From Escherichia phage nataliec: a stretch of DNA of 64,000 nt. The notes under the pieces were generated by a model that did no database searches, was not told the origin of the DNA, and saw only the letters and a program-made list of their open reading frames with translations. The DNA is taken from the sequence record MN850611.1. One strand, given 5' to 3'. This document shows, in pieces, positions 1 through 64,000 of the stretch (position 1 is its first letter; every line of letters begins with the position of its first letter). The position numbers and the translations under genes are program-made.

Positions 1-2
1 CT

Positions 3-2057
3 ACGAAGAATGACTCTAATGATTACATTGGTGCAATGGGTATCGGCTCAAAATCTCCATTTGCAATTGCTCAGTCATTCACAGTATCTAGCTATGTTGA
101 CGGTGTTGTTAATAAGTACTCTGTTTATCTTGAGAATGGTATTCCTCAAGTAACTAAGCTGACAACTAACCCAACAAAAGAACCTAATGGTTTAGCTGTA
201 CGTGTGGCAGTTGCTGACCACCGTATCTCAAAGTTCTTTGAAGAAGCTGGTAATGTATACTCATACTTTGCTGTAAAACCAGAAAGTAATATTGTGTACG
301 ACGATGTATTAGCAGATATGAACGTCATTGCCCGTGAAGAGGGTGTTTATGATGCCATGATTCATAAGCAAAGTTGGCGTTCTAGTGGTAACAGGACAGA
401 GTTTAATGTGGTGATGGGTAACATTGCCTACCCTGTTAACATGGAAGCATTACTTGGTGATGACTTCTTCAAAGTATTGCCAGAATTTTTCCGTAGGAGC
501 GTAGACCTTGTAAACATCTACATGCCTATTGGTTCAGTTGCTATTGCAGCTTCTCGTGAAGCATTGCAGATGAATGACACGACAAAAAATGTTATCATTG
601 AGGCTACTAAAAAGATAACTGAAGCCATTACAAAGGATGTTATCAAGAAAGTTAATAGCCAACCTACACTCATGGATGCTGCACAGGCTTATGCTGAGTT
701 ACGTTTGAACTCACGAGAGATGTTTAATGCTGTGTGTCCAAAGCTAGAGTGGGGAGGCGTTAAGCTTGATTCTCTGGAAGAAGAATTGCTAAACATTCGT
801 CGTGGGATTATCTACGCAGAAGACGGCTCAGTCATTTATGAACGTGACGGTAAAGGTAATATTAAGGTTGACAGTAAAGGAAACAACATTCCTAAAGTGG
901 ACTACCTATACAATCCAGTTGCTTATGTCAAGTTCAACTCTTTAGAGAGTAAGATTCGTGCAACAGCACTTTCCTACACTCAAGAGGCAAGTATGTTCAA
1001 TATCTTTGGTGCAATGCGTAAAAGCCAAATTGAACAGTTTTTGTTCGTGATTAATGACCGTCGCAATAAAAATGGCACTGAGAAGACTGTAGGCCGCAAT
1101 CAGATTCTGCGTGGTGCATGTCGAGACTACGCTAACGAGTCAAGCCTGTTCCACAGATACAATGGTATTGTGTTTGTATTCTCGACTGAAAAAGAGTTAG
1201 ATGACTTAATCAACCTACACAAACTTGATAAAAGCTTGTTAAAGATTGTGAAAATGTCTGATAAGGAGCACCATTACCAGCGCAAAGAAGCTGTAAGGGG
1301 TGTTGTAAAACTCTGGAAAGCTGTTCCATCAGAAACTAAAGCTTCATACACAGAGGTGTCAGAAGACCTAGATACAATTGAAGAACCCCAGCTTTATATC
1401 AAGGCAGTAGGCGACACAGTTGATGGTGAATGTTTTTGCTCATCCCCAGAAGATGTAGCTAAAACAATTGCTAATGTTATAGGAAAAACAGTCTATGTTT
1501 TCCGAAAAGCAAATTGGAAAAAGATACCAGAAGACTGGATTGAAGTAGATGAGAAGCTATTGAATGACAGCTTAACTGATGTTCACTGGATTAATCATAA
1601 CAGGTATATGACACGTATCTATATGAATGGTGTCCTTGACCTTACAAGTAGTTGGATTATTGCCAGAAACTTTACGTTTAATAACAAGAAGATTTCTCGC
1701 GGGTATTGCTATTCACGAGATACAAACAAAACCATCTTCTTAGAAGGTAATGAGAATGCTGTTGAGGCAATGTTTGGTAAGATTCAGTATGTGGCTGCAC
1801 CGTTTGCATACACTTACACTATCAGTGTTCTTCAGGATTTGAAGTCATGCCTTGACAATGATACAAAACTGTACAAAAAGATTAAGAAAGCGGGTGACCG
1901 CATGGTTATCAAACTGACAAACTATCTTTCAAAAAGAAAACAAGAAAACTTCTTGCTTTCTCATTTAGATTGGAATAAAGTGTCACCCATCGAAGTGAGT
2001 AAGTTCTTAGGTTTTGATGTGAAGTGTGTTCCAGAAGGAACTACAATTTACGATTAA
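3..2057 (+). CDS. rIIA: rIIA-like protein, C-terminal part (5' end lies upstream of the window)
   Basis: Frame is open from the window edge to stop at 2057 (first ATG at 36). Motifs GIGSKSPFAIAQSFTVSSY and IAASREALQMNDTTKNVIIE resemble T4 rIIA as recalled from memory. Followed by an rIIB-like gene. Confidence 0.6.
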   Translation, partial: TKNDSNDYIGAMGIGSKSPFAIAQSFTVSSYVDGVVNKYSVYLENGIPQVTKLTTNPTKEPNGLAVRVAVADHRISKFFEEAGNVYSYFAVKPESNIVYDDVLADMNVIAREEGVYDAMIHKQSWRSSGNRTEFNVVMGNIAYPVNMEALLGDDFFKVLPEFFRRSVDLVNIYMPIGSVAIAASREALQMNDTTKNVIIEATKKITEAITKDVIKKVNSQPTLMDAAQAYAELRLNSREMFNAVCPKLEWGGVKLDSLEEELLNIRRGIIYAEDGSVIYERDGKGNIKVDSKGNNIPKVDYLYNPVAYVKFNSLESKIRATALSYTQEASMFNIFGAMRKSQIEQFLFVINDRRNKNGTEKTVGRNQILRGACRDYANESSLFHRYNGIVFVFSTEKELDDLINLHKLDKSLLKIVKMSDKEHHYQRKEAVRGVVKLWKAVPSETKASYTEVSEDLDTIEEPQLYIKAVGDTVDGECFCSSPEDVAKTIANVIGKTVYVFRKANWKKIPEDWIEVDEKLLNDSLTDVHWINHNRYMTRIYMNGVLDLTSSWIIARNFTFNNKKISRGYCYSRDTNKTIFLEGNENAVEAMFGKIQYVAAPFAYTYTISVLQDLKSCLDNDTKLYKKIKKAGDRMVIKLTNYLSKRKQENFLLSHLDWNKVSPIEVSKFLGFDVKCVPEGTTIYD

Positions 2058-2136
2058 AGTGTTTGACAAGGGGCTTCGAAGCCCCTTAGAATAGCCTTAC
2101 AAAATGATTTATTAACTAACAAGAGAGAGTAATAAG

Positions 2137-3246
2137 ATGACTACTAAAACTAAAGCACAGATTGACGCAGAAATTTACGAACTGGTTAAAGAAGGTAAGC
2201 TGACTAAAACAGCTATTGCACAGAAGTTCAATACTTCAACCCGTTCAGTTGGTCGTGCTGTAGAGCGTCATGAAGCAACCTTAAAAGGTAAGAAAAAGGT
2301 AGCTTCTAAACCAGCTACGAAGACTTTGAAGCAAGTTGCTAAATCAGTTAAAAAGAAAGCTGACAAACCAGTTGAAAAGGTTGTTAAAGAGCCTGTACAG
2401 AAAGCTCCGGTAAATAAACTGCATGAAGCTATGCAGAATGGCAACCAAATTGAGTACATGATTACTGGCGACTCTGTTATCATGACTTTCGGTGCAGATT
2501 CTGAAATCGTTGAATCTACCCATCCGAACTACAAAGAAATCGTGATGGCTGTTGTATCCGGTGAGTATAAGAAAGCTTTCGAACTGATGAACATTCGTAA
2601 GTCTATCGAAAACTTCACTCAGGGTGCTATCACCATCAAAGGTGACAAGTTATTCTACGGTGCTGTTGAGATGCGTTCTACTCTGGTTGACCGTATTCTT
2701 CACATGATGAAGACTGGAGATAAGGGTTTTGAACGCCTTGTGATGTTCTTCGAAAAACTGATGGAAAACCCATCTAAAGACTCTGTAGAACAACTTTGGG
2801 GATTCGTATCTCACCTTGATGTTGAAATTGATGAAGAAGGCTACATCATTGGTTGGAAGAAAGTCTCTACTCATGAAGGCAAGCTGGTTGACTCCCACAC
2901 CTACAGAGTACCTAATGATTTGGGTAACATTGTAGAAATGCCACGTTGGATGGTTGATAATAACCGTAACGTGACTTGCTCTCAAGGTCTTCACGTTGGT
3001 GCTTGGGATTACGTTCGTTTCTTCTCAGGTGATACAATTCTGAAGGTTCGTGTCCATCCACGAGATGTTGTATCTGTTCCAACTGATTACAACGATATGA
3101 AGATGCGCTCGTCTCGTTATGAAGTTGCAGCAATCGTTGATAATCAACGTAAAGTGCTGAAAGCATGGGATGGCAAGACTGAAGCTTTGCATGTCATCGT
3201 TGGCACTGCTGGGGAACTCATCTCTCAGCGTAAACGTGAAATCTAA
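2137..3246 (+). CDS. rIIB: rIIB-like protein with lysine-rich N-terminal insert
   Basis: 369 aa. C-terminal motifs LFYGAVEMRSTLVDRIL and VTCSQGLHV...KVRVHPRDVVSVPTDYNDMKMR match my recollection of T4 rIIB. Sits directly downstream of rIIA-like gene; RBS gagagagt upstream. Confidence 0.65.
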   Translation: MTTKTKAQIDAEIYELVKEGKLTKTAIAQKFNTSTRSVGRAVERHEATLKGKKKVASKPATKTLKQVAKSVKKKADKPVEKVVKEPVQKAPVNKLHEAMQNGNQIEYMITGDSVIMTFGADSEIVESTHPNYKEIVMAVVSGEYKKAFELMNIRKSIENFTQGAITIKGDKLFYGAVEMRSTLVDRILHMMKTGDKGFERLVMFFEKLMENPSKDSVEQLWGFVSHLDVEIDEEGYIIGWKKVSTHEGKLVDSHTYRVPNDLGNIVEMPRWMVDNNRNVTCSQGLHVGAWDYVRFFSGDTILKVRVHPRDVVSVPTDYNDMKMRSSRYEVAAIVDNQRKVLKAWDGKTEALHVIVGTAGELISQRKREI

Positions 3247-3261
3247 TAAGTAATTTCTTAA

Positions 3262-3286
3262 AAGGCTGCTTCGGCGGCCTTTTTTA
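3262..3286 (+). terminator. rho-independent terminator after rIIB
   Basis: GC hairpin gctgc-ttcg-gcggc followed by TTTTTT. Confidence 0.6.
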
Positions 3287-3346
3287 TTTGTATTTTGTGC
3301 AGAGTGCTGTATAATTGTTGTCACGATAAACTAAACAGGAGAACCA

Positions 3347-3895
3347 ATGAAGAAATTGATTCTAGGTTTGTGCTTAATGTTTACAGCACACTTATCTTAT
3401 GCAGTTGACTGCCCAGAGCTATCAATTAGCCAAAAAGTAAACATGTTAAAAGCTTACCAGTATGGTGAGAATAACATGGGTAAAGGTTGGGGTATCACTC
3501 TAGCTGCTATAGCCTTACAAGAGTCAGAGTTAGGTCTGAAGGTAGAGAATAAAAAGACACATGATTATGGTATTTTCCAGAATCACTTGAAGACTGTTGT
3601 AAAGCGTAACAAAATTAGCCCTAATGTGGCTAAAAAGAAACTCTTAAAAGACTTTGACTATGCTGCGAAGGAAACGCACAAAGAACTTGAGTTTTGGACA
3701 AAGGTGCATGGTCAGCCAAAGTCAAAGAAGACTTTACAAAAAGTTTTAGCATCATATAATGCTGGGTATTCGTATAGAATCCCTAAAGCTAAGAAATATT
3801 CTCAAGATGTTTATAACAATATGAAAGTAATTGCTCAATGTGAATTTGCAACAAACATTTCTAAGGTAAACCATGAAAAAATTAAGAAAGTCTGA
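3347..3895 (+). CDS. secreted protein, possible lytic transglycosylase (SLT-like)
   Basis: N-terminal signal peptide MKKLILGLCLMFTAHLSYA; segment AAIALQESELG...YGIFQN resembles the SLT catalytic E-S...GLMQ region; RBS caggag. Confidence 0.4.
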   Translation: MKKLILGLCLMFTAHLSYAVDCPELSISQKVNMLKAYQYGENNMGKGWGITLAAIALQESELGLKVENKKTHDYGIFQNHLKTVVKRNKISPNVAKKKLLKDFDYAAKETHKELEFWTKVHGQPKSKKTLQKVLASYNAGYSYRIPKAKKYSQDVYNNMKVIAQCEFATNISKVNHEKIKKV

Positions 3896-4568
3896 TGAAG
3901 TATTGTGCCATGCTTATGACTTACATCCTCATGAGTTAGGTCTTGACTCCTGTGTATGGACTCCAGAACAGTGCAGGGATTTTGAAGACACCGCAAGAGA
4001 AGTTGTATGTTCACTTGAAGAGTTCCACACATCAGAACCAATTGTGAACGTTGTGGACAAAGATACCGGACAACCCATAGGTGTAAAACGTGATAGTTTA
4101 GTCATAGTCAATAAAGACCTTGTAGAAAAAGGGAATCTTATCTTAGCAGATATTGATGGTGTTCTTACAAATTTTAATCACGAAGATTGTTCAACGGAAT
4201 TGACTGATGGTTCATTTTCACAGTACACTAATCTTCTTGACTCTGTAAGAGCAAAACCAACGTATGTTTTCAATATCATTGATGCAATTGCTAATCATGC
4301 TGCCGTTGGACTCTTGACAGCGAGAGGTGAATCTCAGAGAATACCTACTGAGATGTTTTTAAGGCATAACACAGAGCATGACTACATGCTTTTTATGCGT
4401 GGTTTTGGGACTAACTCTATAAGTGCAGAAAGTTTGAAAGTGAGGATGATTCAGTCTTGCATCCTGCCTTACTTTAATATAGTATGTTTTATAGAAGACA
4501 CAGAGAAGAATGTGCAGAAGGTGAACAGAATCCTTCCACACATCAAAACCATGTTAGTTAAACATTGA
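3873..4568 (+). CDS. HAD-superfamily hydrolase-like protein (possible nucleotidase/phosphatase)
   Basis: HAD motif I D-x-D-G-V (LILADIDGVLT) and a motif II-like GLLTARG; 231 aa. Confidence 0.35.
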   Translation: MKKLRKSDEVLCHAYDLHPHELGLDSCVWTPEQCRDFEDTAREVVCSLEEFHTSEPIVNVVDKDTGQPIGVKRDSLVIVNKDLVEKGNLILADIDGVLTNFNHEDCSTELTDGSFSQYTNLLDSVRAKPTYVFNIIDAIANHAAVGLLTARGESQRIPTEMFLRHNTEHDYMLFMRGFGTNSISAESLKVRMIQSCILPYFNIVCFIEDTEKNVQKVNRILPHIKTMLVKH

Positions 4569-4578
4569 GAGAAAACTT

Positions 4579-5043
4579 ATGAACAATATCATTACGGTAG
4601 CACTGGACGTTACGGCAAACAAATCTGAAGTAGTTCGTAACATTATCAAGAGCAACTTTGAGGGTAAAATCTTCCGTGCTGTCAATGTAAAAGCAGACGG
4701 CAACATCCGAGAGTATCGTGCTCTTTTGAATGTTAAGAAACACGTAAAAGGTTCTGGCTCAACGACAGCACACAAAGAAAACCTGATGACCATCTATGAT
4801 ATGGGGATGGCTTCAGAATTAGGTGCTGAAGGTATCGTTAAAGAAGGTGCTCCGTATCGCTCTTTCAATCTGGAAACTGCTCTCATGCTTTCCTTTACAA
4901 GTGGTTCTAAAACAACTACTTATCTCTTTACTGATGCTGCAACGGTATCTGCTATCAAGGATAGCACTGTCAAAGCTGGCGTAGTTGCTGCTGCAAAAGC
5001 TTCTTCGATGGCTGCGAATATCCTTGCTAAAGTCCTCGGTTAA
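4579..5043 (+). CDS. hypothetical protein
   Basis: 154 aa ORF with RBS, followed by a strong terminator. Confidence 0.5.
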   Translation: MNNIITVALDVTANKSEVVRNIIKSNFEGKIFRAVNVKADGNIREYRALLNVKKHVKGSGSTTAHKENLMTIYDMGMASELGAEGIVKEGAPYRSFNLETALMLSFTSGSKTTTYLFTDAATVSAIKDSTVKAGVVAAAKASSMAANILAKVLG

Positions 5044-5054
5044 GGTTAAGATAC

Positions 5055-5080
5055 AGGCTCCTTCGGGAGCCTTTTTCATT
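5055..5080 (+). terminator. rho-independent terminator
   Basis: Hairpin aggctcc-ttcg-ggagcct followed by TTTTT. Confidence 0.7.
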
Positions 5081-5095
5081 TCAGGAGATTGCTAA

Positions 5096-5443
5096 ATGAC
5101 ATTTAAAGAGTTCTGTCAAGCCACTTTCATAATTGTTTTCTTAGTTGGGGCGGGTGTCTGGGGAGGATACTCTTACAGAGACTACCAAGTTGCTGAAGCT
5201 GAGCTAAATAATGAGAAACTAATAAGTGTTGCCAAAGATGCTTATCAGGAAGGTTTAGCCACACTGAGCACCAATTACAAAAATGATTTGAAAGATGTGC
5301 TTGCTAAGAATAAGCATACAAAAGAGGTACTAACGTATGAAAAGACTAAGCCAGAGTTTTATAATGTTTGTGTTACTGATAATTATGTCAGGGTGTTCAA
5401 CGAACAAAGTGAGCAGTACATTCAAAAACTCCCAAGTAAGTGA
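5096..5443 (+). CDS. membrane protein with N-terminal TM helix and coiled-coil (i-spanin-like candidate)
   Basis: TM segment FIIVFLVGAGVWGG then charged helical region; 3' end overlaps the start of a lipoprotein gene in another frame. Confidence 0.35.
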   Translation: MTFKEFCQATFIIVFLVGAGVWGGYSYRDYQVAEAELNNEKLISVAKDAYQEGLATLSTNYKNDLKDVLAKNKHTKEVLTYEKTKPEFYNVCVTDNYVRVFNEQSEQYIQKLPSK

Positions 5444-5606
5444 GAGTGATAAGTACACTCAAGAAGAATCACGGTATATCATCAAAGGCAACACAGGCAG
5501 TGATGTAGCAGCAGCCCTTGAGTTTTATCGTGATGGTTTTTACCAGTGCACAATCAAAGCTAATAACCTTATTGATATGATTTTATTAGGAAACAAACAG
5601 CAATGA
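5337..5606 (+). CDS. lipoprotein (o-spanin-like candidate)
   Basis: Signal peptide with lipobox-like IMSGC; start lies inside the preceding TM-protein gene (Rz/Rz1-like architecture); RBS aaagagg. Confidence 0.35.
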   Translation: MKRLSQSFIMFVLLIIMSGCSTNKVSSTFKNSQVSESDKYTQEESRYIIKGNTGSDVAAALEFYRDGFYQCTIKANNLIDMILLGNKQQ

Positions 5607-5872
5607 CAGAGAATGAAGACACTTTCTATGTAGAAGGGTACTTACTACTACCACGACCAAAAGAAACTTATATGCGTGTTGATTTCTCACCAACCATTAT
5701 GGACAACGTGATGTGTCATATCTTTATGCAAGGTGTCACAGCACAGCTTAAGCATGTTGGTAAAGAGTGCAAAATAAAGGTTGACACTCATCCAGAAATC
5801 AAAGAGAATCACTACACATGGTTCTTACCAGACTCTAAAGAAATCTTAGCAGTTCTTAAAACGAGGAAATGA
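5603..5872 (+). CDS. hypothetical protein
   Basis: 89 aa ORF, ATGA start/stop overlap with previous gene. Confidence 0.45.
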   Translation: MTENEDTFYVEGYLLLPRPKETYMRVDFSPTIMDNVMCHIFMQGVTAQLKHVGKECKIKVDTHPEIKENHYTWFLPDSKEILAVLKTRK

Positions 5873-6183
5873 TTATGCAATTCCAGCCAACAAATCGTGG
5901 ATTTTCTTATGCAGAATTTAAAGATGCTAAAGGGGAAATTTGTACTTTACAAGAGAGTTCATCATATGAACCATGTATCTGGTTAGGTGCTAAAGAGGTC
6001 TCTGTTCAGTACCTAGATGGTGGCTGGAAAACACTTGATATCCCAGCATTAGTAGGCAAAGATTTTGTAGGTAACCAAAGAATGAAACTCAATCAAGAAC
6101 AGGTAAAAGAACTGTTGCCGTACCTTCAATACTTTGCTGAAAATGGTGAATTACCAACAGAGGAACTTACAAATGCAGATTAA
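5869..6183 (+). CDS. hypothetical protein
   Basis: 104 aa ORF in translationally coupled series. Confidence 0.45.
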   Translation: MIMQFQPTNRGFSYAEFKDAKGEICTLQESSSYEPCIWLGAKEVSVQYLDGGWKTLDIPALVGKDFVGNQRMKLNQEQVKELLPYLQYFAENGELPTEELTNAD

Positions 6184-6499
6184 TGGAAGAGACTTTGTAG
6201 CCGTTTACTACGAGAAAGATAAAGAAGTTGGCGTAGCACAAGTATCTTATGGTAATGGTAAGTGGTTGTATGGGACAATCGCAGTAGTCGGAACAAGAAG
6301 TGATACAAAAACTTTTAAAGATTGTGTTGACCTTCTTGAAGAATCCATACACAATCATTGGTGTCTGATATGGATGACTGACAACGAAGTGATAGAACGC
6401 TTCAAAAAGATTGGTATCAACATTGATAGCATTGAGCATGTTGACTTGTATGAGCTAACTGAGAAGGTAAACTATGAAAGTAATACTAGCCAGAGATAA
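6173..6499 (+). CDS. hypothetical protein
   Basis: ORF track start is 6134; internal ATG at 6173 has a better RBS (gagga) and removes a 50-nt overlap. Confidence 0.4.
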   Translation: MQINGRDFVAVYYEKDKEVGVAQVSYGNGKWLYGTIAVVGTRSDTKTFKDCVDLLEESIHNHWCLIWMTDNEVIERFKKIGINIDSIEHVDLYELTEKVNYESNTSQR

Positions 6500-6707
6500 A
6501 AAGACCCGCAAGATTGTACGTTCAGCAGTATTCATAGGGAGAGATGAAGTCGTCCCGTTTGCAGGGGAAGATGTGCTAACTTATAAGAAGGGTTTAAAAC
6601 GTAAATTCAGTGACCGTTTACGCGGCTTCATCTCTGAACCATTAGAAGATTTCAAAAGTCGCTGTGGCGAAGGCATCATCATTCAAGAGGCAATTATTCA
6701 TGGCTGA
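6474..6707 (+). CDS. hypothetical protein
   Basis: 77 aa basic ORF. Confidence 0.4.
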   Translation: MKVILARDKKTRKIVRSAVFIGRDEVVPFAGEDVLTYKKGLKRKFSDRLRGFISEPLEDFKSRCGEGIIIQEAIIHG

Positions 6708-6900
6708 TTTCTGCAAAGATTGTGCTATCGAAATGTTTGGACGTGATACAGGTGACTTAAAAGGTCTTATCACTGAAGATGACTTTAAAGCTGGCTATGC
6801 AATGCCAGTAATCTGTGAAGGCTGTGGATGTATCTGGGTAGACCACGAAGGGCAACGTGTAAAACCTTCAGAAGATAAAGAATCTTGGGAGAGATGCTAA
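6664..6900 (+). CDS. hypothetical Cys-rich (zinc-binding?) protein
   Basis: CKDC...CEGCGC cysteine pairs; start may instead be the internal Met at 6700. Confidence 0.4.
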   Translation: MAKASSFKRQLFMADFCKDCAIEMFGRDTGDLKGLITEDDFKAGYAMPVICEGCGCIWVDHEGQRVKPSEDKESWERC

Positions 6901-7686
6901 ATGGGTATTGTAAAAATCATCAATGGGGATATCTTCTCCGCATTTGATAAAGGTAAGTTTGATATTATTGGTCACGGTTGCAACTGTATGAACTTAATGG
7001 GTGCAGGTATCGCTGACAAGATTTCTAAACTTTACCCAAAAGCATATGAGACCGATACAGAAGTTTATCTGTATGCAGGTGGTATAGGCCACAAGCCCTG
7101 TGAAAATTTACTGGGTAATTTCTCTGTAGCACGTTTAAAACAAGGTCGTATAGCTAACCTTTACACTCAGCTTAAGACTGGTAAAGATGCCCGATACAGT
7201 GCTTTAGAGTCATCTTTGAAGAAACTTAACAGGTACTGTGAAGTCAATCAGTTGAAGAAAGTTGGTTTACCTATGATTGGTGCAGGTATCGGTGGACTTG
7301 ACCCTCAAGCCGTCACAGTTATCATCAATCAGGTGATGAAGAGTGTAGATGTTTATCTATATATCTATGAAGGAGAGATGTACCACAAGTTACTCTCAGG
7401 TTGGAAGAACTACTGTGAACCAGAATACTTTGCAGGTGTAGCAGTGTTCACAGATAACGCAGTTACCCTCTTCAGACGAAGAAAAGGTAAGGTACATCAA
7501 AGTAACCCTCCGGTTGAAAAGATGTCTCTAAGTAACGCTCTAGTTACCCACCTGTCGAAGAGCAATCACAGAATTGCAGTAACATTTGGCAGTGATGCAG
7601 ATACTTACATCTATGCAAGAACTGATGAGGATATCGAGACAGTTTTCTCTTCGCCAGAAGTTACCTTCTTAGACGCAAAGAACTAA
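6901..7686 (+). CDS. macro-domain protein (ADP-ribose binding/processing) with C-terminal extension
   Basis: N-terminal IINGDIFSAFDKGKFDIIGHGCNCMNLMGAGIADKISKLYP and later VGLPMIGAGIGGLDP match macro-domain signature blocks; 261 aa. Confidence 0.55.
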   Translation: MGIVKIINGDIFSAFDKGKFDIIGHGCNCMNLMGAGIADKISKLYPKAYETDTEVYLYAGGIGHKPCENLLGNFSVARLKQGRIANLYTQLKTGKDARYSALESSLKKLNRYCEVNQLKKVGLPMIGAGIGGLDPQAVTVIINQVMKSVDVYLYIYEGEMYHKLLSGWKNYCEPEYFAGVAVFTDNAVTLFRRRKGKVHQSNPPVEKMSLSNALVTHLSKSNHRIAVTFGSDADTYIYARTDEDIETVFSSPEVTFLDAKN

Positions 7687-7759
7687 GAAACTTCGTAGTA
7701 TATTCACAATAGACTAAGCCTTTCTTATCTGGTAAATTTTTCAGGTAAGGAGGGCTTTT

Positions 7760-7952
7760 TCATTTCAGAATTGTGCAGGTATATTTCTATAGAGAAATCT
7801 GTAGAGGAAATTTTGAACTCCAAAGAGAAAATTCATTTTCAAACTGTGCAGGTAATCTCCAAAGGGTTTTTTCATTTTCAAAACGTGCAGACCCCGCTCA
7901 GGTCGGGCAAGAAAAATCATTTTAGAATTGTGCAGGTAGGTGGGTGCAGGTG
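7760..7952. repeat. four direct repeats, consensus TCATTTT(c)A(r)AAyyGTGCAGGTA
   Basis: Copies at 7760-7781, 7833-7854, 7872-7893, 7917-7938, plus an extra GTGCAGGT at 7945-7952, in an ORF-poor intergenic stretch. Confidence 0.6.
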
Positions 7953-8115
7953 GGGATGTCGCCATTTCTCACAAGGCTACCACATCTGGAAATAAAAGTC
8001 AACAGAAAAATTTGTAGCGGATTGAAAAATAATTCTTGATTGTAGTTCTGTTTTGTGGTATTCGCGCGCACCCGTTTCATTACAATTTTTGCAAAAAATA
8101 TTTTTAAAATTCCTA

Positions 8116-8144
8116 TTGACTCTTTGAGTATGGTTATCTAATAT
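8116..8144 (+). promoter_or_regulatory. sigma70-like promoter
   Basis: TTGACT, 17-bp spacer, TAATAT; about 50 bp upstream of the CDS at 8195. Confidence 0.55.
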
Positions 8145-8194
8145 TTGCATCAGACGGGCAAGCAAGCCCACTTCCTAAACTGGAGAATCTAAAA

Positions 8195-8401
8195 ATGCTG
8201 TACAGTCGCGAATTGATGGTTACAACTAACATTAACACAAAGGCAAAACGTTTTTACATACAAATCTGTGGCGTATGGTCCAGAATATCAGAAGCTGACT
8301 ATTGCAACTATGTAGAAACGGCTATAAACTCTAATTGCTACCTTACAAGAAATACAAGAAAGTACATAAGACAGACAGCAATTTACTACTACGATAAATA
8401 A
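8195..8401 (+). CDS. hypothetical protein
   Basis: 68 aa ORF downstream of promoter, RBS ctggaga. Confidence 0.4.
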   Translation: MLYSRELMVTTNINTKAKRFYIQICGVWSRISEADYCNYVETAINSNCYLTRNTRKYIRQTAIYYYDK

Positions 8402-8488
8402 AGTACTTTACAAGGGGCTTATAGTTCGATAAAGTAAGCCCCAGATAAAGAGCTTTGCTAACTAACCTTAAACTAGGAGAATCTGAAA
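8401..8488 (+). promoter_or_regulatory. intergenic cassette family A, copy a
   Basis: AAGTACTTTACAA + hairpin GGGGCTTA-loop-TAAGCCCC (8414-8442) + AGATAAAGAGCTTT + conserved leader with SD taggaga; precedes ATG at 8489. Confidence 0.6.
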
Positions 8489-8872
8489 ATGGCATATCGT
8501 GCACCTAAATTCATCAACAAAGACAACTTTCGCAACGCACTGGAGAAGTCACTTGATGAAAAATTTAACGGTAAATTGATTATTGTTCACGCATTCAATT
8601 TTAAGTATGATATTAATGGGAATAAAATCAACCATTACACGGCAACCATGATAGATGGTACACTTTCAAGTGAAAAAGCCGTACTGAATGCACTTGCTGG
8701 ACGCGGTAAAAACCTGATAAAATGTGATAAGCGACGTTATCAGGGCGGCGCATATGGTTATGATGATGCTGTTTACCATCTTGAAAATATGGGCTATCAA
8801 GTAGAAAAAGCTGGAGCATCACAAATCATCGGCAGCGATGGTTATGTAACTATCTTCAAAATTAACAAATAA
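8489..8872 (+). CDS. hypothetical protein
   Basis: 127 aa ORF behind family A cassette. Confidence 0.5.
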   Translation: MAYRAPKFINKDNFRNALEKSLDEKFNGKLIIVHAFNFKYDINGNKINHYTATMIDGTLSSEKAVLNALAGRGKNLIKCDKRRYQGGAYGYDDAVYHLENMGYQVEKAGASQIIGSDGYVTIFKINK

Positions 8873-8958
8873 AGTACTTTACAAGGGGCTTATAGTTCGA
8901 TAAAGTAAGCCCCAGATAAAGAGCTTTAACACTAAATCCTAAATTGGAGAACTTAAAA
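8873..8958 (+). promoter_or_regulatory. intergenic cassette family A, copy b
   Basis: Near-identical to copy a including the hairpin. Confidence 0.6.
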
Positions 8959-9216
8959 ATGGCTATTATCAAAAACGTTGTAATTACCGCAAAGACTCGT
9001 GATGACGCTCGTATCATGGCTAAAAAGTTATGCGGGAAAGTGGTTGACAACGGAAAACAATCTGCTGTAAGGTGGGGCGTGAAAGCTGATAAGCAACTAA
9101 CCTTAAAACATAATTCAAACAACCTTTTTAAAGGTGTAAAATCACTCGGTAAAGTAAACGTTTTTACCAAAAAAGGCTATAAAATGCACTTATCATTAAC
9201 TGGCAATTTAATCTGA
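8959..9216 (+). CDS. hypothetical protein
   Basis: ORF track start 8944 is a TTG inside the conserved leader; ATG at 8959 sits at the conserved distance from the SD. Confidence 0.45.
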   Translation: MAIIKNVVITAKTRDDARIMAKKLCGKVVDNGKQSAVRWGVKADKQLTLKHNSNNLFKGVKSLGKVNVFTKKGYKMHLSLTGNLI

Positions 9217-9228
9217 TAAAGTACTTTA

Positions 9229-9311
9229 CAAGGGGCTTAAAAGTTGATATCTTAAGCCCCAGATAAAGAGCTTTACCACTAAATCAAGTCCTTAAACTAG
9301 GAGATTCAAAA
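9229..9311 (+). promoter_or_regulatory. intergenic cassette family A, copy c
   Basis: Hairpin GGGGCTTAA-loop-TTAAGCCCC with a different loop; conserved leader. Confidence 0.6.
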
Positions 9312-9824
9312 ATGAAAACTGTAGACGCTACCTTTGAAGTTGTAAAAGAAAAATTTTCCATCGTTTATGAGGCTGTTAATTGCTATGAAGCAAGTCATAA
9401 TCTTGATAATTGGAAGTTTACAGATGACCATCAAGGCGGTGTGACTGTTAAAAATCCCAACTGTCAGCGTAATGATTTTAAATATGCAATCCCTTTACAT
9501 TACAGCCTTAAACAGCTTTCAAGTGACTACGCAAAACAAGGCCGGGAAAATCCATCGAAAGAGGCTTATATCAGCTTACAGAGAGAATTAGAAAGAGATT
9601 TAGAGGCTTCAGAGTATAACATTGCCGCGAAAGTTGTGGATGCAAACGGTAGAACGGTTTTAGACAGTTTTTATATTGGTTATGCTTTCGATTGGTGCTA
9701 CAGTGACGGCGATGATTTAGATGACAGACTAAAAGAGGAAGTGAACAACGCAGACGCAGAATCTGAAGTATTAGAACGTTTGGAATCGTTGAAAGACTCA
9801 GTGATGAATATCTTTAAGAACTAA
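9312..9824 (+). CDS. hypothetical protein
   Basis: 170 aa ORF behind family A cassette. Confidence 0.5.
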   Translation: MKTVDATFEVVKEKFSIVYEAVNCYEASHNLDNWKFTDDHQGGVTVKNPNCQRNDFKYAIPLHYSLKQLSSDYAKQGRENPSKEAYISLQRELERDLEASEYNIAAKVVDANGRTVLDSFYIGYAFDWCYSDGDDLDDRLKEEVNNADAESEVLERLESLKDSVMNIFKN

Positions 9825-9827
9825 ATA

Positions 9828-9916
9828 GCTTTCTTTACACGGGGTTATCAAGCTGGTAGGATAGCCCCAGATAAAGAGATTTATCAAATAAAGCCCTTAA
9901 ACTAGGAGATTCTAAA
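9828..9916 (+). promoter_or_regulatory. intergenic cassette family A, divergent copy d
   Basis: Hairpin CGGGGTTATC...GATAGCCCC (compensatory base changes versus other copies) then AGATAAAGAG and conserved SD leader. Confidence 0.5.
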
Positions 9917-10213
9917 ATGAAATTATCAAATCAAGTGCGTGAAAATCTGAGCAAATTACTCAACAAAATTGATTTCATTGAAACATCAAGGAATAGTCAT
10001 GATGTTATGGAATGGTTACACGGCAAAATAAAAGGCCGTCGTGTAGTGATTTGCTTATGGAATAGTTGCAGGGAATATAAAAAACCTGTATTGCAAGTTA
10101 ATATTTATGATGATACTTTTAAAAGTCCTGTAAAGTCTAAAAGCGATTTATTAGAATCCTATGAGATAACTGTAAATGGCAAAGTATCACGTAAAGAGGA
10201 AACACCATGTTAA
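9917..10213 (+). CDS. hypothetical protein
   Basis: 98 aa ORF. Confidence 0.45.
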   Translation: MKLSNQVRENLSKLLNKIDFIETSRNSHDVMEWLHGKIKGRRVVICLWNSCREYKKPVLQVNIYDDTFKSPVKSKSDLLESYEITVNGKVSRKEETPC

Positions 10214-10539
10214 TGACTGGTATCACTGCAATCATTGCCATTTTCGCGCTATATAAGGCATATAAAGCCTATAATCTAGCAAATAAGGCAATCACACAGC
10301 AGGTTAGCAATAACCTTGTAGAAAGCTTTCTAGGGCGCCTCAGTGATGAGCAAATAAAGCGGCTAGAGATGAGCTTCAGATACAAAGCGAAAACCTATCA
10401 GATAAGTGACATCTTCAAAGATGATTTTCAGTTAGTCGATGATTATAATTCACTGATAAATGCTTTAAATATCAGTGACTTAAAAGACTACTACGCTGTA
10501 ATTGTTCAAGAATTGAGCAAACGAAAACAAAGTGTTTGA
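10207..10539 (+). CDS. hypothetical membrane protein
   Basis: N-terminal hydrophobic helix GITAIIAIFALY; 110 aa. Confidence 0.45.
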   Translation: MLMTGITAIIAIFALYKAYKAYNLANKAITQQVSNNLVESFLGRLSDEQIKRLEMSFRYKAKTYQISDIFKDDFQLVDDYNSLINALNISDLKDYYAVIVQELSKRKQSV

Positions 10540-10628
10540 CACTGGTTTTCAGATAGATTAAATTACACATCAACGGGGCGGGAATGACCTTCCCCACTAA
10601 ATAAAGTCCTAAACTGGAGATTCTGAAA
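10536..10628 (+). promoter_or_regulatory. intergenic cassette family B, copy e (promoter + 5'UTR hairpin + SD)
   Basis: TTGACA (10536-10541), 17-bp spacer, TAAATT (10559-10564), then hairpin GGGAA-tgacc-TTCCC and conserved leader AAAGTCCTAAACTGGAGATTC. Confidence 0.6.
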
Positions 10629-10901
10629 ATGTATACTACTAACAACGGTCGTACTCTAAATGTAACTTTGCGCCACTATGTGAACGGTGTAATGCACTTC
10701 GAGGATTTACAAGCCGAACAACATATCTTAGATTGGCAAGTTGCAGGACTCCAAAAAACTGCTACAGGATACGGGAAAAAGATTCCAACCAGTTGGAAAG
10801 TATACTACGAAGGCCGTTTGCGCAGAATTTATCAGGATGTGCAAAGCAATAGCGCATCGAGTTACATCATAGTAAAAGGTAAAAAGCTGAATTTAGTATA
10901 A
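10629..10901 (+). CDS. hypothetical protein
   Basis: 90 aa ORF behind family B cassette. Confidence 0.45.
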   Translation: MYTTNNGRTLNVTLRHYVNGVMHFEDLQAEQHILDWQVAGLQKTATGYGKKIPTSWKVYYEGRLRRIYQDVQSNSASSYIIVKGKKLNLV

Positions 10902-10987
10902 AGTACTTTACAAGGGGCTTATAGTTCGATAAAGTAAGCCCCAGATAAAGAGCTTTACCACTAAATCCTAAATTGGAGAACTTAAAA
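10901..10987 (+). promoter_or_regulatory. intergenic cassette family A, copy f
   Basis: Identical to copy b over about 80 nt. Confidence 0.6.
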
Positions 10988-11392
10988 ATGGCTATTAATA
11001 ATCGCGAGTTATCAATCTTAAAAGCACGTTTGACCGTTAACCGGATTAATGTTATTACGTCATCAGCACCGGACGAAACATTGCACAACATTATTGGGAA
11101 GATTCAAAGCGTTATCTTAGACGTTGAAAACGTAAAAAACTCATTGGCTGACGTTGCAGCAGGTATCACGCTAGACGGTGCACAATATGAAATGACCGAC
11201 ATGTTAGGCAAATCTAAGGTAATGAATAAAGAGCTTGATTTGAAAATGTTTCGATTTGCTGTTAAAGTGTGGCTATCTGTCGAGTATGACGCTAATTTTG
11301 CAATCGCTGACTTTTTCGCAACATGGTTGCAACGTAACTTAACAAATCACGATTTTCGTAATATCTGTGATGCAATTTACGCAGAACTATAA
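10988..11392 (+). CDS. hypothetical protein
   Basis: ORF track start 10973 is TTG in the leader; ATG at 10988 preferred. Confidence 0.45.
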   Translation: MAINNRELSILKARLTVNRINVITSSAPDETLHNIIGKIQSVILDVENVKNSLADVAAGITLDGAQYEMTDMLGKSKVMNKELDLKMFRFAVKVWLSVEYDANFAIADFFATWLQRNLTNHDFRNICDAIYAEL

Positions 11393-11401
11393 AAATTTTT
11401 G

Positions 11402-11493
11402 TTGACACTGGTTTTCAGATAGATTAAATTACACATCAACGGGGCGGGAATGACCTTCCCCACTAAATAAAGTCCTAAACTGGAGATTCAAAA
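11402..11493 (+). promoter_or_regulatory. intergenic cassette family B, copy g
   Basis: Same promoter, hairpin and leader as copy e. Confidence 0.6.
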
Positions 11494-11697
11494 ATGGCTA
11501 TTATCAACGGTTTAACCATTGAAACTACACACATCAAAGATATTAAAGTTGGTGATGTAGTCCTTTCCCACGGCGTAGAGAAAACTGTTACTGCAAAGGA
11601 TATTAAAGAGGATTCTTTCATGGGTAGGACTCTCTTCGGTGATTCTTATTGCTTAGGTTATCTTGCAGTTTTAAAAGTTGTCAAAAATAACCGATAA
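11494..11697 (+). CDS. hypothetical protein
   Basis: 67 aa ORF. Confidence 0.4.
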   Translation: MAIINGLTIETTHIKDIKVGDVVLSHGVEKTVTAKDIKEDSFMGRTLFGDSYCLGYLAVLKVVKNNR

Positions 11698-11789
11698 AGT
11701 ACTTTACAAGGGGCTTAAAAGTTGATATCTTAAGCCCCAGATAAAGAGCTTTACCACTAAATCAAGTCCTTAAACTAGGAGATTCAAAA
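11697..11789 (+). promoter_or_regulatory. intergenic cassette family A, copy h
   Basis: Identical to copy c. Confidence 0.6.
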
Positions 11790-12353
11790 ATGAAATGCTT
11801 TCACGGTACTACTCTGAAAAACTTTGTAAACCTGCTGAGTGGTGGCGATAAGCCGGAAGGAATCTGGAACTGCTCCTACATGGACGATTGTTTCTACGTT
11901 TACCCAATGAATAAGGTTATCAAAATGGAATGTCTGGAAGATGAAGAAGATTCTTACATCCGTGAACGCTGCATTCAAAGTGCCTTAGAGTCGGGGCTTA
12001 TTACGGCTGCTTTCCAAATGGAAACGCAGGACGTGATTGTTATTGAAATGGATATCCCAGAGGAAGAACTAGAGGACGATTATTCTTGTGACAACATGAG
12101 CGAAATTGCCAGCTTTACCGGATACTTTGATAAAAATTGGATTGTTAGTATCCACTCAACGAAATTTAGTGCGATGTATGCACCTTTCTTTGTACCTGAT
12201 ACGAAAAACCGCAATTTGGGATATGTTGACGATGATTTGTTGAGTATTGCAAAAATTGTACAGAATAGCGGTGATAGTTCCGTGTTTTGTGACCTACTGG
12301 ATAAAATCACGGAAAACCTCACAGAACGCAATTTAAAGGACTTTTTAGGATAA
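11790..12353 (+). CDS. hypothetical acidic protein
   Basis: 187 aa ORF. Confidence 0.5.
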   Translation: MKCFHGTTLKNFVNLLSGGDKPEGIWNCSYMDDCFYVYPMNKVIKMECLEDEEDSYIRERCIQSALESGLITAAFQMETQDVIVIEMDIPEEELEDDYSCDNMSEIASFTGYFDKNWIVSIHSTKFSAMYAPFFVPDTKNRNLGYVDDDLLSIAKIVQNSGDSSVFCDLLDKITENLTERNLKDFLG

Positions 12354-12416
12354 GCAGTACAAAGACACCAACTTTTAACTTAAGGCCCACACAGGGCCAT
12401 TTAGAGGGCTTCAATC

Positions 12417-12650
12417 ATGCTTACAACCGTTTATCTTATCCTTTCTATTTGTAATGGCCATTCATGTGATTTTAAAGGGCTTGAGGAGTTTACAGGAAGT
12501 AAAGAAAATGCCGTTCAGGTCTGTCAGATAGCAAGACAAGACTACCCCGCCAGTGATGACATTCAGTGTTATTTTAAGACAGAAGACAGCGACGGCGTTT
12601 ATTTTGACAGCGTTGATGGTCAATATGAAATTATCATTGAAAAAGACTAG
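12417..12650 (+). CDS. hypothetical protein
   Basis: 77 aa ORF, hydrophobic N-terminus. Confidence 0.4.
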   Translation: MLTTVYLILSICNGHSCDFKGLEEFTGSKENAVQVCQIARQDYPASDDIQCYFKTEDSDGVYFDSVDGQYEIIIEKD

Positions 12651-12659
12651 ACAAGCCTG

Positions 12660-12738
12660 ATAAAAGTATGTAAATTGTCAATCAACGGGAGGGATGACCT
12701 CCCTACTAAGTAAAGTCCTTAAACTAAGAGATTCAAAA
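12660..12738 (+). promoter_or_regulatory. intergenic cassette family B, copy i
   Basis: TAAATT -10 (12671-12676), hairpin GGGAGG-gatga-CCTCCC, conserved leader. Confidence 0.5.
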
Positions 12739-13080
12739 ATGGCTTATGTAACCGTAATTACCGATAAAGATGGCTCATCTTGGTCAACTCAAGTAAGCGA
12801 TAAGATGTCACCTATGCAGTGCCTAAAATACTTTGAGCAATGGAACAAAGGTGAAGAAACAAGCCCCTTCCAAGTGATGCAGATTATCCATACAGATAAC
12901 GAAGGGAATAAAACTGTTTTGAATAGTGAGTACTATGCAACCAGATTCGAAACGAGAAGTAAAGCAATGAAGCTCTTACGTGAATCCGGTTATTCTCATA
13001 TTGCCGCGCTAATCTGGGATGACCTCCTAAAAAGTCAGCGTATCAGCTATGTAAAACCGGAAAAAATATTTATCAGCTAA
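12739..13080 (+). CDS. hypothetical protein
   Basis: ORF track start 12694 lies inside the UTR hairpin; ATG at 12739 is at the conserved cassette position. Confidence 0.45.
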   Translation: MAYVTVITDKDGSSWSTQVSDKMSPMQCLKYFEQWNKGEETSPFQVMQIIHTDNEGNKTVLNSEYYATRFETRSKAMKLLRESGYSHIAALIWDDLLKSQRISYVKPEKIFIS

Positions 13081-13112
13081 TCAATAACTTACAAAAAACT
13101 TTTAAAAAAGTG

Positions 13113-13141
13113 TTGACAATGCCCCTTGACATTGGTAACTT
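13113..13141 (+). promoter_or_regulatory. sigma70-like promoter (weak -10)
   Basis: TTGACA, 17-bp spacer, TAACTT. Confidence 0.35.
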
Positions 13142-13209
13142 TGTTCGAGGGGGTTTATCTAAAAGGGATTCACTTAAAAGATTCTTTATAGATAAACTTA
13201 AAAAATTGC

Positions 13210-13301
13210 TTGCAATCAGCTATCAAAACAAGTAAATTACTAATCAACGGGAGGGATGACCTTCCCCACTAAGTAAAGTCCTTAAACTAGGAGATTCTAA
13301 A
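13210..13301 (+). promoter_or_regulatory. intergenic cassette family B, copy j
   Basis: TTGCAA, 17-bp spacer, TAAATT, hairpin, conserved leader. Confidence 0.55.
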
Positions 13302-13832
13302 ATGAACAAGTTCAAAGCTATCAACTTCATCCGCTCAAATAGTGTTATGTCAAAACCTGTTAAAGACACTTACGAATTTCGTTGTAATGGTGTACATTTT
13401 GCAACCATCACCAAATCAGAAAACGGGGCTTATTACGTCCATCGCCGCAATGTTGCAACCGTTGTTGTCTCTCATTTTATGCAAGCTGTCGCGGAACTTC
13501 TCCCGATGTTTTTAGGGCTTTACTTAGATGAGTGTAAAAACGTTCACAATCACGTTAAAAACCTTTTAAACAGTTATAAAATGGCTTATGAACGTTCTAT
13601 CAAGTCCTTAAACAAGTTTTACAACGCACCTGAAAATACTGTGTCAATAGCCTATGCTGCAAATGGTGGGATGGTAAACTTATCCAATGTGGAAGAAATC
13701 GAACTGCATGACTTACGCCCTAGCGGTTACTCTAAGACTCTCGGTGAAGGATTATCATTCAATATCAAGAACTTAGAAAAAACTTTAAGAGATATTGAAA
13801 AAGATATTGACGAGACAATCAAAAATCTGTAA
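13302..13832 (+). CDS. hypothetical protein
   Basis: 176 aa ORF. Confidence 0.5.
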   Translation: MNKFKAINFIRSNSVMSKPVKDTYEFRCNGVHFATITKSENGAYYVHRRNVATVVVSHFMQAVAELLPMFLGLYLDECKNVHNHVKNLLNSYKMAYERSIKSLNKFYNAPENTVSIAYAANGGMVNLSNVEEIELHDLRPSGYSKTLGEGLSFNIKNLEKTLRDIEKDIDETIKNL

Positions 13833-13897
13833 ATTACTAATCAACGGGAGGGATAACCTCCCCACTAAGTAAAGTCCTTAAACTAGGAGACTCTAAA
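13807..13897 (+). promoter_or_regulatory. intergenic cassette family B, copy k
   Basis: TTGACG, 17-bp spacer, TAAATT (overlaps the 3' end of the preceding CDS), hairpin, conserved leader. Confidence 0.55.
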
Positions 13898-14146
13898 ATG
13901 GCAACTATCCGCGCAACTGTTAACGAATTTGGCTTCTACTCTCTGGATGTTAAATTCGACCTTGTGGGTACTGATAACGCCTTTGAAATGGTGAAAGTTC
14001 TTATCAGTCAGACCATCAAAGACTATAATCCTTCAGATGAGTTCTGGAAAGAAACAAAACAGGAAGTTCTCAAAGAGGGCTATTCATATCACTATTGGGG
14101 TGAAAAAATCGTCTCCCTGTACTACGACAAAGAAGGCACTAACTAA
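13898..14146 (+). CDS. hypothetical protein
   Basis: 82 aa ORF; followed by hairpin GGGGCTAAATAGCCCC at 14158-14173. Confidence 0.45.
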   Translation: MATIRATVNEFGFYSLDVKFDLVGTDNAFEMVKVLISQTIKDYNPSDEFWKETKQEVLKEGYSYHYWGEKIVSLYYDKEGTN

Positions 14147-15820
14147 TCGACGCAACGGGGCTAAATAGCCCCAGATACCTTTACAGCCCCTTTCCCATAG
14201 GAGCTTTTTTACGTCTATCAAACCCCTTATACAACCCTTTCCCTTTCCTTTCCAGAATCTTATCAGACCTTAAAAAGCAATAACTCTATAGCCTACTCTA
14301 TAGCCTTTTATCAAATCAACTTAAATATAAGCCCATAACCCGAAAGGGAAGGGCAACCATTTAAACGCTCTATAAAGCCCTATAACAGCCTTATCAACCT
14401 AACTTAAGGGATTGCATTACCTCACCCTTAAAAGCCCTTTATAAAGCTTCCTAGAGCCTTAAAAGAATCTTATAAGGGTGTAAGCTTTATTATCTCGTTA
14501 GCTATCTTGTGAATAACTAAAAGGGCTATGAGATAGGAATCTATCGAATCCTATTGTTAGTGTCTTAAAAGTATGTTATAGGGGCTTAAAAGTTACTTTG
14601 AAGTAGCTTAAAAGTTACGTAAATGCTAGCCCCCTTAACATTTTCTTAACAATTTCTTAACAATCCCTACATAGTTATGCTTTTAAGACACTTGTTAGCA
14701 ACTTGTTAGCCCCTTGTTAAATCTCTGTTAAGACCACGTAAAAGCCTTGTAAGAGTCTTTGACATAGCCTTAAAAGCTCCTGTGAAGCCCTATAAAGAGT
14801 TATCTGTACAGTTGGGGTGTAACTACTAGGAAGAGACTTAAAAGAGCTTATAAAGAGCTATAGAGAGCTTTTAAGAGGTATGTTTAAGGAATCACTAAGA
14901 AAGGGAAGGGAACGATAAGAAAGAGATAGTGACCATGTTAATAGCTAGTTAAAAAGATTAAACACTTGTTAGAAACTTGTTAATTATCTTAACAAAATAA
15001 CTCTTTAAAATTAACTTGTTAGCTCTTGTTAGTCATCTGTTAAGATTCTGTAAAACCTATGTATCAACTGTTAAGAAACTGTTACAGCCTTGTTAGTTCT
15101 GTTAAGAATCTGTTAAGACCTTTGAAGAGTTGTTAAGAAGATGTGAGAACTGTTAAGAGATTGTTAAGGATATTTTAAAATTTTGCAAAGTACTTGTAAT
15201 GGAGCTGTTAAGGGCTACCAAGCAGATATACATCCTAATCAGATATTTTTGAGTTCCTTCAAAGACCTTAAAAAATGACTTGACAGTCCTATTTTATAAA
15301 AATTTTAAGATTCTGAATAATTACCTATACAGTCTTTTAAAAATACAGGTAATAACAGGCTTATAAGATACCTTGTTAGTACCGTGTTAGACCTTGTGAG
15401 ATAAGGTCTGTAAAGATATTCCTGTTAAGTTTGTTAAAACAGTCTATATAGAGGCTTAGTAATACCTAGTGAACACCTATAGAGAGTGTCATAGCTGACA
15501 TAGAGATTAAGAGGTGTATAGGAGCTTCTAAGAGGGTGTAGAGAGATGGTTAAGGTGATTGTATAGGTTGTTAAGAGGGATTGTTAGAAGAGTGTTTAGA
15601 AGGGCTATTTAGAAGGGCTATACAGAGGGCTATTAAGACCACTAGATAGTTACTAAGATACTATATAGTACTATATAACTATATAGAGAGTAAGATTAAG
15701 AAGGTTGTTAAGAAGGGTAGATATTTTGTTCACATATGATGGTGACCCAGAGGTTGGGACAACCGATAAAATTTTATAAGAATTAAAAAGCCCCCCAATT
15801 AAGGAGGCTCTTAAGATATT
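14147..15820. repeat. ORF-free iteron-dense region (candidate origin or protein-binding array)
   Basis: About 1.67 kb with no ORF of 60 aa or more in six frames, between convergent gene blocks. Dense short repeats: CTTGTTAG/CTGTTAAG at roughly 10-11 bp spacing (14940-15180), tandem TTCTTAACAAT and ACTTGTTAGC pairs, CCTTAAAAG copies, and a purine-rich TTAAGARGG series (15480-15730). Confidence 0.6.
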
Positions 15821-16378
15821 TTAAACCAGTGTTTCCAGAACTGTCTTCAGTGATGACTTGGTTGTCTGATAAAAATGAGTGAATCCATTGTTGTTATCGA
15901 ATATCTGCATCATGATATCATCTCCCTTGATTGGGTACACTCGGATATCATAGTGAAAACCATTAAAGACACAAGAACCACTACAGAATGCTCTAAAGTC
16001 ATCCATTGAGATATACTCTTCATGACCTGTGATTTTTATACAAACACCTTTACTCGGTCTCTTAGGGTTGATATCTTCCATCACAGACATACTCTGTCCA
16101 CCAAGAGAGACCACAGTGACCACTTTACGGTTCTTCTGTTTAAAGTACATCTTAACTTTCTGCAAAGTGTCTTCATAGAACGGATACGACTTCTCTACAA
16201 AGATTCCTTCAAGTGGCTCTTTACCATTTTGAACCTCTCTGTAACCCCGTACTGCAAAGATAATTTGTTCTAACCTATTAAGGCTTTCTTCGTAGAGTGC
16301 TCCACGAATATCATTCCAGTCAAGGACTAGGTAGTTGCCTTCAACTTCTTTTAAGTTATCTTTTTCCATATCTATCAC
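15821..16378 (-). CDS. hypothetical protein
   Basis: 185 aa ORF, first gene of the leftward block. Confidence 0.5.
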   Translation of the reverse strand: MIDMEKDNLKEVEGNYLVLDWNDIRGALYEESLNRLEQIIFAVRGYREVQNGKEPLEGIFVEKSYPFYEDTLQKVKMYFKQKNRKVVTVVSLGGQSMSVMEDINPKRPSKGVCIKITGHEEYISMDDFRAFCSGSCVFNGFHYDIRVYPIKGDDIMMQIFDNNNGFTHFYQTTKSSLKTVLETLV

Positions 16379-16382
16379 ACCA

Positions 16383-16847
16383 TTATCGTAAAACTTGGTA
16401 AGCTGGTACTGAAAACTTGTTGCTATTGTTCCTAATAAGGTCTTCTTCTGTTACTAAGAATGTAATCCCACATAAGTGCGTATAGTGGCTGTCATACTCG
16501 AATATTTTAAGTAAGTATTTACCATCATGATAAACAGATTCTACTACACCTTTTGCAACAATCTTTCCAGTCTTGAAGTCTTTAAGAGGGTATGTATTAC
16601 CAACTTTAGGGACTGTTTTCACTTCAGGTTCTTTTAGCTTCTCACTAGCTTCTACATCACCTAGTAAGTTAGAACTTTCAAAAGCTCTGAATCTCATATA
16701 AGCTTCTGAACATTCCCAGATAAAACAATGTACAAGAACCTTAGCAGCATGTCTTGAGCAATTCAACTCATCACAGACTTCTTTGTACATTTCATCTTTA
16801 GTTGAATTGGTAAGCATTGCTTTTCGAACTGTTTCTTTAATTTTCAT
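16383..16847 (-). CDS. hypothetical protein
   Basis: 154 aa ORF. Confidence 0.5.
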   Translation of the reverse strand: MKIKETVRKAMLTNSTKDEMYKEVCDELNCSRHAAKVLVHCFIWECSEAYMRFRAFESSNLLGDVEASEKLKEPEVKTVPKVGNTYPLKDFKTGKIVAKGVVESVYHDGKYLLKIFEYDSHYTHLCGITFLVTEEDLIRNNSNKFSVPAYQVLR

Positions 16848-17259
16848 AAGCTCTCCGAATAACCCTATTAAGCATCTCTAAAGTCAGCTTTCCAGACTCT
16901 AAATGTGGCATAACAAGCTTTAAAGCTTTTTCAACATCATGCACAACATCTATTATACCCTCTTCATAGGCTTCTACGAGGATATCTTTTACACTGATAT
17001 AGCCCTCATTGATAAGGATTTGCATATCAAAATCTTTTGATTGCTTGTTTAACTTACCTCTCCAATACCCATCAGCATTAAAAGATATCACTTCACACTC
17101 TTTAAAATCCATATCATCTGCATGGAATGGAGTAATTATTGTGCATTGGATTGGGTACTCTACACCAGTGGTGTCAACATCAAAGACCTTCACAGAAGTA
17201 AGTGGTTTCTTTGTTTTAGAGCAGTAAACTGTCAATCTTTTACCAATAAGCTCTTTCAT
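16837..17259 (-). CDS. hypothetical protein
   Basis: 140 aa ORF. Confidence 0.5.
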   Translation of the reverse strand: MKELIGKRLTVYCSKTKKPLTSVKVFDVDTTGVEYPIQCTIITPFHADDMDFKECEVISFNADGYWRGKLNKQSKDFDMQILINEGYISVKDILVEAYEEGIIDVVHDVEKALKLVMPHLESGKLTLEMLNRVIRRAYEN

Positions 17260-17311
17260 TTCGCTACCTTCTAAGTTTCTACAAAGGGGCTATCAAGTAA
17301 CCCCTAAGTTA

Positions 17312-17536
17312 TTACTCAGACTTTTCAGTCTTCTTGTCGGATTTCTTACTAGTCTTCTTCTCAGCTTTCTGCTCAGGTTCCTTCTCAGAAGTTGCCTTGA
17401 TAACCATATCAAGGAGTTCTGATAAGTCACTCTTCAGCAAAGTAACAGGCTGCTCGTTGTAGAAGTTTTTGTCAAGATAAACTTTGAACTCTTCTATAGA
17501 AGGAAATCCAAAAATTGGTACAGGTGTCTTAATCAT
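17312..17536 (-). CDS. hypothetical lysine-rich protein
   Basis: 74 aa ORF; hairpin AGGGG-loop-CCCCT downstream at 17283-17303. Confidence 0.4.
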   Translation of the reverse strand: MIKTPVPIFGFPSIEEFKVYLDKNFYNEQPVTLLKSDLSELLDMVIKATSEKEPEQKAEKKTSKKSDKKTEKSE

Positions 17537-17612
17537 TGTTTAGTCTCTCCATAGGCATCTTTTAAGATTGCCTTGTTAATCATTTCAGCGATTGCAAAAC
17601 GAACACATACAG

Positions 17613-18146
17613 CTATAATTGTAGGTTGCATTCTTTACTTACCTCTTCAAGTTTAACTTCAGAGTCCTTAAGTCGTTTCTTATGAACTCTGAATCTTAGT
17701 AGTGAGATTATGATACCAGCTAAAGGAACAGTATACAAGTACCAGATATCATGTACCTTTGCTGTAATCTGTGTAATGGTCAAGTCTTGAGCTATGTAGC
17801 TGATTGCTGATACGGCTAGTAATGTTGCTAAGAAGAAAACCAGTATCATAGCAATATTCAAACAACCTCTGGCATGGTGTTCATGCTTAATGCACTTATT
17901 CTTTTCGTCAACAACTCTGTTGTAGTCGTTTGTAAAGTCTCTGTAGAATGCTTTCAAGTATTCTTGAGTGTAGCCTTCAAAGCAACCTGTACCATACCAA
18001 TAATCACCACCAAAATGTGCTATGATACCGGTATCTCCATTTGGTTTTGTTACTCTTAGGGAGACATGATGGCCAGTCTTCTGGTAATCTATCTTGTATC
18101 TTTCTTCGTAAATCATTTTCCAATCCCTCTCAATCGTTTGTTCCAC
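17613..18146 (-). CDS. hypothetical membrane protein
   Basis: Two C-terminal hydrophobic helices; 177 aa. Confidence 0.5.
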   Translation of the reverse strand: MEQTIERDWKMIYEERYKIDYQKTGHHVSLRVTKPNGDTGIIAHFGGDYWYGTGCFEGYTQEYLKAFYRDFTNDYNRVVDEKNKCIKHEHHARGCLNIAMILVFFLATLLAVSAISYIAQDLTITQITAKVHDIWYLYTVPLAGIIISLLRFRVHKKRLKDSEVKLEEVSKECNLQL

Positions 18147-18331
18147 TCAAGGTCAACAAGTCTTTGTAGGACTTTACCTCTAGGTGTTACACCTTTTAAA
18201 TCTGCGTCATAGCAATGGTAAAAATCACCTTCAGCGTGTCTGCCATAGCATCTTCTTATACTCTGACTTCTACGATATTGTTCTAATAGAGACAGCTTGT
18301 AGTAATCTTCAACTGTAGTTAGTTTTTTCAT
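18113..18331 (-). CDS. hypothetical protein
   Basis: 72 aa ORF. Confidence 0.4.
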   Translation of the reverse strand: MKKLTTVEDYYKLSLLEQYRRSQSIRRCYGRHAEGDFYHCYDADLKGVTPRGKVLQRLVDLEWNKRLRGIGK

Positions 18332-18873
18332 TCTTTCACCATAGCATTTCTGAACTGACGTTGAGTTTCTCTTGTAATTTCGTCTGGAGTAAACCCTGCT
18401 TTCAGCATATCTCTGAAAAGAACTTCTAAGTGATTCTTTTCAATAATGTAAATTGCATTCTGCACAGATGTTTTAAGTTCCTTCAGGTTACTGCTAATTT
18501 CTTCGCACTTGTTGACAATCTCTGTATCAACTTTCTTAAAGACTGGCATGGTATATCTACTACCACCATTAGCAGCATCCATGAAAAATTTAAAAGATTC
18601 CTCAGAGTCCTTTAAAGCAATCCCTATAAAGTTCTTGTAAGCACCTGTGAAAGCTAAAGATTCAATCTCAGCAGTTGAGTATACAGTTCCTGCACACAGT
18701 CTTGCGGAGGTACTAAATGTGTGGTTTGGTGTTATGTCAAAGTCTAAGTTCTTCAGTGGTCGAAAATAAACTATCCCATTGTGTGAGATGTGTGTTACAA
18801 CAGCCTCAACACTCTTTGAAGGATTCTGTTTAACATACAAAATAATTTTATCGTGTTCTTTCACTTTAGCCAT
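18328..18873 (-). CDS. hypothetical protein
   Basis: 181 aa ORF. Confidence 0.5.
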   Translation of the reverse strand: MAKVKEHDKIILYVKQNPSKSVEAVVTHISHNGIVYFRPLKNLDFDITPNHTFSTSARLCAGTVYSTAEIESLAFTGAYKNFIGIALKDSEESFKFFMDAANGGSRYTMPVFKKVDTEIVNKCEEISSNLKELKTSVQNAIYIIEKNHLEVLFRDMLKAGFTPDEITRETQRQFRNAMVKE

Positions 18874-18945
18874 ATCTATTCTCCAGAAACTAAAAAGGGA
18901 ACTACCTCTCGATAGCTCCCATCATAATCAATATTGTATACTCGG

Positions 18946-19527
18946 TCAAGAGTATTTTTTAGGCAGTAATGCACTGCGCTTGTTACTCTCTTCACTCAAC
19001 AGTGCGATAAATTCATCACCTTTACCCTTCCACGGACTAAATGTAGGGATGTGTTCTCTGATAGCATCAATCACTGTTTTCAGGGCGTTATTTTTTAACC
19101 ACCAATCAGACACTGCCGAAGCTACAATATAATAAGCACCATCATCTGTGAAGATTGGCTCAGAGATACATGGTGAAATCATAGTGGTGATGATAGAGCC
19201 GTTATTCATGTAGTATGTTCTTTTTTCAACCTTATCAAGAAGCTTATGTAGGTCTGCAAAGAGACTCACAACCTCTTTATGGTCAATATCTTTTTCAAGA
19301 TTTGCTCTGTATTTCAGTAGTGCAGCATCAACCTCTTTATCATTGAATTTGAAGTATTGTACTTCTTCATTCACGCATACACTGATGTTGTTAGTGTTTA
19401 TCGTCAATTTGCACAGTTTGACTGGAGAATTGATGTTAGTCTGAAAAAGTGCTACACAGCCTTCTACATTTCCGAAATGTTTTACTAATGTAACTTCTGG
19501 TTGGATATGCTCATGTTCTTCTGACAT
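18946..19527 (-). CDS. hypothetical protein
   Basis: 193 aa ORF. Confidence 0.5.
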   Translation of the reverse strand: MSEEHEHIQPEVTLVKHFGNVEGCVALFQTNINSPVKLCKLTINTNNISVCVNEEVQYFKFNDKEVDAALLKYRANLEKDIDHKEVVSLFADLHKLLDKVEKRTYYMNNGSIITTMISPCISEPIFTDDGAYYIVASAVSDWWLKNNALKTVIDAIREHIPTFSPWKGKGDEFIALLSEESNKRSALLPKKYS

Positions 19528-19871
19528 TATAGTTTCCTCATTAAATACTTTTTAAGTTGTGTGTTAGGTTTCTCAAAAACTTCTATAGAAGATATCTTGA
19601 CAGATTCACCACGCATACCTGTGTGTTTGAATATATAGTACTCTAACATCCCTATATACTTTGCTGGTAAGTCATGTTTGACATACACCGTTACAGAATC
19701 TTCAAATTCAACAACCTTTGTACCATCTTTGTAGTTAAACTCTTTAGGATGGTTGTAGTTGTCGATGTCGTACATTAAAAAGAGTCTTTTCCGTTGCATA
19801 TCAAGCTTATTGGTTAAAGACTCTTTGATGTCTGAGAAGTTTTTATACACTATGACGTGGAGCTTACTCAT
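19527..19871 (-). CDS. hypothetical protein
   Basis: 114 aa ORF. Confidence 0.45.
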   Translation of the reverse strand: MSKLHVIVYKNFSDIKESLTNKLDMQRKRLFLMYDIDNYNHPKEFNYKDGTKVVEFEDSVTVYVKHDLPAKYIGMLEYYIFKHTGMRGESVKISSIEVFEKPNTQLKKYLMRKL

Positions 19872-20157
19872 CGTTAAACTCTCTGACGAAGAAGTAGTTG
19901 ACTTTATTATTACCTACCATAAGGTCAAAGCAGGTATTCTCAAAAGGTTTGTTGTAGGCATCATATGAAGTATACGTATCAGCTACTTGTTTAGTGTTGA
20001 GCTTTTTACTTGATGGATTTAAGAGGCCACCATACAGTTTCTTGATAGCCTCTTCTACAACAGACCAGATGATTTCGTCAGTAATTTCTTCGTACAGGTC
20101 AAGTTCACGCTCTAGTGAGAAGTCACAAATAGGGAAAATAACCTGTACTTTACTCAT
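19864..20157 (-). CDS. hypothetical protein
   Basis: 97 aa ORF. Confidence 0.45.
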   Translation of the reverse strand: MSKVQVIFPICDFSLERELDLYEEITDEIIWSVVEEAIKKLYGGLLNPSSKKLNTKQVADTYTSYDAYNKPFENTCFDLMVGNNKVNYFFVREFNDE

Positions 20158-20555
20158 TAACGAATCACCTGTGAGACTTGAATTGCTTCAGTTACTGACA
20201 AGTCACCTACTTTCTCTTCTTTGATAAAGGTGAAGGTAAGTTCAACAGGCTCTCGCTCTTCTTGCTCAACTGGAACACCATTAAGCTCATCAAAGATTGA
20301 TTGGGTTGTCCAATCTTCACCACCATCTGGGTAGTGGATTGCGTAAAGAGGGAACTCCATGTCAAACCAACCAAATACAGGACAACCATCTTCATCATCT
20401 CGTACTCGATGAAGTGTGCTTCCAGACCCTGTAAACTGAAGGAATAAATCTCCGTTGCACTTGTATATTACTGCATCGGCAAAACCTATATCTTCTCGAC
20501 CATCATGGCCAAACGTGTCAACTTTTACTTGGATATCTCTAACATCTTTATTCAT
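20157..20555 (-). CDS. hypothetical protein
   Basis: 132 aa ORF. Confidence 0.45.
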   Translation of the reverse strand: MNKDVRDIQVKVDTFGHDGREDIGFADAVIYKCNGDLFLQFTGSGSTLHRVRDDEDGCPVFGWFDMEFPLYAIHYPDGGEDWTTQSIFDELNGVPVEQEEREPVELTFTFIKEEKVGDLSVTEAIQVSQVIR

Positions 20556-20946
20556 AAAAACCTCTCTCTGCTTGTTCGATTTTTGCTCTTAAAGTTTCGC
20601 AATGATGTAGATGGTAGTTAGCTTCTTGTTCATGTGTTGCTAACTGCCTTTCCAGAACAGTTTTATAGTAACCTGCAAGTTGCTCTTTTGTCAACGGGTG
20701 TTCTGAAATAATATCAAGTCCACTTTCGCCAAGAGGGTTGAATTGTCCATGCTCATTGACATTGTAAGTCTCAAACTTGAACAGACCATTGTTCACAGAC
20801 TCAATAGGCGACAGCTCAACAAGCTCTACAGTAAACCGTGTATATACCTTGTCACCTCTTGAAACCACATTGTTTCCGACAATGCGTACAAGCGAGCCAT
20901 TACGAGTGTACTTAAAAGTTCCAAAGTCACTAGCCCAAAGTTTCAT
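20548..20946 (-). CDS. hypothetical protein
   Basis: 132 aa ORF with RBS aaggaga. Confidence 0.5.
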   Translation of the reverse strand: MKLWASDFGTFKYTRNGSLVRIVGNNVVSRGDKVYTRFTVELVELSPIESVNNGLFKFETYNVNEHGQFNPLGESGLDIISEHPLTKEQLAGYYKTVLERQLATHEQEANYHLHHCETLRAKIEQAERGFYE

Positions 20947-20959
20947 AGTTTTCTCCTTA

Positions 20960-20988
20960 GAAAATAAAAAAGGCTCCCGAAGGAGCCT
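20960..20988 (-). terminator. rho-independent terminator after the endolysin gene
   Basis: On the minus strand: hairpin aggctcc-ttcg-ggagcct followed by TTTTTTATTTT. Confidence 0.7.
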
Positions 20989-20997
20989 ATGAAGATA

Positions 20998-21462
20998 TTA
21001 CTTTGGATATACACTGTCAAGATAAATGTCAGCTTCCATTCTACGTCTGTTTTTCAGGCCGTTTGAAGTGACCTTCTTACCTTTTACTGTAACCTTGTTC
21101 CACCACTGCATAGCTTCTGCACAACCGACCTTATTACCAGCATTGTGGCGCTTGATAAATGTGGAATCCTGCATAGCTGTGATACCGATGTTGTATGTTT
21201 CACTTACAAGTGCATCGAACTCATTCTGAGAAGTTGGAACCTTGATGGCTTTGTTCACTGCTGCAACGAACTTTTCAACATCTGCAAGAAGATACTGTTC
21301 AGCTTGTTCAGCGGTAATCTTCATGCCCATCTTAACAGGCTTCCCACCAATACGAATTGTCCCATACCCAATTGTGGGGATTCCAGCAGAATCTTCGTAA
21401 GCCTCAAGCTTAAGACCTTCAAAGAACTTAATAGCTTCTAAACCTTTTCTTGAGAGTTGCAT
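20998..21462 (-). CDS. endolysin, GH24 lysozyme (T4 e / lambda R family)
   Basis: N-terminal LEAIKFFEGLKLEAYEDSAGIPTIGYGT matches the catalytic Glu, Asp and Thr region of T4-type lysozymes; 154 aa. Confidence 0.8.
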   Translation of the reverse strand: MQLSRKGLEAIKFFEGLKLEAYEDSAGIPTIGYGTIRIGGKPVKMGMKITAEQAEQYLLADVEKFVAAVNKAIKVPTSQNEFDALVSETYNIGITAMQDSTFIKRHNAGNKVGCAEAMQWWNKVTVKGKKVTSNGLKNRRRMEADIYLDSVYPK

Positions 21463-22346
21463 TACGCCTCCCCTGCTGGGTTAACTGTAACTGTTGCTGC
21501 ATTAGATGTTACAGAGCCACCTGCACCAGTAACTACACAGGTGTAGCTTCCTGCATCAGCAGCGGTTGCACCTTCTTTGGTGTAAGTTGCAGCAGTTGCG
21601 TCTGGGATGACTTCCTCACCTTTCTTCCACTGATAACCTGTTGCACCAGTAGCCACAACATTCAGCGTTAAGGTCTCACCTTCAGTGATTTCTTGATTTG
21701 CTGGCTGTTGAGTGATTACTGGAAGTGCATTCACAGTAACTGTTGCTGCATCTGAGGTAACACTTGTTCCACCCTCTCCAGATACAACACAAGTGTATGA
21801 ACCAGCGTCAGAAGGTGCTACTGACTGTTTTGTGTAAGTTGCAGAATTGGCACTAGGGATGTCCTCACCATCCTTTTTCCATTGATATCCAGTGGCGTTA
21901 GTTGCTAGAATGCTTAGAGTAAGTGTGCCACCCTCATTGACTGTTTGACCTGTTGGTTGCTGAGTAATTGCTGGTGGCTTAATAGCATCCTTCAGCTTAG
22001 CATTCAACATTGAGAACGGCTTAACTCTTGCCAACCATTCACAGTAAATAGTGTCAACATCTTTACCATTGATGATTGCATACTGCAAATCCATGAAGAA
22101 ATCAGCAGTTCTCATCTGTGCACCAACACTGTAAAGGAGTTCATCACTAAAAGGAACTTTGTAGTCTGGTTTGTAATCAAACTTCTCAACTTCTGCAATA
22201 TCAGCTTCAGGCCAATATGAGCTATAGGTGAGTGGTAAAATAGCCTCTTGATATGTTCTAAAATCATATCTCTTACCAGCTTTTACGTTTGCAATGAAGC
22301 CCTTCACAAACTCTTTAAAGTCTGGGTAAGTCTTTGCTTTAATCAT
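21462..22346 (-). CDS. protein with two tandem Ig-like domains
   Basis: C-terminal half has two about 90-aa repeats (ITQQP...TGYQWKK...AGSYTCVV...ATVTVN); N-terminal domain is paralogous to the next gene. Confidence 0.55.
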   Translation of the reverse strand: MIKAKTYPDFKEFVKGFIANVKAGKRYDFRTYQEAILPLTYSSYWPEADIAEVEKFDYKPDYKVPFSDELLYSVGAQMRTADFFMDLQYAIINGKDVDTIYCEWLARVKPFSMLNAKLKDAIKPPAITQQPTGQTVNEGGTLTLSILATNATGYQWKKDGEDIPSANSATYTKQSVAPSDAGSYTCVVSGEGGTSVTSDAATVTVNALPVITQQPANQEITEGETLTLNVVATGATGYQWKKGEEVIPDATAATYTKEGATAADAGSYTCVVTGAGGSVTSNAATVTVNPAGEA

Positions 22347-22714
22347 TTCTTTTCAGCCTCTAAATGTGCGTTTAGTCTAAAATAACCTTTGTGATTCGGA
22401 GATACATCACCAACAACAATACCTTTAACCTTATAGCCTTTACCAATTACATACTGGATATCCATAAGGAATCTTCCAAGTCCAACAATATGGAACATTG
22501 GATATAATAGGTTCTCAGAATCTGGAATATTGATTTCAGGTTTGTAGGTACGCTGTTCGATTGTTGGTGTAATATCTTCTTCAGGCCATTTGCTGAGTCT
22601 CCATGTCAAAGGTGTTGGGATAACATCATTAAGGTTGTACCTTTCACCATTTTGCACGGAATTGATATAGGATTGTAGGAAGCAATAAAAGTCTTTTGCA
22701 CTCTTAGCTTTCAT
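22343..22714 (-). CDS. paralog of the N-terminal domain of the Ig-like protein
   Basis: Shared motifs KRYDF/ERYNL and FFMDLQYAI/FLMDIQYVI; 123 aa. Confidence 0.5.
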   Translation of the reverse strand: MKAKSAKDFYCFLQSYINSVQNGERYNLNDVIPTPLTWRLSKWPEEDITPTIEQRTYKPEINIPDSENLLYPMFHIVGLGRFLMDIQYVIGKGYKVKGIVVGDVSPNHKGYFRLNAHLEAEKK

Positions 22715-22761
22715 TAAATATCCTTATAAATAGTTAAAGGGGCATCAGCCCCTATTCACAC

Positions 22762-23352
22762 TTAAGCTTTGGTCTTAAGTAGGTTCTTAAGTTTTTTAAG
22801 ATTCATACTCTCATCAAACTTAAAACCAAATCCATTGACATAATCAATGAACTCGGATTTCTTACTAAGTGACAATGCGTAACTCATATCAAAGTTCTTA
22901 CTTGTTTCTGCGTCTGGACTAGAGTTCACATCAAATGAAATTTCTGTAGGCTCTTGCTTACTTTTTCTCATATTATCAACCAACAAACATGTATAGTTTG
23001 CTGGATAGAAGTTTACACTACCATCAACGTAGCTGTACTTATTATTATGGATAAGGTTGGAAAATACCTTAAGGAATGTTTCTGAGTCGTGGCAAACAAG
23101 TTTGAATTGGCTGCTCTCTCCAAGCGCAACTAATGAGTACGGACTTTCACTATCAAAGTCATAATTTAGATTCGATGCCGTCACTGTTACACGCATCAAG
23201 TTATTAGCAATAGTCTTCTGTTTAAAAGAATTTTGAACATAGTGAAGACCTCTATCACACTGATTGACTAGCTCTTTAAGCAGGTCATTTGCATATGGCG
23301 AATTAATTGATACAGAGCCATCACTATTGTAATTAAAACTTACTGTTAACAT
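22762..23352 (-). CDS. hypothetical protein
   Basis: 196 aa ORF; hairpin AGGGGC-atca-GCCCCT downstream at 22723-22740. Confidence 0.5.
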   Translation of the reverse strand: MLTVSFNYNSDGSVSINSPYANDLLKELVNQCDRGLHYVQNSFKQKTIANNLMRVTVTASNLNYDFDSESPYSLVALGESSQFKLVCHDSETFLKVFSNLIHNNKYSYVDGSVNFYPANYTCLLVDNMRKSKQEPTEISFDVNSSPDAETSKNFDMSYALSLSKKSEFIDYVNGFGFKFDESMNLKKLKNLLKTKA

Positions 23353-23579
23353 TTTTCAGTTCTCCTGCGATTTATAATTTTGCTGCAATAGAGAAACGAA
23401 GTAAACTCACTGGAAGAAACTACTAAGTGTTGTTCACTAGATTGAGCCATTGCCCTGAAATACATTCCAGTCAAAGCATCATAGTGACTATTCTTTCCAA
23501 TTGAGGTTATATAGCCATGACTCTTTGCAGTTTGATATAAATCTATAATATCTGCGATTTCTAATTGGGAACTACACAT
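23346..23579 (-). CDS. hypothetical protein
   Basis: 77 aa ORF. Confidence 0.4.
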   Translation of the reverse strand: MCSSQLEIADIIDLYQTAKSHGYITSIGKNSHYDALTGMYFRAMAQSSEQHLVVSSSEFTSFLYCSKIINRRRTEKC

Positions 23580-23743
23580 AGATAATCCTCTTGTCTTCTG
23601 TAATTTTGAAAGAACAGGTACAGACCAATTTCAGAGGATGAATAGTAGAGTAACTCTACCCTTTTTGATTCCTTACAGTGATTGGTATTTTTACCTTTCT
23701 TCGGGTTGTTTGATTTTCTCATTAAGTCTCCTTTGTAGAACAA
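23561..23743 (-). CDS. hypothetical protein
   Basis: 60 aa ORF, first gene after the divergent promoter region. Confidence 0.35.
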   Translation of the reverse strand: MFYKGDLMRKSNNPKKGKNTNHCKESKRVELLYYSSSEIGLYLFFQNYRRQEDYLCVVPN

Positions 23744-23971
23744 GGCAGACCTACAGCTTTAAGTAAGATGGTACAGTAATCCATACAACAAGTCAAGAAC
23801 TATTGCAAGTTAAAAAAGTTGTTGACAAAGTACTTGACAAGGTGTAGGCTTATAAATACTTAGAAGATAACTTAAAAGGTTCCTCTAAAAAGGCTATTTA
23901 AACAGATATCTTTCTGGATATCTATCTTTTATCTTAAAAGCCTTTTAAGAGGTCTTATAAGAGGCATACCA

Positions 23972-24343
23972 ATGAAAAACAGAACAAACAAAGGCCAGTT
24001 TAAAAAAGGCCAGTCTGGAAACCCATCTGGAAGACCCAAAGGCTCTCGTAACAAAAGTTCACTCGTAAAAGCTCAACTGACCATTGATAATTCTGCTGAG
24101 TTTGCTGCAAAGTTGTTTGAGGCGATTGTTACAAGGGACGCTGCTAAGCTTGCAGAGTTCGGGTTAAACACAGACGACGTAACCATCAAGAGTATGATTG
24201 AGGTCGGTAAAACTATCATGACTCACTCAGCAGGTGAGATGAAAGCCATTGCAGCAGACACTAAGAAGACCCCTGATAATGGTGGTCAGCCCCAGACAGA
24301 TAACAAACCAACGTTCTCTGCTGTAGCGACTCTCAAAAAATAA
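23972..24343 (+). CDS. hypothetical protein with basic N-terminal GNPSGRPKG motif
   Basis: 123 aa ORF; Gly/Pro/Arg/Lys-rich N-terminus suggests nucleic-acid binding. Confidence 0.45.
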   Translation: MKNRTNKGQFKKGQSGNPSGRPKGSRNKSSLVKAQLTIDNSAEFAAKLFEAIVTRDAAKLAEFGLNTDDVTIKSMIEVGKTIMTHSAGEMKAIAADTKKTPDNGGQPQTDNKPTFSAVATLKK

Positions 24344-24355
24344 TTTTAAAAGGTG

Positions 24356-24385
24356 TTGACAGACTCTACAAAGTTGCTCTAAAGT
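24356..24385 (+). promoter_or_regulatory. sigma70-like promoter embedded in a palindrome
   Basis: TTGACA, 18-bp spacer, TAAAGT; GACAGACT at the -35 is the inverted repeat of AGTCTGTC at the -10/+1. Confidence 0.5.
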
Positions 24386-24424
24386 CTGTCACATCAAACA
24401 ACAAATGAGAGAAGAGAGTAAAAT

Positions 24425-25840
24425 ATGAGCGAGTTATTTAAACATGCGCACCTTCATGCAGGTCGAACTGAAAATGGTGCTGTAAACCATACTTCATCAA
24501 TGTCTGCTTTAGTAGATTTTTATAAAGCTGCTGGTTCAAGTCGTAGCAATGTAGAAATCTTACCAGACCTTTTCTATAAAGCTTTGCATGAGGATGTTGA
24601 TGTTGCAGTTCGTATTTTACTGCATATGCGAGATGTACGAGAAGGTATGGGTGAGCGTAAAGCTTTCCGAACTGTTTTACTTCAAGCGATTGAAGATAAA
24701 GTTTTAGAGCCTACACAGGTTCTTCGCATTATGGATAAGATTGCAGAACTTGGTCGTTTTGATGACTTCAAAATCTTCGTGGGTACTCGTTTCGAGACAG
24801 ATGCCTTCAAGCATTTAGAAGCAGCATTACTAGACCCTGCAACAGCAGGTTTGGCAGCTAAGTGGTTACCACGAGTCAAGCCACGTCATAAGCAGTTTGT
24901 AAAACGTTTCTGCAAGTTTGCCAACTTGAGTGAGAAAGAGTACCGCACACTGTTGTCTGCACTATCTGATACAGTTGAGCAAAAAATCTCTGCTAATGAG
25001 TTTGGTAAGATTGACTACAGTAAAATTCCTTCACTTGCTGCTGCACGTTACCAAAAACTCTTTAATCGTAAAGATGGAGAACGCTACAAAGCTTACATCG
25101 AGTCCTTTTCAAAAGGTGAGACTAAGATTAACGCTGGTGCTGTTTACCCATACGATGTGATTAAATCTGTCAAGTATGGTAATGCAGATGTTGCTAATGA
25201 GCAGTGGAAAGCACTACCAAACTGGATGGCAGAAGGTGAAAACATCCTATGTATGTCTGATGTTTCAAGCTCAATGTCTTGGGTGAATTTTGGTTCAATT
25301 ACTGCTCTTGATATTGGTGTATCACTTGCATTGTATGTGGCAGAACGCAATACAGGTTTCTTTAAGAATGAGTTAATGGTTTATTCAACAAACCCTCACT
25401 TCATCGAACTGAGCGGTGATTTACGAAACCGTCATCGTCAGGTGATGCGACACGTTGAATATGGCTCAACTAACTTACAGGCAGCTTTTGACCGTATTCT
25501 TGAGACAGGTAAAAGAAACAACTTGACTCAGAAAGATATGCCAAGTAAGCTTATCATCTTCTCCGATATGGAGTTCAATCAGGTTGATGGAGCTAACGGT
25601 CGTACAAACTTTGAAGCAATTCGTAGTAAGTACAAAAAAGCTGGATACGAAATGCCTCAACTGGTATTCTGGTACTTAGCAAACCGTAATGGTACTTGCG
25701 AAGTGTCTGTTAAGGATAACGGTGTAGCAATGGTATCTGGTTTTTCTCCAGCTACTTTAAAAGCTCTGCTTGGTGGTGAGAAGTTTGACCCAATCAGCGT
25801 AATGCTCAAAGCAGTAATGATTGACCGTTATATCTGGTAA
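24425..25840 (+). CDS. vWA-domain protein with Ro60/TROVE-like features (candidate Rsr ortholog)
   Basis: C-terminal vWA with MIDAS-type DxSxS (CMSDVSSSMS) and distal FSDME; the ordered blocks VYPYDVIKSVKYG, DVSSSM and IIFSDMEF parallel Ro60 blocks IHPFHILIALETYKTG, DVSASM, VFTDNE as I recall them; 471 aa. Confidence 0.45.
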   Translation: MSELFKHAHLHAGRTENGAVNHTSSMSALVDFYKAAGSSRSNVEILPDLFYKALHEDVDVAVRILLHMRDVREGMGERKAFRTVLLQAIEDKVLEPTQVLRIMDKIAELGRFDDFKIFVGTRFETDAFKHLEAALLDPATAGLAAKWLPRVKPRHKQFVKRFCKFANLSEKEYRTLLSALSDTVEQKISANEFGKIDYSKIPSLAAARYQKLFNRKDGERYKAYIESFSKGETKINAGAVYPYDVIKSVKYGNADVANEQWKALPNWMAEGENILCMSDVSSSMSWVNFGSITALDIGVSLALYVAERNTGFFKNELMVYSTNPHFIELSGDLRNRHRQVMRHVEYGSTNLQAAFDRILETGKRNNLTQKDMPSKLIIFSDMEFNQVDGANGRTNFEAIRSKYKKAGYEMPQLVFWYLANRNGTCEVSVKDNGVAMVSGFSPATLKALLGGEKFDPISVMLKAVMIDRYIW

Positions 25841-25858
25841 AAAGTTTTAAAAAGGGTA

Positions 25859-25887
25859 TTGACAATGTGTTTGATACCCTTTAATAT
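25859..25887 (+). promoter_or_regulatory. sigma70-like promoter at the head of the tRNA array
   Basis: TTGACA, 17-bp spacer, TAATAT, flanked by inverted repeat AGGGTAT/ATACCCT; a second TTGACA element follows near 25950. Confidence 0.55.
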
Positions 25888-26005
25888 GTTCTACATAGAA
25901 ACGAAACGAGAGCTTTTCTAAGATACTGAAAAATATTTTAAAAAAGTTCTTGACAACCACTAAAAAATAATGTTAAAGTGGTTACATAGAGTTTGAAAAG
26001 TTTAT

Positions 26006-26082
26006 CTCTGTTTAGCTCAGCTTGGTAGAGCGTTCCGTTTGGGGCGGTAAGGCCGGAGGTTCAAGTCCTCCAACAGAGACCA
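26006..26082 (+). tRNA. tRNA-Pro (anticodon UGG), CCA encoded
   Basis: Hand fold: acceptor ctctgtt/aacagag, D stem gctc/gagc, anticodon loop tTTGGgg, T arm ggagg-ttcaagt-cctcc. Confidence 0.65.
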
Positions 26083-26099
26083 AATTTAAAGGGGTTACT

Positions 26100-26456
26100 A
26101 TGAGATTTTTAAAAGAATGTCCAGTTCATGGTTTAACTGAACATAGCATTCATAAGAATGGTAACGCCGGTAATAGAGTAAATTGTCTAAAATGTTGTGC
26201 ATTAAGGACAAAACTTAGAGAGAATGCCAATAGAGAGAAAGCATATAAGCTTTATGGCGATAGCTGCAAAATTTGTGGCTATAATAAATGTAAAAATGCT
26301 TTAGAATGGCATCACCTTAACCCAAACGAAAAAGAGAATACACCATCAAAACTTATGGGTGCATCTTGGGAAAAGGTTAAAAAAGAACTTGATAAATGTG
26401 TTTTGCTATGTGCTAATTGCCACAGAGAGGTTCATAGCGGAATTACAATGATTTAA
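26100..26456 (+). CDS. HNH homing endonuclease
   Basis: Motifs WHHLNP and CANCHREVH; ORF track start 26022 overlaps tRNA-Pro, so ATG at 26100 (RBS aaagggg) is preferred. Confidence 0.7.
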   Translation: MRFLKECPVHGLTEHSIHKNGNAGNRVNCLKCCALRTKLRENANREKAYKLYGDSCKICGYNKCKNALEWHHLNPNEKENTPSKLMGASWEKVKKELDKCVLLCANCHREVHSGITMI

Positions 26457-26457
26457 T

Positions 26458-26532
26458 GTCGTAGAAGGCAAATGGTTAGCCACCTGACCTTCAATCAGTT
26501 GCTCGCAGGTTCGAATCCTGTCTACGACACCA
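26458..26532 (+). tRNA. tRNA, anticodon ambiguous (loop cCTTCAa, possibly UUC/Glu with C33)
   Basis: Acceptor gtcgtag/ctacgac, T arm gcagg-ttcgaat-cctgt, CCA encoded; anticodon stem has a mismatch. Confidence 0.5.
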
Positions 26533-26538
26533 GTTTTG

Positions 26539-26612
26539 ACAGAAGACCAATTACAGCAAACTTAATCTTATTCATCTGAAGGTAAATCGGACAAAGAAGA
26601 TATTTGGTCTGG
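26539..26612 (+). ncRNA. helix-bracketed structured element 1
   Basis: 5' CAGAAGACCAA pairs with 3' TTGGTCTGG, enclosing about 55 nt; sits between two tRNA genes. Confidence 0.35.
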
Positions 26613-26623
26613 TCATTAAGAAT

Positions 26624-26700
26624 TGCGGGTATAGAGAAAGGGCGTCTCACATGTCTCATTAGCATGGTATCGGCAGGTTCGACTCCTGCACCCGCCTCCA
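26624..26700 (+). tRNA. tRNA-Met or Ile2 (anticodon CAU)
   Basis: Acceptor (t)gcgggt/acccgc(c), anticodon arm catgt-ctCATta-gcatg, T arm gcagg-ttcgact-cctgc, CCA encoded. Confidence 0.6.
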
Positions 26701-26706
26701 AATTTA

Positions 26707-26770
26707 CAGAAGACCGTTTACAGCAATATTTATTAAATTTTTAGCGGAAAAATTGAAAGATACGGTCTGG
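26707..26770 (+). ncRNA. helix-bracketed structured element 2
   Basis: 5' AGAAGACCGTTT pairs with 3' ACGGTCTGG; internal hairpin AATTTTT-agcgg-AAAAATT. Confidence 0.35.
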
Positions 26771-26783
26771 TAATACTAAACAT

Positions 26784-26860
26784 GGTTAGGAAGCACATAA
26801 GGTATGTGCGGTCGCCTGTTAAGCGAATGGCACAGGGTTCGAATCCCTGACTAACCGCCA
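26784..26860 (+). tRNA. tRNA-Asn (anticodon GUU)
   Basis: Acceptor ggttagg/actaacc, D stem gcac/gtgc, loop ctGTTaa, T arm caggg-ttcgaat-ccctg, CCA encoded. Confidence 0.7.
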
Positions 26861-26929
26861 AATTTAGGAGAGAAGCGATTGCTCACCGATTTGTAAGGTG
26901 CAAGTCCTTAGCCTGAATAGAAATTAAAT

Positions 26930-27017
26930 GTGTCGTTATCCCGTAGATGGTAGCGGTGGGGACTGTAAATCCCTTGTCATTGAGACTCGGTAGGTTCGAC
27001 TCCTACACGGCACACCA
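26930..27017 (+). tRNA. tRNA-Tyr (anticodon GUA), class II
   Basis: 88 nt; acceptor gtgtcgt/acggcac, anticodon arm gggga-ctGTAaa-tccct, long variable arm, T arm gtagg-ttcgact-cctac. Confidence 0.7.
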
Positions 27018-27022
27018 ATAAA

Positions 27023-27100
27023 GGTTATGTAGTTTAATTTGGTTAAAATACTCCCCTGTCACGGGAGATGATGAGGGTTCAAATCCCTTCATAACCGCCA
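27023..27100 (+). tRNA. tRNA-Asp (anticodon GUC)
   Basis: Acceptor ggttatg/cataacc, anticodon arm ctccc-ctGTCac-gggag, T arm gaggg-ttcaaat-ccctt. Confidence 0.75.
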
Positions 27101-27161
27101 ATTTTGAGAGGGCTATTTAGCCCCTCCCTTAAAGAGTTCTTACGAGTATTCTTTAAAGGAG

Positions 27162-33415: not shown

Positions 33416-34882
33416 ATGGCAGATATTACAGAAACACAAGAAAGCTTACCACCATTTAGAATGGGTGAAGTAGGTTCTTTGGGTCTGAAGGTTAAGAATG
33501 GAAGAATCTATGAAGAACCTCGTCAGGCACTAAGGTTCCCTGAAAGTATTAAAACTTTCCAATTAATGATGCGTGACCCTGCTGTAGCAGCATCTGTAAA
33601 TATTATTAAGATGTTTGTCAGAAAAGTCAACTGGAGATTCGTACCTCCAAAGGGAAAAGAGCAAGACCCTAAAATGCTTGAAAGAGCAGACTTCTTTAAT
33701 TCTTTAATGGATGACATGGAGCATGATTGGGCAGATTTTATTAACTCTGTAATGTCATTCTGCACTTATGGGTTCTGTGTTAACGAGAAAGTTTATAAGA
33801 AGCGTCAGGGTAAAAAAGGAAAGTACCAGTCAAAATTTGATGATGGTCTAATTGGATGGGCTAAATTACCAATCAGAAACCAATCAACACTTGATAAGTG
33901 GTATTTTGACGAAGACTTTAGAAAAGTTACTGGTGTTAGACAGAATCTGAGAAATGTTTCACATATTGCTGGAGCAATTAATCTTGGAGAAAGACCACTA
34001 ACAAGAAAACTTCCACGAGCTAAATTCATGCTGTTTAAGTATGATGATGAATATGGAAACCCAGAAGGTCGTTCACCATTACTTAATGCCTATGTACCGT
34101 GGAAGTATAAAGTTCAGATTGAAGAGTACGAAGCTGTTGGTGTTTCAAGAGACTTGGTAGGTATGCCAAAGATTGGTTTACCACCAGATTATCTGGATGA
34201 AAATGCAGAACCTGAAAAGAAAGCTTTCGTACAATACTGCAAAACTGTTGTTAACGATATGATTGCTAATGATAGAGCAGGTTTAATCTGGCCTAGATAT
34301 ATCGACCCAGATACTAAAGAGGATATTTTCGAGTTCTCATTAGTTTCTAGACAGGGTGCTAAAGCATACGATACAGGTTCTATTATTGACAGATATTCCA
34401 AGCAGATTATGATGGCATTTATGTCAGATGTTCTTGCTATGGGTCAGTCAAAATATGGTTCATTCTCTCTTGCAGATTCTAAGACAAGTTTACTAGCGAT
34501 GTCAGTAGATATTCTGCTGAAGCAAATTAAGAACGTAATTAACCGTGATTTAGTTGCACAGACTTATGCTCTTAATATGTGGGACGATGAAGAACATGTA
34601 CAAATCACTTACGATGATATCGAAACTCCAGACCTTGAAGCAATTGGTTCTTATATCCAGAAGACTGTTGCAGTAGGTGCTTTGGAAGTTGACAAAGAGC
34701 TATCTAACAAGCTTAGAGAGCATATTGGTCTTCCTCCTGCTGATGAGTCTCAGCCAGTATCTGAAAAGCTTTCTCCAAATAGTCAAAGCCGTTCAGGAGA
34801 TGGTTATAAGACCGCTGGAGAAGGTACTGCAAAGACACCTTCAGCGAAAGACCCAAGCACAGCAAATAAGGCAAATAAATAA
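33416..34882 (+). CDS. portal protein (by position and size)
   Basis: About 489 aa directly after the large terminase and before the protease; ATG at 33416 with SD aggtgag. Confidence 0.55.
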   Translation: MADITETQESLPPFRMGEVGSLGLKVKNGRIYEEPRQALRFPESIKTFQLMMRDPAVAASVNIIKMFVRKVNWRFVPPKGKEQDPKMLERADFFNSLMDDMEHDWADFINSVMSFCTYGFCVNEKVYKKRQGKKGKYQSKFDDGLIGWAKLPIRNQSTLDKWYFDEDFRKVTGVRQNLRNVSHIAGAINLGERPLTRKLPRAKFMLFKYDDEYGNPEGRSPLLNAYVPWKYKVQIEEYEAVGVSRDLVGMPKIGLPPDYLDENAEPEKKAFVQYCKTVVNDMIANDRAGLIWPRYIDPDTKEDIFEFSLVSRQGAKAYDTGSIIDRYSKQIMMAFMSDVLAMGQSKYGSFSLADSKTSLLAMSVDILLKQIKNVINRDLVAQTYALNMWDDEEHVQITYDDIETPDLEAIGSYIQKTVAVGALEVDKELSNKLREHIGLPPADESQPVSEKLSPNSQSRSGDGYKTAGEGTAKTPSAKDPSTANKANK

Positions 34883-35382
34883 TGGCTGAAGTTATCTCTA
34901 TTTCAAATGCTACACGAGTGCATTCGTATAGAGGTGTTCTTATTATCACTGACAAATTATCTGTAGGGGCTGGCTCAAGGGTCAGCCTTTCAGGTTATGT
35001 AAGTGATGGTGGAACCTCTGACGTTTTCACTATTTGTAGGTTACTTGATGCTCCAATGAGTGGAAAACCGTTTATTTCAGGAAATTGTAGTGAAATTGTT
35101 AAAATTCCATTTGACAGTTCATGCCTTTTGGGTGTAAAGTTATATAACTGCGAGAATAAACGTATCAATGTTAATAGCATTGAAGCCGCTTTCATTACCC
35201 TCGACACTGCATTTCAATCTCCAATGACAGTTAATAAAGAAACAAACAGACTTGAATACATTTTTTCACAAAATGATTACAAAGTACTTGTCAAAGGCAA
35301 AGTATATGATATGATTGTAAATGTGGTAGATGAATCTGGTAACCATTCAACAGTCCTTAAACAAAAAGTAAGGTTTAATTAA
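34882..35382 (+). CDS. hypothetical virion-associated protein
   Basis: 166 aa ORF, translationally coupled (ATGA overlap). Confidence 0.4.
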   Translation: MAEVISISNATRVHSYRGVLIITDKLSVGAGSRVSLSGYVSDGGTSDVFTICRLLDAPMSGKPFISGNCSEIVKIPFDSSCLLGVKLYNCENKRINVNSIEAAFITLDTAFQSPMTVNKETNRLEYIFSQNDYKVLVKGKVYDMIVNVVDESGNHSTVLKQKVRFN

Positions 35383-35714
35383 TGGGAACATTAACTATTG
35401 ATGGTAAGAATAAAATCCTCGCCACGCTAACCCCAACGACTATTATTTTACACAATGTAGACCCAACGGCAGACCCTACAGCAAATAAGGTTACTCAGCC
35501 AGTGGCTATTTATTTTTCTGAACCGGATAATGGCTTAATTGCCTCAGAAGATACAGTTAATATTACTGTTCCAGCTTCTGCAACGGTCTCACACTATAGC
35601 TTGTGGGATGCTAACGATAAATGCGTGGCAACTGGTGCTCTTAGCAAACCTCAATTCTTTGCTGAAGAAGGTATCTATGTTATCTCTTCAGTCTCTGTAG
35701 ATTTAAACAAATAG
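35382..35714 (+). CDS. hypothetical protein
   Basis: 110 aa ORF. Confidence 0.4.
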   Translation: MGTLTIDGKNKILATLTPTTIILHNVDPTADPTANKVTQPVAIYFSEPDNGLIASEDTVNITVPASATVSHYSLWDANDKCVATGALSKPQFFAEEGIYVISSVSVDLNK

Positions 35715-35725
35715 GGTGAGTAAAA

Positions 35726-37072
35726 ATGAGTTCGAATATCTTCAGACTTGCTGATAGATTATTCAACCAACCTTTACTAGCCACTGAATCATTAGCTCAC
35801 TCAGCAGCAACTTATGTGAATAACAGATTGCTGGGTGATGTCCAAGCAGCAGTAAACTTTGATAAACCCAAAGGTGAAGCAAGAAGTCTTTTAAAAGTAA
35901 AAGATGACATTGCTATTATTCCTATTATGGGTGGTTTAACCCATCGTATGACATTCATTGATGCAATGTGTACAGGTGGATTAAGCTCTTATGAAGGTTT
36001 GCGTAGAGGCTTTGACGAAGCTTTAGCAGATGAGTCAATCAAGACTATTGTTCTGCACATCGATTCTGGTGGTGGTGAAGCTTCAGGTTGCTTTGAATTA
36101 GCACGTCACATTATGGCTTCAAGAGGCCAAAAGAAAATTATTGCTTATGTAGATGAGTTCGCTTGTTCCGCTGCATACGCTCTTGCATCTTCTGCTGAAG
36201 AAATTATTGCATCACCAGATGCAGATGTTGGTTCTATTGGTGTAATTATGGTTCATCAGGAATTAACTAAGGCATTTGAAAAGAATGGCGTAACAATTAA
36301 CGTCATCAAAGCTGGTGAGTTTAAAGGTATGGGTTCACCATTCCAAGCACTCTCAGAAGAAAGCAAAGAAAGACTTCAAAAGAGAATTAATGATACCTAC
36401 GCAACCTTTACAGGTTTTGTAGCCGAATCTCGTAATCTCTCTGAAGAAGCTGTAAAGAATACTGAGGCGAATGTTTATTCTGCTCAGGAAGCTCTTGAAC
36501 TTGGTTTAATTAATTCAATCATGTCTCAAGATGATTTCTTAAATTACTTACAAGGTTCTGAAGAGGCTCCTGTAAGTTTAAACGTTAACAATTCAGGTGA
36601 AGAAATGACTGAACAAGAAAAGCAAGAACTAGAAGCTTTGCGTCTTCAGGTTGCTCAAATGAAAGCTAAAGAACAGGAAGCTGCTTTGTCAGATTTGACT
36701 AATAAGATTTCTGCTTCTGCTGAAGCTTTTGGATTTGATGCAAAAGAAGCTGCAACGACTATTTTAGGTGCTGGTCTTGATAACCCTCTGAGTGTTCTGT
36801 TTATGAATGCTATGGAAGGTGCTAACCAGAAACTTAATGAAACTATCGCGTCCCATGCTTCTGCAATGGAAGAAAAAGAATCAGAAATTACCAAGCTGAA
36901 AGAAACTGCTGGTGCTGTTCTTGAACATTCCAACGCTATGGAAGAAATGGGTAATGACGGCGAAGCTGATTTGGTTGAAGAAGAAAAAGAACCAGCTAAG
37001 AATGCTTCCGAAGACACCGCTGAACAACGCAAACTGGCTCTCCAGAATGCTCTAAAATCTCTTATCAAATAA
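35726..37072 (+). CDS. prohead protease (S49/ClpP-fold) fused to a scaffold-like coiled-coil domain
   Basis: IVLHIDSGGGEASG and catalytic-Ser context FACSAAYALASSA match S49 peptidases; C-terminal half is Glu/Lys/Ala-rich helical. Confidence 0.7.
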   Translation: MSSNIFRLADRLFNQPLLATESLAHSAATYVNNRLLGDVQAAVNFDKPKGEARSLLKVKDDIAIIPIMGGLTHRMTFIDAMCTGGLSSYEGLRRGFDEALADESIKTIVLHIDSGGGEASGCFELARHIMASRGQKKIIAYVDEFACSAAYALASSAEEIIASPDADVGSIGVIMVHQELTKAFEKNGVTINVIKAGEFKGMGSPFQALSEESKERLQKRINDTYATFTGFVAESRNLSEEAVKNTEANVYSAQEALELGLINSIMSQDDFLNYLQGSEEAPVSLNVNNSGEEMTEQEKQELEALRLQVAQMKAKEQEAALSDLTNKISASAEAFGFDAKEAATTILGAGLDNPLSVLFMNAMEGANQKLNETIASHASAMEEKESEITKLKETAGAVLEHSNAMEEMGNDGEADLVEEEKEPAKNASEDTAEQRKLALQNALKSLIK

Positions 37073-37083
37073 GGAACACAATA

Positions 37084-37461
37084 ATGGCATATCAAGGTTT
37101 TACTAAGTTAGGTAACAGAGAACCTCTGAATGATATCATTCTTTGGGAACAGATTACCCCAACAGGCCACTCTCGTAAAGAGTACACTCCACAGGCATCT
37201 ACAGAGTATCGTGTAGGTGAAGTTCTGAAAGCAGATGGTACTAAGGTACAAGCTGGAGAAGAAGCCCAAGCAGACTCTGTATGTATCGTTAATTTCTACG
37301 CAGACCTGCAACTGTCTTATCATGGTCAGTTGAAAGTAGTAGGTATCCACCGTGATGCAGAACTGAAAGACCTGCTAACTCTTGAATCAAGCGTTGATGC
37401 TACTGAAGTCAAGAAAGCTCTGGCTGCTAAAGGTATTGATTTCGTACCAACTGGCCTGTAA
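37084..37461 (+). CDS. putative head decoration protein
   Basis: 125 aa gene between protease-scaffold and major capsid protein, the lambda gpD position. Confidence 0.35.
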   Translation: MAYQGFTKLGNREPLNDIILWEQITPTGHSRKEYTPQASTEYRVGEVLKADGTKVQAGEEAQADSVCIVNFYADLQLSYHGQLKVVGIHRDAELKDLLTLESSVDATEVKKALAAKGIDFVPTGL

Positions 37462-37494
37462 TAACAATAATAAGACATTCTGGAGAATTTTACA

Positions 37495-38598
37495 ATGTTG
37501 ACTAATTCTGAAAAAAGCAGATTTTTCCTTGCTGACCTGACTGGTGAAGTCCAGTCTATCCCAAATACTTATGGGTATATTTCCAACTTAGGTCTGTTCC
37601 GTTCAGCACCAATCACCCAAACTACTTTCCTTATGGACTTGACTGATTGGGATGTTAGCTTGCTTGATGCGGTAGACCGTGATAGCCGTAAAGCAGAGAC
37701 TAGCGCACCTGAGCGTGTTCGTCAAATCAGCTTCCCAATGATGTACTTCAAAGAAGTTGAAAGCATCACTCCTGATGAAATTCAGGGTGTACGTCAGCCA
37801 GGCACTGCAAACGAACTGACTACTGAAGCTGTAGTACGTGCTAAGAAGCTGATGAAGATTCGTACCAAGTTCGATATTACTCGTGAGTTCCTGTTTATGC
37901 AAGCTCTGAAGGGTAAAGTTGTTGATGCTCGTGGTACTCTGTATGCTGACCTGTACAAGCAGTTCGACGTTGAGAAGAAAACTGTTTACTTCGACCTTGA
38001 CAACCCTAATGCTGACATCGACGCTTCTATTGAAGAACTGCGTATGCACATGGAAGACGAAGCTAAGACTGGCACTGTAATCAACGGTGAAGAAATTCAC
38101 GTAGTTGTTGACCGTGTATTCTTCAGCAAACTGGTTAAGCATCCTAAGATTCGTGACGCTTATCTTGCACAGCAGACTCCGCTGGCTTGGCAACAGATTA
38201 CTGGTTCTCTGAGAACTGGTGGTACTGACGGCGTTCAGGCTCACATGAACACCTTCTACTACGGTGGTGTTAAGTTTGTCCAGTACAACGGTAAGTTCAA
38301 AGACAAGCGTGGTAAGGTTCATACTCTGGTGAGCATTGATGGTGCTGGTGCAGAGGTTGGTGTAGGACACGCTTTCCCTAACGTTTCTATGCTTGGTGAA
38401 GCAAACAACATCTTCGAAGTGGCTTATGGTCCATGTCCTAAGATGGGTTACGCAAATACACTTGGTCAGGAACTGTACGTATTCGAATATGAAAAAGACC
38501 GTGACGAAGGTATTGACTTCGAAGCTCACTCTTACATGCTGCCATACTGTACTCGTCCTCAGTTGCTGGTAGATGTTCGTGCTGACGCTAAAGACTAA
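37495..38598 (+). CDS. major capsid protein
   Basis: 367 aa, directly after protease and decoration genes, strong RBS ggaga, codon usage typical of highly expressed genes. Confidence 0.65.
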   Translation: MLTNSEKSRFFLADLTGEVQSIPNTYGYISNLGLFRSAPITQTTFLMDLTDWDVSLLDAVDRDSRKAETSAPERVRQISFPMMYFKEVESITPDEIQGVRQPGTANELTTEAVVRAKKLMKIRTKFDITREFLFMQALKGKVVDARGTLYADLYKQFDVEKKTVYFDLDNPNADIDASIEELRMHMEDEAKTGTVINGEEIHVVVDRVFFSKLVKHPKIRDAYLAQQTPLAWQQITGSLRTGGTDGVQAHMNTFYYGGVKFVQYNGKFKDKRGKVHTLVSIDGAGAEVGVGHAFPNVSMLGEANNIFEVAYGPCPKMGYANTLGQELYVFEYEKDRDEGIDFEAHSYMLPYCTRPQLLVDVRADAKD

Positions 38599-38619
38599 TA
38601 TTCTTAAGGAGGGTTATGA

Positions 38620-39069
38620 ATGTGTTATACAGGCGACCCAGCCAATAACCCTCTTGATAGAGTAAGAATCCTCTGCACAGACACCAATAATGATGAAATT
38701 CTTATTGAACAGTCTGTGCTAGAGTGGTTCTATCTAGAATCTGGAAAGGATGAAAAGAAAGCAGCCATCAAAGCTCTTAAATATTTACTCTTTCAAGTAG
38801 CCAAGATGGGAGATGAGAAGGTTGGTGGTGTTTATTTACGTAACTCTTCCAGATTCAAATCTCTGAAAGCTGTTTATGACGACCTTGTTAAAAGCTCTGT
38901 TTCAGGACTACCCTATGCAGGTGGTATTAATCAGTGTGACATTGATATGCGTCGTCAGAATCCTTGCTCTGTCAAGAAATACACAGAATATGGTGATGCT
39001 GCCAGATACGAAGGCAGAGATTACTGCAACCGTGTTAATGGCGTATTTATTATCGAGCGAGATGAATAA
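38620..39069 (+). CDS. head completion / head-tail connector protein (by position)
   Basis: 149 aa, RBS aaggagg, first of four small genes between capsid and sheath. Confidence 0.4.
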   Translation: MCYTGDPANNPLDRVRILCTDTNNDEILIEQSVLEWFYLESGKDEKKAAIKALKYLLFQVAKMGDEKVGGVYLRNSSRFKSLKAVYDDLVKSSVSGLPYAGGINQCDIDMRRQNPCSVKKYTEYGDAARYEGRDYCNRVNGVFIIERDE

Positions 39070-39551
39070 TGGTTAAAAGGGTTATTCACCCCGCTAGAGC
39101 AAAATTAGTCGGGGCTATGAAGAACTTGCAAACGGCTAATGCTCAAGTTGGGTATTTTCAAGAACAAGGTCAACATAGCTCTGGTTTTTCTTATCCTGCT
39201 TTAATGTATTTACAAGAAGTTATTGGGGTTCCTTCAGCTTCTGGTAAAGTATATCGTAGGTTGTTTGAAATCACTATGATGCTAAACAGACAGACCTTGT
39301 TAGAGCAGACTAAGAAGAATCTATATAAGCAACTTAGCAGTCTCAACGTAGACCCCTCAGATACCTTAGAAGCATTTGCAAAGAATGCTCAAAAGGCAAT
39401 TAAAAGAGGTTTTGGTAATTCTGCTATCCTCCCTCCTAACGCACCTTCCACAGTCAAGAAAAAAGGCTTTAATGCACCTCTTGTTGAGACAGGTGACTTA
39501 AGGGATAACCTTGCTTATAAAATTTCTACTAAGAAGGGTATTAAAAAATGA
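39069..39551 (+). CDS. head-tail joining protein (by position)
   Basis: 160 aa, coupled. Confidence 0.4.
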   Translation: MVKRVIHPARAKLVGAMKNLQTANAQVGYFQEQGQHSSGFSYPALMYLQEVIGVPSASGKVYRRLFEITMMLNRQTLLEQTKKNLYKQLSSLNVDPSDTLEAFAKNAQKAIKRGFGNSAILPPNAPSTVKKKGFNAPLVETGDLRDNLAYKISTKKGIKK

Positions 39552-39949
39552 GGCTCTTAAACAGACACAGCTTTGTAGTAAAGCGTAAAGTCTCTGAAGA
39601 CGGTTATTATAATGACGATGGTGATTGGGTAGCTTCACAAGATATTGTAGAGGTTAACTGTAAAGGTAATATCCAGCCATATATCAAAGGCTCTGTAAAG
39701 AACGGTACACAGATTGCTTTACCGGAAGGTATTAGACTAACCGATACAAGAATCCTGTATACTACATATAAACTTAGAACTTCAGATGATGTAGAGTGGA
39801 ATGAGTCTGATATTGTTATGATTGATGGTCATGAGTATGAAGTATTTATGACTATGGATTGGTCACAGCAATTAGCCCATACATCCCATTATGAATATAT
39901 CATTATTAGAAGGGATAAAATGAATGCAGTTAGAAACAGCAGAACTTGA
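39548..39949 (+). CDS. tail completion protein (by position)
   Basis: 133 aa, coupled. Confidence 0.35.
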   Translation: MRLLNRHSFVVKRKVSEDGYYNDDGDWVASQDIVEVNCKGNIQPYIKGSVKNGTQIALPEGIRLTDTRILYTTYKLRTSDDVEWNESDIVMIDGHEYEVFMTMDWSQQLAHTSHYEYIIIRRDKMNAVRNSRT

Positions 39950-40523
39950 AAAAGGTCTAGTTAGAACCTTAGTGGATGTTATTGGTCACAGATTAGCTCG
40001 TGATAAAAATAATAGACCAAACGTAATTAGAGCTTACCCTTCTGATAACTCAAATGACAAAGGTTTAAAACCTGACCAGCCATTTATTACCGTATATTGT
40101 CAAGATGCTGCAACACCTTATGGTTGGGTTCTTGATAAGTTTGTTGAAGATGATGTAGTTTGTTACAGAATCGCTTTTCAGATTCCTGTATTGATTACGG
40201 TAAATGGTAAAGGTGCTCACAGTATTATGCTTGAGCTTAAACAAAGATTAGAGATGAGTTCAGTCAGAGATTTAATCCTTGAAGAAACAGGAGCTACAGT
40301 ATTAGACACTGGAGCAATCCCTAACGATTACACTTATCTCAATACAGATTTCGAAAATTCTGCGCCTCTTGTTGTAACTCTTGTAAAAAACTCAGTCCTG
40401 AAAGATGAACGTGGAAGTATTATTGAGCGTGTCATTGTTGATGGTGAGTTGGTTTATGAAGAAGGGCAAGAGCCACCAGAATATACTATCCATCTAGATG
40501 TAGACTCCAAAGGGGTAAAATAA
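39924..40523 (+). CDS. tail completion / sheath terminator protein (by position)
   Basis: 199 aa, immediately before the sheath gene. Confidence 0.35.
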   Translation: MQLETAELEKGLVRTLVDVIGHRLARDKNNRPNVIRAYPSDNSNDKGLKPDQPFITVYCQDAATPYGWVLDKFVEDDVVCYRIAFQIPVLITVNGKGAHSIMLELKQRLEMSSVRDLILEETGATVLDTGAIPNDYTYLNTDFENSAPLVVTLVKNSVLKDERGSIIERVIVDGELVYEEGQEPPEYTIHLDVDSKGVK

Positions 40524-41876
40524 ATGTGGAATCCAATTGTTAATGTAGATATTACATTGAACACCGCAGGAACTACAAGAGAAGGTTTTGGTTTGCCACT
40601 ATTCTTAGCTTCAACAGATAACTTTGAAGAAAGAGTGCGTGGTTATACTTCCTTAACTGAAGTTGCTGAAGATTTCGATGAGAATACTGCTGCATATAAG
40701 GCTGCTAAACAACTTTGGAGTCAGACTCCTAAAGTAACTCAGCTTTATATTGGTAGACGCGCTATGCAGTACACTGTATCAATTCCTGATGCCGTTACCG
40801 AAAGTACAGACTACTCAATTACTGTAGCTGTTGGTGGTGGAATTTCTCAACCATACCAGTACACAGCACAAGATTCAGACACTGCTGAGGTAGTGTTGCA
40901 ACAGTTTAAAACACAGATTGAAGCTGACCCAACAATCAAAGATAAGGTTTCTGTGAATGTAACTGGTAGCAATGGCTCTGCCACAATGATTATTACCAAA
41001 GCTGGTGATAATGACTTTGTGAAAGTAACAACCACAGCACAGACTGTATATATTGCAAGTACAACTGCTGATACAGCAGCAACTGCTCTGGCAGCTATCG
41101 AAGCTTACTCTACTGACTGGTATTTCATTGCAGCAGAAGACAGAACTCAACAGTTTGTCTTAGCAATGGCTTCTGAGATTCAGGCTCGTAAGAAAATCTT
41201 CTTTACAGCTAACTCCGATGTAACAGCCCTGCAAGGTACAGAATTAGCCAGTGCAAATGATGTTCCAGCACAGCTTGCTAAGAATATGTACACTCGTACA
41301 GTTTGCTTGTGGCATCACGCAGCAGCAGAAGATTACCCAGAGATGGCATACATTGCTTATGGTGCTCCATATGATGCAGGTTCAATTGCTTGGGGTAATG
41401 CTCAACTAACTGGTGTAGCAGCTTCTCTACAACCATCTAATCAGAGACCTCTGACAAGTATTCAGAAGTCTGCTTTAGATGTACGTCACTGTAACTTTAT
41501 TGACCTTGATGGTGGTGTTCCAGTGGTTCGTAGAGGGATTACTTCTGGTGGGGAATGGATTGATATCGTCCGTGGTGTTGACTGGTTGGAATCAGACCTG
41601 AAAACTTCTCTGAGAGACTTGCTAATTAACCAGAAGGGTGGTAAGATTACTTATGATGATACTGGTATTACCCGTATTCGTCAAGTCATTGAAACCTCTC
41701 TGCAAAGAGCAGTCAACAGAAACTTCCTGTCATCTTACACAGTTAATGTTCCTAAAGCCTCTCAAGTTGCTTTAGCAGACAAGAAAGCTCGTATCCTGAA
41801 AGATGTTACCTTCGCAGGTATCTTAGCAGGGGCTATCTTGGATGTTGACTTGAAAGGTACAGTGGCTTACGAATAA
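40524..41876 (+). CDS. tail sheath protein
   Basis: 450 aa, immediately upstream of the small tube gene and chaperone/tape-measure set. Confidence 0.55.
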   Translation: MWNPIVNVDITLNTAGTTREGFGLPLFLASTDNFEERVRGYTSLTEVAEDFDENTAAYKAAKQLWSQTPKVTQLYIGRRAMQYTVSIPDAVTESTDYSITVAVGGGISQPYQYTAQDSDTAEVVLQQFKTQIEADPTIKDKVSVNVTGSNGSATMIITKAGDNDFVKVTTTAQTVYIASTTADTAATALAAIEAYSTDWYFIAAEDRTQQFVLAMASEIQARKKIFFTANSDVTALQGTELASANDVPAQLAKNMYTRTVCLWHHAAAEDYPEMAYIAYGAPYDAGSIAWGNAQLTGVAASLQPSNQRPLTSIQKSALDVRHCNFIDLDGGVPVVRRGITSGGEWIDIVRGVDWLESDLKTSLRDLLINQKGGKITYDDTGITRIRQVIETSLQRAVNRNFLSSYTVNVPKASQVALADKKARILKDVTFAGILAGAILDVDLKGTVAYE

Positions 41877-41891
41877 TAGAGGTAAATTGGA

Positions 41892-42338
41892 ATGGCTATG
41901 TATCAGCAATATTCCCCTAAAGACGTTGTATGTAGCTGGAACGGCATTGCTATTGAAGGCTTTGCTCCAGACTCATTCTTGCGTCTACAGAGAACATCAC
42001 CACTTGTGACACCAGTTGTTGGTGCAGGTGGTCAAGTGGCTCTGACAAGAAATGCAGACAAGACAGGTACTATTGAGATTGAGTTAATGCAGACTTCTCT
42101 CTCTAACCAGATGCTTTCTGCAATTCAAGCTAAACAAGACAATATGGAACTTGAAGAAGATATCTCTTCTAACTTCGTAATCTACGACCCATCAGGCTCT
42201 GTTCTGGCAACTGGTATTAACGCTTGGTTGCAGGAGTTACCACAGATTGAACTTGGTCGTGACCAGAACTCTAAAACTTGGATTTTTGGTTGTGAGAAGT
42301 TAGACTACACTTCTACAATTCCAGCGTCAAGTGTTTAA
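41892..42338 (+). CDS. tail tube protein
   Basis: 148 aa after the sheath, followed by a strong terminator. Confidence 0.55.
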   Translation: MAMYQQYSPKDVVCSWNGIAIEGFAPDSFLRLQRTSPLVTPVVGAGGQVALTRNADKTGTIEIELMQTSLSNQMLSAIQAKQDNMELEEDISSNFVIYDPSGSVLATGINAWLQELPQIELGRDQNSKTWIFGCEKLDYTSTIPASSV

Positions 42339-42350
42339 TAAATCCTATAA

Positions 42351-42383
42351 GGGGGAGACTTTAAAAGGTCTTCCCCTTTTTTG
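42351..42383 (+). terminator. rho-independent terminator after the tail tube gene
   Basis: Hairpin gggggagac-tttaaaag-gtcttcccc followed by TTTTTT. Confidence 0.7.
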
Positions 42384-42411
42384 TTTCTTTTAAAAGTATT
42401 AAGGAATCACA

Positions 42412-42810
42412 ATGAAAACAGAATCTAGAGTAATTAATGGTAAGAAAGTAAATATCGTTCTGCTTGGGGCAAGAGATGGTATTAAGATGTCTATGAAGTT
42501 GGGTAAAATTGTTGTTCCAACCTTTGCACAGATGCTATCAAGTCTGACTGACAAGGGTAAGAAGGAAGCTCCAATGGTTCCATTTAAAGAGCTTGTTGAA
42601 GCTTGTTTTGACAGAATTGAAGAAATTAACCTTGAAGAGATGGCTACCTTATTATTTCAAGGGGCAACTGTTGATGACTTCCCACTTAATATTGATACGT
42701 ACTTCCAAGCAAACTACGGTGAGTTTATTGATTACTTAGCATTTGCGCTGGAGGCAAACTTCGGAAGTTTTTTCGAAGCAAGCATTTTCAAAAGCCTAAC
42801 TTCTCAGTAA
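42412..42810 (+). CDS. tail assembly chaperone
   Basis: 132 aa between tube and tape measure; slippery heptamer T TTT TTC at 42768-42774. Confidence 0.5.
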   Translation: MKTESRVINGKKVNIVLLGARDGIKMSMKLGKIVVPTFAQMLSSLTDKGKKEAPMVPFKELVEACFDRIEEINLEEMATLLFQGATVDDFPLNIDTYFQANYGEFIDYLAFALEANFGSFFEASIFKSLTSQ

Positions 42811-43051
42811 ACATGGGTAACACTCTACAGACACCACTAACTGATGCTGCTGTAGAGGCAACCTATGAAGAGGCAGACGAGATGAAATTTGTGCTTGCTA
42901 TTTATGGTATGGAAGGGTGTAAAGAAACACTTGACCAACTCTTTGCTATGACATTCTCTGATTTATTATCATTGAGACAATTTCTTGAAATTCAGAGGTC
43001 GTATAAAGAGGAAATTGCTTACAACGAACTTAGAAGAGCAGGAAAAATGTA

Positions 43052-43052
<1 letters not shown>
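42732..43052 (+). CDS. frameshift extension of the tail assembly chaperone (-1 frame)
   Basis: The -1 frame is open from 42732 and overlaps the 3' end of the chaperone gene; annotated ATG at 42813; the classic two-ORF arrangement before a tape measure. Confidence 0.4.
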
Positions 43053-51068
<8,016 letters not shown>

Positions 51069-51070
51069 TA

Positions 51071-52219
51071 ATGGCAGTAGGTGAAATTCAAATTAGTGCC
51101 TTGCCTCAAGCAGCCTTACCAATTGACCTTAGTGATATCTTCCATCTTAAACAGGGTATCGAGGATAAGAGATGTACTCTTGAGCAATTACTTGCTCCAC
51201 ACTCAAGCCTAAGAAATAACCCTCATGGTGTTACTAAGACACAAATTGGTCTAGACAATGTTATTAATGCTCTTCAGTTAGTTGCTGCAAATAACTTATC
51301 AGATATTGTTAATGTAGCTGAGGCAAGAGCAAATCTACAGATTATGTCTTCAGAAGAGGTTAATAGCCTTATTCAACAGCATATTAATGACAAGAGCAAC
51401 CCACACAATACAACTAAGGCACAGGTTGGTTTAAGTAATGTCCAGAACTGGACAACATCTAACCTTTATAATGAAGATGCAGATAAGTATGCTACAGCAA
51501 GAGCAGTAAATAACTTGTACAAGGCTGTTCAGGCTTCTTATCCAGTAGGTACTATCCATCTCTCTATGAATCCTGCAAACCCCTCTACATATTTAATTTG
51601 TGGAGGCACTTGGGAGTTAGTCTCAAAAGGGAGAGCACTTGTAGGTTATGATAGTGATTCTAGGCCAGTTGGTTCAACGTTTGGTTCACAGACTACTGCA
51701 CTGACGGCTAATAACATCCCTGCACATACCCACTCAGTGTATGTCACTGGTGGTGGTCACACTCATGGTGCAACTGCCTCTATCAGTGCTTTTGATTATG
51801 GCACTAAAGGGACTACAACGTTTGACTACGGAACCAAGACCGTATCTACTTACGACTATGGCAACAGAACAACAAGTGCCGCTGGCTTAACACAAACAAC
51901 ATTCATTAACCGTGGCTATGCTGATGGTGGCTGGAGAGGTTTATCGGTTGAGGGGGCAAGCTATGACCCAAGAGCTACGTTGACAACAGCTAACAACCAC
52001 ACTCACTCTGTAGCAATTGGTGCGCATAATCATACGGTTGGTATTGGTGCTCACAGCCATTCTGTTGCAATTGGTTCCCACAGCCACTCAGCAACAGTAA
52101 CAGTAACCGGAGCAGGTGAGCATTCGCACTCTGGCACAACTGGTCCAACTGGTTCTGGTCAAGCATTTAGCGTTGAACAGCCATCCTTCGTATTGTATGT
52201 ATGGCAGAGAACAGCTTAA
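51071..52219 (+). CDS. tail fiber protein with C-terminal HxH repeats
   Basis: C-terminus HTHSVAIGAHNHTVGIGAHSHSVAIGSHSHS, as in metal-binding needle domains of T4-type fibers; 382 aa. Confidence 0.6.
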   Translation: MAVGEIQISALPQAALPIDLSDIFHLKQGIEDKRCTLEQLLAPHSSLRNNPHGVTKTQIGLDNVINALQLVAANNLSDIVNVAEARANLQIMSSEEVNSLIQQHINDKSNPHNTTKAQVGLSNVQNWTTSNLYNEDADKYATARAVNNLYKAVQASYPVGTIHLSMNPANPSTYLICGGTWELVSKGRALVGYDSDSRPVGSTFGSQTTALTANNIPAHTHSVYVTGGGHTHGATASISAFDYGTKGTTTFDYGTKTVSTYDYGNRTTSAAGLTQTTFINRGYADGGWRGLSVEGASYDPRATLTTANNHTHSVAIGAHNHTVGIGAHSHSVAIGSHSHSATVTVTGAGEHSHSGTTGPTGSGQAFSVEQPSFVLYVWQRTA

Positions 52220-52229
52220 TTTCTTTACA

Positions 52230-52250
52230 GGGGCTGTATAGCCCCTTTTA
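52230..52250 (+). terminator. hairpin terminator between fiber genes
   Basis: GGGGCTGTATAGCCCC followed by TTTTA. Confidence 0.45.
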
Positions 52251-52265
52251 AGAGGAAAATTTATA

Positions 52266-54605
52266 ATGGCAGATTACAAGTTGAGTGAATTAAACTCAAT
52301 TGATACAATTCGTTCAGACGACCTCCTTCATGTCAGGGTTAAAAAGAGACCTGAAATGCTGGGTGATGAAGACCGTCGAATGACCTATCAAGACTTCTTA
52401 GCATCTTTTAAACTAGAAAGATTTGTCCAGATTGCTGGTAGCACTATGACGGGTGACTTAGGAATTGTCAAGTTACTTTATGGTGGTAAGGCAGTATTTG
52501 ACCCTACAGGTTCTTCTGAGATTACTATGGGGGATGTTTTAAAGGCTTTTAAAATCAATGCAAATGGTCTTAAACTAACTATTGCAGATGCTTCAAGGTC
52601 TGCAACTGTTTATCATACTCTTAATAAGCCAAGTCCTAATGAACTTGGGATGAGAACTAATGAAGAGAATGATGCAAGATATGCAAGACTGGCTGTAAAT
52701 AACACCTTTAGAGCCACTCAAAATATTCTATCTGATAATGAAACTATTATTGTTAAGAATGTTACACAAGGGATGCCGCTGTATATTCGCGGTCAAGATG
52801 CAGATGGCTCTAACAGGTGGTATCTAGGCAATGATAACAAAGGTACAGACAATCTTGTTTTAAAAAATGTTAAATCTGGTGCATATGTAGCTATTTTGGA
52901 TAGCTTAATCACTGTGAACAAATCTATCCAGATTACTGGTCAAGTTCAGCCTTCTGACTTCTCTAACTTAGATGCTAGATACTTTACTCAGACAGCAGCT
53001 AATCAGAGATTTGCGCAGCTAGTTGGTAATAACACCTTCAGAGGTATTAATAATTTTGTAGGTGAGTTCAATATTACCAGAGATAATGCTGTGCTAGTTA
53101 TTAAAAATGCCTCTGATGCAACTGGACTATACCTGCTTGGTCAGAAAGCTGATGGGACAAACAAGTTCTACTTAGGGACTGATAACTCTGATTCTGTAGT
53201 CAACCTACATAACTACACCACGAGTACAACTATCTCTTTGTCAAATGTGATTACCACTACTAAGACTGTGAAAATCACTGGTCAAGTTCAACCTTCAGAT
53301 TGGGCTAACATTGACTCTAGATATATTCCGGCAGCAACATTAAGTACGATTGCAAGAACTAATGGAAGTAACACGTTCACTGCAAAGCAGGTTATTAACA
53401 CTAATGGTGAAGCTCTCGTGTTACAAGGAAAATCAACCTCCGCACTTTACATTAGGGGTAAGGATTATGATGGAACGAATAGGTGGTATGTTGGCAATGA
53501 CGACGGCAGTGACACTGTTAGTTTGTATAACTATAAAACTGGTAAAAGCCTAAGCATTGGTTCCGAAGTATCAATTAATGCAAACTTAGTAATTAGTGGT
53601 CAAGTACAACCTAGCAACTTCACAAACTTTGATGCAAGGTATTACGGTAAAGCCGAAGCCGATTCAAAGTATTTCTGGTCAGCATTCAGAGCTTCGAAGA
53701 CCGAGGCTGCTGGTGGTGTGGCTTGGGACCAACCCTCAGGAATCTATCTTGAGACAAAATCTAGCGGGCAAAACCGTTTAGTCTTGCACATGGCCTCTAA
53801 TGCGAAAGCCCTAACACCATCTGCACAATTAAGATTTGAATCGAAAAATGGTGGGATGTGGTACAGGTCAGCCAGAGACACACTTGGCTTTGAGGTTGAA
53901 TGGTCTAAGGTTTACACTGAAGCTCAGAAACCTACCCCTTCAGAGATTGGTGCATACACTAAAGCTGAAACTGACCAGAAGATTGCAGAAGCAGTAAGTG
54001 ACTCTACAGACCTTAACAAAATCTACCCAGTAGGCATTGTAACGTGGTTTAACAGTAATGTTGACCCTAATACAGCACTGCCTGGCCTAACTTGGACGTA
54101 TCTGAATAATGGTGTTGGTAGGACTATTAGAATTGCAGCAGCAAATGGTTCAGATGTTGCTACAACTGGTGGTTCAGATTCTGTAACGTTATCTGTTGGT
54201 AACTTACCTTCACACACGCACAGTTTTTCTGCGACTACCTCATCGTTTGACTACGGAACAAAAAACACTAACACGACTGGTGCTCACGCTCACTCTGTAA
54301 GTGGCTCTACTTCATCTGCTGGTAACCACAACCATTCCATTTCGTGGATTGGTCAGAACTCTACACACTACTCTGGTGGTGGTGGTGGTAGTATTGGTGT
54401 AGGACCGGGTTACACCAATGCTAACGGTGCTCACACCCACTCTGTAAGTGGTACTGCCGCTTCTGCTGGTAACCATGCTCACAGTGTTGGTATTGGTGCT
54501 CACAGCCATACAGTTAGTGGCAACACTGGTGGTACAGGTTCTGGTTCAGCATTTAGTGTTACTAACCAGTTCTACAAGTTAATGGCTTGGGTGAGAACTG
54601 CTTAA
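52266..54605 (+). CDS. long tail fiber protein with internal repeats and C-terminal HxH repeats
   Basis: 779 aa; repeated ITGQVQPS(D/N)(F/W)xN(L/F)DARY segments; C-terminal GAHAHSVSG...NHNHS...GAHTHSVSG...GAHSHTVSG. Confidence 0.65.
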   Translation: MADYKLSELNSIDTIRSDDLLHVRVKKRPEMLGDEDRRMTYQDFLASFKLERFVQIAGSTMTGDLGIVKLLYGGKAVFDPTGSSEITMGDVLKAFKINANGLKLTIADASRSATVYHTLNKPSPNELGMRTNEENDARYARLAVNNTFRATQNILSDNETIIVKNVTQGMPLYIRGQDADGSNRWYLGNDNKGTDNLVLKNVKSGAYVAILDSLITVNKSIQITGQVQPSDFSNLDARYFTQTAANQRFAQLVGNNTFRGINNFVGEFNITRDNAVLVIKNASDATGLYLLGQKADGTNKFYLGTDNSDSVVNLHNYTTSTTISLSNVITTTKTVKITGQVQPSDWANIDSRYIPAATLSTIARTNGSNTFTAKQVINTNGEALVLQGKSTSALYIRGKDYDGTNRWYVGNDDGSDTVSLYNYKTGKSLSIGSEVSINANLVISGQVQPSNFTNFDARYYGKAEADSKYFWSAFRASKTEAAGGVAWDQPSGIYLETKSSGQNRLVLHMASNAKALTPSAQLRFESKNGGMWYRSARDTLGFEVEWSKVYTEAQKPTPSEIGAYTKAETDQKIAEAVSDSTDLNKIYPVGIVTWFNSNVDPNTALPGLTWTYLNNGVGRTIRIAAANGSDVATTGGSDSVTLSVGNLPSHTHSFSATTSSFDYGTKNTNTTGAHAHSVSGSTSSAGNHNHSISWIGQNSTHYSGGGGGSIGVGPGYTNANGAHTHSVSGTAASAGNHAHSVGIGAHSHTVSGNTGGTGSGSAFSVTNQFYKLMAWVRTA

Positions 54606-54612
54606 TCCCTTG

Positions 54613-54641
54613 TTGACTGATTGTTAAGATGGTGTTAATAT
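54613..54641 (+). promoter_or_regulatory. sigma70-like promoter
   Basis: TTGACT, 17-bp spacer, TAATAT. Confidence 0.45.
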
Positions 54642-54684
54642 TCTTTATGGGTATTCTCACCATCTTGGCTGATGAGGTGATTAA

Positions 54685-54879
54685 ATGCCTACAATCCTAG
54701 CAATTCTTCTAAAAAATCTAGGTAGCTTCTTCTGGAAACTCATTTTATCCCTTCTAAGTGAATACATGATTGAGAAAGTGTTCTTTAGGCTTGCAAGATA
54801 CCTTGCGAGTAAGACAGACACACCTATTGATGATGAGTTCGTAGATAACTTAGAAAAAGCTTTTAAGGGGGAGAAATAA
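54685..54879 (+). CDS. small membrane protein
   Basis: 64 aa with hydrophobic helix. Confidence 0.35.
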   Translation: MPTILAILLKNLGSFFWKLILSLLSEYMIEKVFFRLARYLASKTDTPIDDEFVDNLEKAFKGEK

Positions 54880-55251
54880 ATGAAGTGGCTAGAGGAAGCT
54901 TTTAAAAATAATATTGGTGCAATTGTAGTTGGTATTTTTAGTGTTATTGGGATGTATACCACCATGCAAGTTTCGGATGGTAAACAAGAAGTGTCTATCA
55001 CAACAAAGTTGCAACAGCTAGATAATTATTCCAAAAGCAATTATTCAGCTATTCGTGATTTACAATCTGATATGAGGCTGCTTCAGCTAGGGATGGAGAA
55101 CCAGAAAGTCCAGTTAGAGAATGTTAAGGGAGAGAACGCAAAACTTACTAAGACTCTTGATAAATTCTCTGATAGTGTTAACAATCTGGCTCAATCAGTA
55201 TCAGCCCTCCAAGCTATTACTGAAAAGAACACAAAGAATACTGAAAAATAA
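54880..55251 (+). CDS. membrane-anchored coiled-coil protein
   Basis: N-terminal TM IGAIVVGIFSVIGMY then heptad-like helical region; 123 aa. Confidence 0.4.
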   Translation: MKWLEEAFKNNIGAIVVGIFSVIGMYTTMQVSDGKQEVSITTKLQQLDNYSKSNYSAIRDLQSDMRLLQLGMENQKVQLENVKGENAKLTKTLDKFSDSVNNLAQSVSALQAITEKNTKNTEK

Positions 55252-55259
55252 AATTTTAA

Positions 55260-55286
55260 GGCTCCTTTTTACGGGAGCCTTTTTTG
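55260..55286. terminator. bidirectional rho-independent terminator
   Basis: Hairpin ggctcc-loop-ggagcc flanked by A-run and T-run, between convergent genes. Confidence 0.7.
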
Positions 55287-55289
55287 TTT

Positions 55290-56189
55290 CTACTTACCTA
55301 CTGACAAAGGTGCTTCAATCTTTCCTGCATGTTGGTAGTTACTAATTCCACCGATAAAGTCACTTGCAGTAAGATGTTTCAGGTCACTTAAAGTATTAAG
55401 TTGTAGACCAATCTCAAAAGTTGGTGCATGGAACTCTTCATTGTTCATCAGTTCATAAACCTGCTTCATATGATTCTGATAAATCTGAGTATCTCCAAAG
55501 ACACCTATCAAGTACCGTGGAGTGTATCCAGTCATCTTACAAAGAACTTCCAGAATAAAACCATAAGATGCAATATTAAACGGAAGTCCTAAAAAGGTGT
55601 CTACTGAACGCTGATACCACTGTAAGTCAACTTCACCCTCGTTAGTAATATAAATCTGAAACAGAACATGGCAAGGTGCTAGAGCCATTGAGTTTGCTGC
55701 AATATCTGCTGCATTCCAAGCATTCACAAGCATGTAACGGTCTGTGATATCACCCTTCATCTTCGTTACTAAGGTCTCTAGCTGGTCTACAACACAACCG
55801 TTATGACCTTCAAAGTTTCTCCACTGAACCCCGTAGATTCTCCCGCCTGCATCTTCTAACCAGTCTTGTTCAGAAGAATAGTTAGAACTTAACCAGCGTT
55901 TAAAATCATCTGACCAGATAGTCCAGCGTTCTCCATCATTTTCACCCCAAGTACGGTAACGGAGTTCACCAAGCTTATTCTCACCATTCAGGAACCATAA
56001 AGCTTCCCCAATAACTTGCCGTGTAAACACCTGTTTAGATGTTAAGAGTGGGAAACCAGTACGCATGTCAAAACGAAACTTCGGTGGAGCAAATGCAGAG
56101 ATAACATCTCCAGTTCGTGTAGTACGCAGTTCACCAACTGATAAAACATGGTTCAGGATATTTTTGTAGCTTGTATCTGCTTGTGACAT
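55290..56189 (-). CDS. thyA: thymidylate synthase
   Basis: Active-site block MALAPCHVLFQIY and FLGLPFNIASYGFI match ThyA. Confidence 0.9.
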   Translation of the reverse strand: MSQADTSYKNILNHVLSVGELRTTRTGDVISAFAPPKFRFDMRTGFPLLTSKQVFTRQVIGEALWFLNGENKLGELRYRTWGENDGERWTIWSDDFKRWLSSNYSSEQDWLEDAGGRIYGVQWRNFEGHNGCVVDQLETLVTKMKGDITDRYMLVNAWNAADIAANSMALAPCHVLFQIYITNEGEVDLQWYQRSVDTFLGLPFNIASYGFILEVLCKMTGYTPRYLIGVFGDTQIYQNHMKQVYELMNNEEFHAPTFEIGLQLNTLSDLKHLTASDFIGGISNYQHAGKIEAPLSVGK

Positions 56190-56190
56190 A

Positions 56191-56736
56191 TTAAAAGTGC
56201 CCTTTTACTTGTGGAACATAAATTTCAAAGGTTGCTTTACCATCCTCTGATGGTTTTGACTGTACCTTTGTAAATACACGGTTATCATACAGCTTCTCAA
56301 AGAAGTTTTCAAAAGGTAAATGCACAGTGGCCTCTTCAGTAACTTTATGGAAAACTGTATGGAAAACTACACCAGCATACGGCAAAGCATTGACAAGAAC
56401 ACCTGCACCACCAATTACAAAGACATCTTCATCAATAGAGCTATCAAGATACTTCAAAAATGCTCCAAATGACTCTTTACTGGCTTTAGCATACATTACA
56501 TCATCTTTGCCAAAGTCTATGCCTAAGTATGGTACAGAATTTGTTAAGACAAGGTTTGCACGTTCTGGTAAAGGTTTACTACCCAGAGTCTTAAAAGTCT
56601 CATTACCCATGACTACTAAGTTATTTTTAGTGAGTCTCTTAAACTCTTGCATGTCCTGTTTATGTCGAGGCCACGGCATACCAGTCGGTGTACCAAATTC
56701 ACCGTTTTCACCACTTGCAAATATTAGTTTAATCAT
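56191..56736 (-). CDS. frd: dihydrofolate reductase
   Basis: N-terminal MIKLIFA...GMPW and VIGGAGV match DHFR signature regions; adjacent to thyA as in T4-type phages. Confidence 0.8.
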   Translation of the reverse strand: MIKLIFASGENGEFGTPTGMPWPRHKQDMQEFKRLTKNNLVVMGNETFKTLGSKPLPERANLVLTNSVPYLGIDFGKDDVMYAKASKESFGAFLKYLDSSIDEDVFVIGGAGVLVNALPYAGVVFHTVFHKVTEEATVHLPFENFFEKLYDNRVFTKVQSKPSEDGKATFEIYVPQVKGHF

Positions 56737-56993
56737 TTTGTAAACCCTTTCTTAATGAACCAGTTGATGACACTCTTCACAAATTTACTACGATGGTAGA
56801 TAAAATGTGGAGAGGGTTGGTATGAACCATAAGCCCAGAAAGCGATAATTTCATTACACCCTGTGCATCGGGTACTTTCTTCAGCAATATGACCGTTGAC
56901 TATTTCATTTACCTCACCTTGTAAGTCTGTACACCCACAATGTGGACAACGGATAGGTGTTCCATCAGACTCATAGCAGTGTTCAATTTTCAT
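56733..56993 (-). CDS. small zinc-ribbon protein
   Basis: CPHCGC...CTGC cysteine pairs; 86 aa. Confidence 0.45.
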   Translation of the reverse strand: MKIEHCYESDGTPIRCPHCGCTDLQGEVNEIVNGHIAEESTRCTGCNEIIAFWAYGSYQPSPHFIYHRSKFVKSVINWFIKKGFTK

Positions 56994-57509
56994 CTATTTA
57001 ACCTCAAAAACTGGCTCAAGAACCAATATAAAGTCTACACAGTCATCTTCTTCATCCAGAACACCATCAAAGTTCTTAGGAACGAAGTCGAAGAGGCTCA
57101 TAACAAAACAGTCAGAAGTGACCCTGATAGTTCCTCCCATGTTCTCTACAGTTAACACTGTACGACTTTCTTTTACCTCCCTCAGAAGATTACCCACAAA
57201 GTCATCCAAGAAGTACTTCATTAGTGACTTAAAACCTTTAGGGTAATCTGTACCAGAGTATGTTTCAATCTGGGGAACAAGCTTAACATTTATACTAGTC
57301 TTTGTTAAGAATGTATTAGAGAACATACTATCAGGTAACTTACAAACAGTCTTTCCAGTACCTTCATGTTCAATCTCAACAAAACCAGCTTCATCGCCAC
57401 ATGTAACTATTTTAAAAGATGCTTCATTCTCATACTGTGAAGCCATAAACTTTTTAAGCATCACTTTAAGGAAGTCTGCATGAGCATCTTGTAAGAAGAT
57501 ATCAATCAT
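56994..57509 (-). CDS. hypothetical protein
   Basis: 171 aa ORF. Confidence 0.5.
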   Translation of the reverse strand: MIDIFLQDAHADFLKVMLKKFMASQYENEASFKIVTCGDEAGFVEIEHEGTGKTVCKLPDSMFSNTFLTKTSINVKLVPQIETYSGTDYPKGFKSLMKYFLDDFVGNLLREVKESRTVLTVENMGGTIRVTSDCFVMSLFDFVPKNFDGVLDEEDDCVDFILVLEPVFEVK

Positions 57510-57522
57510 AGTTAATCACCTA

Positions 57523-57882
57523 TTATGGGAACAAGCACTTAATGTCATCGTTTTTGAAAACAAAACTTGTGTAGTTATGACCATCAACATCCAGCCAAAC
57601 AGCCTGAACATCTACACCATCAAGATTCTGGTAAAGTTCTTTGATGAAGTGGTCTTTCACAATCTGACTGCTAGTTGTTTCCAGCTTAATGTTCGAGATT
57701 GCTGAACCTACAGCCATATAGCCCATGACACGTTTCTTCTCAGTATGCTTAATCTTACCATCTTTGTAAGCCATAATGAGATTGGAAAGAATCTTTACAC
57801 CATAATACTTTTCAAGGTGAGTAGGTACACCATAAAAGCCTAATGCGAAGTTTTCAGAGTGGATAATGTTTTCACGTTTCAT
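57523..57882 (-). CDS. hypothetical protein
   Basis: 119 aa ORF. Confidence 0.45.
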   Translation of the reverse strand: MKRENIIHSENFALGFYGVPTHLEKYYGVKILSNLIMAYKDGKIKHTEKKRVMGYMAVGSAISNIKLETTSSQIVKDHFIKELYQNLDGVDVQAVWLDVDGHNYTSFVFKNDDIKCLFP

Positions 57883-57883
57883 A

Positions 57884-58213
57884 TTAGTCTGCCAACCTTA
57901 AATTGAAATTAACACCAAATTTTTCACATACTTCCAACATATACTCAAGGGAAACATTACCAGTGAGGTGGATTATGTTGGATACACGAGCCTGAGAGAT
58001 ACCACAAATTTTAGCAACTTGCTCTTGAGAAAGACCTCTTGATTTAATCTCTCTCTTAAAACGATGTGCAACGAAGTCTCTCATTTCGTCTACATCCATT
58101 GGACAAACATAACTCTCCATTTCAGCCTCTCTATCAGCCTCCCAATCATCTTGTGGAGCATAAGGGTCAAAAGCCTCATTCATCTTTCTTCTTCCGTTTG
58201 CGTGAAGTGTCAA
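57884..58213 (-). CDS. HTH (XRE/Cro-like) DNA-binding protein
   Basis: Helix-turn-helix GLSQEQVAKICGISQARVSNI. Confidence 0.55.
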   Translation of the reverse strand: MTLHANGRRKMNEAFDPYAPQDDWEADREAEMESYVCPMDVDEMRDFVAHRFKREIKSRGLSQEQVAKICGISQARVSNIIHLTGNVSLEYMLEVCEKFGVNFNLRLAD

Positions 58214-58388
58214 TCAATGAATCTATGTTTGTAGCCCTAACCTTTTCACGTTCATCGTTAAGATAATCATCAAGAGCCTTTTCAATCTGTGAATCATCTT
58301 GGCAGATAACTGTAAAGACTGTAAAGCCATCTGTATCATCAATTATCTTACCATAACCGCTTCTGGGATGTAACTTTTTAAGAGCCAT
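58176..58388 (-). CDS. hypothetical protein
   Basis: 70 aa ORF. Confidence 0.35.
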   Translation of the reverse strand: MALKKLHPRSGYGKIIDDTDGFTVFTVICQDDSQIEKALDDYLNDEREKVRATNIDSLIDTSRKRKKKDE

Positions 58389-58389
58389 A

Positions 58390-58773
58390 TCAAATACCTG
58401 TGCAGCTTCTGTTTTCTAAGAAATACTCAACACCGTACATAGCTTTTTGCATCAAATCTTCTTTAAACTGGATACGATGGTTGAGCATAGCTTGTACATC
58501 AATATCGTCACGGTGTTTCTCTTTAATGTTTGCAGATTGCAGGAAATACTCTGCAAGAACACGATATTGATAGTCAGTTACCTTATCAGTCATCTCTGTC
58601 AAAGACTCTTCAGAGATTGGTTTAAGTAACTCACCATTAGCTAGAGCGACACCTTTTACAATCTGGCAAGTGTCTTCTGGAACACCTGATAAGTCCACAT
58701 TTGGGAGTTCTGTTGCATTGACTGGTAAATTCATTGCCATAACCATTGCAGCAGCTAATAAAATCTTTTTCAT
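58390..58773 (-). CDS. secreted/periplasmic hypothetical protein
   Basis: Signal peptide MKKILLAAAMVMAMNLPVNA. Confidence 0.5.
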   Translation of the reverse strand: MKKILLAAAMVMAMNLPVNATELPNVDLSGVPEDTCQIVKGVALANGELLKPISEESLTEMTDKVTDYQYRVLAEYFLQSANIKEKHRDDIDVQAMLNHRIQFKEDLMQKAMYGVEYFLENRSCTGI

Positions 58774-58869
58774 AATGACCTCAAAGTTATATTAAATTTT
58801 GTATTACATTGAGTATAAAAATAAGCTATAACACCTGACTTGTCAACAGATTTTATAGCTTATTTGGCA

Positions 58870-59290
58870 GATTTTTTATAAGGCTACTGCCATCCTTCCA
58901 TACCAAACCCTACCGAACAGAACCATGCTTTGCCATACTGGACAACACCTGACCAGACATCACTTAAAAACCCTTTTCAAAGACTCTTAAGTGATGTAAT
59001 CGAATTTTAATGTAGCTCCGATTAACTACCCATACCTTGCATTACTTCACCAAACCATACATTACCAGACCATGCCACACCTGTCCAAACTCAACCTCAT
59101 TAAAAGACCCTCTTTAAAGACCTTTTAATAAGGTAAGTCTCATTTTTATGTAGTTGAGACTAACTACCCATACCAGACCCTACCTTACCAAACCAGACCT
59201 CACCCTACCCCACCATACCGTATACTACCTCATTAAAAGACCCTGTTTAAAGACCTTTTAAAAAGGAGCCTCCGAAGAGGCTACCCAGTC
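58870..59290. repeat. upstream repeat region: phased (C/T)ACC pentamer tracts plus palindromic elements
   Basis: Tracts such as CATACCAGACCCTACCTTACCAAACCAGACC; palindrome ATCACTTAA...TTAAGTGAT at 58959-58995; paired AAAGACCCT(c/g)TTTAAAGACCTTTT elements near 59100 and 59235. Confidence 0.55.
59262..59288 (-). terminator. rho-independent terminator (minus strand)
   Basis: Minus-strand hairpin agcctc-ttcg-gaggct followed by a T-run. Confidence 0.5.
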
Positions 59291-59293
59291 AAC

Positions 59294-59734
59294 TTAGAAA
59301 GGTTTTCTGCGTTGCTTGTTAATGTTAGCTTTCATAGCAGCTAAATGGTTTTGCTGTTCAATCAGTCGTGAACGTTCTTGATGGCTAAGTGCCATAGTGT
59401 TCACATTCTCAATCGCTTGAGTGGCTTGCTTTAAAGCACGACCAATCTTACCAGACATTTTGCGTTTTGCAATAGTTGCTTGATGCTTAGGTTCGACAAC
59501 ACGATAACCAACACCCATTGAAGCAACCAGATAAATCTTCTCTTCTTTAAGAAGCTTCTCAATAAACTTCTCAAGTCGGTTTAGACGTGTAAGTGCATAA
59601 GCCTTCATTTCATCTTCGTACTTAACAATGTCACCTTGATAGGTTGGCTTCACAATACCTAAGAAGGTATCCATCTCAGAATGTGATACAGTGTCACCGT
59701 AACTAAACTTTGCTGCTAATGCTTTTGTATTCAT
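59294..59734 (-). CDS. hypothetical protein
   Basis: 146 aa ORF. Confidence 0.5.
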   Translation of the reverse strand: MNTKALAAKFSYGDTVSHSEMDTFLGIVKPTYQGDIVKYEDEMKAYALTRLNRLEKFIEKLLKEEKIYLVASMGVGYRVVEPKHQATIAKRKMSGKIGRALKQATQAIENVNTMALSHQERSRLIEQQNHLAAMKANINKQRRKPF

Positions 59735-59736
59735 AA

Positions 59737-60342
<606 letters not shown>

Positions 60343-60399
60343 TTAGTTGATTGTTAAGTTGTTTGTAAAGAACCCTCAACAGAAGACTCTTTAGAAACT

Positions 60400-60545
60400 T
60401 GGTAGATTTTTAACGTGGCTACTACCATCCACCCATACCTCACCTAACAACACCTAACAACACAAAACTACACCCCACACCACCGCACCACACCAAACAT
60501 CACTTAAAAACCCTCTTAGAAGACCCTTAAGTGATGCTGGTGAGT
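60400..60545. repeat. second copy of the (C/T)ACC tract plus ATCACTTAA...TTAAGTGAT palindrome
   Basis: CACCTAACAACACCTAACAACAC...CACACCACCGCACCACACC, then palindrome at 60499-60535. Confidence 0.55.
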
Positions 60546-60601
60546 ACCCGTTGGTTTATGCTGCTCAGTATACTCACCAAATTTTCTATGTCAACAACTT
60601 T

Positions 60602-61705
60602 TTATTCGTAGTCTCGAATAACTAACCCAACAGGGAACTGTAAAGACCCCTTACGAGTCATCTTCTGGAACTGAACCGTTAAAGGCTTCCCGATAAACTC
60701 TTCAGGATGCTCAGCAAGATACTGTTTCTTCTCATGAGTAGTCTTCCATGAGACATCTACAAAGACATTAGGGAGAGTCTCTACAACGAACTTTCCATGA
60801 CCACGTTTATCGGTCTTGACACCAGTCACTTTAAACTCTTCAGTGTGCATCTTCTTATGCTTAATCAAGAAGTATGAACGGTGACCACACTCGTAGAAAG
60901 ATTCTTCAGAGATTGAGCGGTACATTGCACCTTCAAACTTAGCTTCAACCCACTTATCATGAGCTTCATCAAACTCTTCCCAAGAATTTACACGACGAGA
61001 TTTAACAGGAACAACTTTACAACCGTCTCTAAAGTCATTCAATGGTGAAGTCTCAATAATATCTCTACGCTCAGGCCACGTCTTAGTGCTGTCACAGATA
61101 TCGTACCAGTAAAACTTGAGTAAATGTCGGTCAGGATTGTCTTCATTTTTAATCATGGAGACAATATCTTCTAAGTCCTGCCCATGAGCATAGATTTCAC
61201 CATCAAACTCATCAACATCTTTGTGGAGCCTCAACATTGCCATAATGTCAGGTATTAGTTCAGTAGGGATTTTATAAACAGTATTCTCACGAGAGTATGC
61301 TGTAAATACACTACTGATGCTCAAGTGTCTTGAAATTCTACAACGTACACCATCCAGTTTCGGTTGAGCATCAGCAGGGAACTTCAGGTACTTTGCATGG
61401 CTAACCTTTGCAGCATCATGAGCAAGCTGTACACCAACTTTCTCAGTATTCTGTGCAGACTCTTTTGTGTAAGCATAACCTTTACGGTCAACTTGCTTTT
61501 TATACTTAGCAGCAACTTCAAAGAGAGCTTGCTGTTCAGCATTACGCTCATTCTTTTTACCGATGTTTTTAGCTTCTGCTGTATACTCTTCAAACATCAT
61601 CTTGCCATTTTCTTTACCGTAGGTTGTAATAACTTTGTCACCTACAGCAACACATGACCAGACGTTAAAAGAGCCGTCTTTATTTTGTTTGTACAGAATT
61701 GTCAT
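60602..61705 (-). CDS. ATP-dependent DNA ligase
   Basis: Adenylation motif I KLDGVR (active-site Lys), motif III FDGEIY, further motifs in order; 367 aa, T7-ligase size class. Confidence 0.75.
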   Translation of the reverse strand: MTILYKQNKDGSFNVWSCVAVGDKVITTYGKENGKMMFEEYTAEAKNIGKKNERNAEQQALFEVAAKYKKQVDRKGYAYTKESAQNTEKVGVQLAHDAAKVSHAKYLKFPADAQPKLDGVRCRISRHLSISSVFTAYSRENTVYKIPTELIPDIMAMLRLHKDVDEFDGEIYAHGQDLEDIVSMIKNEDNPDRHLLKFYWYDICDSTKTWPERRDIIETSPLNDFRDGCKVVPVKSRRVNSWEEFDEAHDKWVEAKFEGAMYRSISEESFYECGHRSYFLIKHKKMHTEEFKVTGVKTDKRGHGKFVVETLPNVFVDVSWKTTHEKKQYLAEHPEEFIGKPLTVQFQKMTRKGSLQFPVGLVIRDYE

Positions 61706-62007
61706 TTTCTCTTACCACCAATCTCTACGTCGATAACTTGAACATCGCCAGCAACATCAAACTTATGTATGATGCTTTCCACAGTATAAGTCCAACCATC
61801 AATGCGAACCATCTCACCTTCTCGTGGAACTATTGGATTACGTTGAGCTACAGTTGTAGTGGAGTGAACAACATCATAACGATAGATATAGTTTACTAGG
61901 ACTTCCATCGTGAAAACCTCACTCAATAACCGTAGTATGTGATTGTCCATTTTTGCCATAGCTGTAAGATGTTGTTGTTTGAGAGTTTGGACATCTGACA
62001 ACAACAA
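61702..62007 (-). CDS. hypothetical protein
   Basis: 101 aa ORF; start may be an internal Met. Confidence 0.4.
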   Translation of the reverse strand: MLLSDVQTLKQQHLTAMAKMDNHILRLLSEVFTMEVLVNYIYRYDVVHSTTTVAQRNPIVPREGEMVRIDGWTYTVESIIHKFDVAGDVQVIDVEIGGKRK

Positions 62008-62179
62008 TATCTCTGCTTATAGCATCACCATGTAACTTGTATACTCTGCAATCTTGCATCTCTGGTGGGAGGCTATAAGAAGCATTTTTATCTTCATAAG
62101 AAGGGTTGCAGCCAGATAGAAAAATAACACCAAGCGCAATCACCACTTTCCACATAACACTACTCCTATTACTGTTCAC
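61919..62179 (-). CDS. lipoprotein
   Basis: Signal peptide with lipobox LSGC. Confidence 0.45.
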   Translation of the reverse strand: MNSNRSSVMWKVVIALGVIFLSGCNPSYEDKNASYSLPPEMQDCRVYKLHGDAISRDIVVVRCPNSQTTTSYSYGKNGQSHTTVIE

Positions 62180-62411
62180 GATGTTCTACTTCTCTGTACG
62201 TTCGTCGATAGTATATAATAAGCTGTGCTAACTCGTTGCTTTTAACATCTGAACGTAGCAGTTGCCAATCAAAACCTTTACCGACTCTTCCATATAAACT
62301 AAACAGTTTTACTTTGCGTTTCATTTTGGTATACCAATACTCAGAAGTCAATATTAATACGTTCGCCCTTAAGGACTCCAGTACGGTCTCTTGCAATCTT
62401 GCCGTCAACAA
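62169..62411 (-). CDS. hypothetical protein
   Basis: 80 aa ORF. Confidence 0.4.
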   Translation of the reverse strand: MLTARLQETVLESLRANVLILTSEYWYTKMKRKVKLFSLYGRVGKGFDWQLLRSDVKSNELAQLIIYYRRTYREVEHREQ

Positions 62412-62568
62412 TAAGGATATGTGCAGCCCTTAAAGAGTCACTATTAAAAGCTTTTACGAACTTACTAGGCATCACTACAATGGGCATCTCCTGAATCAAC
62501 TCTGGAGTATAGCAATTGTCGTGAAGTTGCTGAATAACGTCTGCAAGTGTCATTTTTGATGTCTCCAA
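62341..62568 (-). CDS. hypothetical protein
   Basis: 75 aa ORF. Confidence 0.4.
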   Translation of the reverse strand: METSKMTLADVIQQLHDNCYTPELIQEMPIVVMPSKFVKAFNSDSLRAAHILIVDGKIARDRTGVLKGERINIDF

Positions 62569-62759
62569 TACTCAATGTCAATAAGTTCTTGTGCAATGCT
62601 TTTCAGATTACCTTTCAAGAAAACCTTCTCAGAACCTGAAAGAGATGAATTGTCAATTAACCTGTTCATTCTCTCAAACAACTTCTGCTTACGGTTCTTG
62701 ATAGTTTCCTTTGAAGCACCTTTCATCATCGCTGCATGGGTTCTTCCACGGTGACTCAT
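62550..62759 (-). CDS. hypothetical basic protein
   Basis: 69 aa ORF. Confidence 0.4.
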   Translation of the reverse strand: MSHRGRTHAAMMKGASKETIKNRKQKLFERMNRLIDNSSLSGSEKVFLKGNLKSIAQELIDIEYWRHQK

Positions 62760-62810
62760 AAGCCCTCCTATACAAGATACAGTATAAGGTACTCTTCCCT
62801 GAGCACCTTG

Positions 62811-63314
62811 TCAACTTAGTTTTGCAAACTCTCCGTGGAGTTTTACAGCAGCTTCACAGTAAGCTTTATGGGCTTCTTCAGGGGTGTCAAATAAGCCAAG
62901 TGATGTCCTTTTACCTCTACATGTTATAGCAGCCCTCCATTTATTACAGTCTTTAAAGTAATGCACACCCTTGTAACCTGATTTGTTAGCTGTCTGCTTC
63001 ACCCTGTTTTGGGCGTTTCCATACTTATCAGTCTCCCTAAGATTAGAGATATGATTATTACTCCTGTTACCATCAATGTGGTCTATCATCTTAGTGGGCC
63101 TGTAACCATGTTCGAACCACCAAACGAGGTGATGAACTTTTATTACGACACCTTTGAATTTAAGTACTTTGTAACCATAAGCATCACTTCCTCCGGCAAC
63201 CTGTCCAGCTTTAGCTTGTCTATTCCTGTCATACTTGTTGTAGAAGACCCCTTTGTCGGGGTCGTAAATAAAATTATCCTTGTAATCTTGAAGTGTTAGT
63301 GTACGGCGTACCAT
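62811..63314 (-). CDS. HNH homing endonuclease
   Basis: HHLVWWFEHG...IDHIDGNRSNNHISNLR matches the HNH core; abuts the 3' end of the polymerase gene. Confidence 0.7.
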   Translation of the reverse strand: MVRRTLTLQDYKDNFIYDPDKGVFYNKYDRNRQAKAGQVAGGSDAYGYKVLKFKGVVIKVHHLVWWFEHGYRPTKMIDHIDGNRSNNHISNLRETDKYGNAQNRVKQTANKSGYKGVHYFKDCNKWRAAITCRGKRTSLGLFDTPEEAHKAYCEAAVKLHGEFAKLS

Positions 63315-64000
63315 GTCTTACCTACCTTACCAGTGCCTGTAACAAGTGTCTTACTCTTTAATCCAAGATTTTTTGATGCTTGACCATACATTCTATCAAT
63401 AATCTCCTTAACATCAGGTACATCTTTTGTTGGAACCTCTAAAGAGACCTCATCGTGGTAACTACAGACCCACCTAGCACCAATAGCTGGTTTCCTACCA
63501 TTTAGGACTGTAAGCTTGCGCTCTGTTAACTCTCTGTTAGCCAAGTTAATACCCTCATTCTGCACCTGAGCCTCACTGCCCATAAGTGTGTAATTCAATA
63601 ACTTATGTGGAGATTTACACCATAACCACGCTCCAGCAACTTTGATGTACCCACCTTTCGCAATTGCAGAAGTTTTTCCAAAAACCTCTTCAAGTGCTTT
63701 CTTAGTTGCTTTGAAGTCTTCCTCTAGTCTATCAAGCAGCTTTTTAATCTTAGGGAGACGCACAAAGTAAGTTTGTTTAGTCAATGCACCTTCTTCCGTA
63801 GATGATGCCTTGATAGTTTTTGCAAACTTCTCGTCTCCGGCTCCAAATAATAGGGCGTAGATACCATTCTTAGCCTTCTTACGGCCTTTTGTAATCTCGT
63901 GAAGAAGTTCCTCATCCTGTGTCTCCCTACAACGAACAATATCTTCTTCCTTGTTCAGACCAAAGTAAATGCTGTTCAGTGTATGTGCATCAGTACCTGT
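63296..64000 (-). CDS. family-A DNA polymerase, C-terminal part (5' end beyond window)
   Basis: Minus-strand frame open from 64000 to stop at 63296. My translation gives motif-B-like RKKAKNGIYALLFG, motif C SYHDEV and C-terminal GKTWYAVH, matching Pol I-family palm motifs. Confidence 0.7.
   Translation of the reverse strand, partial: TGTDAHTLNSIYFGLNKEEDIVRCRETQDEELLHEITKGRKKAKNGIYALLFGAGDEKFAKTIKASSTEEGALTKQTYFVRLPKIKKLLDRLEEDFKATKKALEEVFGKTSAIAKGGYIKVAGAWLWCKSPHKLLNYTLMGSEAQVQNEGINLANRELTERKLTVLNGRKPAIGARWVCSYHDEVSLEVPTKDVPDVKEIIDRMYGQASKNLGLKSKTLVTGTGKVGKTWYAVH

What the first reader, a model, noticed from the sequence alone, without database searches (positions are those of the whole stretch)
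24425..25840. Ro60/TROVE-like vWA protein encoded directly upstream of the tRNA array
The 471-aa product has a vWA domain with MIDAS-type DxSxS (SDVSSSMS) and a distal FSDMEF block. The ordered blocks VYPYDVIKSVKYG / DVSSSM / IIFSDMEF parallel the Ro60 blocks IHPFHILIALETYKTG / DVSASM / VFTDNE as I remember them. Ro60/Rsr proteins bind Y RNAs, some of which carry tRNA-like modules, and couple them to exoribonucleases. Here the gene has its own palindromic sigma70-like promoter and sits about 1.4 kb upstream of a permuted tRNA-like element, so the pair looks like a phage ribonucleoprotein module for manipulating host RNA processing or decay.
Basis: partly seen in the sequence, partly recalled or inferred. 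Interest (0 to 1): 0.85.

Follow-up and report, generated by a model that had tools for sequence, protein, structure and literature searches.

The report
Phage Ro60-like protein with Y-like RNAs
This Felix O1-type phage encodes a divergent relative of the Ro60 RNA-binding ring protein, and just downstream it carries four small structured RNAs, one a scrambled tRNA look-alike, that belong to a previously undefined RNA family found beside this gene in very different phages.

Summary

The protein idea is not new. Mycobacteriophage homologs are annotated "Ro-like RNA binding protein", and a 2025 Listeria phage study reached the same HHpred match.

What appears new is the RNA partner: a 7-8 bp covarying stem, an invariant ACAGCAA after its 5' strand, a G after its 3' strand, and a variable interior that often holds tRNA parts in YrlA-like permuted order. 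The window has four copies (26540-26613, 26707-26772, 27162-27236, 27246-27382). The family sits beside the gene, always on its strand, in Vibrio, Campylobacter, Listeria, Enterococcus and Mycobacterium phages, including 27 of 36 distant loci with no tRNA nearby. It is absent from the T5 tRNA array.

Best reading: a phage Ro-like/Y-like ribonucleoprotein. Binding and function are inferred. Rated a new variant of a known kind.

The parts
24347..24392 (+). Promoter-like site for the Ro-like gene: A/T-rich upstream tract, TTGACA (24356), 18-nt spacer, TAAAGT (to 24385). A 12-nt inverted repeat (24357-24368 / 24380-24391) spans both hexamers.
   Evidence: The same promoter type recurs in the window. 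Activity was not tested.
24425..25840 (+). Ro60-like protein gene, 471 aa (Pfam DUF2828 + DUF7788; PHROG 850 'RNA-binding protein').
24425..25228 (+). N-terminal all-helical repeat region (about residues 1-268), predicted to form the Ro60-type HEAT-like ring.
25229..25837 (+). vWA domain with complete MIDAS: D279-x-S281-x-S283 (nt 25259-25273), T349 (25469-25471), D381 (25565-25567).
   Evidence: Invariant columns. hhalign to the Rsr profile gives 92.6%, E 4.6e-7, over residues 231-443. Pfam vWA_Ro60 hits in 6 of 35 members and VWA_2 in 17 of 35.
25859..25979 (+). Two promoter-like sites (25859-25887 and 25950-25979) between the gene and tRNA-Pro. They probably drive the tRNA / small-RNA array.
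   Evidence: Inference only.
26540..26613 (+). Y-like element 1 (short form): stem AGACCAA/UUGGUCU, ACAGCAA at 26553-26559, G after the 3' strand. It is packed between tRNA-Glu (26458-26532) and tRNA-Met (26624-26700).
   Evidence: Found by covariance model R1, which was trained only on distant phages (E 0.04 over the whole window, 0.005 locally).
26707..26772 (+). Y-like element 2 (short form): stem AGACCGU/ACGGUCU, ACAGCAA at 26720-26726. It is packed between tRNA-Met and tRNA-Asn (26784-26860).
   Evidence: It is the best R1 hit in the whole 64-kb window (E 0.004; 5e-4 locally).
27162..27236 (+). Y-like element 3 (short form): stem AGACCAA/UUGGUCU, motif variant UCAGCAA at 27175-27181.
   Evidence: R1 with filters off gives E 0.069, the third-best local hit.
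27246..27382 (+). Y-like element 4 (long, YrlA-like). Outer stem UUAC/GUAA; main stem AGACCGUU (27253-27260) / AACGGUCU (27370-27377) followed by G; ACAGCAA at 27262-27268; 4-bp stem CUUA/UAAG; V hairpin; T arm 27304-27320; closed acceptor-like hairpin 27321-27338; D arm 27341-27355.
   Evidence: MFE fold. Permuted-core scan. Ortholog alignment 97% paired against about 40% when slid, with 3 compensatory pairs in the acceptor-like hairpin. ARAGORN does not call it a tRNA. Rfam YrlA does not match it.

Best explanation
The gene encodes a divergent phage member of the Ro60/Rsr superfamily: a helical-repeat ring closed by a vWA/MIDAS domain. The four downstream elements are its Y-RNA-like partners. 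Each RNA has a constant 'handle', consisting of a 7-8 bp stem that starts A-G and ends C-U, the single-stranded ACAGCAA immediately 3' of the 5' strand, and a G after the 3' strand. This handle is the inferred protein-binding site. Each RNA also has a variable 'payload'. In element 4 the payload is a circularly permuted tRNA-like domain (V, T arm, closed acceptor hairpin, D arm), as in bacterial YrlA. The RNAs are probably co-transcribed with the tRNA array and released by the tRNA-processing enzymes that cut the flanking tRNAs. By analogy with the Rsr/Y RNA/PNPase complex and with Thermus phage phiLo Ro60, the ribonucleoprotein would recruit or sequester a host RNA-processing factor, such as an exoribonuclease like PNPase or a tRNA-recognising enzyme. 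That would reshape RNA decay, tRNA maturation or RNA repair during infection. Shown here: the protein fold, the sequence homology of the vWA half, the existence and conservation of the RNA family, and its linkage to the gene. Inferred: protein-RNA binding, RNA biogenesis, and the downstream effector and function.

For: RNA FAMILY. The motif AGAAGACCNNNTNCAGCAA occurs 4 times in the window, and 0 of 100 shuffles reach that. A descriptor (stem plus TNCNGCAA) gives 198 hits on the gene strand, 41 on the opposite strand and 34 in shuffles counted over both strands. The first 500 nt after the stop codon hold 44 hits, other bins hold 1-12, and the opposite strand has 0 there. At least 46 of 65 distant loci have an element within 800 nt of the gene, including 27 of 36 loci with no tRNA within 8 kb.

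INDEPENDENT MODEL. Covariance model R1, trained only on distant phages, ranks elements 2 and 1 first and second in the whole window. It gives 52 of 52 hits on the gene strand in 805 kb of untrained loci. In the 55-hit alignment the stem is 99.5% paired, 7 of 7 pairs change on both sides, and the covariation score is 0.93 against 0.19. CAGCAA and the 3' G are present in 53-55 of 55.

REMOTE PHAGES. With proteins only 29-36% identical, tandem elements abut the gene in Mycobacterium phage Samty, Campylobacter CPX, Listeria LP-083-2 and CKA15, and Enterococcus EfV12-phi1.

LINK TO YrlA. Rfam YrlA matches the long elements of relatives over its full length: 45 bits (E 4.5e-7) and 38 bits (E 5.7e-5), aligning the T, acceptor-like and D core.

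CONTROLS AND CONTEXT. The T5 tRNA array has no Ro-like gene and no element. No protein-coding neighbour is conserved.

EXTERNAL. In Listeria phage CKA15 the homolog's best HHpred match is D. radiodurans Rsr, and non-coding regions just upstream on the same strand are among the most transcribed in the genome (PMC12282133). phiLo Ro60 binds phage Y-like RNAs and attenuates host PNPase (PMC12135203).
Against: There is no Pfam TROVE hit for any member, and no profile similarity in the N-terminal 230 residues, so the ring rests on a predicted structure. The canonical Ro-binding motif (GNCGAA / GGUCCGA) is absent and replaced by ACAGCAA. Rfam YrlA does not match the window's element 4 even at E <= 10, and in relatives the outer stems do not align to YrlA. 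Nothing here shows binding, expression or processing in this phage. In many loci the elements lie in what could be the gene's own 5' or 3' UTR, which is compatible with a cis-regulatory role. My descriptor selects for pairing, so its pairing percentages are partly circular. The non-circular support comes from the strand, position and shuffle controls, the cross-trained model, and the positional orthologs. The CKA15 homolog was detected in purified virions (PMC12282133), which the Y-RNP model does not predict.
Confidence: 0.7

Rival explanations
1. The protein is Ro-like, but the stem+ACAGCAA elements are cis-acting signals rather than free Y-like RNAs. They could be autoregulatory operators in the gene's own UTRs, or processing and stability sites (for example RNase III or RNase E sites) for the gene's mRNA and adjacent transcripts.
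For: In most distant loci the element starts 20-420 nt after the stop codon. In Campylobacter, Listeria and Enterococcus phages and in L018 and L024 the elements sit directly upstream of the start codon. In several 'miss' loci the motif lies 35-55 nt before the start codon.
Against: In this window the elements are 0.7-1.4 kb downstream, beyond two promoter-like sites, a tRNA and an HNH gene, and they are interleaved with tRNAs. They occur as tandem arrays of 2-4 copies with different stems and carry tRNA-like payloads. A second cluster lies 6.5-8 kb from the gene in some phages. Arrays with swappable payloads fit stable trans-acting RNAs better than operators.
Confidence: 0.15
2. The protein is a vWA/MIDAS protein with a non-RNA role, such as a virion-associated or assembly factor. 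The RNA elements would belong to tRNA biology (degenerate tRNA genes or tRNA-array punctuation) and would only be linked to the gene by synteny.
For: The CKA15 homolog was found in purified virions with 57% sequence coverage (PMC12282133). All 535 tRNAs in the loci share the gene's strand, and 29 of 65 distant loci have tRNAs nearby. The N-terminal half has no sequence similarity to TROVE.
Against: The fold match covers the helical ring as well as the vWA domain. Elements accompany the gene in 27 of 36 loci that have no tRNA within 8 kb. The T5 array of 25 tRNAs lacks them. The conserved handle is not a tRNA feature.
Confidence: 0.08
3. The elements are selfish or mobile repeats, or decaying tRNA pseudogenes, with no function of their own.
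For: There are four similar copies within 850 nt. An HNH homing endonuclease is inserted nearby. Other degenerate tRNA-like pieces exist in the array.
Against: The handle motif is invariant while the stems covary across phages of Proteobacteria, Firmicutes, Actinobacteria and Campylobacter. Copies within one locus have different stems. Positional orthologs keep the acceptor-like hairpin through compensatory changes. Orientation is fixed relative to the gene, with 52 of 52 and 55 of 55 hits on its strand.
Confidence: 0.04

Closest known systems
Bacterial Ro60 (Rsr) with YrlA/YrlB Y RNAs, as in the Salmonella rsr-yrlBA-rtcBA operon, D. radiodurans RYPER and M. smegmatis (Chen et al. 2014, PMC4201824)
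   Same: The protein has a ring plus vWA/MIDAS architecture. One or more small RNAs are encoded within a few kb on the same strand. A long RNA carries a permuted tRNA-like domain (V, T, closed acceptor hairpin, D on a stem), and shorter RNAs lack it. Rfam YrlA aligns to the tRNA-like core of the long elements in relatives. In Listeria phages an RtcB-like ligase lies 1.3 kb downstream.
   Different: The protein belongs to Pfam DUF2828/DUF7788, not TROVE, and its N-terminal half has no detectable sequence similarity. The RNA handle uses ACAGCAA after the 5' stem strand instead of GNCGAA(N)G, and the outer stems do not align to YrlA. The window's long element is not recognised by RF02553. Payloads are more varied: full permuted cloverleaf, T+D, T only, or normal-order tRNA body.
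Thermus phage phiLo Ro60 with Yrl1/Yrl2 (Hu et al. 2025, PMC12135203; PDB 9KOP, 9L5Y)
   Different: phiLo Ro60 is annotated as a TROVE protein, and its RNAs were identified by the CGAA motif. Sequence identity to the window protein is about 15-16%. Binding and PNPase attenuation were shown for phiLo, and nothing has been shown for this family.
'Ro-like RNA binding protein' of Cluster L mycobacteriophages (for example Samty gp54, LeBron gp53) and CKA15_055 of Listeria phage CKA15
   Same: They belong to the same protein family: DUF2828+DUF7788, 29-34% identity over the full length, E down to 1e-77. They are already called Ro-like from HHpred-type evidence. The CKA15 authors speculated that nearby highly transcribed non-coding regions are Y RNAs (PMC12282133). 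LeBron gp53 is moderately toxic when overexpressed (PMC13148394).
   Different: Neither the papers I could search nor Rfam define the RNA partner. The stem+ACAGCAA family, its tRNA-like payloads and its distribution are worked out here. The top-transcribed CKA15 region is a ROOL RNA by Rfam, not a Y RNA. The Y-like elements lie in a different unannotated gap, at record positions about 25,287-25,556.

Membership tests
Ro60 / Rsr (TROVE) protein family | Significant match to the Pfam TROVE domain (PF05731) or profile similarity of the N-terminal ring region | tested here: not met
   No TROVE hit at E <= 1 for the window protein, at E <= 10 for 35 family members, or at E <= 1 for 4 remote members. 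hhalign of the N-terminal halves against 25 Rsr proteins gives 0.2% probability, E 0.27.
Ro60 / Rsr (TROVE) protein family | Three-dimensional architecture: helical-repeat ring closed by a C-terminal vWA domain | tested here: met
Ro60 / Rsr (TROVE) protein family | Ro60-type vWA domain with MIDAS (DxSxS ... T ... D), preceded by the hPF helix | tested here: met
   hhalign gives 92.6%, E 4.6e-7, over residues 231-443 with all MIDAS residues in register. D279, S281, S283, T349 and D381 are invariant. Pfam vWA_Ro60 hits 6 of 35 members, best E 9e-4.
Ro60 / Rsr (TROVE) protein family | Binds Y RNA on the outer ring surface and single-stranded RNA ends in the central cavity | not testable with these tools
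   This needs RIP/CLIP, gel-shift or a complex structure.
Y RNA / YrlA (Rfam RF02553) | Encoded within about 4 kb of the Ro60 gene on the same strand | tested here: met
   Window elements lie 0.7-1.4 kb downstream on the + strand. In relatives, 44 descriptor hits fall in the first 500 nt after the stop codon, and every model hit is on the gene strand.
Y RNA / YrlA (Rfam RF02553) | tRNA-like domain in permuted order (V, T arm, closed acceptor-like hairpin, D arm) carried on a stem formed by the 5' and 3' ends | tested here: met
   Element 4 MFE fold. Ortholog covariation in the acceptor-like hairpin. The same design occurs in L018, L024, L030, L039, L068 and EfV12-phi1.
Y RNA / YrlA (Rfam RF02553) | Score at or above the Rfam gathering threshold (69 bits) | tested here: not met
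   The window's element 4 has no YrlA match even at E <= 10. Relatives reach 45.2, 37.9 and 34.3 bits, with significant E-values but below the gathering score.
Y RNA / YrlA (Rfam RF02553) | Ro-binding motif GNCGAA(N)G (bacteria) or GGUCCGA (metazoa) near the 5' end | tested here: not met
   The handle motif is ACAGCAA. A GGCGAAG at 27297-27303 overlaps the T stem and is not conserved in orthologs. YrlA's outer stems do not align.
Transfer RNA | Standard cloverleaf with paired 5'/3' acceptor ends and an anticodon arm | tested here: not met
   ARAGORN finds no tRNA in any of the 21 long elements. For element 4, Rfam tRNA matches only the T arm, at 14.9 bits.

The most novel reading that the evidence does not exclude
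A large phage-specific branch of the Ro60 superfamily, present in about 1.4% of sequenced phage genomes (Felix O1-like, KVP40-like, Listeria P100-like, Enterococcus, Campylobacter and Cluster L mycobacteriophages), works with its own class of Y-like RNAs. These RNAs share a constant stem+ACAGCAA handle and display interchangeable tRNA-derived payloads in tandem arrays. Acting as programmable adaptors, they would let one ring protein capture several different host tRNA- or RNA-processing enzymes. That could serve to protect or mature the phage's tRNA set, or to blunt RNA-targeting host defences. The protein may even be delivered with the virion.
Probability: 0.3. Interest if true: 0.85.

Novelty: new variant of a known kind. 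Interest (0 to 1): 0.68.

Why it matters
Ro60/Y RNA particles are conserved from bacteria to humans, where Ro60 is a major lupus and Sjogren autoantigen, yet their core function is still debated. Here a very divergent branch is paired with a clearly defined, easily recognisable RNA handle. It occurs in genetically tractable model phages (Felix O1-type on Salmonella and E. coli, Listeria P100-type, mycobacteriophage LeBron-type). That gives a simple system for asking what a Ro ring and its RNAs do. The handle and payload can be mutated separately, and infection phenotypes can be read directly. It also supplies a candidate identity for some unannotated, highly transcribed regions and some doubtful small ORFs in several phage genomes, and a covariance model that could seed a new RNA family. 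The host Salmonella has its own Rsr/YrlA/RtcB system, so phage-host competition at this level becomes testable.

Tried and rejected
- **Single-sequence PDB search:** phmmer found nothing. A profile search put Ro60 second and third, but at non-significant E 0.65 and 1.3.
- **Rfam on the window:** only tRNAs were found around the gene. YrlA does not match element 4.
- **Fetching Ro60 with a 76-aa fragment:** this returned only exon-sized pieces. I later obtained full-length Rsr through plasmid TROVE genes.
- **Unavailable resources:** the afdb50 fold library was unavailable. The supplementary phage list of Chen et al. 2014 is not held, so I could not check their 22 phages one by one. Their selection criterion (TROVE-annotated genomes) would exclude this family.
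- **Alternative topology:** I considered GGUCU...tRNA...AGACC stems enclosing the tRNAs. I rejected it because in distant loci every element has its own unique stem and most loci have no tRNA between elements.
- **GGCGAAG at 27297-27303 as the canonical Ro-binding motif:** rejected. It overlaps the T stem and is not conserved in orthologs.
- **Descriptor hit at 29478-29684:** rejected, as it looks like coding sequence. Hits at 24095, 40098 and 51274 are treated as background.
- **tRNA at 26458-26532:** my first reading of it as a UGA suppressor was wrong. It is tRNA-Glu(UUC).
- **Conserved protein partner in the neighbourhood:** none found. The best cluster occurs in 16 of about 69 loci.
- **N-terminal profile-profile comparison with Rsr:** no signal.
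Full report
**What is in the sequence**

The window is a Felixounavirus (Felix O1-like myovirus). The region 23900-26500 is 96% identical to Salmonella phage Meda, and about 250 phage records cover at least 80% of it. The ORF at 24425-25840 (+) is real and encodes 471 aa.

In a 35-member alignment spanning 40-89% identity, D279, S281, S283, T349 and D381 are invariant. Together these make up a complete MIDAS metal site.

A promoter-like site (TTGACA-18-TAAAGT, 24356-24385) lies upstream. It is spanned by a 12-nt inverted repeat. Its extended form recurs across the window, 19 times against 2.9 expected, so it looks like this phage's ordinary promoter type.

**What the protein is**

Pfam assigns DUF2828 (E 6e-29) and DUF7788 (E 7e-43), not TROVE or VWA. 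PHROGs places the protein in phrog_850, 'RNA-binding protein'. The family is large, with at least 2,556 clusters, and every one of the 120 listed has the same two domains.

Sequence searches against solved structures are not significant, although Ro60 ranks second and third with the profile and is aligned in register at the MIDAS site.

The structural evidence is clear:
- The AlphaFold model built from the family alignment is confident (pLDDT 87, pTM 0.87).
- The eight best Foldseek matches in the PDB are all Ro60, Rsr or the Thermus phage phiLo Ro60, aligned over the full length (E 6e-9 to 7e-7, TM up to 0.66). Everything after them is a vWA domain alone.

I then built a profile of 25 genuine bacterial TROVE/Rsr proteins. 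hhalign between the two profiles gives 92.6% probability (E 4.6e-7) over residues 231-443.

The N-terminal 230 residues show no profile similarity at all (0.2% probability). No family member hits Pfam TROVE. So the vWA half is homologous to Ro60 by sequence, while the ring half is Ro60-like only by predicted fold.

**The protein idea is not new**

tblastn finds full-length homologs in 709 of 50,697 phage records. About 95 Mycobacterium phages annotate theirs as 'Ro-like RNA binding protein', and those proteins are also DUF2828+DUF7788.

A 2025 multi-omics study of Listeria phage CKA15 (PMC12282133) reported several relevant points:
- Its homolog CKA15_055 has D. radiodurans Rsr as the best HHpred match.
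- The protein is present in purified virions.
- It lies downstream of very highly transcribed non-coding regions, which the authors speculated might be Y RNAs.

LeBron gp53, another homolog, is moderately toxic when overexpressed (PMC13148394).

**The RNA partner**

Reading the tRNA array showed four repeats of AGAAGACC-N3-T-N-CAGCAA, each followed downstream by the complementary GGUCU and a G. Four occurrences is more than any of 100 shuffles gave.

Each repeat folds as a hairpin closed by that stem. The fourth (27246-27382) encloses:
- a 4-bp stem;
- a V hairpin;
- a canonical T arm (GAAGG-UUCGAUU-CCUUC);
- a 7-bp closed acceptor-like hairpin;
- a canonical D arm (GUGU-AAUGGUA-GCAC).

This is the circularly permuted arrangement that defines bacterial YrlA Y RNAs (PMC4201824). 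ARAGORN does not call it a tRNA.

**Comparative tests**

I fetched 80 viral loci encoding relatives. Fifteen are Felixounavirus-like and 65 are distant, at 39-47% identity.

*Permuted-core scan.* A scan for the order T arm, closed hairpin, D arm gave 43 hits on the gene strand, none on the other strand and none in shuffles. Several hits with long "loops" are just adjacent tRNAs. In L018, L024, L030, L039 and L068 the core sits next to the gene, on a closing stem of different sequence, followed each time by U-N-C-N-GCAA.

*Descriptor scan.* A descriptor for 'stem + TNCNGCAA + complementary strand + G' gave:
- 198 hits on the gene strand, 41 on the opposite strand and 34 in shuffles counted over both strands;
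- 44 hits in the first 500 nt after the stop codon, against 1-12 in other bins and 0 on the opposite strand there;
- an element within 800 nt of the gene in at least 46 of 65 distant loci.

Of the 36 loci with no tRNA within 8 kb, 27 still have the element. The element therefore goes with the gene and not with tRNA arrays. Most apparent misses carry relaxed or longer variants. No protein-coding neighbour is conserved.

*Independent model.* My descriptor selects for pairing, so I built a covariance model (R1) from 21 short elements of distant phages only.
- Over the whole 64-kb window and both strands, its two best hits are elements 2 and 1 (E 0.004 and 0.04).
- With filters off, the four best local hits are elements 2, 1 and 3 and the 5' part of element 4.
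- In 805 kb of untrained loci, all 52 hits are on the gene strand.
- In a 55-hit alignment the stem is 99.5% paired, all seven pairs change on both sides, and the covariation score is 0.93 against 0.19 for shuffled or slid controls.
- C-A-G-C-A-A and the G after the 3' strand are present in 53-55 of 55.

*Positional orthologs.* Orthologs of element 4 in 14 Felixounaviruses keep the structure, 97% paired against about 40% when slid. Three compensatory pairs fall in the acceptor-like hairpin.

*Very remote phages.* The family extends to phages with proteins only 29-36% identical. Tandem arrays abut the gene in Mycobacterium phage Samty (3 elements, downstream), Campylobacter CPX (2, upstream), Listeria LP-083-2 and CKA15 (3, upstream) and Enterococcus EfV12-phi1 (4, upstream, two of them full permuted cloverleaves).

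*Negative control.* The T5 array, with 25 tRNAs plus annotated stable RNAs and no Ro-like gene, has no element.

**Relation to known Y RNAs**

Rfam holds YrlA (RF02553). It matches the long elements of EfV12-phi1 and Samty over its full length, with significant E-values (45 bits, E 4.5e-7; 38 bits, E 5.7e-5) but below its 69-bit gathering score. The alignment is good in the tRNA-like core and fails in the outer, Ro-binding stems. It does not match the window's element 4.

The canonical GNCGAA motif is absent. These RNAs therefore work like YrlA and YrlB, with a handle plus a payload, some of them tRNA-like, but they are not members of the curated family. Their payloads vary: full permuted cloverleaf, T+D arms, T arm only, one normal-order tRNA body, or an unstructured A/U-rich loop.

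**Mechanism**

The best-supported reading (confidence about 0.7) is a phage Ro-like/Y-like ribonucleoprotein.
- The ring protein binds the stem+ACAGCAA handle. This is inferred from linkage and from the analogy with Ro60.
- In this phage, elements 1 and 2 are packed within 6-11 nt of flanking tRNAs. Ordinary tRNA 5' and 3' processing would therefore release them (inference).
- The payloads would recruit host factors that recognise tRNA-like shapes or structured RNA. This follows the example of Rsr/Y RNA/PNPase and of phiLo Ro60, which binds phage Y-like RNAs and attenuates host PNPase (PMC12135203).
- The frequent tRNA neighbourhood, and an RtcB-like ligase 1.3 kb downstream in Listeria phages, point to tRNA or RNA quality control or repair. 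This step is the least certain.

**Rivals**

Three alternatives remain: cis-regulatory or processing signals (0.15), a non-RNA role for the protein with the elements merely syntenic (0.08), and selfish repeats or pseudogenes (0.04).

**Verdict**

The Ro-like nature of the protein was already known in annotation practice. The defined RNA family, its handle motif, its modular tRNA-derived payloads and its breadth were not found in the searchable literature or in Rfam. I rate it a new variant of a known kind, with interest 0.68.

Noticed in passing
L085 2428-2979 (Listeria phage CKA15, record about 26,195-26,746); L083 2429-2980 (LP-083-2): Rfam ROOL RNA (RF03087) matches over the full length at 90 and 87 bits (E 2e-18; gathering score 99.1), about 1 kb upstream of the Ro-like gene. 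This interval contains the region 26,236-26,727 that the CKA15 paper reports as having the highest number of aligned reads. It was annotated there as three tiny CDS (CKA15_059-061), and the paper never mentions ROOL.
   Followed up: partly
window 26100-26456: An HNH endonuclease ORF (Pfam HNH; PHROG 2255) is inserted between tRNA-Pro and tRNA-Glu. Most Felixounavirus relatives lack it, since their alignment to the query stops at 26086. It is probably a homing-endonuclease insertion in the tRNA array.
   Followed up: partly
window 26458-26532: A tRNA missed by default ARAGORN but found by Rfam (55 bits). Relaxed ARAGORN calls it tRNA-Glu(UUC). This brings the array to at least 25 tRNAs.
   Followed up: yes
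window 27384-27528: A separate segment of about 145 nt lies directly after element 4. It is closed by a stem of about 20 bp (ATTATCTTTGTAGATAAG / CTTATCTACAAAGATAAT), with MFE -45.7 kcal/mol. It has no Rfam match and lacks the ACAGCAA handle. Its identity is unknown.
   Followed up: partly
window 26897; 28011-28089; 28238-28312; 27704-27888: There are degenerate tRNA-like pieces outside the called tRNAs: a T-loop-like hairpin at 26897, a weak Rfam tRNA (31.7 bits), and a weak tRNA-Sec-like hit. There is also a sub-threshold permuted-tmRNA hit (29 bits against a gathering score of 47).
   Followed up: no
L081 5562-5756 (Mycobacterium phage Samty gene 55): The annotated 64-aa 'hypothetical protein' CDS overlaps two of the three Y-like elements, one of which is matched by Rfam YrlA at E 5.7e-5. 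It is probably not a protein-coding gene.
   Followed up: partly
L068 10329-10427; L039 9895-10015 and 10025-10137: In L068 one element carries a normal-order tRNA body (D arm, anticodon-like arm, T arm) whose acceptor stem is replaced by the family's closing stem and motif. In L039, Rfam calls two unusually long 'tRNAs' (113-121 nt) just upstream of the YrlA-like element.
   Followed up: no
L084 about 3190-3770 (Enterococcus phage EfV12-phi1): Each of the four Y-like elements is preceded by a conserved repeat of about 45 nt (AAAACGGTTTTGGC...GCCGGAAC) that could form its own hairpin. Its role is unknown.
   Followed up: no
L049, L050, L054, L055, L064, L076, L079, L080 at about 15,800-17,350: In one group of large phages a second cluster of handle-bearing elements lies 6.5-8 kb downstream of the Ro-like gene, next to a lone tRNA. 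This is in addition to the element beside the gene.
   Followed up: no
window 21462-22714 (- strand) and 23972-24343 (+): On the opposite strand upstream, one gene encodes a protein with two immunoglobulin-like domains (Ig_3/Ig_2, E 1e-20 to 1e-22) and a paralogous N-terminal module. Directly upstream of the Ro-like gene, on the same strand, is a DUF5681 protein that is not conserved next to the gene outside Felixounaviruses.
   Followed up: no
window, 19 sites including 13100, 15267, 23809, 25846, 25937, 27765: A recurrent promoter architecture, TTTAAAAA-N5-TTGACA, occurs 19 times against 2.9 expected. It often has an inverted repeat bridging the -35 and -10 hexamers.
   Followed up: partly

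Follow-up and report, generated by a model that had tools for sequence, protein, structure and literature searches.

A predicted -1 ribosomal frameshift joining two tail assembly chaperone reading frames in a Felix O1-like Escherichia phage

Two small open reading frames that lie immediately upstream of the tape measure gene of Escherichia phage nataliec can represent either two independently translated genes or the two parts of a single tail assembly chaperone that is extended by a -1 ribosomal frameshift. We investigated this question in a 64,000-nt stretch of sequence record MN850611.1, which is referred to below as the window. An original prediction made from the letters of the window had placed a programmed -1 frameshift site in the first of these reading frames, giving the chaperone/extension arrangement that precedes a tape measure gene. 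That proposal is supported by the protein families involved, by synteny, by conservation of the site, by the lack of suitable start codons in several relatives, and by the annotation of the orthologous locus in the genus Mooglevirus. On these comparative grounds, we estimate a probability of about 90% that a functional -1 ribosomal frameshift takes place at positions 42768-42774, within the tail assembly chaperone gene.

The source genome belongs to Felixounavirus and represents a Felix O1-like phage with a contractile tail. The stretch from 41800 to 43400 shares 98-99% identity with dozens of Felixounavirus phages of Escherichia and Salmonella, and the 132-aa and 79-aa proteins encoded by the two small reading frames are identical to Felix O1 proteins AAQ14792.1 and AAQ14793.1. 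The locus comprises the following features:

40524-41876: tail sheath gene (PHROG 205)
41892..42338, + strand: gene for a virion structural protein, presumed tail tube, 148 aa (PHROG 280, Pfam KPP10_Orf10)
42349..42388, + strand: intrinsic terminator between the tube and chaperone genes, a 13-bp stem with 6 GC pairs followed by TTTTGTTTCT
42412..42810, + strand: gene G, the 0-frame tail assembly chaperone, 132 aa, from ATG to the TAA at 42808-42810
42813..42815, + strand: ATG at which annotators begin a separate 79-aa ORF; it follows the stop codon of G by 2 nt
43052..45280, + strand: tape measure protein gene, 742 aa (Pfam TMP_3, E 2.2e-17; full-length match to PHROG 4036)

The G reading frame matched Pfam family PF21822 (Phage_TAC_15) with an E value of 1.7e-19 and a score of 71 bits (cut-off 22), as well as PHROG 1613, annotated as tail assembly chaperone (E 2.9e-48), and PHROG 3840, and its start is preceded by an AAGGA Shine-Dalgarno sequence. 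The residues encoded from 42813 onward matched PHROG 4963, also annotated as tail assembly chaperone (E 2.8e-55). The product of 41892..42338 is presumed to be the tail tube from synteny, as its gene directly follows the sheath gene. A terminator is annotated at the corresponding place in phage Mordin and others, and the order sheath, tube-like protein, G, T and tape measure, where T denotes the second chaperone reading frame, is identical in annotated relatives. The G/T pair thus occupies the classic G/GT chaperone position between the tube and tape measure genes.

We analyzed the reading frames around the end of gene G, and the features below define the candidate site and its predicted product:

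42768..42774, + strand: slippery heptamer T TTT TTC (U UUU UUC in the mRNA), in phase with gene G
42774..43052, + strand: T segment, which extends G in the -1 frame by 92 codons; it starts with CGA at 42774 and ends at the TAA at 43050-43052
42412..43052, + strand: predicted GT fusion, 213 aa, with residues 1-121 from frame 0 (42412-42774) followed by 92 residues from frame -1 (42774-43049)

The codons of G around the site read ...GGA AGT TTT TTC GAA..., such that T (42768), TTT (42769-42771) and TTC (42772-42774) form a canonical X XXY YYZ heptamer. The last stop codon upstream in the -1 frame is found at 42729-42731, and the frame is open from 42732 until the TAA at 43050-43052, whose last base begins the ATG of the tape measure gene (TAATG). 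This open -1 frame overlaps the last 26 codons of G, and the part of it that would be translated after the slip overlaps the last 12. The +1 frame is closed, with just 6 codons open around the stop codon. Both the observed heptamer, at the coordinates and in the frame originally given for it, and the overlapping open -1 frame from 42732 through 43052 were confirmed by this analysis.

T TTT TTC is the sole in-phase X XXY YYZ heptamer in the overlap. We assessed how often such a motif would be expected by chance by counting in-phase X XXY YYZ heptamers in all window ORFs of at least 100 aa, and found 65 in 17,668 codons, or 0.0037 per codon. A single heptamer is by itself weak evidence and not significant, because about 0.1 heptamers would be expected by chance in the 26-codon overlap. 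Among the 65 heptamers, however, only the T TTT TTC at 42768 precedes a long open -1 frame, with 92 codons versus 38 for the next best.

The original prediction had proposed a comparison with related phages, and this comparison was carried out using annotated GenBank records together with 47 loci from uncultivated viral contigs, which were retrieved first with a protein query and then with an alignment query. The octamer TTTTTTCG, which consists of the heptamer and the following G, was found at the homologous position in 56 of 56 loci. These loci reduce to 14 non-redundant lineages comprising Felixounavirus, Mooglevirus and relatives, Kolesnikvirus (phiEa21-4), a Yersinia phage and several metagenomic clades, with protein identities to the window as low as 26-31% and GC contents ranging from 40 to 64%. 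The heptamer is kept also in the relatives with 57-64% GC. In all 14 lineages it is in phase and within an open -1 frame, which runs on for another 83-103 codons. It is retained even where the 0-frame gene runs 45 codons past the site, giving a quite different overlap geometry. In tblastn searches with the distant metagenomic chaperones L044 and L038, the best matches among GenBank phages were in Ounavirinae, at approximately 30-39% identity for matches spanning most of the query. Some GC-rich relatives have an extra A AAT TTC 12 nt upstream of the site.

The amino acids Ser-Phe-Phe at the site are themselves invariant. As the following 20 nt are coding in both frames as well, part of the nucleotide conservation is due to protein constraints. 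This applies to the stretch GAAGCAAGCATTTTCAAAA, the near-invariant 20 nt after the heptamer in Ounavirinae, the conservation of which is adequately explained by the two coding frames (EASIFK in frame 0 and RSKHFQKP in frame -1). We examined synonymous positions as well. In a codon alignment, synonymous-codon identity was 0.47 gene-wide and reached 0.81-0.89 where 9-codon windows covered the site. Among the sequence pairs, 78 of 78 have TTT at Phe120 and TTC at Phe121, while the other invariant Phe columns used as controls, Phe98 and Phe111, scored 0.54 and 0.46. If the amino acids are taken as given and codons are drawn according to local usage, NNT TTT TTC would be retained with a probability of 0.016-0.16 per lineage, and the product of the per-lineage values is approximately 1e-15.6 over the 14 lineages, or approximately 2e-8 if only seven deep clades are counted. 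Consistent with this, in a blastn search of distant genomes with a 641-nt query, only query positions 346-386 (42757-42797 of the window) aligned with Erwinia phages, at 92.7% identity. The first codon of the -1 frame (CGA, Arg, 42774) is invariant as CGN in all lineages, and the -1 frame peptide is conserved across genera, with a motif C-K/R-E-S/T-L...L...M-x-F-x-D...L that aligns across the AT-rich clades. Altogether, these comparisons indicate that the site and its two-frame layout are conserved beyond what the protein sequences require.

The ATG at 42813, from which the second reading frame could be translated on its own, was considered next to the other starts of the region. The 22 nt upstream of it (aaagcctaacttctcagtaaac) contain no purine-rich or Shine-Dalgarno motif, unlike the 8 of 8 neighboring gene starts checked, which all have a Shine-Dalgarno sequence. 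This ATG is not conserved outside Felixounavirus and close relatives. We located the first ATG, GTG or TTG after the heptamer in the -1 frame of more distant relatives and found it at codon 56 in phiEa21-4, codon 38 in L035, codon 36 in L038, and codon 63 in both L044 and L048; each of these codons is within the conserved T domain or past it. In phiEa21-4, L035, L038/L040, L044 and L048 there is no start codon before the conserved T domain, so that its conserved residues are reachable only by ribosomes coming from the first ORF. Independent initiation at 42813 had been named as an outcome that could account for all of the downstream product. As an additional route in Felixounavirus it is possible, since this ATG follows the stop codon of G by just 2 nt; the relatives that have no start codon show that independent initiation cannot be the conserved, ancestral or general mechanism.

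These observations bear directly on the simplest alternative, in which the locus consists of two independent genes, the 79-aa ORF is expressed from ATG 42813 by termination-reinitiation, no fusion is made, and the heptamer is nothing but codons for Ser-Phe-Phe. Such an arrangement agrees with current annotation, as four of four sampled Felixounavirus GenBank records list separate CDSs and in the window's protein cluster, the 40 members that were read have lengths of either 132 or 79 aa. It would also fit the position of the ATG 2 nt after the TAA, the presence of an ATG within a few codons in Mooglevirus-like relatives, and the invariance of SFF in the protein. However, the missing Shine-Dalgarno sequence before 42813 and the absence of a start codon before the T domain in phiEa21-4, L035, L038/L040 and the GC-rich relatives argue against it. 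Furthermore, protein conservation leaves unexplained why a T-ending codon followed by TTT and TTC is fixed when other invariant Phe codons vary, and this fixation holds in genomes of 57-64% GC too. We consider two independent genes without a fusion very unlikely. The reinitiation route is, in any case, compatible with frameshifting and may add a free T product in Felixounavirus.

One could also suppose that the heptamer arose by chance and that the -1 ORF is non-functional or otherwise expressed. The chance expectation given above and the failure to find a stimulatory structure (see below) are in line with this, but the invariance of the heptamer in all loci and lineages, the peak of synonymous conservation centered on it, and the conservation of the T-segment protein in the -1 frame make such a coincidence hardly credible. 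The remaining alternative concerns the level at which slippage occurs. If RNA polymerase added a U on the T6 run (42768-42773), G and T would be placed in one frame, and mass spectrometry could not tell the product, ...SFF-RSK..., from that of a ribosomal slip. The homopolymer run makes this conceivable. Known bacterial slippage sites consist of runs of about 8-9 or more A or T, however, and here the run is exactly six T in 14 of 14 lineages, never longer. T6 runs are not special in this genome, as the window contains 16 T6 and 37 A6 runs. In addition, the run is always phased as X XXY YYZ and the next C is fixed; phasing is needed for a ribosomal slip and not for a polymerase slip. Transcriptional slippage therefore appears extremely unlikely, and a ribosomal -1 frameshift is the reading that we pursue below.

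In an attempt to identify elements that might stimulate such a frameshift, we folded 60, 100 and 121 nt around or after the site into pseudoknot-free structures. The downstream stimulatory structure suggested as a check did not emerge, in that neither folding nor a consensus fold revealed a stable or conserved structure within reach of the ribosome. The 60 nt after the heptamer give a fold of only -3.4 kcal/mol, less stable than those of shuffled controls (z +1.17), and the consensus fold of seven Ounavirinae sequences reached -1.56 kcal/mol with no meaningful covariation. A scan of 42300-43200 against Rfam gave only sub-threshold chance matches on the real terminator. Three candidate structures were rejected. 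An 8-bp hairpin at approximately 42823-42857 (z -2.07 in the 100-nt fold) starts approximately 48 nt downstream and is not conserved in sequence; a small hairpin in which the slippery run takes part (CUUCGGAA/UUUCGAAG) lacks conservation in phiEa21-4; and a terminator-like arrangement at 42748-42764 followed by the T run has a 6-pair stem with two G-T pairs, of a type for which 2 matches were found versus a shuffle expectation of 1.7. In GC-rich distant relatives, hairpins occur close to the site that are not clearly better than shuffled controls.

Upstream of the heptamer, one candidate element was found:

42750..42754, + strand: internal Shine-Dalgarno-like GGAGG, candidate upstream stimulator, 13 nt upstream of the heptamer

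GAGG is present at exactly 13 nt in 11 of 14 lineages, seven of which have GGAGG; it is missing from L004, L005 and L035, which keep the heptamer. Sharma et al. looked for stimulatory Shine-Dalgarno-like sequences at distances of 6-17 nt before the motif, and the GGAGG at 42750-42754, falling within this range, may contribute to frameshifting in the same way.

The level of frameshifting to be expected may be gauged from data on E. coli. U_UU.C is the second most shift-prone tetramer in this organism, and all-pyrimidine heptamers are favored. For UUUUUUC, frameshifting was 0.121% when no stimulator was present, 0.893% when those of IS911 were, and 7.58% with the IS3 pseudoknot (PMC4066793), which indicates that efficiency depends strongly on context. 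As the bare heptamer reaches only 0.12%, versus a background of approximately 0.055%, efficiency at the phage site may be very low. We would expect a shift frequency between a fraction of a percent and a few percent, and a low shift frequency is what the G:GT chaperone ratio requires.

Taken together, the data are compatible with the following course of events. Most ribosomes would read 42412-42810 in frame and stop at the TAA at 42808, giving the 132-aa G protein. In a minority, tRNA-Phe(GAA) on UUU (42769-42771) in the P site and tRNA-Phe on UUC (42772-42774) in the A site would both slip back by one base and re-pair with UUU UUU (42768-42773), and CGA at 42774 would be the next codon for the shifted ribosomes, which would stay in the -1 frame as far as 43050 and make the 213-aa GT protein. 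By analogy with lambda, G and the G part of GT would coat the tape measure protein while the T part would recruit the tube protein; the G:GT ratio would be determined by the low frequency of the shift, and the virion would be expected to contain neither protein. The phage has a tRNA cluster at 26006-31350, and its own tRNAs include a tRNA-Phe(GAA) that reads the slippery codons and a tRNA-Arg(ACG) that reads the first codon of the -1 frame.

A more elaborate scenario would combine these elements, so that a structure-independent frameshift driven by the invariant U6-C-G octamer and the GAGG at 13 nt sets the G:GT ratio, with possible tuning of the level of the shift by the phage tRNAs in Felix O1-like phages and possibly some free T. 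The octamer is indeed the same in genomes of 40% to 64% GC and in relatives whose protein identity is as low as 26%. Nevertheless, we regard the combination as a whole as unlikely. If it were true, free T made by termination-reinitiation at ATG 42813 would bring the number of products to three rather than two.

The predicted fusion has a mass of approximately 24 kDa, with the junction ...EANFGSFF-RSKHFQKPNFSVNMGNTLQ..., and the junction peptide is predicted to span FF-RSKHFQKPNFSVN. Peptides that cross the start region of the 79-aa ORF are also predicted for GT, namely HFQKPNFSVNMGNTLQTPLTDAAVEATYEEADEMK after tryptic digestion and ANFGSFFRSKHFQKPNFSVNMGNTLQTPLTDAAVE after digestion with Glu-C. 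The residues before Met in these two peptides are encoded 5′ of ATG 42813 and could thus come only from -1 frame translation that began upstream. A collection of about 15 billion proteins has no entry for the 213-aa fusion. A PDB sequence search with the fusion protein found no relative, and AlphaFold2 run on it without an alignment gave a mean pLDDT of 32.6, too low for the model to be used.

Frameshifting of this kind is an ordinary, textbook feature of tailed phages, a means to set the ratio of two chaperones, and it has already been described in the sister genus Mooglevirus, while it is unannotated in the Felixounavirus records sampled. Its confirmation would add little in this respect. 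The main value of the present analysis is for annotation, as Felix O1 and every close relative inspected list two small genes and the fusion is missing from protein databases. Some residual interest lies in the fact that eight bases have stayed the same among relatives that are very distant and differ greatly in base composition. In addition, as the site has no recognizable downstream stimulator, it could serve as a clean test of a bare U UUU UUC with an upstream Shine-Dalgarno-like sequence in vivo.

The closest known system is that of Mooglevirus (Citrobacter phages Moogle, Michonne, Mordin and Mijalis), also a genus of Ounavirinae, in which the orthologous pair has a G protein of approximately 75% identity (approximately 80% at the nucleotide level). 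The heptamer T TTT TTC is identical and is formed by the same codons (…EANFGSFF), synteny is the same, and the downstream sequence GAGGCAAGCATTTTCAAAAGCC is nearly identical, with one base differing from the window. The genome papers of Moogle, Michonne and Mijalis report a tape measure chaperone made via a -1 translational frameshift, citing Xu et al. 2004. A joined CDS is annotated for the site in Mordin, Michonne and Moogle, and in the Mordin record it runs over both ORFs. When we rebuilt the Mordin/Michonne fusion by a slip on T TTT TTC, we obtained exactly the deposited 212-aa proteins AKU44019.1 / YP_009177317.1, which indicates that the annotators used this site. Mooglevirus is nevertheless a separate genus, and the sampled Felixounavirus records (n=4) list two genes. 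Mordin also differs in having a 0-frame tail that is 3 codons longer and a -1 frame ATG displaced by 5 codons. The frameshift is a prediction in both genera; in the literature on Ounavirinae phages we found reports of predictions and no experimental demonstration.

The arrangement also resembles the G/GT system of lambda, in which two overlapping ORFs lie between the major tail protein and tape measure genes (Levin et al. 1993; Xu, Hendrix and Duda 2004, 2013, 2014), the second ORF is in the -1 frame, the heptamer is near the end of the first ORF, and the shift occurs at a low level. The lambda G:GT ratio is about 30:1 and is crucial for assembly, and neither G nor GT is found in the mature virion (review PMC5009743). 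Mass spectrometry of virions would therefore be the wrong test for the fusion in our phage, and an infected-cell lysate would be needed. The two systems differ in that lambda is a siphovirus, whereas the window phage has a contractile tail with a sheath gene and its G protein belongs to Pfam family Phage_TAC_15. They differ as well in the slippery sequence, which is G GGA AAG in lambda and U UUU UUC in the window. The lambda site is not known to need a strong RNA structure, and the window, where no downstream structure was found, is like lambda in this regard.

Among contractile-tailed phages, P2 provides a likeness in the slippery sequence, as its E chaperone is reportedly extended to E+E' by a -1 frameshift on a U-rich heptamer, T TTT TTG, in the gene that precedes the tape measure gene. 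By this account, the two phages would share a -1 slip on a U-rich heptamer that extends a chaperone, and would differ in the last base of the heptamer and in the organization of the tail cluster. No homology to P2 E chaperones was detectable in the searches that we ran.

The dnaX tau/gamma and IS911-type sites share with the window the combination of a heptamer and an upstream Shine-Dalgarno-like sequence (GGAGG at 13 nt in the window). They have in addition a downstream hairpin or pseudoknot, whereas none was detectable in the window, and their outcome is a shorter product or a transposase fusion rather than an extended chaperone. Judged by what characterizes dnaX- and IS-type sites, the locus thus has the upstream Shine-Dalgarno-like sequence and lacks a stable downstream hairpin or pseudoknot. 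The locus was also compared with the features by which conserved G/GT frameshifts are recognized (Xu, Hendrix and Duda 2004). The downstream ORF is without initiation signals of its own, with reinitiation 2 nt after the stop codon being possible in the window, and the position of the pair, the -1 overlap, the in-phase heptamer, its conservation and the chaperone family are all as in that class of sites.

Expression of the chaperone locus may be set by transcription as well as by the proposed frameshift at the slippery heptamer T TTT TTC (42768-42774), which would join the 0-frame tail assembly chaperone gene (G, 42412-42810, +) to its -1 frame extension (T, 42774-43052). A terminator lies upstream of G:

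42349-42388, intrinsic terminator, located between the tube and chaperone genes; 13-bp stem with 6 GC pairs, then TTTTGTTTCT

This is a strong terminator, and one is annotated at the equivalent position in other phages, Mordin among them. The chaperone and tape measure genes would be transcribed less than the sheath and tube genes as a result which, if the terminator acts in this way, would constitute a second layer of stoichiometry control.

With respect to decoding at the slip site, the phage encodes tRNAs of its own:

26006-31350, cluster of 24 tRNA genes
29338-29413, tRNA-Arg(ACG), within the cluster
30350-30425, tRNA-Phe(GAA), within the cluster

Both codons of the heptamer can be read by the phage tRNA-Phe(GAA), and CGA, the first codon in the -1 frame, would be decoded by the phage tRNA-Arg(ACG). 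No tRNA-Glu for GAA, the 0-frame codon that follows the heptamer, was found among the 24 tRNAs of the cluster.

A candidate stimulatory structure was considered downstream of the heptamer:

42823-42857, 8-bp hairpin, CUCUACAG...CUGUAGAG, within the coding sequence of T, about 48 nt past the heptamer

This hairpin accounts for the z of -2.07 of the 100-nt fold, and we rejected it as a stimulator, as it is too far downstream for a ribosome positioned at the heptamer. Mooglevirus-like relatives carry a different stem, CCCC(R)...GGGG, at the matching codons, and neither folding nor comparison with relatives gave the hairpin an evident function.

GC-rich uncultivated relatives of the chaperone (L044-L053; IMG/VR contigs, GC 57-64%) have the same TTTTTTC, and in these the 0-frame gene continues for 33-45 codons beyond it. 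GC-rich hairpins begin 3-4 nt past the heptamer (e.g., -32 kcal/mol in L044), although they were not clearly better than shuffled controls. In some of these loci A AAT TTC, 12 nt upstream of TTTTTTC, forms an additional in-phase heptamer. Their best GenBank matches among cultured phages are Ounavirinae, at ~30% identity.

Labels for features of the chaperone locus diverge among sources (LR597663.1, LR699048.1, OK040807.1, and protein cluster 2). Some Felixounavirus records place "head closure protein" or "tail completion protein" on features under the chaperone-locus match and, for Salmonella phage SUT_S820, at least one source has such a name on the 79-aa ORF itself. These labels look like mis-transferred annotation of ORFs that belong to the tail assembly chaperone.

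At the distal end of the locus, the T stop codon shares bases with the tape measure ATG (TAATG, 43050-43054), and AGGA is located 8 nt upstream of that ATG. With this overlap, tape measure translation is placed to be coupled to T-frame ribosomes and not to ribosomes that end at G. The same overlap is present in Mordin, whereas in phiEa21-4 the end of T and the tape measure start are separated by a 3-nt gap.
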